Shown here piece after piece: positions 1 through 16,351 of a DNA stretch of 16,351 nt (its first letter is position 1; each line of letters starts with the position of its first letter). The stretch spans positions 1 through 16,351 of IMG/VR virus record IMGVR_UViG_3300042922_000430, one strand, 5' to 3'. The notes under the pieces were generated by a model. It worked only from the letters and a program-made list of their open reading frames with translations, ran no database searches and was not told the DNA's origin. The stretch is from a virus. Both the position numbers and the translations under genes were made by a program.

Positions 1-127
1 TCCTCGAGCGGCTCCGCGCCGGCGACCCCGAGATGGGCGGCGTCGACTTCGCGGTGGCGGACGACACCCCGTGGGGACTCGTCGAGAACGAGGACACGGC
101 GATCGAGCTGCTCAAGAGCGTGCACCC
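1..127 (+). repeat. Terminal overlap, copy A (identical to 16225..16351)
   Basis: Base-by-base comparison shows tcctcgagcggctccgcgcc...ctcaagagcgtgcaccc at both ends. It lies inside the terminase reading frame, so it is coding sequence seen twice. 127 is a commonly used maximal k-mer in de Bruijn assemblers, so this is most simply a circularisation overlap. Confidence 0.95.
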
Positions 128-833
128 CGGCGTCGGCACTCTGACGACGGAGCCGCTCATGCGCAAGCGGTGGCGCAGCATCCCGCGTCCCGAGTGGTCG
201 CGCGAGTACCTGTCGCTGTGGCCTGAGACGTTCGGAGAGCGCGCCGTGCCGCTCGAGTGGTGGACCAACACCGAGAAGTCACAGATGCCCCGCCGGCCGC
301 GTCGCGTCGCGTTCGGCATCGCCATCAAGCCCGGAGGATCGGTCGCGGCCGTCGTCGCCGCGTGGCGCGACGCCAAGAAGCGCGCCGTCATCGAGGTCGT
401 CGATCACCGCCCCGGGACGCTGTGGCTCCCGAAGCGGCTCCAGGAGCTATCGCGCACCTACCCCGGCTCGTCGATCGCATACGACGACATCGGCGAGGGG
501 AAGGCCACCGCGCTCGAGACGGCACGCCTCCGCCCGAAGCCCCGCCTCCAGATGCAGACCTACCGCGAGACTGCGGCCGGCAGCATCCAGTTCCTCCGCG
601 ACCTCGAGCGCGGCTCGCTCGTGCACTTCCACGGGCAGGTGGGCCTCGACTCCGCCGTAGAGCACGCGGCGAAGCGGTACGTCGGGAACGACCAGAACGT
701 GTGGCTATTTACGCCGATGGAACGAAGCGATGACATCACCTGCCTCGACGCAGCCGTGCGCGCGCTGCGCAACTGGGACCAGCACCACGACAGCAAGAAG
801 GGTTCGGACGACATGGGGATCGTGACCGCATGA
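1..833 (+). CDS. terL: Terminase large subunit, 3' portion (nuclease domain); continues from 15342/15531..16224 across the circular junction (codon phase: first full codon starts at base 3)
   Basis: The frame of ORF 33..833 is open back to base 1 and is in phase with the open frame at the window end. GC3 is very high. Acidic nuclease-type motifs are present (VAFGIAIKPGG, SIAYDDIGEG, SDDITCLDAAVRAL). TGA at 831-833 overlaps the next ATG (ATGA). Confidence 0.9.
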   Translation, partial: LERLRAGDPEMGGVDFAVADDTPWGLVENEDTAIELLKSVHPGVGTLTTEPLMRKRWRSIPRPEWSREYLSLWPETFGERAVPLEWWTNTEKSQMPRRPRRVAFGIAIKPGGSVAAVVAAWRDAKKRAVIEVVDHRPGTLWLPKRLQELSRTYPGSSIAYDDIGEGKATALETARLRPKPRLQMQTYRETAAGSIQFLRDLERGSLVHFHGQVGLDSAVEHAAKRYVGNDQNVWLFTPMERSDDITCLDAAVRALRNWDQHHDSKKGSDDMGIVTA

Positions 834-1057
834 CCGCGAAGATCACGCGCGAGGTAACGCGCAACGGCGACGAGGTTCGCTACGTGCACTCGTTCTGCGA
901 CCAGTGCAGCTACTGGCACGCGTTCGCATGGTCGCTCGAGGAGGCGTACGGCCAGGGTGAGCGGCACGTCGAGAACGTGCACGACGTCGACCCTCGCACC
1001 GCCTCGACCGCGCGCCGCGTCGCCAACTCTCGACGCACCGCGCCAGCGGACGCATGA
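830..1057 (+). CDS. Hypothetical small protein (75 aa) with a C-x2-C ... H cluster (FCDQCSYWHAF)
   Basis: ATGA overlap with the terL stop and with the next gene. High GC3 in this frame. No recognisable family. Confidence 0.6.
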   Translation: MTAKITREVTRNGDEVRYVHSFCDQCSYWHAFAWSLEEAYGQGERHVENVHDVDPRTASTARRVANSRRTAPADA

Positions 1058-1269
1058 CACAGCCCGTCATGGTCATGTTCACGGGGTCGGTCGTGCCGGC
1101 CGGCCCCGTCGACGTCGCCGACCTCCGGGCCTTCGTCGCCGCGTACGTGTGCGGGCCGGGATGCGACTACGACCCGCGCCGGCTCGTCGCCGAGAACTGC
1201 CACTCATTCTCGACGCGGATGGTGCCGCTCGAGCCCACCCTGCTCGACCTCATCGGGTGGCGCGGGTAG
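1054..1269 (+). CDS. Hypothetical small protein (71 aa)
   Basis: ATG at 1054 overlaps the upstream stop (ATGA). High GC3. Followed by a 55-bp lower-GC gap before the portal gene. Confidence 0.6.
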   Translation: MTQPVMVMFTGSVVPAGPVDVADLRAFVAAYVCGPGCDYDPRRLVAENCHSFSTRMVPLEPTLLDLIGWRG

Positions 1270-1324
1270 CACCGACACGCCGCGCGCCGGGGAGATGTAA
1301 CACCTTCTCCGGATCGTTATCCCC

Positions 1325-2374
1325 GTGAAGTTGTCGACCAAGCTAGCGCTCCTCGATCGAGTGACGCGCACCGCGGCCTCCCCGTCCGGTTCGACGACCA
1401 GCGGCATCGTCAGCCCGTGGAGTGACGGTCAGCTCGAGCAGTTCGTGTGGGCCGACATTCTCGGCGTCAACACGATCCCGGTCACTCGCAAGGAGGCGAT
1501 GAGCGTGCCGGCGGTCGCCGCAGCTCGTCACCGGATCATCCAGCTCGCCGACCGCCCGCTGCGCGCTCTGCGCGGCGCGGAGGACGTCTCGTCGCAGCAG
1601 TCGTGGCTCTACCGCACGGACACGACGGAGACGCCGTGGGAGCGCATGGCGCACACGCTCGACGACTGGATTTTCTACCCGTGGTCGCTGTGGCTGCTCG
1701 CTCGCGGCTCCGCACCTGACGGCACGCTCGGCCCGGTGCAGGACGCCCGCCACGTGCCCTACGACCGCTGGAGCGTCGACAAGGACGGCGTCGTGCACGT
1801 CGACAAGAAGCCCGTGCCGGCCGGCGAGTACAAGCTGCTGCGCGGCCCGTTCGACGGGCTGCTCACGGTTGCCTCCGAGACGATCCGCGCGGCGAAGTCG
1901 ATCGAGCGGGCATGGGCGTCGCGTGTCCGGAACCCCACGCCGACCGTGATCCTCGAGGAGAAGAACGACGGCGACTTCACGAAGCGCGAGGCGAGCAAGT
2001 ACGTGACCGCCGTAGCGGAGGCGCTGAGCAGCCCGGACGGTGCGATTTTCTTCGCGCCGGCGAAGGTGAATGTTCGCCTCGAGGCCGGCGAAGCGCCGAA
2101 CGTCCTGATGGACGCGCGCAACGCTGTGCGCATCGACATCGCGAACTATCTCAACCTGAACGCCTCCGCCCTCGACGGCGCTAAGCCGCAGTCGTCGCTC
2201 ACGTACGAGACGCAGGAGACGGAGGCGACGGAGCTGCAAGATCGCCTCGCGTTCTGGACGGCTCCCCTCGAGCACGCGCTGTCGACGGACGACATGGTGC
2301 CGCGCGGCACCCGCGTGCGGTTCGACTTCGCCACGACCACCCCGGCGCAGACCGGCACACCCACGGAGGACTGA
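1325..2374 (+). CDS. Portal protein (349 aa, GTG start)
   Basis: Positioned between terminase and the protease/capsid gene. Portal-like N-terminal region (KEAMSVPAVAAARHRIIQLADRPLRAL, SWLYRTD, TPWERMAHTLDDWIFYPWSLWLL). The stop overlaps the capsid gene start (TGATG). The start codon is uncertain because the RBS is weak. Confidence 0.8.
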   Translation: MKLSTKLALLDRVTRTAASPSGSTTSGIVSPWSDGQLEQFVWADILGVNTIPVTRKEAMSVPAVAAARHRIIQLADRPLRALRGAEDVSSQQSWLYRTDTTETPWERMAHTLDDWIFYPWSLWLLARGSAPDGTLGPVQDARHVPYDRWSVDKDGVVHVDKKPVPAGEYKLLRGPFDGLLTVASETIRAAKSIERAWASRVRNPTPTVILEEKNDGDFTKREASKYVTAVAEALSSPDGAIFFAPAKVNVRLEAGEAPNVLMDARNAVRIDIANYLNLNASALDGAKPQSSLTYETQETEATELQDRLAFWTAPLEHALSTDDMVPRGTRVRFDFATTTPAQTGTPTED

Positions 2375-4044
2375 TGGACGACCTGATCGAGATCGAGGGC
2401 GGCGAGGTACTCGCCAACCTCGACGACCGCACCATCACGGGACTGCTCGTCCCGTACAACGAGATCGGCCGCACGAACGTCGGCATGTTCGAGGTCACGG
2501 CCGGCGTGCTCGAGCTGCCGGCCGATCCGTCCCTGATGTCGCTCAACCTCGACCACGACCGCTACAGCCCGGTCGGGCGCGCGACCCGCGTGTGGGAGGA
2601 GCCGCGCGGCATCATGGCGACCTTCACGATCCCGAAGACCCCCGCCGGCGACGCCGCACTGGCAGACGCTCGCGACCCGAACGGTAAGCGCCGGCGGCTG
2701 TCGGGTGAGTTCCGGACGGGCATCAAGGCCGGCAAGGCGACCGGAGGCCCGCTCGCCGCCGGCGCGCTCGTCGAGCAGGGCGCGTTCGCGTCCGCGATGG
2801 TGCTCGCCGCCGACACCCCCGACCCCTACACCGCCCCTGAGGCCAGCAGCTCGAGCAAGTACATCACCGAGTACACCGACGACGAGGGCAACACCTGGCG
2901 TCGCGTCGAGGAGAACACCAGCACGACCACCGTGACCCAAGTCACGGGCGAACCCAACGAAGAACAGGAGGCCGACGTGGCCGATCAGAACACCACCGAT
3001 GTGCAGGCCACCGTCAGCCTCCCCGGCGACGGCCCCGCGATCACCGCCCCGCGCGTGAACAAGCAGGAGGTGCTCGCCGCGATCTCGTCGCTGCGCAAGA
3101 ACCCCTTTGACCAGGGCTCGCGCGAAGTGCTCGCCGCGCTGAGCGACATCAAGATCAGCGGCGCGGGCGCGCTCCCCGCCGCCGGCGTGATCCAGCAGAG
3201 CTGGCTCGGCCGAATCGATCTCGGCGAGACGTACGTCCGCGAGTACATCAACCTGTGCAAGCTCGGCACCGACATCAGCGCCGGCGGCAAGAAGGGCTTC
3301 AAGTTCCGCCGCGGCACGACCGGCAACCCCACCTGGGGCGACGGCACCTGGGCCGGCAACAAGACCGAGATCAACTCCGGGGTCGGTCACACGGTCACGT
3401 CCGAATCGACCCTCGAGCGGTACGCCCGCGGCGCCGACATCGGCCGGGAATTCTTCGATCTCCCCGGCGGCTCCGAGGTCGTCGAGGCGTTCCTCGCCGA
3501 GCTCGAGACGGACTACCTCATGTGGTCGGACGAGAAGGCTCGCGCCCTCATCGTGGCGACCGCCGGCGCTCCGATCGCCCCGTCGGTCTACCCCGGCGTC
3601 GACGGCCACGACTACGCCGGCGCGATGGGCCAGCTCATCCAGGGCATCCTCGCCGTGAAGCGCCGCAAGGCAGACGGTCGCCGCGACACCCCGACGTTCT
3701 CGATCGCGAACACGCTCGCGTTCGAGGAGCTGATCTACACGCCCAAGGATCTCGTTCCCGAGTTCGTGAACATCAGCGTCGGACTCGACGGCACGGCCAC
3801 CGTCGAGGGCCGCAACGGCCGCGTCACGGTCGTGCAGGGCGACACCGGCGTCGAGGACACCTCGAGCGTCATCGTCGGCGCGGACTACGCGATCGAGTTC
3901 GACGAGCTGCCCGGAGGCCCGCTCCACGTCAACGCACTCGAGATCGCGAAGGGTGGCGTCGACGAGGCCGTGCACGGCTACCTCCAGAAGTTCGTGCGCC
4001 GCCCCGAGGCGCTCGTGCACATCGGCACCCCCGACGCGCCCTGA
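2374..4044 (+). CDS. Prohead protease (HK97/S78-like) - linker/scaffold - major capsid protein fusion (556 aa)
   Basis: The N-terminal ~115 aa follow the S78/U35 prohead protease pattern (ITGLLVPYNEIG..., LNLDHDRYSPVGRA with His, GIMATFTIPKT, RRRLSGEF with Ser). Next comes an acidic/Thr-rich linker (...EPNEEQEADVADQNTTDVQ...). A ~350-aa capsid-sized C-terminal domain follows. No separate protease, scaffold or capsid gene exists elsewhere in the genome. Confidence 0.85.
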   Translation: MDDLIEIEGGEVLANLDDRTITGLLVPYNEIGRTNVGMFEVTAGVLELPADPSLMSLNLDHDRYSPVGRATRVWEEPRGIMATFTIPKTPAGDAALADARDPNGKRRRLSGEFRTGIKAGKATGGPLAAGALVEQGAFASAMVLAADTPDPYTAPEASSSSKYITEYTDDEGNTWRRVEENTSTTTVTQVTGEPNEEQEADVADQNTTDVQATVSLPGDGPAITAPRVNKQEVLAAISSLRKNPFDQGSREVLAALSDIKISGAGALPAAGVIQQSWLGRIDLGETYVREYINLCKLGTDISAGGKKGFKFRRGTTGNPTWGDGTWAGNKTEINSGVGHTVTSESTLERYARGADIGREFFDLPGGSEVVEAFLAELETDYLMWSDEKARALIVATAGAPIAPSVYPGVDGHDYAGAMGQLIQGILAVKRRKADGRRDTPTFSIANTLAFEELIYTPKDLVPEFVNISVGLDGTATVEGRNGRVTVVQGDTGVEDTSSVIVGADYAIEFDELPGGPLHVNALEIAKGGVDEAVHGYLQKFVRRPEALVHIGTPDAP

Positions 4045-4046
4045 CC

Positions 4047-4089
4047 CGGTACGGCCCGCGCTGCCGGCACACCAGCGCGGGCCGTATCG
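4047..4089 (+). terminator. Strong GC-rich hairpin immediately after the capsid gene (terminator/attenuator or RNA-stability element)
   Basis: Perfect 13-bp stem acggcccgcgctg (4051-4063) / cagcgcgggccgt (4073-4085) with a 9-nt loop. It is extendable to ~17 bp with one G.T pair. It lies in the 77-bp gap between the capsid stop (4044) and the next RBS (gcgaggag, 4107-4114). There is no U-tract. Confidence 0.5.
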
Positions 4090-4121
4090 CCCACCCCACC
4101 CACCAAGCGAGGAGCGTCCCC

Positions 4122-4469
4122 ATGGCCCTTGAATGGCTCACGCCTGACGAAGTGCTCGAGCGCTGGAGCGACGCCGAAAGCATCGACGACGACATGCTCC
4201 AGGAGATGCTCGACGCCGCCAAGGACGCGTGCGTGGCGTGGCTCCCGGAGGAGGACGACCCGGAGTGTCCCAGCGACTCGTCGATCCGTCTCGCACAGCT
4301 CACGCTCGTGCGCGGCATGTGGAACGACGCTCTCGCCGACGAGGCCGGATCGATTGGCGCGGAAGGGTTCGACTACAGCCCGCCGTGGCTCGCCCGCGAG
4401 GCGCGTCGCATGATGCGCCCGCAGCGGGGCGGCACGCCGGCGACCGGCCACGATCGCGAGGGCGACTGA
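4122..4469 (+). CDS. Head-tail connector/adaptor, gp6-like (115 aa)
   Basis: ATG 4122 is preceded by GAGGAG. The N-terminus (LTPDEVLERWSDAESIDDDMLQEMLDAAKDACVAWL) fits the gp6-like connector pattern. It is the first gene after the capsid gene. The long ORF 3255..4469 upstream of 4122 overlaps the capsid gene out of frame and is discounted. Confidence 0.75.
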   Translation: MALEWLTPDEVLERWSDAESIDDDMLQEMLDAAKDACVAWLPEEDDPECPSDSSIRLAQLTLVRGMWNDALADEAGSIGAEGFDYSPPWLAREARRMMRPQRGGTPATGHDREGD

Positions 4470-4852
4470 TGGCCGGCTACGCGGAGCTGCGCGCGCGCCT
4501 CGAGAACGAGCTACTCGCGGACATCGAGCCGGGACGGTTCCAGTGGGTGCCCGTGCAGCGAAAGCTCGACCGCCTCGCGAAGCCCACCCTCATGCTCAAG
4601 CTCGCCGGCGTCGCGCGCTCCACGGTCGCGCAGGGCGTGCTCGTGCCGACGTTCGTGCTCACCGTCGTGTCGGAGCATCAAGACCCGTCACAGGCCGACG
4701 TCTCCCTCGACGAACTGCTCGACGAGCTGCTCGCCCCGATCCAGGCGATCCGTTGGGTCGCATTCCGCGGAGCCGAGAAGGCCGCGTTCCAGTCCAAGTA
4801 CACGTGCTACGACATCCAGCTCGAGGCACTCACCGCCATCAAGAAGGGGTAA
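4469..4852 (+). CDS. Head-tail joining / tail-terminator-like neck protein (127 aa); function inferred from position only
   Basis: ATG 4469 overlaps the upstream stop (TGATG). High GC3. Size and position are typical of neck proteins. Confidence 0.6.
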   Translation: MAGYAELRARLENELLADIEPGRFQWVPVQRKLDRLAKPTLMLKLAGVARSTVAQGVLVPTFVLTVVSEHQDPSQADVSLDELLDELLAPIQAIRWVAFRGAEKAAFQSKYTCYDIQLEALTAIKKG

Positions 4853-4855
4853 CCC

Positions 4856-5263
4856 ATGTTCGAACCGACGTTCCTCACCGAGTCCAAAGTCACGCTCGGC
4901 ACCAACGATTTCGAGGAGGAGGTTTCGGGGTTCAAGCTCACCCCGTCCTACGCCACTGCCACATTCAAGGGCCTCAAGCGTGGATCGAGTCACACCCGAT
5001 CCGGACTCGCCACGTGGGTGCTCACGATCAACTTCGGGCAGGACCACGAGTCCGCCACGTCCCTCTCGACGTACCTGCTCGAGCACGAGGGCGAGAAGCT
5101 GCCCTACAGCGTCGAGCCCCTCGACGGTGGCACCGCGTTCTCCGGCGAGCTGATCGCGCAGGCCGGCGAGATCGGCGGCGACGTCGACCAGTTCGGACAG
5201 GCGTCGGTCACGCTGCCCGTGCTCGGCACGCCGGAGCGCACGCCCGTCGCGGCCGCCGGCTGA
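4856..5263 (+). CDS. Putative major tail (tube) protein (135 aa)
   Basis: Good RBS (aagaagggg) 6-7 nt upstream of ATG 4856. Small beta-rich sequence (KVTLGTNDFEEEVSGFKLTPSYATATFKG..., ATWVLTINFGQD) in the tube-protein position upstream of the tape measure. The assignment is positional. Confidence 0.55.
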   Translation: MFEPTFLTESKVTLGTNDFEEEVSGFKLTPSYATATFKGLKRGSSHTRSGLATWVLTINFGQDHESATSLSTYLLEHEGEKLPYSVEPLDGGTAFSGELIAQAGEIGGDVDQFGQASVTLPVLGTPERTPVAAAG

Positions 5264-5283
5264 TCTCGGCTCAGGGGTTCCGG

Positions 5284-5790
5284 ATGCTCAAGGTCAGCGC
5301 GTACAGCAGCAGGGAGCTGCTGACCGTGCTGCGCGGGCTCCGGAACCTCGACCGGGAGGCCAGGAAGCACGCGCGGGGAAGCCTCCGCACAATGGCCGCG
5401 CAGGCGTGGCAGGAGCTGCTCTCGAGCAAGGCAGCGACCACGCTCGAGCGACTCGTGCTCGTCGCGACGGCGCGCGTGAAGGTGTCCGACCAGAACGTGC
5501 GACTGACGTCCGCCGCGATCGGTCGCAGCCGCTCGGGAGGGCTCAAGCCCTCCGAGGAGTACGGCGCGATCGAGTGGGGAGCCGACCGGGGCAAGCAGCG
5601 CCGCGTGCGCTCCCAGCGCCGTGGGACCGACTACACGTCGACCCGCCACACCACCCGGCAGCTCGAGCCGAACAAACGAGCCGGCCGCGTGGTCTATCCC
5701 GCCGCGGCGGAGATCATCCCGCGAATCCTCGCCATGTACGTCCAGACGTTCGTGCGATCCATACACGAAGCACTCGAGGGGAAAAGCTGA
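5284..5790 (+). CDS. HK97 gp10-like tail-completion/neck family protein (168 aa)
   Basis: RBS AGGGG lies 6 nt upstream of ATG 5284. gp10-like pattern: N-terminal SSRELLTVLRGLRNLDREARKHA, central EEYGAIEWGA, C-terminal GRVVYPAAAEIIPRILAMYVQTF. GC3 is uniformly high across the ORF, so it is a single frame. The stop overlaps the tape-measure ATG. Confidence 0.6.
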   Translation: MLKVSAYSSRELLTVLRGLRNLDREARKHARGSLRTMAAQAWQELLSSKAATTLERLVLVATARVKVSDQNVRLTSAAIGRSRSGGLKPSEEYGAIEWGADRGKQRRVRSQRRGTDYTSTRHTTRQLEPNKRAGRVVYPAAAEIIPRILAMYVQTFVRSIHEALEGKS

Positions 5791-7004
5791 TGCCAAAGGG
5801 CATTGATATCTCGGTCGCCGCCGACACGCGGGCGGCAATGTCGGGCATTCAGCGCGGCGTCATCGATCCGCTCACCGACGCCTCCGAGCTGCTCGAGAAG
5901 CTGGGCGACAAGAGCGACGACGCGACGCGGCAGCTCGAGGACGGGATGCGCGACGCACAGCGCCGAACGGACAGCGCGAAAGACGAGATCGCCGATCTCC
6001 GCGACGAGATCACCCGCGCCGGCCGCGCCGGCAAGTCCGCCGGCGACGACATCGACGACGGGTTCCGCAAAGCCGAGCAGGGCGCGGAGGAGTTCAAGGA
6101 CGAAGCCAACAGCACCGCCCGCGAGGCCGCGGCATCGTTCGACGGCTCGGCCGAATCGATCGCTGACATGTTCCAGGAGACGGCCGCGAACGCGTTTGTC
6201 GGGTTCGGTCCCGCCGGCGCTGTCGCCGGCCTCGCCGCCGCCGCCGGTATCGGTCTCGCCGTCAAGGGGTTCGAGGACATGGGCCTCGCGCAGGAGGCAT
6301 CCGAGGAGGCAGCGTCCGAGTGGGCGAACGCCTACATCGAGGCCGGCGGTCGCGTGCTCACGTCCGCAGTCACCACGGCGCGGGCGCTCGAGATCATCAC
6401 CGACACCGAGGGCCGGTTCAAGGAAGCGCAGGAGAACGCGAAGAACTGGGGCGTCGAGGTCGGGACCGCAGTCGCCGCGATGGCCGGCGAGACGTGGGCG
6501 CTGAACGCCGCGCAGCAGTCCCTCGCCGATCGATCGGCGGAGGCTGCCCGCCGGCTCGCCGAGCAGGAGACGCAAGTCGACAGCAGCGCCGGCGCAGCGT
6601 ACGACCTCGGAGACGCCGTCGAGGCCGGGCAGCGCTCCATGGAGAAGCTCACGGGCGAGATGGAGGCCGGCTCGCAGCGCGCCGACGCGTACTCGCAGTA
6701 CCTCGCCGAGATGGCGGCAAACACAGAGGGTGCAACGCGCGAGGTCGACGAATTCGGAGACGCCGTGTACAGCCTCCCGGACGGCTCGAAAGTCTACGTC
6801 GACGCGGAGACGGGTCAAGCGACGAGCGACATCGACGCCATCGAACGCAAGATTTACAGCACGGACGGGATGCAAGCGACGGTGCATGTGAACGCCCGAG
6901 TGAACCGCACAGCGGTCGACGATCTGATCTGGCAGCTCCGCAACAACACCTTCGACATGAAGGTGCGAACGCAGGGCTCTCGAGCGGGGGTGCCGTTCGC
7001 ATGA
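5790..7004 (+). CDS. Tape measure protein (404 aa, short)
   Basis: Long Ala/Glu/Asp-rich predicted coiled coil. It carries an internal Gly/Ala hydrophobic segment (FVGFGPAGAVAGLAAAAGIGLAV). It is the largest helical protein and sits directly upstream of the tail-tip genes. Confidence 0.8.
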   Translation: MPKGIDISVAADTRAAMSGIQRGVIDPLTDASELLEKLGDKSDDATRQLEDGMRDAQRRTDSAKDEIADLRDEITRAGRAGKSAGDDIDDGFRKAEQGAEEFKDEANSTAREAAASFDGSAESIADMFQETAANAFVGFGPAGAVAGLAAAAGIGLAVKGFEDMGLAQEASEEAASEWANAYIEAGGRVLTSAVTTARALEIITDTEGRFKEAQENAKNWGVEVGTAVAAMAGETWALNAAQQSLADRSAEAARRLAEQETQVDSSAGAAYDLGDAVEAGQRSMEKLTGEMEAGSQRADAYSQYLAEMAANTEGATREVDEFGDAVYSLPDGSKVYVDAETGQATSDIDAIERKIYSTDGMQATVHVNARVNRTAVDDLIWQLRNNTFDMKVRTQGSRAGVPFA

Positions 7005-7366
7005 CGACAATCACCTACGCCGGCGGCACTGCGATCGTTCCCGACATCGCGGCCGTCCAGTCAGCATCACTCCGCTCCCGATCGCGCGTCAAGTCGCACG
7101 AAATCCTCGACGGCCCCCCCGTACACACGCTGCGCCCCGCATCCCCATCGACGGGAGAACTGCGTCTCGTATTCGACGCCGCAATCGCCGCGGCCGACTG
7201 CTACACCGCGCACCAGCTCCCGGCCGTGTTCACCCTCACCGACCCCGACGTGTCGGTGCTGAACTTCCGCTACGTCCTCCAGGACGGCGGCGAAGCACGC
7301 CTCGAGCTGGACCCAGACACGCAGTCGACGTGGGTCGTCGTCGTGCCCTACCAGGCGGTGATCTGA
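7001..7366 (+). CDS. Minor tail protein (121 aa; distal-tail position)
   Basis: ATGA overlap with the tape-measure stop. High GC3. The call is positional only. Confidence 0.6.
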   Translation: MTTITYAGGTAIVPDIAAVQSASLRSRSRVKSHEILDGPPVHTLRPASPSTGELRLVFDAAIAAADCYTAHQLPAVFTLTDPDVSVLNFRYVLQDGGEARLELDPDTQSTWVVVVPYQAVI

Positions 7367-8500
7367 GTGCCCGTGCTGTCTGAGCATCAGTCATCCGTGA
7401 CGGTGCACGTCGACGCCCCGATCGTGCTCGAGGTCACGACCGCCTCGATCGAGATGGACGAGGAGTGGATGCCGTACGTGCAGGGCACGCTCACGTGCCC
7501 TCTCGGCGACGGCGAGATCGCCTCGATCGACCCGCAAGCGGACGACACATGGGTGACGGTGGAAATCCGCCGGCTGCTCGGCCGGATTGACCGTGTGTCG
7601 GACCTGACCCGGAAGTACCGCGGCACGACGCTCTCCGACCTAACCGCACAGTTCGCCGGCGGAACCCTCGCCGATGTGTCCGCCTCGACCTACCACGACT
7701 ACGAGATTCCCGGCCACGCCAAGCGATCGGAGGAGCGCGCGTGGCTCCTGATGCTGCGCGAAACGTCGATCGACTGGGCTGCCGCGTCCGTGCAGATCAA
7801 GCTCGCGTCGGGAGAGGCGCGCCTGACCGACTGGACGCACTCCGGGGCCGGCCCGGTGACTGCCCCGGGCGCGAACCTCGTCGCGCGCGTGAACTGGTTT
7901 CTGGAGAAGGGCGGGTTCCCAGAGGGGCTCGCGTCCTGGTCCGGTCCAAACCCGACGGCGATCGGCGATGAGGCCACGCTGACGACCGGTCAGACCGGCA
8001 TCGAGGGACTCCAAGCGCTCACCCGAAAGCACGAACAGATGGTTTGGTGCGACGAGAACGGGCTATGGCGCATGGCGCCGAACCGGGCCGCATCCGGAAC
8101 GGTCACCCTGCGATCGTCCGGCCCCGATCGCTCGGTCGTCAACGCCGTCGAGAAGCGCTCCCGAGACGAGGGCTGGGTGACTGCCGTGATCCTCATCTAC
8201 ACGTGGGAGGGGCAGACGTACTACGACACCGCATATCCGGGTGCGCCGAACCCTGAGAAGGCGCTCGTGATCCGGTACGACAAGCCCTTCCCTGGCACCG
8301 GACGCGCCGCCGCGATGCTCAAGCAGCTCCGACCGCGAGGACGCGCGCTCGAGCTTGTCGCGGTGTCGACGTACGACCTGACACCCGGGCAGACCGGCAA
8401 GTACGTGTCGCCGCGGGGAACGCTCACCGGCCGGGTCTCGGCGGTGCGCTGGCAGCTACCGGACGACGAAATGTCCGTCCGCATACGAGAGGTGGCCTGA
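7367..8500 (+). CDS. Minor tail / baseplate-hub-position protein (377 aa, GTG start)
   Basis: The GTG directly follows the upstream TGA. Coding bias is strong. It lies second after the tape measure. Confidence 0.65.
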   Translation: MPVLSEHQSSVTVHVDAPIVLEVTTASIEMDEEWMPYVQGTLTCPLGDGEIASIDPQADDTWVTVEIRRLLGRIDRVSDLTRKYRGTTLSDLTAQFAGGTLADVSASTYHDYEIPGHAKRSEERAWLLMLRETSIDWAAASVQIKLASGEARLTDWTHSGAGPVTAPGANLVARVNWFLEKGGFPEGLASWSGPNPTAIGDEATLTTGQTGIEGLQALTRKHEQMVWCDENGLWRMAPNRAASGTVTLRSSGPDRSVVNAVEKRSRDEGWVTAVILIYTWEGQTYYDTAYPGAPNPEKALVIRYDKPFPGTGRAAAMLKQLRPRGRALELVAVSTYDLTPGQTGKYVSPRGTLTGRVSAVRWQLPDDEMSVRIREVA

Positions 8501-9960
8501 TGGGTTACGACGCAGACGGGTTCTACACGTACGAAGAATCCGACCTCACCGACGACGGAGACGGTTTCTCCGGGCTGCTGAACAAGGGCACGGACGCACT
8601 GAAGACTGCCGTGCCGGCGATGGTGCACGGGCGGGTCGTCGCGGAGCTGAACAGCGACCCCACCATCCGTGCGGCAACCATCGCCGCCGTCACGGACGTC
8701 ATCGACGAGCAGGGCGTGGTCTACGGCGGGACGGAAGGAACCGGGTTGGACGAATCGGATGCGGTCGCCGGATTCATCGGCGAGAACGGGCGCGAGACGG
8801 ATCTCGTCGTCGACGAGGCGGGCGCGGTTCCAGACCGCGTGATCGAGGAGTGGTCCCGCCGCCAGCGCGCCGCCGGCCTCTACCTCGATTCCGGATGGTC
8901 TACGCCCTACGCCGGGTTCATCGGCGACAACGGCCGGGTGACCGAACTCGTCGTCGACGAGCACGGCGACGTGCCCGCGGAAGTGCTCGAGCGGTGGTCT
9001 GCGCGGCAGGCCTCGACGATCACGCCCGATCGCACCGGCGTTGTCGACCGGCTCGTGAAGGGACCGCGCAACCAGTTCGGCCGCGACGCGTTCGGCAACG
9101 TGCGACGGCTCGTCTCGGACGCGTCTGTCGTGGTGTGCATGGGCGACTCCCTGTCCGACTACTGGGGCCGCTCTCAGATGACGGAAGCCCAGTCGTGGCC
9201 GGCCGTTCTCGACACGCTCATCCCCGGGACGACGATCCGCGGCGGCGTCGCGGGTCAGACCACCGACGAGATCGCGCTACGTCAAGGCGGACAGGTGCTC
9301 ACGGTTACCGTCACGGGCGGCGCGATTCCCGCGGCGGGTGCAGTCGCCGTAACGGCGCTCCAGACGCTCGGATGGTCGGGCACCTACGACTTTGACGGCT
9401 CGCTCGGCGGCGTCGTGGGGAAGCTCCGCAGCACCGCGGGGGCGCTCACGTTCACCCGCACGGCACCGGGCGATCCCGTGCCCGCGCCGGGACCGGTGAC
9501 GTTCGTCCCGCCGCTCCTCCAGCACCTCGACAAGGTGGCGATCTTCTACCCGGGCCGCAACGACGTGTTCAGCGTCGACGCAGTATCCCGGATCGTGAGC
9601 GGCGTTGAGCTCATGATCGGATCGCTGACCCCGCTCCGCCCCCGGTTCCTGATCGCGGGACCGCTCAACGCGACCACCGAACGTGCGGGCAGCGCCGCGT
9701 ACAACCGGGTCATCGAGACGAACAAGACACTCGCCGTCCTGCACCCCCACGAGTACGTCGACCTGCGCAGCTACATCGTGCACGAGGTGATCTACGAACT
9801 CGGCATCACCCCGACAGCCACGGATATCGCGTGCATGGCCGGCGACGCACCGCCGCCGTCGATCATGCAGCCCGCCGACACGATCCACTACACCGCCGCT
9901 GCGCACGACCGCATCGCGCACCGATTCCACGCAGAACTCACCCAGAGAGGATGGCTGTAA
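8500..9960 (+). CDS. Tail fibre/minor tail protein with duplicated N-terminal module and C-terminal SGNH/GDSL hydrolase (esterase) domain (486 aa)
   Basis: All four SGNH blocks occur in order: VVCMGDSLSDYWG (block I), RGGVAGQTT (II), FYPGRND (III), PADTIHYT (V, DxxH). A tandem ~33-aa module is present: AGFIGENGRETDLVVDEAGAVPDRVIEEWSRRQ (nt 8767-8865) and AGFIGDNGRVTELVVDEHGDVPAEVLERWSARQ (nt 8911-9009). Confidence 0.8.
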   Translation: MGYDADGFYTYEESDLTDDGDGFSGLLNKGTDALKTAVPAMVHGRVVAELNSDPTIRAATIAAVTDVIDEQGVVYGGTEGTGLDESDAVAGFIGENGRETDLVVDEAGAVPDRVIEEWSRRQRAAGLYLDSGWSTPYAGFIGDNGRVTELVVDEHGDVPAEVLERWSARQASTITPDRTGVVDRLVKGPRNQFGRDAFGNVRRLVSDASVVVCMGDSLSDYWGRSQMTEAQSWPAVLDTLIPGTTIRGGVAGQTTDEIALRQGGQVLTVTVTGGAIPAAGAVAVTALQTLGWSGTYDFDGSLGGVVGKLRSTAGALTFTRTAPGDPVPAPGPVTFVPPLLQHLDKVAIFYPGRNDVFSVDAVSRIVSGVELMIGSLTPLRPRFLIAGPLNATTERAGSAAYNRVIETNKTLAVLHPHEYVDLRSYIVHEVIYELGITPTATDIACMAGDAPPPSIMQPADTIHYTAAAHDRIAHRFHAELTQRGWL

Positions 9961-9962
9961 AC

Positions 9963-10916
9963 ATGGCCGGTTTCATCAAATTGACGGGCGTGAACCCGCC
10001 CACCGACCGCCCCCGCGCCGACCTCATCGACAACCTGCTCCCCGCAGCGGGCGCGCTCGCGCTCATCGAACTCGCGCACCCCGCGAACCCGGTCGCCGGC
10101 GTCCCTGCGCAGGGTGCGCTCATTCCGAACCTCGCATGGCAGCAAGCACGCGCGCTGCTCGGCGCAGGCGACGAATCGTCGCTGTCCGCGACCTTCGCTC
10201 GCGCCGCGGGATTCACCGAAGGTGCGCCGACGTACGGCCTGGTGGAACGCTCCGCCAAGGGTGGACTGCACGGCATCACTCGGCAGTCGCTCGCGGTCCC
10301 CGCCGGCTCGGAAGTGTCGATCAACCTGCCCGCTGCGATCCGGGAACGGCTGCGCGCCAACCGGAAGGTGTACGTCTCCGCGTGGTACCGCGTGACACGA
10401 GCGAACGGGGCCGTCGTCGGGACCGTCGAGCACGTGGTGCTCATCGGCGACCCCGCGAACAACGCGACGGGTACATGGGCCGCACGACTGTTCCGGAACA
10501 GCGACGGCAACGTGACCGCGCAGAACACCTACCCGAGCAGCACGAACAACCCCACCCGCTTGGAAGGCGCGCAAGCGGTCCCGACCGGAAACACTCAGCA
10601 GGCAGCGACGATCGCGCCCGCCTTCTCGGCGCTCGGCATCAACTCGTGGTCGCCCGCCGGCGCACCCCCCGCCGCGCTCGCGAATGTGGCGGGCAAGTTC
10701 ATCGTGGCCGGTCAGCCGGTCGGCGACGCTCCCGCTGTCGCAGCCGCTCACAGCTCGCGCGTGTTCCTCCGCGGGTACGTGGAAGACCTCGACGTATCCG
10801 GCCGCACGTTCGCTCAGGTGGCGGCAGCGGACTACGCCGAGTACACCCGCCAGGTGCTCACCCCCGGCGGGCGCTACTACGCCGACACCAACACCAACCC
10901 GGCCGACTACGCCTGA
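9963..10916 (+). CDS. Structural protein of unknown function, last tail-module gene (candidate receptor-binding protein; 317 aa)
   Basis: ATG 9963 has GAGAGGA ~11 nt upstream. An alternative ATG at 9951 overlaps the upstream gene. High GC3. No motif recognised. Confidence 0.6.
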   Translation: MAGFIKLTGVNPPTDRPRADLIDNLLPAAGALALIELAHPANPVAGVPAQGALIPNLAWQQARALLGAGDESSLSATFARAAGFTEGAPTYGLVERSAKGGLHGITRQSLAVPAGSEVSINLPAAIRERLRANRKVYVSAWYRVTRANGAVVGTVEHVVLIGDPANNATGTWAARLFRNSDGNVTAQNTYPSSTNNPTRLEGAQAVPTGNTQQAATIAPAFSALGINSWSPAGAPPAALANVAGKFIVAGQPVGDAPAVAAAHSSRVFLRGYVEDLDVSGRTFAQVAAADYAEYTRQVLTPGGRYYADTNTNPADYA

Positions 10917-10934
10917 CGAAAGGATCGATCCACC

Positions 10935-11681
10935 ATGCTCTACCCCAACGGAACCAAGACCAAGCCCAAGGTCTCGAGCCCTTACGGCCCCCGCACGGGG
11001 GGTGCGTCGTCCTTCCACTACGGAGACGACACGATCGGCTATCGCGAGGTGAAAGCCATCCTCCCCGGCACGGTGATCTTCGCCGGCTGGCTCAATTCCG
11101 CCGGCGGCACGACCGTCCGCATCGACCACGGCGGAGGCATCACGAGCCGCGTCATGCACCTCGAGTCGATGGCCGTCCGCGTCGGCGCGAAGGTCGCCGA
11201 AGGACAGACCATCGGCGTCATGGGCCGCAGCGGCAACGCGAAGGGCGTGAACGCGCACTTCGAGATCGCCGAGCACGGCAACACGACACCACCGATGGCA
11301 TGGATCGCCGCCCGCATCGGGCAGTCCGCGCCCGGAGCGCTGCACGTCGACGGCGCTTTGGGCTTCAACACGATCCGGGAGTGGCAGATCGATCTCGGCA
11401 CCCCCGCGGACGGCAAGATCAGCGTGCCCACATCTCAGTTCGTGTCGACGCTGCAGAAGTGCCTCAACGTCGCCGGCGCGCGCGACTGGGAGGGCAAGTC
11501 CCTCGCCGTCGACGGGTCCGGCCTCGCCTCCAACGTCGGTCTGCGCGTCGGCAAGACCCGCACCATCTGGGCGCTCCAGAGCTACCTGGGCGTCCCCCCG
11601 GACGGCTACCTCGACGCCGACAAGTCGCAGACCATCCGACGCGTCCAGGAGCGACTGAACGCCGGCCGTTTCTTCCAGTGA
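10935..11681 (+). CDS. Endolysin: M23 (LytM-type) peptidase domain plus C-terminal peptidoglycan-binding-like repeats (248 aa)
   Basis: RBS gaaaggat. M23 pattern: FHYGDD (HxxxD), LPGTVIFAGW, VRIDHGGGITSRVMHLES, GQTIGVMGRSGNAKGVNAHFEI. C-terminal VDGALGFNTIREWQIDLGTPADGKIS and LAVDGSG...ALQSYLGVPPDGYLD resemble PG_binding_1 repeats. Confidence 0.85.
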   Translation: MLYPNGTKTKPKVSSPYGPRTGGASSFHYGDDTIGYREVKAILPGTVIFAGWLNSAGGTTVRIDHGGGITSRVMHLESMAVRVGAKVAEGQTIGVMGRSGNAKGVNAHFEIAEHGNTTPPMAWIAARIGQSAPGALHVDGALGFNTIREWQIDLGTPADGKISVPTSQFVSTLQKCLNVAGARDWEGKSLAVDGSGLASNVGLRVGKTRTIWALQSYLGVPPDGYLDADKSQTIRRVQERLNAGRFFQ

Positions 11682-11719
11682 CCACCCGACGCGCACTCCG
11701 CGCAATCAGAGAGGCAACC

Positions 11720-12064
11720 ATGTCCAACAACAACAACGGCCCCGTGCTGTCCAAGAACCTCGCGTTCGCCGCGGTGGCACTGATCGTCCTGTTCGGCGTC
11801 ATCGGGGCCGTGCTGCTGTTCATCTTCCGGCCCGACGCGACCGCGACGTTCATTCAGATGATCGTCACGTTCGCCGGCATCCTCACCAGCGCGATCGTGC
11901 TGCTCTACGGTCTCGGCAAGGTGCAGGAGCGCATCGAGGTCGTGCAGAAGCAGACCAACGGCACCCTATCGGCGCTGCACGAGAAGCTCGCGGAGAAGGA
12001 CGCCGAGCTCGCTCGAGTGAATGAGGAGAAGGTGGCCCTCGCGCGCCAGGTGCCGACGACCTAG
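11720..12064 (+). CDS. Holin-like protein (114 aa; two TM helices plus charged coiled-coil tail)
   Basis: RBS agagagg. TM1 is LAFAAVALIVLFGVIGAVLLFIF and TM2 is FIQMIVTFAGILTSAIVLLYGLG. The C-terminus is Lys/Glu-rich. It lies immediately downstream of the endolysin. Only the last 114 codons of track ORF 10136..12064 are credible. Confidence 0.7.
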   Translation: MSNNNNGPVLSKNLAFAAVALIVLFGVIGAVLLFIFRPDATATFIQMIVTFAGILTSAIVLLYGLGKVQERIEVVQKQTNGTLSALHEKLAEKDAELARVNEEKVALARQVPTT

Positions 12065-12351
12065 CAGCCTGCCGCCTGAGCCGCGTCGAACGCCTCGACG
12101 ACCTCAGGCGTCGACTCAGCACCGGCACGCCATCCCGACGTGCCGGTGCTGTCGTCGCACAGACGCAGGGCCTCGTCGACGATCCCGTCAGCGATCTCGT
12201 CATACTGATCCGCGTTACCGAGTGCGCCCGTCTGCAACACGACGTCGACAGCCGCGCGCGCGGCCTCTCGAGGGTCAGCCGCCGGCGTACAGCCGGCGAG
12301 GACGAGAGCGGCCACGAGAAGCGCGCCGGCGGCGATGTGCTTGTTCCCCAT
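12061..12351 (-). CDS. Small secreted lipoprotein (96 aa precursor; lipobox LAGC)
   Basis: N-terminus MGNKHIAAGALLVAALVLAG|C is a positively charged n-region, a hydrophobic core and an L-A-G-C lipobox. The ATG lies 10 nt downstream of the int stop. Its stop and the holin stop share the palindrome CTAG (12061-12064). GC3 is somewhat lower than in the structural genes. Confidence 0.75.
   Translation of the reverse strand: MGNKHIAAGALLVAALVLAGCTPAADPREAARAAVDVVLQTGALGNADQYDEIADGIVDEALRLCDDSTGTSGWRAGAESTPEVVEAFDAAQAAGC
12073..12110. terminator. Bipartite hairpin at the convergence point of the plus-strand late operon and the minus-strand int-lipoprotein unit (possible bidirectional terminator)
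   Basis: Outer stem cgcctgag (12073-80) / ctcaggcg (12103-10). Inner stem cgtcga (12084-89) / tcgacg (12095-12100). It lies within the 3' end of the lipoprotein ORF. There is no U-tract. Confidence 0.3.
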
Positions 12352-12361
12352 GAGCGAGACT

Positions 12362-13216
12362 CTAGACCAGCGCGGAGCCGCCCCGAGATGCCGCCTCGAC
12401 GATCGACCGCTTGCGATCGTCGGGCAGCTTCACGTAGGTGCGCACCATCGCGAGCGACGCCCACCCCATCAGGTCCGCGACCACGTACGGGTCACCGCTC
12501 GAGGCGATCCAGAACCGCGTGGCGGCGCGATGCCGCAGCTTGTGGATCGTCCACGGGCCATCGAGCAGCCGGTTCACGCGGGTGCCGAGCCAACGAGCCG
12601 AGACGTGCCCGCCCTCGTCGCCGGGGAACAGGTGGCCGCGCCCCTGACGCTTCACCCGATCGAGGAGGGCGATCGCCATCGCACGAGTGAGCGGCACCTC
12701 GCGCGTCTTGTTGCCCTTGCCGTGCACGATCAGGTCGTGCCCGAGCAACGTCTCTACGATGTCGTCCGAGTGGATACACGCGATCTCCGCACGCCGTAGA
12801 CCGTGCTCGGCGGCGAGGTCGATCCATAGCCGCTCGTCGTCGTCGGCCTGCGCGAGCGCGGCGAGGTAGACCCGATCGGGCACCGGCCGCGGGTTCGGCT
12901 TACCCGGCTTGACTTTGTCGATCGGTTCGGTCGGATCGGCCGCCATGCGTGCCGTCTTGACCGCCCATCCGTAGAACGCCCTATACGTCGTCAGGCGCGA
13001 GCGGCGCGTCTCCTGCGCCCAATCGTGCTGGGCCATGAAGCCGGCGATGTCGTCGGTCGTGAGCTGCCACGGCCCGTAGGGGACACGGGAGGCGATGTGC
13101 TGGAGGTGCTGTCTTCGGGTGTAGGTGGACGTGCGAGCAACCCCGCTCGCGGTCTGTGCTGTGATGAACGCCGCGATCGACTCCGACCACGCCGCCCCGG
13201 GTAGGTGCGTGTGCAT
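12362..13216 (-). CDS. int: Tyrosine integrase (284 aa from ATG 13216; the ORF is open to a GTG at 13312)
   Basis: Catalytic signature in order: GLRRAEI (Arg), HGKGNKTREVPL (Lys), HKLRHRAATRF (His-x-x-Arg), LMGWASLAM (Trp/His position), VRTYV (Tyr). ATG 13216 has AGGA 7 nt upstream. The 32 codons upstream of it have GC3 of only ~60 percent, so they are probably non-coding. Confidence 0.9.
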   Translation of the reverse strand: MHTHLPGAAWSESIAAFITAQTASGVARTSTYTRRQHLQHIASRVPYGPWQLTTDDIAGFMAQHDWAQETRRSRLTTYRAFYGWAVKTARMAADPTEPIDKVKPGKPNPRPVPDRVYLAALAQADDDERLWIDLAAEHGLRRAEIACIHSDDIVETLLGHDLIVHGKGNKTREVPLTRAMAIALLDRVKRQGRGHLFPGDEGGHVSARWLGTRVNRLLDGPWTIHKLRHRAATRFWIASSGDPYVVADLMGWASLAMVRTYVKLPDDRKRSIVEAASRGGSALV

Positions 13217-13319
13217 GAACTGATCCTGTGGTGCTCGCGAGTCGCTCACGTTTCGCGGGTGAGTCGCGGGCATCGATCCCAGTAGCCGCACCGATGTGAA
13301 ACCAGTAGTCACCCAGGGC

Positions 13320-13661
13320 TCAGACGCTCAGAACGTCGCTTAGACTCGCCCAGGCAGTTAAGCGCTCGCCCGTCCAGAAGTTGGGGGCGACTACAGACCA
13401 GAAGGTTAGGGGTTCGAGTCCCTTCGGGCGCACCACACCAGGCAGGCCGTCGATCAACTGATCGGCGGCCTGTTTCGTTTCACGCGCCCACGCGATGAAC
13501 TGCGACACGGACGGCTCGGAAAGTCCGCGCTCCCAGTTCGAGATCGTCGTGCGTCCCACCCCGAGCGCTGCCGCCATCTGCGCCTGATCCAGCCCCGCCA
13601 GCACACGAGCATCGCGGAGGCGCGCGGCCACCGTCGTCGACTCGACATTCATCATGGTCAT
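13320..13661 (-). CDS. XRE/cI-type HTH repressor (113 aa from ATG 13661; the track ORF starts at a TTG at 13691); its 3' end reads antisense through a tRNA-derived attP core
   Basis: HTH: LAGLDQAQMAAALGVGRTTISNWERGLSEPS. Divergent from the early operon and adjacent to int. The C-terminal ...VVRPKGLEPLTFWSVV... is the antisense translation of a tRNA T-arm/acceptor. TAATCT (complement of 13669-13674) lies 7 nt upstream of ATG 13661, which suggests a leaderless transcript. Confidence 0.8.
   Translation of the reverse strand: MTMMNVESTTVAARLRDARVLAGLDQAQMAAALGVGRTTISNWERGLSEPSVSQFIAWARETKQAADQLIDGLPGVVRPKGLEPLTFWSVVAPNFWTGERLTAWASLSDVLSV
13391..13435 (+). other. tRNA 3'-half fragment = putative attP common core (anticodon-loop remnant to CCA end; Arg(ACG)-like by recollection)
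   Basis: Plus strand: CTACAGA (anticodon-loop remnant), CCAGA, AGGTT, then T-arm AGGGG-TTCGAGT-CCCTT. The acceptor 3' strand CGGGCGC (13425-31) follows, then discriminator A and CCA (13433-35). The 5' strands needed for the anticodon and D arms are absent, so this is a fragment and not a gene. It lies within ~100-180 bp of the int start (13216 or 13312). Confidence 0.65.
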
Positions 13662-13789
13662 GGGACTCAGATTAGCGCGCGGCGTGCTCAATAATCACGA
13701 CACGCCGTCCGAAATGCGGACGTGTGCAACGCCTGTGCAGAAACCTGTGGATCGTGCTCAAAAAAGTGAGCACGGACGAGGACTGAGAC
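13662..13789. promoter_or_regulatory. Divergent genetic-switch region between repressor and early operon
   Basis: 128-bp gap, which is non-coding if Rep starts at ATG 13661. It is dense in dyad symmetries: CGGCGTG (13680-86)/CACGCCG (13701-07); cgtccg (13706-11)/cggacg (13717-22); and a 22-bp palindrome at 13753-74. The motif CGTGCTCA occurs at 13683-90 and 13753-60, and inverted at 13767-74. A TAATCT -10 candidate serves rep. Confidence 0.55.
13753..13774. promoter_or_regulatory. Candidate operator: perfect 8-bp inverted repeat CGTGCTCA-aaaaag-TGAGCACG
   Basis: Seen directly in the sequence. It ends at 13774, at the 5' edge of the RBS (ggacgaggac, 13774-83) of the first early gene (ATG 13790). 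A third copy of the half-site sits next to the rep -10 candidate. Confidence 0.5.
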
Positions 13790-14395
13790 ATGGCTACCAA
13801 CCCGAACGGCGGTGTGCTCCACCGCGAGCGTATGCGCTTCGAGCGCGACTTCACGCAGCTGCCCAACCAGTGGCTCCGCGACCGGCGTCTAAGCCGAGCT
13901 GCGCGGGGCCTGCTCGCCGAACTGATGACCCACGAGGCCGGCTATGAACTGTCGATCGCGGGCCTGTCAGCAGTCGGCCTCGAGGGCCGCGACGCAATGC
14001 GGACGATGGTCACCGAACTCGAGACAGCCGGCTACCTGACGCGCCACCGAGAGCGCCGCGGAGGACGCCTCGGAGGGACCATCTGGAAGCTCCAGGATCC
14101 GTTCGATATCCCGGCACCTCAGCCGATGATTCCGGGCCTCGAGCGCACCGCCACCTACGCCGGGAAATCCAACGTAGGTTCGGCCAACGTAGGTTCGGCC
14201 TACGTTGGCTCCACCGCGTCGGGAAATCCGACGACTATAGAAGACCAAGTTAAGAAGAGAAATACTCACTACCCAGCGCAACCACAGAGGACCGCTGCGC
14301 GACCTGTGGATAACTCGCGCCGTGCGGCGTGCGGACACCAGCTCGTCGACGACCGTCACTGCGAGTTCGGATGCAAGCTCGAGGCGTCCGCATGA
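13790..14395 (+). CDS. Winged-helix DNA-binding protein, replication-initiator/replisome-organiser-like (201 aa)
   Basis: Good RBS. The N-terminal pattern FTQLPNQWLRDRRLSRAARGLLAELMTHEAGYELSIAGLS...MVTELETAGYLTRHRERRGGRLGGTIWKL is typical of wHTH phage/plasmid initiator N-domains. A central repeat/low-complexity linker is followed by a C-terminal Cys/His knot (CGHQLVDDRHCEFGC). It is the only replication-type gene present. Confidence 0.6.
   Translation: MATNPNGGVLHRERMRFERDFTQLPNQWLRDRRLSRAARGLLAELMTHEAGYELSIAGLSAVGLEGRDAMRTMVTELETAGYLTRHRERRGGRLGGTIWKLQDPFDIPAPQPMIPGLERTATYAGKSNVGSANVGSAYVGSTASGNPTTIEDQVKKRNTHYPAQPQRTAARPVDNSRRAACGHQLVDDRHCEFGCKLEASA
14161..14273 (+). repeat. Iteron-like repeat cluster plus AT-rich block inside the initiator-like gene (candidate origin of replication)
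   Basis: A 15-bp unit aacgtaggttcggcc occurs twice in tandem (14171-85, 14186-200) with a degenerate third copy (14201-15). An 11-bp perfect inverted repeat is present: gccaacgtagg (14183-93)/cctacgttggc (14199-209). The 10-bp direct repeat cgggaaatcc flanks the cluster (14161-70, 14220-29). Next comes actatagaagaccaagttaagaagagaaatactcact (14234-70), at ~32 percent GC in a genome that is otherwise strongly GC-rich. Confidence 0.45.
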
Positions 14396-14700
14396 GCGTG
14401 TCGCTGGACTGCCGCGACGGGCAGCACTTCGCCTGCGCTATCAGCGGCGGATGCTGCTGCGAGTGCCACGGACTGCACGTCCCCTACGCCGCCGACGAGC
14501 CACTCATCATCGAGGAGCCGATGCCCGTCCGGGCGTACGTCGTGCTGATCGTCGTGACGGCGATCGTCCTCACGCTCGGCGTCACGTTCATCGGCACGCT
14601 CGCGCTCACTGACGCAGCGACGGTGCTGCTCGTGGCGCTGTGGGGCTGGACGCTCGGATGCGTCGTGACGTCGATCGCTCAGCGGGTGAGTCAGCGATGA
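14392..14700 (+). CDS. Membrane protein with Cys-rich N-terminal cluster and two TM helices (102 aa)
   Basis: ATGA overlap with the upstream stop. Cys cluster: CRDGQHFACAISGGCCCECHGLH. TM helices: AYVVLIVVTAIVLTLGVTFIGTLAL and VLLVALWGWTLGCVVTSIA. High GC3. Confidence 0.65.
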   Translation: MSVSLDCRDGQHFACAISGGCCCECHGLHVPYAADEPLIIEEPMPVRAYVVLIVVTAIVLTLGVTFIGTLALTDAATVLLVALWGWTLGCVVTSIAQRVSQR

Positions 14701-14885
14701 CGTGGGAGGCGATGGTCAGCGACGAGCGCCGGCGCGTCCCCGTCCGTTGGCGCGTCGAGGAGTCCGCAGTGCTCGCCGGACATTGGGTCGTCTACGCGGG
14801 CCAGGAGTTCCACGTGCTGCCGACCTGGCGGGAGGCGTACGACTACGCCTACGCCCGCGCGCGACTGCGAGGGCTCGAGCAGTGA
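14697..14885 (+). CDS. Hypothetical protein (62 aa)
   Basis: ATGA overlap upstream and GTGA overlap downstream. Coding bias is good. No recognisable motif. Confidence 0.55.
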   Translation: MTWEAMVSDERRRVPVRWRVEESAVLAGHWVVYAGQEFHVLPTWREAYDYAYARARLRGLEQ

Positions 14886-15166
14886 GCCAGCATCACCGCT
14901 CGAGCAAGCACACGTCGGCGACCCACAAGCTCCGCCCCGAGATCGAGGCTCGGCTGCCGATGCCGTGCGTCGAGTGCGGTCGGCCCGTGCACAAGGAGCA
15001 GAAGTGGCACGTCGCCCACGTCACCCCCGCATCCAAGGGCGGACGCACGACTCGAGCGAACACGGGCGCAGCTCACGCCGGATGCAACCTCCGAGCCGGC
15101 GGGCGCATGGGCGCAGCCGTGACCAACCGACACCGCAACGCGAAGAAGGGCATCCGGCCATGGTGA
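14882..15166 (+). CDS. HNH endonuclease (94 aa, GTG start), packaging-associated type
   Basis: Motif: PCVECGRPVHKEQKWHVAHVTPASKGGRTTRANTGAAHAGCNLRAG (C-x2-C ... H ... N ... H-x2-C-N). It lies just upstream of the terminase, as in cos-type HNH-dependent packaging modules. Confidence 0.85.
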   Translation: MSQHHRSSKHTSATHKLRPEIEARLPMPCVECGRPVHKEQKWHVAHVTPASKGGRTTRANTGAAHAGCNLRAGGRMGAAVTNRHRNAKKGIRPW

Positions 15167-15345
15167 ACAACGAGCACGACGACACCTCCGACACCGACGA
15201 GTGGATGCACGGATCGCTCGTCAATGTCGCATTGACTCCGAACGAATGGGCGCACGTCGTCGCGGCGCTCGGCCTCGCGCCGGTAGCTGACTGGCAGCGC
15301 ATCGCGCAGCTCATCACTCGCGCAGTGATGGAGACGACAAAGTGA
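15160..15345 (+). CDS. Hypothetical acidic protein (61 aa) in the small-terminase position
   Basis: ATG 15160 overlaps the HNH stop. High GC3. The stop overlaps the GTG at 15342. No motif recognised, so the TerS role is speculation from position only. Confidence 0.5.
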   Translation: MVNNEHDDTSDTDEWMHGSLVNVALTPNEWAHVVAALGLAPVADWQRIAQLITRAVMETTK

Positions 15346-16351
15346 GCGTAATCGAGGCCAAAGAGGCTCAATCTTTTGAGAATCCGATCGAACCTCCGCC
15401 TGTAGGCAGCGCCGGATTTTCTCACACGACCTGGGAAAAAGTGCGATCGAGCGGGATCGCACCGCGATGGTGCGGACCCCTCGACGACACGGAGGAATTG
15501 CGCCGAGAGTTCCTCGAGGGTGCTGCGCTGATGGGCTACGCGCTCGTCGATCTCGACGACCTCGAGGCGGTCGCCGCATTGCGCGCGCTCGAGCCGGCGT
15601 TCGAGCCGTTGCAGCCGCAGCAGCTCCTCATGGCCGACGCACTGAACGCCGGCCTCCAGGTCAACGCGATCGAGGTTCCCCGCCGCGCGAGCAAGACGAC
15701 CACGATCCTCTGCTGGGCTCTCGGCCGCTGTGTGTCGCGGAAGCGGTACAAGGTCACGTACTCCGCACAGGACGGCATGTCGGGCGTCGCCAACCTCGAC
15801 GAGTGGGCGCGCGACGGGCTCGACCGGATGAACCCCGCGGAGGACGACGGCGTGCCGCCGTGGCTCCGCAACGTCAAGCGCAAGCCCAAAGCACAGCAGC
15901 GCGCCGAGTCACTGTTCGGTGCCGACGTCGTGCCGTTCGAGGAGCCCGAGAAGTCCGGCCGCGGTTTCATCATCTACCGATCGGTCACGAAGGCCGGCGT
16001 GTACTTCGACAATGGCTCCGCGTTCTACGTCGTGCGACCCGACGCGAAAGCGTTCCGCGGGAAGGCCGCAGACGTGTCGTGGATCGACGAGTCGCAGGAA
16101 GTCGAGCCCACCGAAGGCGCGGCGCTGCTCGCCGGCATCCTGCCGCTCCAGGACACCCGACCCGAGGGCATGACGATCGTCTCCGGAACGGCCGGCGAAG
16201 TTCGCGCCGGCCCGCTCTGGATGTTCCTCGAGCGGCTCCGCGCCGGCGACCCCGAGATGGGCGGCGTCGACTTCGCGGTGGCGGACGACACCCCGTGGGG
16301 ACTCGTCGAGAACGAGGACACGGCGATCGAGCTGCTCAAGAGCGTGCACCC
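15342..16351 (+). CDS. terL: Terminase large subunit, 5' portion (ATPase domain); open to the window end and continues at base 1 (16225-16351 duplicates 1-127)
   Basis: The open frame (positions congruent to 0 mod 3) has no stop from 15342 to 16351. It is absent from the ORF track because it has no stop in the window. Motifs: Walker A-like EVPRRASKTT (15678-15701), Walker B-like VSWIDESQE (16074-16100), coupling motif VSGTAG. The joined product is 571 aa from GTG 15342, or 508 aa from ATG 15531 (GAGGG 10 nt upstream). The first ~35 codons after 15342 have GC3 near 50 percent, so the later start is plausible. Confidence 0.85.
   Translation, partial: MSVIEAKEAQSFENPIEPPPVGSAGFSHTTWEKVRSSGIAPRWCGPLDDTEELRREFLEGAALMGYALVDLDDLEAVAALRALEPAFEPLQPQQLLMADALNAGLQVNAIEVPRRASKTTTILCWALGRCVSRKRYKVTYSAQDGMSGVANLDEWARDGLDRMNPAEDDGVPPWLRNVKRKPKAQQRAESLFGADVVPFEEPEKSGRGFIIYRSVTKAGVYFDNGSAFYVVRPDAKAFRGKAADVSWIDESQEVEPTEGAALLAGILPLQDTRPEGMTIVSGTAGEVRAGPLWMFLERLRAGDPEMGGVDFAVADDTPWGLVENEDTAIELLKSVH
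16225..16351 (+). repeat. Terminal overlap, copy B (identical to 1..127)
   Basis: See copy A. Identity was checked base by base. Confidence 0.95.

Follow-up and report, generated by a model that had tools for sequence, protein, structure and literature searches.

The window (the whole stretch of DNA analysed, 16,351 nt) is a JGI metagenome contig with 68% G+C. A direct repeat of 127 bp at its two ends shows it to be a circular assembly of 16,224 bp. The gene content is that of a complete small siphophage: the terminase gene crosses the circular junction (from about 15343 to 833), and genes for a portal protein, a 556-aa major head protein and the tail are present. A minus-strand block comprising a lipoprotein gene, an integrase gene (int) and a repressor gene (rep) is separated by a short divergent region from a rightward arm of five genes, one of which encodes an HNH endonuclease. 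The features of the locus are as follows.

12061-12351, minus strand: lipoprotein gene downstream of int, with a signal peptide and a LAGC lipobox
12362-13216, minus strand: int, encoding a 284-aa tyrosine integrase of XerC/D size that ends ...GGSALV
13320-13661, minus strand: rep in its viral form, encoding a 113-aa Xre-type HTH repressor (stop included), antisense through the attP core
13323-13397, minus strand: rep codons 89-113, the viral-only extension SVVAPNFWTGERLTAWASLSDVLSV, which is begun by Trp-88
13362-13388, plus strand: GCGCTCGCCCG and a second core-like copy, CCAGAAG(G)TT(A)GGGG, 24 nt upstream of the core
13389-13435, plus strand: extended similarity to a tRNA-Arg 3' half, ending in A-CCA and weaker before 13399
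13398-13400, minus strand: switch codon Trp-88 (TGG), directly after Phe-87; host T39 makes it TGA at attL
13399-13433, plus strand: strict common core of attP, a perfect 35-nt match to positions 40-74 of Microbacterium tRNA-Arg(ACG)
13401-13661, minus strand: rep codons 1-87, the predicted prophage repressor, ending ...VVRPKGLEPLTF
13662-13789, no strand assigned: divergent control region, 128 nt between rep and the first rightward gene
13669-13674, minus strand: candidate -10 element of a leaderless rep promoter (P_rep), TAATCT
13683-13690: candidate operator half-site CGTGCTCA, near P_rep
13753-13774: candidate operator palindrome CGTGCTCA-N6-TGAGCACG, 16 nt upstream of the first early gene
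13790-14395, plus strand: first rightward gene, encoding a 201-aa winged-HTH, replication-initiator-like protein

The rep reading frame is open on the minus strand over 13320-13691, with an ATG at 13661 and the stop at 13320-13322. Its product matches Pfam HTH_3 (E = 9e-13) and phrog_2328 ("transcriptional repressor", residues 7-92). In an AlphaFold2 model, which served for domain boundaries only, the HTH domain (residues 8-72) is confidently predicted while residues 73-113 have pLDDT values below 50. The int gene is co-oriented with rep and follows it head-to-tail after a gap of 103 nt (ATG at 13216); its product is identified as an integrase by Pfam Phage_integrase (E = 3e-18) and phrog_1, and corresponds to JGI gene call P0012 with a 100% match. 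A first-pass annotation of this DNA had proposed that the repressor frame reads without a stop through a tRNA-derived attachment core. This was borne out: Rep reads the core as ...VVRPKGLEPLTFWSVV and continues for 22 further codons to its stop, 103 nt before the int ATG.

The same annotation had described a clean tRNA 3' half at 13391-13435, and a T-arm (AGGGG-TTCGAGT-CCCTT), an acceptor strand (CGGGCGC) and a terminal A-CCA are indeed all present (13409-13435, plus strand), although the strict core was narrowed to 13399-13433. These bounds were set by aligning the window with attL and attR of a prophage in Microbacterium sp. NPDC077663, with attR of Microbacterium sp. RG1 and with others. 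The core covers the 3' strand of the anticodon stem, the variable loop, the T-arm, the 3' strand of the acceptor stem and the discriminator base. All 35 nt are found in the tRNA-Arg(ACG) gene of NPDC077663 (called by ARAGORN at L002 10277-10350), which provides the host tRNA sharing the core that the earlier reading implied; identity of this length to a real tRNA gene indicates that the resemblance is not due to chance. Over the longer interval 13389-13433 the two sequences are identical at 43 of 45 positions. At two positions the phage has substitutions of its own, A in place of host G36 at 13395 and C in place of host T39 at 13398, so that ACAGACC occurs in all phage and attR copies and ACGGATC in host and attL copies (GACTACAGACCAGAAGG being the phage/attR reading and GACTACGGATCAGAAGG the host/attL reading). 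The T39/C difference adjoins the identical core just outside it and is the third base of an antisense codon. From the sequence, integration is thus predicted to reduce Rep of the window from 113 to 87 aa. As modelled, the 87-aa form would keep the whole HTH domain, and the lost 26-residue tail is predicted to be unstructured.

Integrated relatives bear out this arrangement. The attL of the NPDC077663 prophage was reached through a Rep homologue (P0009) on a 670-kb contig. Here, a truncated rep of 103 aa ending ...VRPKGLEPLTF* lies antisense over an intact tRNA-Arg gene, at the boundary between phage genes and host genes. The int gene of this prophage, whose product is 77% identical to the window's, lies on the same contig about 15 kb from attL and adjoins a phage-type partial tRNA (attR) followed by host DNA. 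A free contig of about 15.7 kb encodes an Int identical to that of the NPDC077663 prophage and starts inside the core. The same attR was found in Microbacterium sp. RG1 (Int 82% identical) and in strain 2P06AB (Int 80%); overall, Microbacterium prophage integrases are 77-83% identical to the window's. Three expectations of the first-pass annotation are therefore matched in relatives: prophages flanked by the core occur at tRNA-Arg (attL and attR in NPDC077663, attR in RG1 and 2P06AB); a new rep stop appears at attL right after ...LTF, four homologues ending exactly there; and in NPDC077663 int and the lipoprotein gene are seen to have moved to the opposite prophage end. The attR copies in L006, L008 and L049 keep a stretch homologous to the Rep extension.

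Eleven Rep homologues were found, sharing the start MT(M/T/I)(M/L/I)... and falling into two groups according to the peptide encoded antisense to the tRNA. Among those with the tRNA-Arg peptide, P0004 and P0007 (both 87 aa), P0008 and P0009 end exactly at LTF*, while the window's Rep, P0006 and P0010 run past LTF. A sister group, with the peptide ...TPWDLNPEPTD, likewise has short and long members; one of the short ones, P0003, overlaps a tRNA-Lys(CTT) gene that lies between phage genes and host genes. Judged by sequence, the two length classes are the long (viral) and short (prophage) forms of Rep, split exactly at LTF/W, and the host-supplied stop just outside the core is conserved. The 3' half of a tRNA, in antisense orientation, also precedes int by 100-250 nt in more distant Int relatives (35-47% identity; contigs of about 15-17 kb), which use other tRNAs. 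Most of these relatives have an HTH ORF that runs through the tRNA half and ends ...ELIAAA, ...ILAA, ...KFAA or ...RAA.

A prophage of exactly the same phage as the window was searched for and not found, and integration and truncation are consequently documented for relatives only. The exact phage-type core pattern had matches in 2 of about 185,000 species-representative genomes. The window's Rep is absent from the protein collection searched, the closest homologue being 65-75% identical, and a search of metagenomes with Int missed the window itself and gave only one close relative (L049, a contig of 1.5 kb). When the whole window was compared by megablast with 50,697 phage records, the 36-nt core in Cracklewink was the single match, so that a close cultured relative is lacking. 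Taken together, the window is best explained as a temperate siphophage of 16.2 kb in its circular (viral, attP) state, with Microbacterium or a related member of the Microbacteriaceae as host.

Candidate regulatory elements were located in the 128 nt between rep and the early arm. The operator motif occurs five times in the window, as compared to 0.98 expected, and three of the five copies fall within this control region. In five of eight lineages (the window included), the rep ATG lacks a Shine-Dalgarno sequence and is preceded at 6-7 nt by TANNNT; in a sixth lineage CATCAT stands at this distance. A scan of 13200-13850 for sigma-70 and terminator consensus sequences gave no match, and the promoter proposals rest for this reason on the conserved TANNNT. 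From these patterns we infer the operator and promoter functions. On the other side of the region, the product of the first rightward gene matches phrog_1456 (E = 1e-16) and phrog_270 ("replication initiation protein", E = 7e-9) and is 43% identical to gp21 of Curtobacterium phage Barebow. No Cro-like or Xis-like family was detected among the five right-arm ORFs using PHROGs (and, for 13790-14395, also Pfam), in agreement with the earlier statement that no recognisable cro is present, and the first of these ORFs is the replication-initiator-like gene. Three small right-arm ORFs (102, 62 and 60 aa) are without any match, and one of them could therefore encode a novel recombination directionality factor (RDF). 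The combination of a XerC/D-size integrase with the absence of an Xis-like family fits published systems that use core-type sites and no RDF (PMC9262239).

Integration-dependent immunity has been defined and described in mycobacteriophages BPs (Cluster G), Brujita (I1) and Charlie (N) (Broussard et al. 2013; PMC3694055, PMC9262239), and the biochemistry of the BPs repressor has been reported (PMC4557955). We consider that the window carries a cassette of this type, in which the long Rep is unstable or inactive and integration constitutes the lysis-lysogeny decision, with a probability of roughly 0.78. At the sequence level, the architecture itself is established, as are rep truncation and int separation in the relatives. 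The switch might operate as follows. Transcription of rep-int would begin at the rep ATG itself, giving a leaderless mRNA. If BPs, Brujita and Charlie are a guide, the long viral Rep would be unstable or inactive through its C-terminal tail, and Int might also be turned over, via its uncharged tail. If Int acts before it is degraded, recombination within 13399-13433 would place host T39 next to the core, creating the TGA codon and the 87-aa Rep. Only this short prophage form would accumulate and, as in the known systems, repress the rightward early promoter, probably at the 13753-13774 palindrome. At attR, int would be cut off from P_rep and lysogeny thereby stabilised. Integration itself would then be the lysis-lysogeny decision, again by analogy, while excision would proceed without Xis and depend on residual Int expression at attR alone.

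It is conceivable, but unlikely, that the overlap is real and has no regulatory role, attP merely overlapping a dispensable 3' end of rep, with both forms of Rep stable and active and the choice between lysis and lysogeny made elsewhere. The C-terminal tails of the window's proteins (Rep ...DVLSV, Int ...GGSALV) are not canonical -LAA or ssrA-like tags, and several viral Rep relatives have polar or charged ends (...VTES, ...ADAR, ...SMNK). Moreover, disorder is predicted for the Rep extension, its protein sequence is poorly conserved, and its conservation appears to lie partly at the DNA level. On the other hand, many tails in the wider family are of the -AA, -LAA or -AAA type, 14 of 26 viral Reps ending in A and 10 of 26 in AA. 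The last five residues of 113 Int homologues are 12.7% charged, against a background of 28.8%, a comparison of related sequences in which p-values overstate the support; the closest Int homologues end PSLV, PSLL, PTLI or PALA. Thus the family-wide tails lean in the direction of instability, and the ...LSV of Rep and ...ALV of Int may act as degradation tags. A dispensable 3' end is also hard to reconcile with the recurrence of the overlap at different tRNAs (Arg, Lys and others) in distant integrase lineages, with the conservation of the host-supplied stop just outside the core, and with the finding that the same architecture is regulatory in experiments with BPs (PMC3694055, PMC4557955).

The extension also contains the second CCAGAAG copy. 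Such a copy is present in six of nine phage lineages, 24 or 33 nt upstream of the core, and lacking in the other three; in addition, an 11-nt sequence, CGGGCGAGCGC, is common to the window and L005 in differing reading frames. The interval 13362-13388 may represent either an accessory site for Int or what is left of the tRNA 5' half. One can speculate, although the whole combination seems distinctly unlikely, that the window holds a minimal two-gene (rep-int) switch with neither cro nor xis, in which recombination is given its direction not by an RDF but by accessory integrase sites in 13362-13388, an interval found in attP and attR only, and in which ...LSV and ...ALV are read by a protease or adaptor other than that for ssrA. 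The repeated half-site and the shared 11-nt motif, together with the non-canonical tails, could also be accommodated if integration activated Rep without any involvement of proteolysis, either because the 26-residue extension blocks oligomerisation or operator binding, or because its DNA is an accessory integrase arm biasing the direction of recombination. We regard this as quite improbable: the forms of BPs Rep bind DNA alike and inactivation occurs by degradation (PMC4557955), published systems reportedly need core-type sites only (PMC9262239), and the repeat is missing from a third of the lineages. Finally, the idea that the stretch is a functional phage tRNA or structured tRNA-like RNA, or bears a chance resemblance to one, rather than an attachment site, can be dismissed for practical purposes: the Rfam tRNA model (RF00005) does align 13362-13432 over its full length with a pairable acceptor stem, but at just 19.2 bits (E = 0.29) against a gathering score of 29, ARAGORN called no tRNA gene in the window, the 74-nt stretch (13362-13435) folds no better than shuffled sequences (z = -0.53), the anticodon position reads ACA, and the attL/attR junctions of relatives break exactly at the tRNA-like sequence.

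Reading the locus as an integration-dependent immunity cassette, a close parallel can be drawn with BPs. In both phages the attP core is a tRNA 3' end inside rep (tRNA-Arg also in BPs), and a host base beside the core alters the third base of a codon to yield a stop (in BPs a Cys codon becomes the stop; PMC9262239), leaving a shorter prophage Rep (136 to 103 aa in BPs, 113 to 87 aa in the window). The window also shares with BPs, Brujita and Charlie a tyrosine recombinase and the lack of a recognisable Xis, and with the published systems generally the co-orientation of rep and int and the position of the control region, divergent from the early genes (128 nt here, about 100-300 bp in the published cases). 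However, the switch codon of the window is Trp rather than Cys, and a cro-like gene is lacking, the replication-initiator-like gene occupying the position of cro in BPs; the role of Cro in integration-dependent systems has been described as unknown (PMC3694055). Unlike BPs, Brujita and Charlie, whose tails are -LAA-like, the window has ...LSV and ...ALV, a host in the Microbacteriaceae and a genome of 16 kb as opposed to 40-50 kb. No sequence relationship to BPs was detected, and BPs is not among the core matches.

In genome organisation the window resembles small temperate Gordonia phages. Integration-dependent immunity has been reported for those of Cluster CW (GMA5, GRU3, Jeanie and McGonagall; PMC5559632), which at about 16-17 kb have the same genome size as the window, as do SallySpecial (Cluster DM), Coeur and Rahul. 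Terminase, portal, capsid, tail and lysis genes are read rightwards and int and rep leftwards, and a short early arm carries an HNH gene. The core is found inside annotated immunity repressor genes of Gordonia phages UmaThurman, Coeur, SallySpecial and Rahul; in Coeur this is gene 20 ("immunity repressor"), which has a tRNA-Arg-like core inside it and a product ending ...VVAA. Portal, capsid, Int and Rep of the small Gordonia phages are 33-38% identical to those of the window, and no nucleotide-level similarity was detected outside the core. They differ from the window in host genus, in the use of tRNA-Lys by Cluster CW and, in Coeur, in the presence of a MerR-like HTH gene beside rep. The first-pass annotation had called the switch a very stripped-down version. 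This is no novelty: such systems have already been reported (PMC5559632) or annotated (Coeur) in small temperate Gordonia phages of about 16-17 kb.

A second parallel is provided by Curtobacterium phage Barebow (18.3 kb; PQ868957), whose host also belongs to the Microbacteriaceae. Its Int, Rep and gp21 are 49%, 43% and 43% identical to the window's counterparts, and a tRNA-Arg-type core lies in gene 19, an HTH gene beside int annotated only as encoding a (helix-turn-helix) DNA-binding protein; the switch codon is Cys, as in BPs. In Barebow a small HTH gene (gene 20) is placed between rep and the gp21 homologue. The window has no comparable small HTH gene, whether of this kind or like gene 21 of Coeur. 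No similarity between the structural genes of the two phages was seen at E < 1e-5. The same tRNA-Arg core also lies in an annotated immunity repressor gene, beside a tyrosine integrase gene, in Mycobacterium phages Bipper, Cracklewink and Typha and in M. abscessus prophages such as prophiGD43A-5. Cracklewink is identical to the window at 36 of 36 positions (13399-13434) inside this gene. The Bipper/Cracklewink group is otherwise unrelated to the window, with genomes of about 76 kb and, in Cracklewink, an annotated excise gene beside rep. Integration-dependent immunity has been reported in M. abscessus prophages, with int directly downstream of rep or three to five genes away (PMC8092301), and the position of int in L005 matches the latter type. 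It is reported for a Streptomyces phage as well.

The mechanism and architecture are thus already well described, in phages of Mycobacterium, Gordonia and Streptomyces, and the window is a new example rather than a new mechanism. No report of integration-dependent immunity from Microbacterium or the Microbacteriaceae was found in the literature searched, and small phages isolated on Microbacterium hosts have been described as lytic in one survey; the present locus would extend this form of immunity to the family. The viral and prophage Reps found in public genomes and metagenomes constitute natural before/after pairs at two tRNAs, and offer independent comparative support for the model. With 16.2 kb, rep and int, and no recognisable cro or xis, the switch would be among the smallest self-contained temperate switches, and could offer a compact means of testing the view that switches of this kind resemble an ancestral state. 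An integrating vector or a repressor marker for Microbacterium could also be built on the tRNA-Arg site.

As for the third gene of the minus-strand block, an ORF at 11883-12464 was rejected as an Arg-rich wrong-frame artefact, the real lipoprotein gene being that at 12061-12351 (minus strand). In L006 and L008, too, int is followed by a gene for an analogous lipoprotein or membrane protein.

A sister of the window's repressor, the Rep homologue P0003 (related contig L137, 3001-3355), is cut short at tRNA-Lys(CTT), not tRNA-Arg, its stop codon coming from the antisense of that tRNA's anticodon loop. The HTH domain of P0003 is 65% identical to that of the window's Rep, and it looks as if repressor domain and attP core had been swapped as modules. 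The layout of int and an attP within rep is likewise kept, with other tRNAs used, in a set of distantly related IMG/VR contigs of about 15-17 kb (L014-L029; Int 35-38% identical), several of which come from human-associated samples. Their viral Rep proteins end in textbook ssrA-like tails (...ELIAAA, ...ILAA), and one contig, L022, contains two antisense tRNA cores.

At the edge of the core, the discriminator base is followed in the phage by an encoded CCA (GCGCA-CCA; window 13433-13435), whereas the host tRNA gene reads on as GCGCA-CAC. For some crossover points, the tRNA restored at attL would end up with a phage-derived 3' trailer.

A second copy of part of the core lies within the sequence encoding the Rep extension:

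Second copy of the core, CCAGAAG(G)TT(A)GGGG
13362-13388, plus strand: window copy, also found in L005, L008, L129, L131 and L132

The CCAGAAG copy occurs in 6 of 9 phage lineages, 24 nt from the downstream core (33 nt in two lineages). In the window GCGCTCGCCCG stands in front of it and has the potential to pair with the 3' strand of the acceptor stem. The window and L005 also have in common the 11-nt CGGGCGAGCGC; because their Rep reading frames differ there, comparison of the two suggests that it is conserved at the DNA level. The second copy may serve Int as an accessory site, or may be what is left of the 5' half of the tRNA.

Some relatives have additional ORFs beside the core:

ORFs between the attP core and int
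L006 (Microbacterium sp. NPDC077663), 9641-9919: extra 92-aa ORF
L008 (Microbacterium sp. RG1), 9567-9827: extra 86-aa ORF
L005, 2519-4439: seven small ORFs

These three loci resemble the variants described in the literature for the small Gordonia phage GMA5 and for M. abscessus; the window differs from them in having no extra ORF between core and int. In another contig (L003, 1-10416), a shortened rep (P0008) adjoins tRNA-Arg at the contig end, and the 10 kb behind it hold MFS, TetR, MerR, acetyltransferase and lactamase-type genes and no phage genes. This contig may represent another kind of integrative element, or else the remains of a prophage, that uses the same cassette. In L129, L131, L132 and L133, a conserved hairpin (TGTCAGG-GGAAA-CCTGACA), not present in the window, lies between the rep stop and int and overlaps the tail end of the viral Rep extension (peptide ...CQVSPD...).

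In five of the eight lineages examined, a TANNNT hexamer is found 6-7 nt 5' of the rep ATG, without a Shine-Dalgarno sequence, which points to a leaderless rep mRNA. A sixth lineage, L005, has CATCAT instead, at equal spacing from the ATG.

Elements near the rep start and candidate operators
13662-13674, minus strand: TANNNT before the rep ATG (homologous positions in L001, L002, L009 and L010)
4654-4661 and 6353-6360: two more occurrences of CGTGCTCA, the candidate operator half-site, within structural genes

The Rep protein of mycobacteriophage BPs binds dispersed sites across the BPs genome. The two CGTGCTCA copies listed could also have arisen by chance, 0.98 copies being expected per whole window.

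Finally, an exact 127-bp terminal direct repeat (1-127 = 16225-16351) shows that the contig was assembled from a circle of 16,224 bp, and the large terminase ORF (about 15343 to 833) runs across the junction.

Follow-up and report, generated by a model that had tools for sequence, protein, structure and literature searches.

A phage replication origin of the theta type probably lies at about positions 14154-14314 of the DNA analysed here, a 16,351-nucleotide viral stretch that is referred to below as the window. It would sit inside the linker-coding part of its own initiator gene. An array of short repeated cores, the weakest duplex of the genome and a 9-mer of the DnaA-box type are all found inside these 161 bp.

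The phage and its genes

The window has a GC content of 0.68, and its first 127 nt are the same as its last 127, which makes it a complete circular assembly of ~16,224 bp. The sequence comes from a soil metagenome and is contained, as contigs, in three metagenome runs. Judged by its gene content, it is a small, temperate, tailed phage of actinobacteria, and its relatives are Microbacterium prophages and similar 16-18-kb contigs. The following genes and regions were assigned:

Split over the contig ends: terminase large subunit (PHROGs/Pfam)
Major head, major tail, tail fibre and minor tail proteins, and a peptidase/endolysin (PHROGs/Pfam)
12362-13312, minus strand: tyrosine integrase (Pfam)
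13320-13691, minus strand: Xre/cI-type repressor (HTH_3 1e-12, phrog_2328 1.4e-14)
13692-13789: divergent control region, between the repressor gene and the initiator-like gene
13790-14395, plus strand: initiator-like gene of 201 aa, divergent from the repressor gene (ORF, translation)
13814-14092: winged helix-turn-helix domain of the initiator-like protein, residues ~9-101 (AlphaFold2)
14702-15166: HNH endonuclease (PHROGs/Pfam)

The remaining genome consists of small ORFs without an assigned family, and the ORFs 3' of the initiator-like gene (14329/14392-14700 and others) gave no family match in Pfam or PHROGs. No helicase, helicase loader, primase or polymerase was found anywhere in the genome with PHROGs and Pfam. 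An earlier reading of this DNA from its sequence alone (the sequence-only reading) had taken the ORF at 13790-14395 to encode the only replication-type protein, and within the reach of PHROGs and Pfam this is correct.

The control region contains an operator-like inverted repeat, GTGCTCA-N6-TGAGCAC, at 13754-13773. It also contains a second copy of ACCTGTGGAT at 13743-13752, which was considered as a part of the origin and set aside, since its position is not conserved in relatives. Scans of 13300-14800 for consensus sigma-70 promoters and for terminators found none, so that the promoter can be placed from the arrangement of the genes only. Early rightward transcription would begin in 13692-13789 and would cross the candidate origin.

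No signal of an origin came from the GC skew, whose minimum falls at 14609 in the raw curve and at 12500 after detrending; the measure is uninformative because the cumulative skew is monotonic and a single coding strand dominates. A megablast search with 13300-14700 against 50,697 phage records returned no true relative, just a 36-nt match to a mycobacteriophage repressor gene.

The initiator-like protein

The initiator-like protein, whose translation includes GKSNVGSANVGSAYVGSTASGNPTTIEDQVKK, is made from an N-terminal winged helix-turn-helix domain, a disordered linker in which the candidate origin is encoded, and a short Cys/His-rich C-terminus. In the AlphaFold2 model, based on the family alignment, residues 9-101 are confident and residues 122-201 have a pLDDT below 50. 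Since these low values start at residue 122, the repeats and the AT-rich block are predicted to encode the disordered linker.

The best PHROGs match of the protein is to the DNA-binding family phrog_1456 (1.4e-16), followed by weaker matches to the replication-initiation phrogs 270, 4707, 428 and 345, of which phrog_345, “replication initiation O-like”, is weak at 4.2e-4. There is no significant Pfam match for the window protein, only a weak one to MarR_2. Neither Phage_rep_O, RepA_N (PF06970) nor Rep_3 is matched in Pfam by the protein itself at E ≤0.1 or by 33 of its relatives at E ≤0.01. HTH_36 (PF13730) is matched by 12 of these 33 relatives, with a best E of 2.5e-9, and is not matched by the window protein at E ≤0.01. 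A PDB sequence search with the family profile gave nothing significant (best E 0.37).

Structural comparison points towards replication, at a marginal level. For the N-terminal domain, Foldseek ranks DnaB first, a primosome protein related to DnaD (5wtn, E 1.6e-3, TMq 0.33, marginal), and domain 1 of RctB, the initiator of Vibrio chromosome II, is also matched (5ube, E 8e-3, TMt 0.60, likewise marginal). Regulators of the MarR and ArsR types rank below replication proteins among the Foldseek matches. The family of the N-terminal domain is large, with 689 representatives of 50%-identity clusters that match at E ≤1e-10.

The iteron array and the AT-rich block

The elements of the candidate origin, from left to right, are as follows:

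14154-14237: iteron array in linker-coding DNA, made of CC-N6-GG cores in a 15-bp register
14154: core CCTACGCCGG
14169 and 14184: core CCAACGTAGG
14199: core CCTACGTTGG, an inverted copy
14214: core CCGCGTCGG
14228: core CCGACGACTA, the sixth, a half unit
14233-14273: AT-rich block, candidate DNA-unwinding element
14273-14287: conserved G+C-rich block CCAGCGCAACCACAG, between the AT-rich block and the DnaA-box-like site
14303-14314, plus strand: candidate host DnaA box CCTGTGGATAAC, containing TGTGGATAA at 14305-14313 and encoding P-V-D-N

Part of the array had been noticed before. The sequence-only reading had reported a 15-bp tandem unit, and CCAACGTAGGTTCGG is indeed repeated 2.5 times at 14169-14205, with a TRF score of 67 that is the highest among the window's 16 arrays. 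The inverted repeat that it described, perfect over 11 nt, was found again (GCCAACGTAGG / CCTACGTTGGC, at 14183-14193 and 14199-14209), as was the bracketing 10-bp direct repeat CGGGAAATCC at 14161 and 14220, which extends to a 17-mer with 88% identity (14158-14174/14217-14233). The array goes beyond that description and comprises six cores in register.

The 5-nt spacers between the cores are GAAAT, TTCGG, TTCGG, CTCCA and GAAAT, and spacers are A/T-rich family-wide. Two near-palindromes are centred on A-tracts: CGCCGGGAAATCCAACG at 14158-14174 (CGCCGG-GAAAT-CCAACG) and CGTCGGGAAATCCGACG at 14217-14233 (CGTCGG-GAAAT-CCGACG). The bracketing repeat CGGGAAATCC corresponds to the A-tract centre of these two units.

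The copies are more numerous than expected by chance: four copies of CCAACGTAGG with at most one mismatch are found in the window versus 0.59 expected, a number reached by 2 of 200 shuffles, and the three exact copies are all inside 40 bp. No second core cluster was found in the window. The 15-bp step puts consecutive cores on opposite faces of the helix; spacing of this kind is unusual among iteron arrays and counts against the reading as an origin.

Next to the array, the duplex is at its weakest. The 40-nt duplex at 14233-14273 is the least stable of the genome, with a dG of -47.5 kcal/mol; it is over 5 sd less stable than the mean of the genome (-65.5, sd 3.4), and the next weakest is at -53.3. 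This agrees with the AT-rich run that had been picked out by eye: the lowest-GC 36-mer of the window (0.31) begins at ~14235. The block carries the family-conserved ATAGAAGACCAA at 14237-14248, and a second AGAAGA follows 14 bp downstream (14253-14258). A reading of the block as a DnaA-trio element was considered and rejected, as only two adjacent matching triplets were seen by eye, ~30 bp from the box.

Conservation among homologous loci

Some 45-46 distinct homologous loci were collected from genomes, viral contigs and metagenomes, and the 240 nt that follow the winged-helix domain were compared with 871 control windows taken from these loci. After the winged-helix domain, 39 of 46 loci have two or more CC-N6-GG cores at a distance of exactly 15 bp, versus 1.4% of the controls, and 25 of 46 have at least three such cores, versus none of the controls. 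When the whole locus (mean 9.7 kb) is searched for its best self-match at a lag of 15, the linker holds it in 30 of 44 loci. The sequence-only reading had named a freely variable linker among homologues as an outcome that would speak against it, and the comparison shows instead an architecture that recurs.

The inner bases of the cores vary by lineage: CCAACGTAGG in the window, and CCTACGTAGG, CCGACGTCGG, CCGACGACGG and CCGACACCGG elsewhere. In Curtobacterium phage Barebow, the core is CCGTCCACGG, with four exact copies and one variant, and the gene of Arthrobacter phage Wheelbite likewise has the combination of iterons and AT-rich block. Within a locus, inner cores share an identity of 0.76, versus 0.49 between loci, and none of 2000 permutations reaches the observed value. 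Such likeness within a genome would be expected if the iterons co-evolve with an initiator that is specific to them. Covariation between the type of core and the residues of the recognition helix and wing was also looked for by eye in the alignment and was set aside as too inconsistent.

An A/T-rich block with a near-invariant ATAGAAGACCAA (CTAAGAAGACCATC in distant members) lies 3' of the cores in all lineages. In 17 of 18 close relatives, the 36-mer with the lowest GC content of the entire locus is inside this block, and in 32 of 44 loci of the wider family the corresponding 36-mer is no more than 260 nt from the start of the linker. The G+C-rich block CCAGCGCAACCACAG is found with at most two substitutions in 13 of 18 clade members.

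These blocks keep their nucleotide sequence while the reading frame changes. Most close relatives read the cores in frame 1 (xNVG/xDVG/xYVG), and four others (L052, L011, L017 and L009) read them in frame 0 (PTSx). The CCAGCGCAACCACAG block is read as PAQPQ/PTQPQ in nine members and, one frame over, as PSATTE/TSGTTE in four (L014, L015, L045 and L054). The codons used in the AT-rich block also differ from those used for the N-terminal domains:

Ile ATA/ATC: 22/3 in the AT-rich block, 1/31 in the N-domains
Glu GAA/GAG: 18/2 in the AT-rich block, 20/112 in the N-domains
Gln CAA/CAG: 14/0 in the AT-rich block, 14/58 in the N-domains
A/T-ending codons: 60% in the AT-rich block, 16% in the N-domains

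Rare A/T-ending codons are thus fixed in the linker elements despite a GC3 of 0.75-0.92. The reading of the same blocks in two frames, together with the use of otherwise avoided codons in the AT-rich block and the box, indicates that the nucleotide sequence itself is under selection. From the window alone, it had been proposed that the DNA, and not the peptide, is the target of selection here, and the frame-independent blocks, the avoided codons and the concerted cores all argue for it.

Distant homologues sit in early DNA-metabolism modules with Gam, AAA_24 and SNF2.

The DnaA-box-like site

The 9-mer TGTGGATAA is the reverse complement of TTATCCACA, which has been described as a “perfect” DnaA box (PMC4285127). 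It was absent from the sequence-only reading. The copy at 14305-14313 is the sole match in the window at up to one mismatch. Among 44 loci, 28 exact copies of the box are found within the 900 bp around the linker, and none in 387 kb elsewhere.

The box is exact in nearly all close relatives, and the copies in the clade of the window are all on the plus strand. In most members of this clade, two copies flank the iterons and the AT-rich block; only the downstream copy is present in the window and in its two closest relatives. More distant relatives, which mostly have longer proteins and belong to the Gam/AAA_24/SNF2 early modules of larger phages, lack the box. The single site and this absence both count against the reading as an origin. 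Wherever it is present, it encodes (P/A)-V-D-N, with the codon CCT in 17 of 18 cases (1 of 54 in the N-domain) and GAT in 16 of 18 (10 of 95 in the N-domain).

The site in the window is of the TTATCCACA type, whereas the known high-affinity box of actinobacteria, described for Mycobacterium and Streptomyces, is TTGTCCACA (PMC4285127), and this counts against a role for it. Two loci, L048 and L054, have the variant TGTGGACAA, which equals TTGTCCACA. The support from this variant is modest because the change is also synonymous and GC-ward. Taken together, the pattern of conservation leaves it evenly balanced whether 14305-14313 acts as a host DnaA site that takes part in the origin.

A proposed mechanism and other explanations

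Binding of the repeats by the protein, melting of the AT-rich block, involvement of DnaA and activity as an origin are what we infer from the patterns described above. Once the repressor is lifted, an early rightward transcript would lead to production of the 201-aa protein. Its N-terminal winged-helix domain would then bind to the cores spaced at 15 bp, probably as dimers with half-sites that converge on the A/T-rich spacers. The resulting nucleoprotein complex would destabilise the adjoining AT-rich block, the weakest duplex of the genome, and the host replisome would be recruited, probably with the help of host DnaA at the TTATCCACA-type box 30 bp past the block. The small Cys/His C-terminal tail possibly contributes to this recruitment. 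The replisome of the host is proposed because the phage lacks genes of its own for a helicase, loader, primase or polymerase.

The repeats might also be intragenic operator sites of a winged-helix regulator, such as an autoregulator, a switch protein or an activator of late genes, with the AT-rich block as a bending or promoter element. That MarR_2 is the weak Pfam match would fit with this, as would the structural neighbours beyond the top five, which are mostly transcriptional regulators, and the position of the gene next to the repressor, in the lysis-lysogeny switch region. However, operators would leave unexplained why a conserved weakest duplex and 9-mers of the DnaA-box type are found beside the sites, and why the distant homologues are placed in modules with Gam, AAA_24 and SNF2. 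The phage would also be left without a recognisable origin or initiator, and we consider this explanation unlikely.

Iterated sites are typical of centromeres as well, and TubR, a winged-helix protein that binds centromeres, is a weak Foldseek match (rank 11, E 0.43). The region could then be a centromere-like or other DNA-handling site, for partition, packaging (pac/cos) or integration (attP), to which the winged-helix protein or other proteins of the phage bind. However, the phage integrates, by means of the tyrosine integrase at 12362-13312, and has no partition ATPase or GTPase. A cos or pac site would be expected at the junction between the HNH endonuclease and the terminase (~15166-15342), and attP beside the integrase gene, not within the initiator-like gene. 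For none of these roles would DnaA boxes or a conserved block that melts easily be needed, and such a site is quite improbable.

Finally, although the region is predicted to be disordered and does encode a simple repeat peptide, it is hardly credible that it is a mere low-complexity, slippage-prone linker, with repeats and AT-richness as by-products of the peptide through selection or neutrality, since nucleotide blocks are kept while frame and peptide change, rare A/T-ending codons and the CCT and GAT codons of the box are fixed against a GC3 of 0.75-0.92, and the exact 15-bp spacing of the cores holds across genera.

Comparison with known origins

Reading the element as an origin invites comparison with several known systems. 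In phage λ, gene O belongs to the early rightward operon beside the repressor switch, and transcription crosses the origin. The λ iterons are 19 bp long and encode the linker after the N-terminal DNA-binding domain. The origin is found in the middle of gene O, where iterons with internal dyad symmetry are followed by an AT-rich tract (PMC7466680). The window element is likewise inside an initiator-like gene, in the linker, with iterons and then an AT-rich tract, and is near a repressor. The sequence-only reading had likened iterons and an unwinding element within the initiator gene to λ, and the likeness stands for the architecture; it does not extend to the proteins, as the window protein is not a Phage_rep_O protein and no gene for a P-like helicase loader follows. 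The units also differ, with 10-bp cores spaced at 15 bp in the window versus the 19-bp iterons of λ, and a conserved 9-mer of the DnaA-box type flanks the window element. The C-terminus of the window protein is a short Cys/His tail, whereas that of λ O contains a P-binding domain.

The iterons of RepA_N initiators, which belong to plasmids, phages and satellites such as pAD1, pSK41, pTZ2162 and the Vibrio cholerae PLE, are semi-palindromic and converge on an A-tract (PMC7145576). CGTCGG-GAAAT-CCGACG and CGCCGG-GAAAT-CCAACG in the window are semi-palindromes of this kind, centred on an A-tract. In RepA_N proteins, the iterons are bound by an N-terminal, DnaD-like winged-helix domain, and the match of the window fold to the DnaD-related DnaB is marginal. 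Weaver et al. reportedly found in 2009 that RepA_N plasmids of Gram-positive bacteria have their origin in the centre of repA and that the C-terminal domain is host-specific. However, the 50 structural matches listed for the window protein do not include the RepA structures of pSK41 and pTZ2162, and the hosts differ, being Actinobacteria for the window family and Firmicutes for RepA_N.

Phage SPP1 has a second origin and encodes both a helicase loader, gp39, and a helicase of the DnaB type, gp40. In the window, no loader, helicase or second core cluster was found. The shared feature is the location of the sites, since the SPP1 protein G38P binds to direct repeats inside its own gene 38 (oriL), beside an AT-rich unwinding element (PMC6316719).

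The window also combines iterons, a candidate DUE and a DnaA-box-like site, as do the iteron plasmids. The origin of these plasmids is located outside rep, and their Rep proteins have the WH1-WH2 (Rep_3) fold; in the window, the candidate origin is inside the gene and the protein has no Rep_3 match. The origins of P1, F, RK2 and pSC101 have DnaA boxes beside the iterons and an AT-rich DUE with short repeated motifs, the position and orientation of the DnaA box matter, and host DnaA assists in delivery of the helicase (PMC4980987).

The closest counterparts in cultured phages are Barebow gp21 and Wheelbite gp84, which have a homologous N-terminal domain and the same architecture of iterons and AT-rich block in the gene. 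Their records say only “hypothetical protein” or “HTH DNA binding domain protein”, and no origin is annotated.

Implications for actinobacteriophage replication

The element is of a kind that is already well known; judged by sequence, the protein family is outside the characterised families of initiators. To our knowledge, the replication origins of actinobacteriophages are almost entirely unmapped. No description of such an arrangement in these phages was found in literature searches, and in the one relevant paper that they returned, the origin of a mycobacteriophage is only guessed to lie in or near repA (PMC7157519).

The homologous loci share what may be called a grammar: cores of the form CC-N6-GG at 15-bp intervals, with inner bases specific to the lineage, and after them a conserved unwinding motif of the AGAAGACC type. 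It provides a sequence rule for finding probable origins in a large family of small temperate phages and prophages of Microbacteriaceae and their relatives, including cultured phages. That the unwinding motif is kept across genera while the cores diverge would imply that a conserved partner recognises it, for instance through binding of the single strand by the initiator or DnaA.

A bolder idea, which we regard as possible but on balance somewhat doubtful, is that the gene of ~600 bp is a self-contained minimal replicon in which host DnaA boxes replace a phage-encoded loader, and that the same grammar marks the unrecognised origins of hundreds of actinobacterial phages and prophages. The number comes from the 689 cluster representatives that match the N-terminal domain at E ≤1e-10, so that hundreds of origins may share the grammar. 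If such a one-gene replicon is real, it would be a compact part for shuttle vectors in Microbacterium, Curtobacterium and Arthrobacter. More generally, cis-acting DNA can show up in translation as the low-complexity linker of a DNA-binding protein.

Homologous Genes

The presence of repeats and an AT-rich block within the initiator-like gene itself is shared with cultured phages that have been sequenced. Gene 21 of Curtobacterium phage Barebow (3455-3575 of locus L057) and gene 84 of Arthrobacter phage Wheelbite (3300-3430 of locus L058) both carry an in-gene array together with an AT block, like the window. The array in Barebow consists of four exact copies and one variant of CCGTCCACGG at 15-bp spacing, and that in Wheelbite of two copies of CCGGCGCCGG. 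The sole annotations of these two genes are “hypothetical protein” and “HTH DNA binding domain protein”.

A homologous locus on a metagenome contig (L028, Ga0233424_10082650) has an in-frame TAA within its AT-rich block, at approximately 1090-1110 (…KNTIST*DHLEE…). This stop codon could mean that the gene is a pseudogene or that the sequence contains an error; alternatively, the DNA element could have been retained despite the loss of the reading frame.

Elements Downstream of the AT Block

Two further features lie in the 3' part of the initiator-like gene:

14273-14287, G+C-rich block CCAGCGCAACCACAG, between the AT block and the DnaA-box-like site
14338-14395, short Cys/His-rich tail at the C-terminus of the 201-aa protein

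The G+C-rich block is kept in most close relatives, where two different reading frames are used. It might serve as a second site for protein binding or act as a structurally constrained spacer.

The tail has the pattern C-G-H...H-C-x3-C in the window protein and RCPGNW...H...C-x-H-C in its relatives, with one Cys invariant in an alignment of 19 sequences. The structure model of the protein is not confident over this part. The tail might be a small zinc-binding module that serves to engage a host partner.

Region Between the Repressor and Initiator-Like Genes

Repeats are also present where the repressor gene and the initiator-like gene diverge:

13683-13694 and 13753-13773, operator-like repeats

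Direct copies among them are CGTGCTCAATAA and CGTGCTCAAAAA, and a perfect 7-nt inverted repeat, GTGCTCA-N6-TGAGCAC, is found directly 5' of the start of the initiator-like gene. The promoter region also includes ACCTGTGGAT (13743-13752), whose 10 nt are identical to the first part of the DnaA-box-like site (14302-14311). Scored as a DnaA box, this copy matches at seven of nine positions (TGTGGATCG), and relatives do not keep it at this place.

Genome Form and Packaging

The first and last 127 nt of the contig (1-127 and 16225-16351) are identical, which shows that it is a circular assembly whose true length is about 16,224 bp. The gene for the terminase large subunit seems to cross the contig junction (15342 to the end, continuing at 1-833). 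Directly upstream of the terminase region is another gene:

14702-15166, HNH endonuclease gene

An HNH gene adjoining the terminase region is a layout characteristic of packaging modules of the cos type that depend on an HNH partner.
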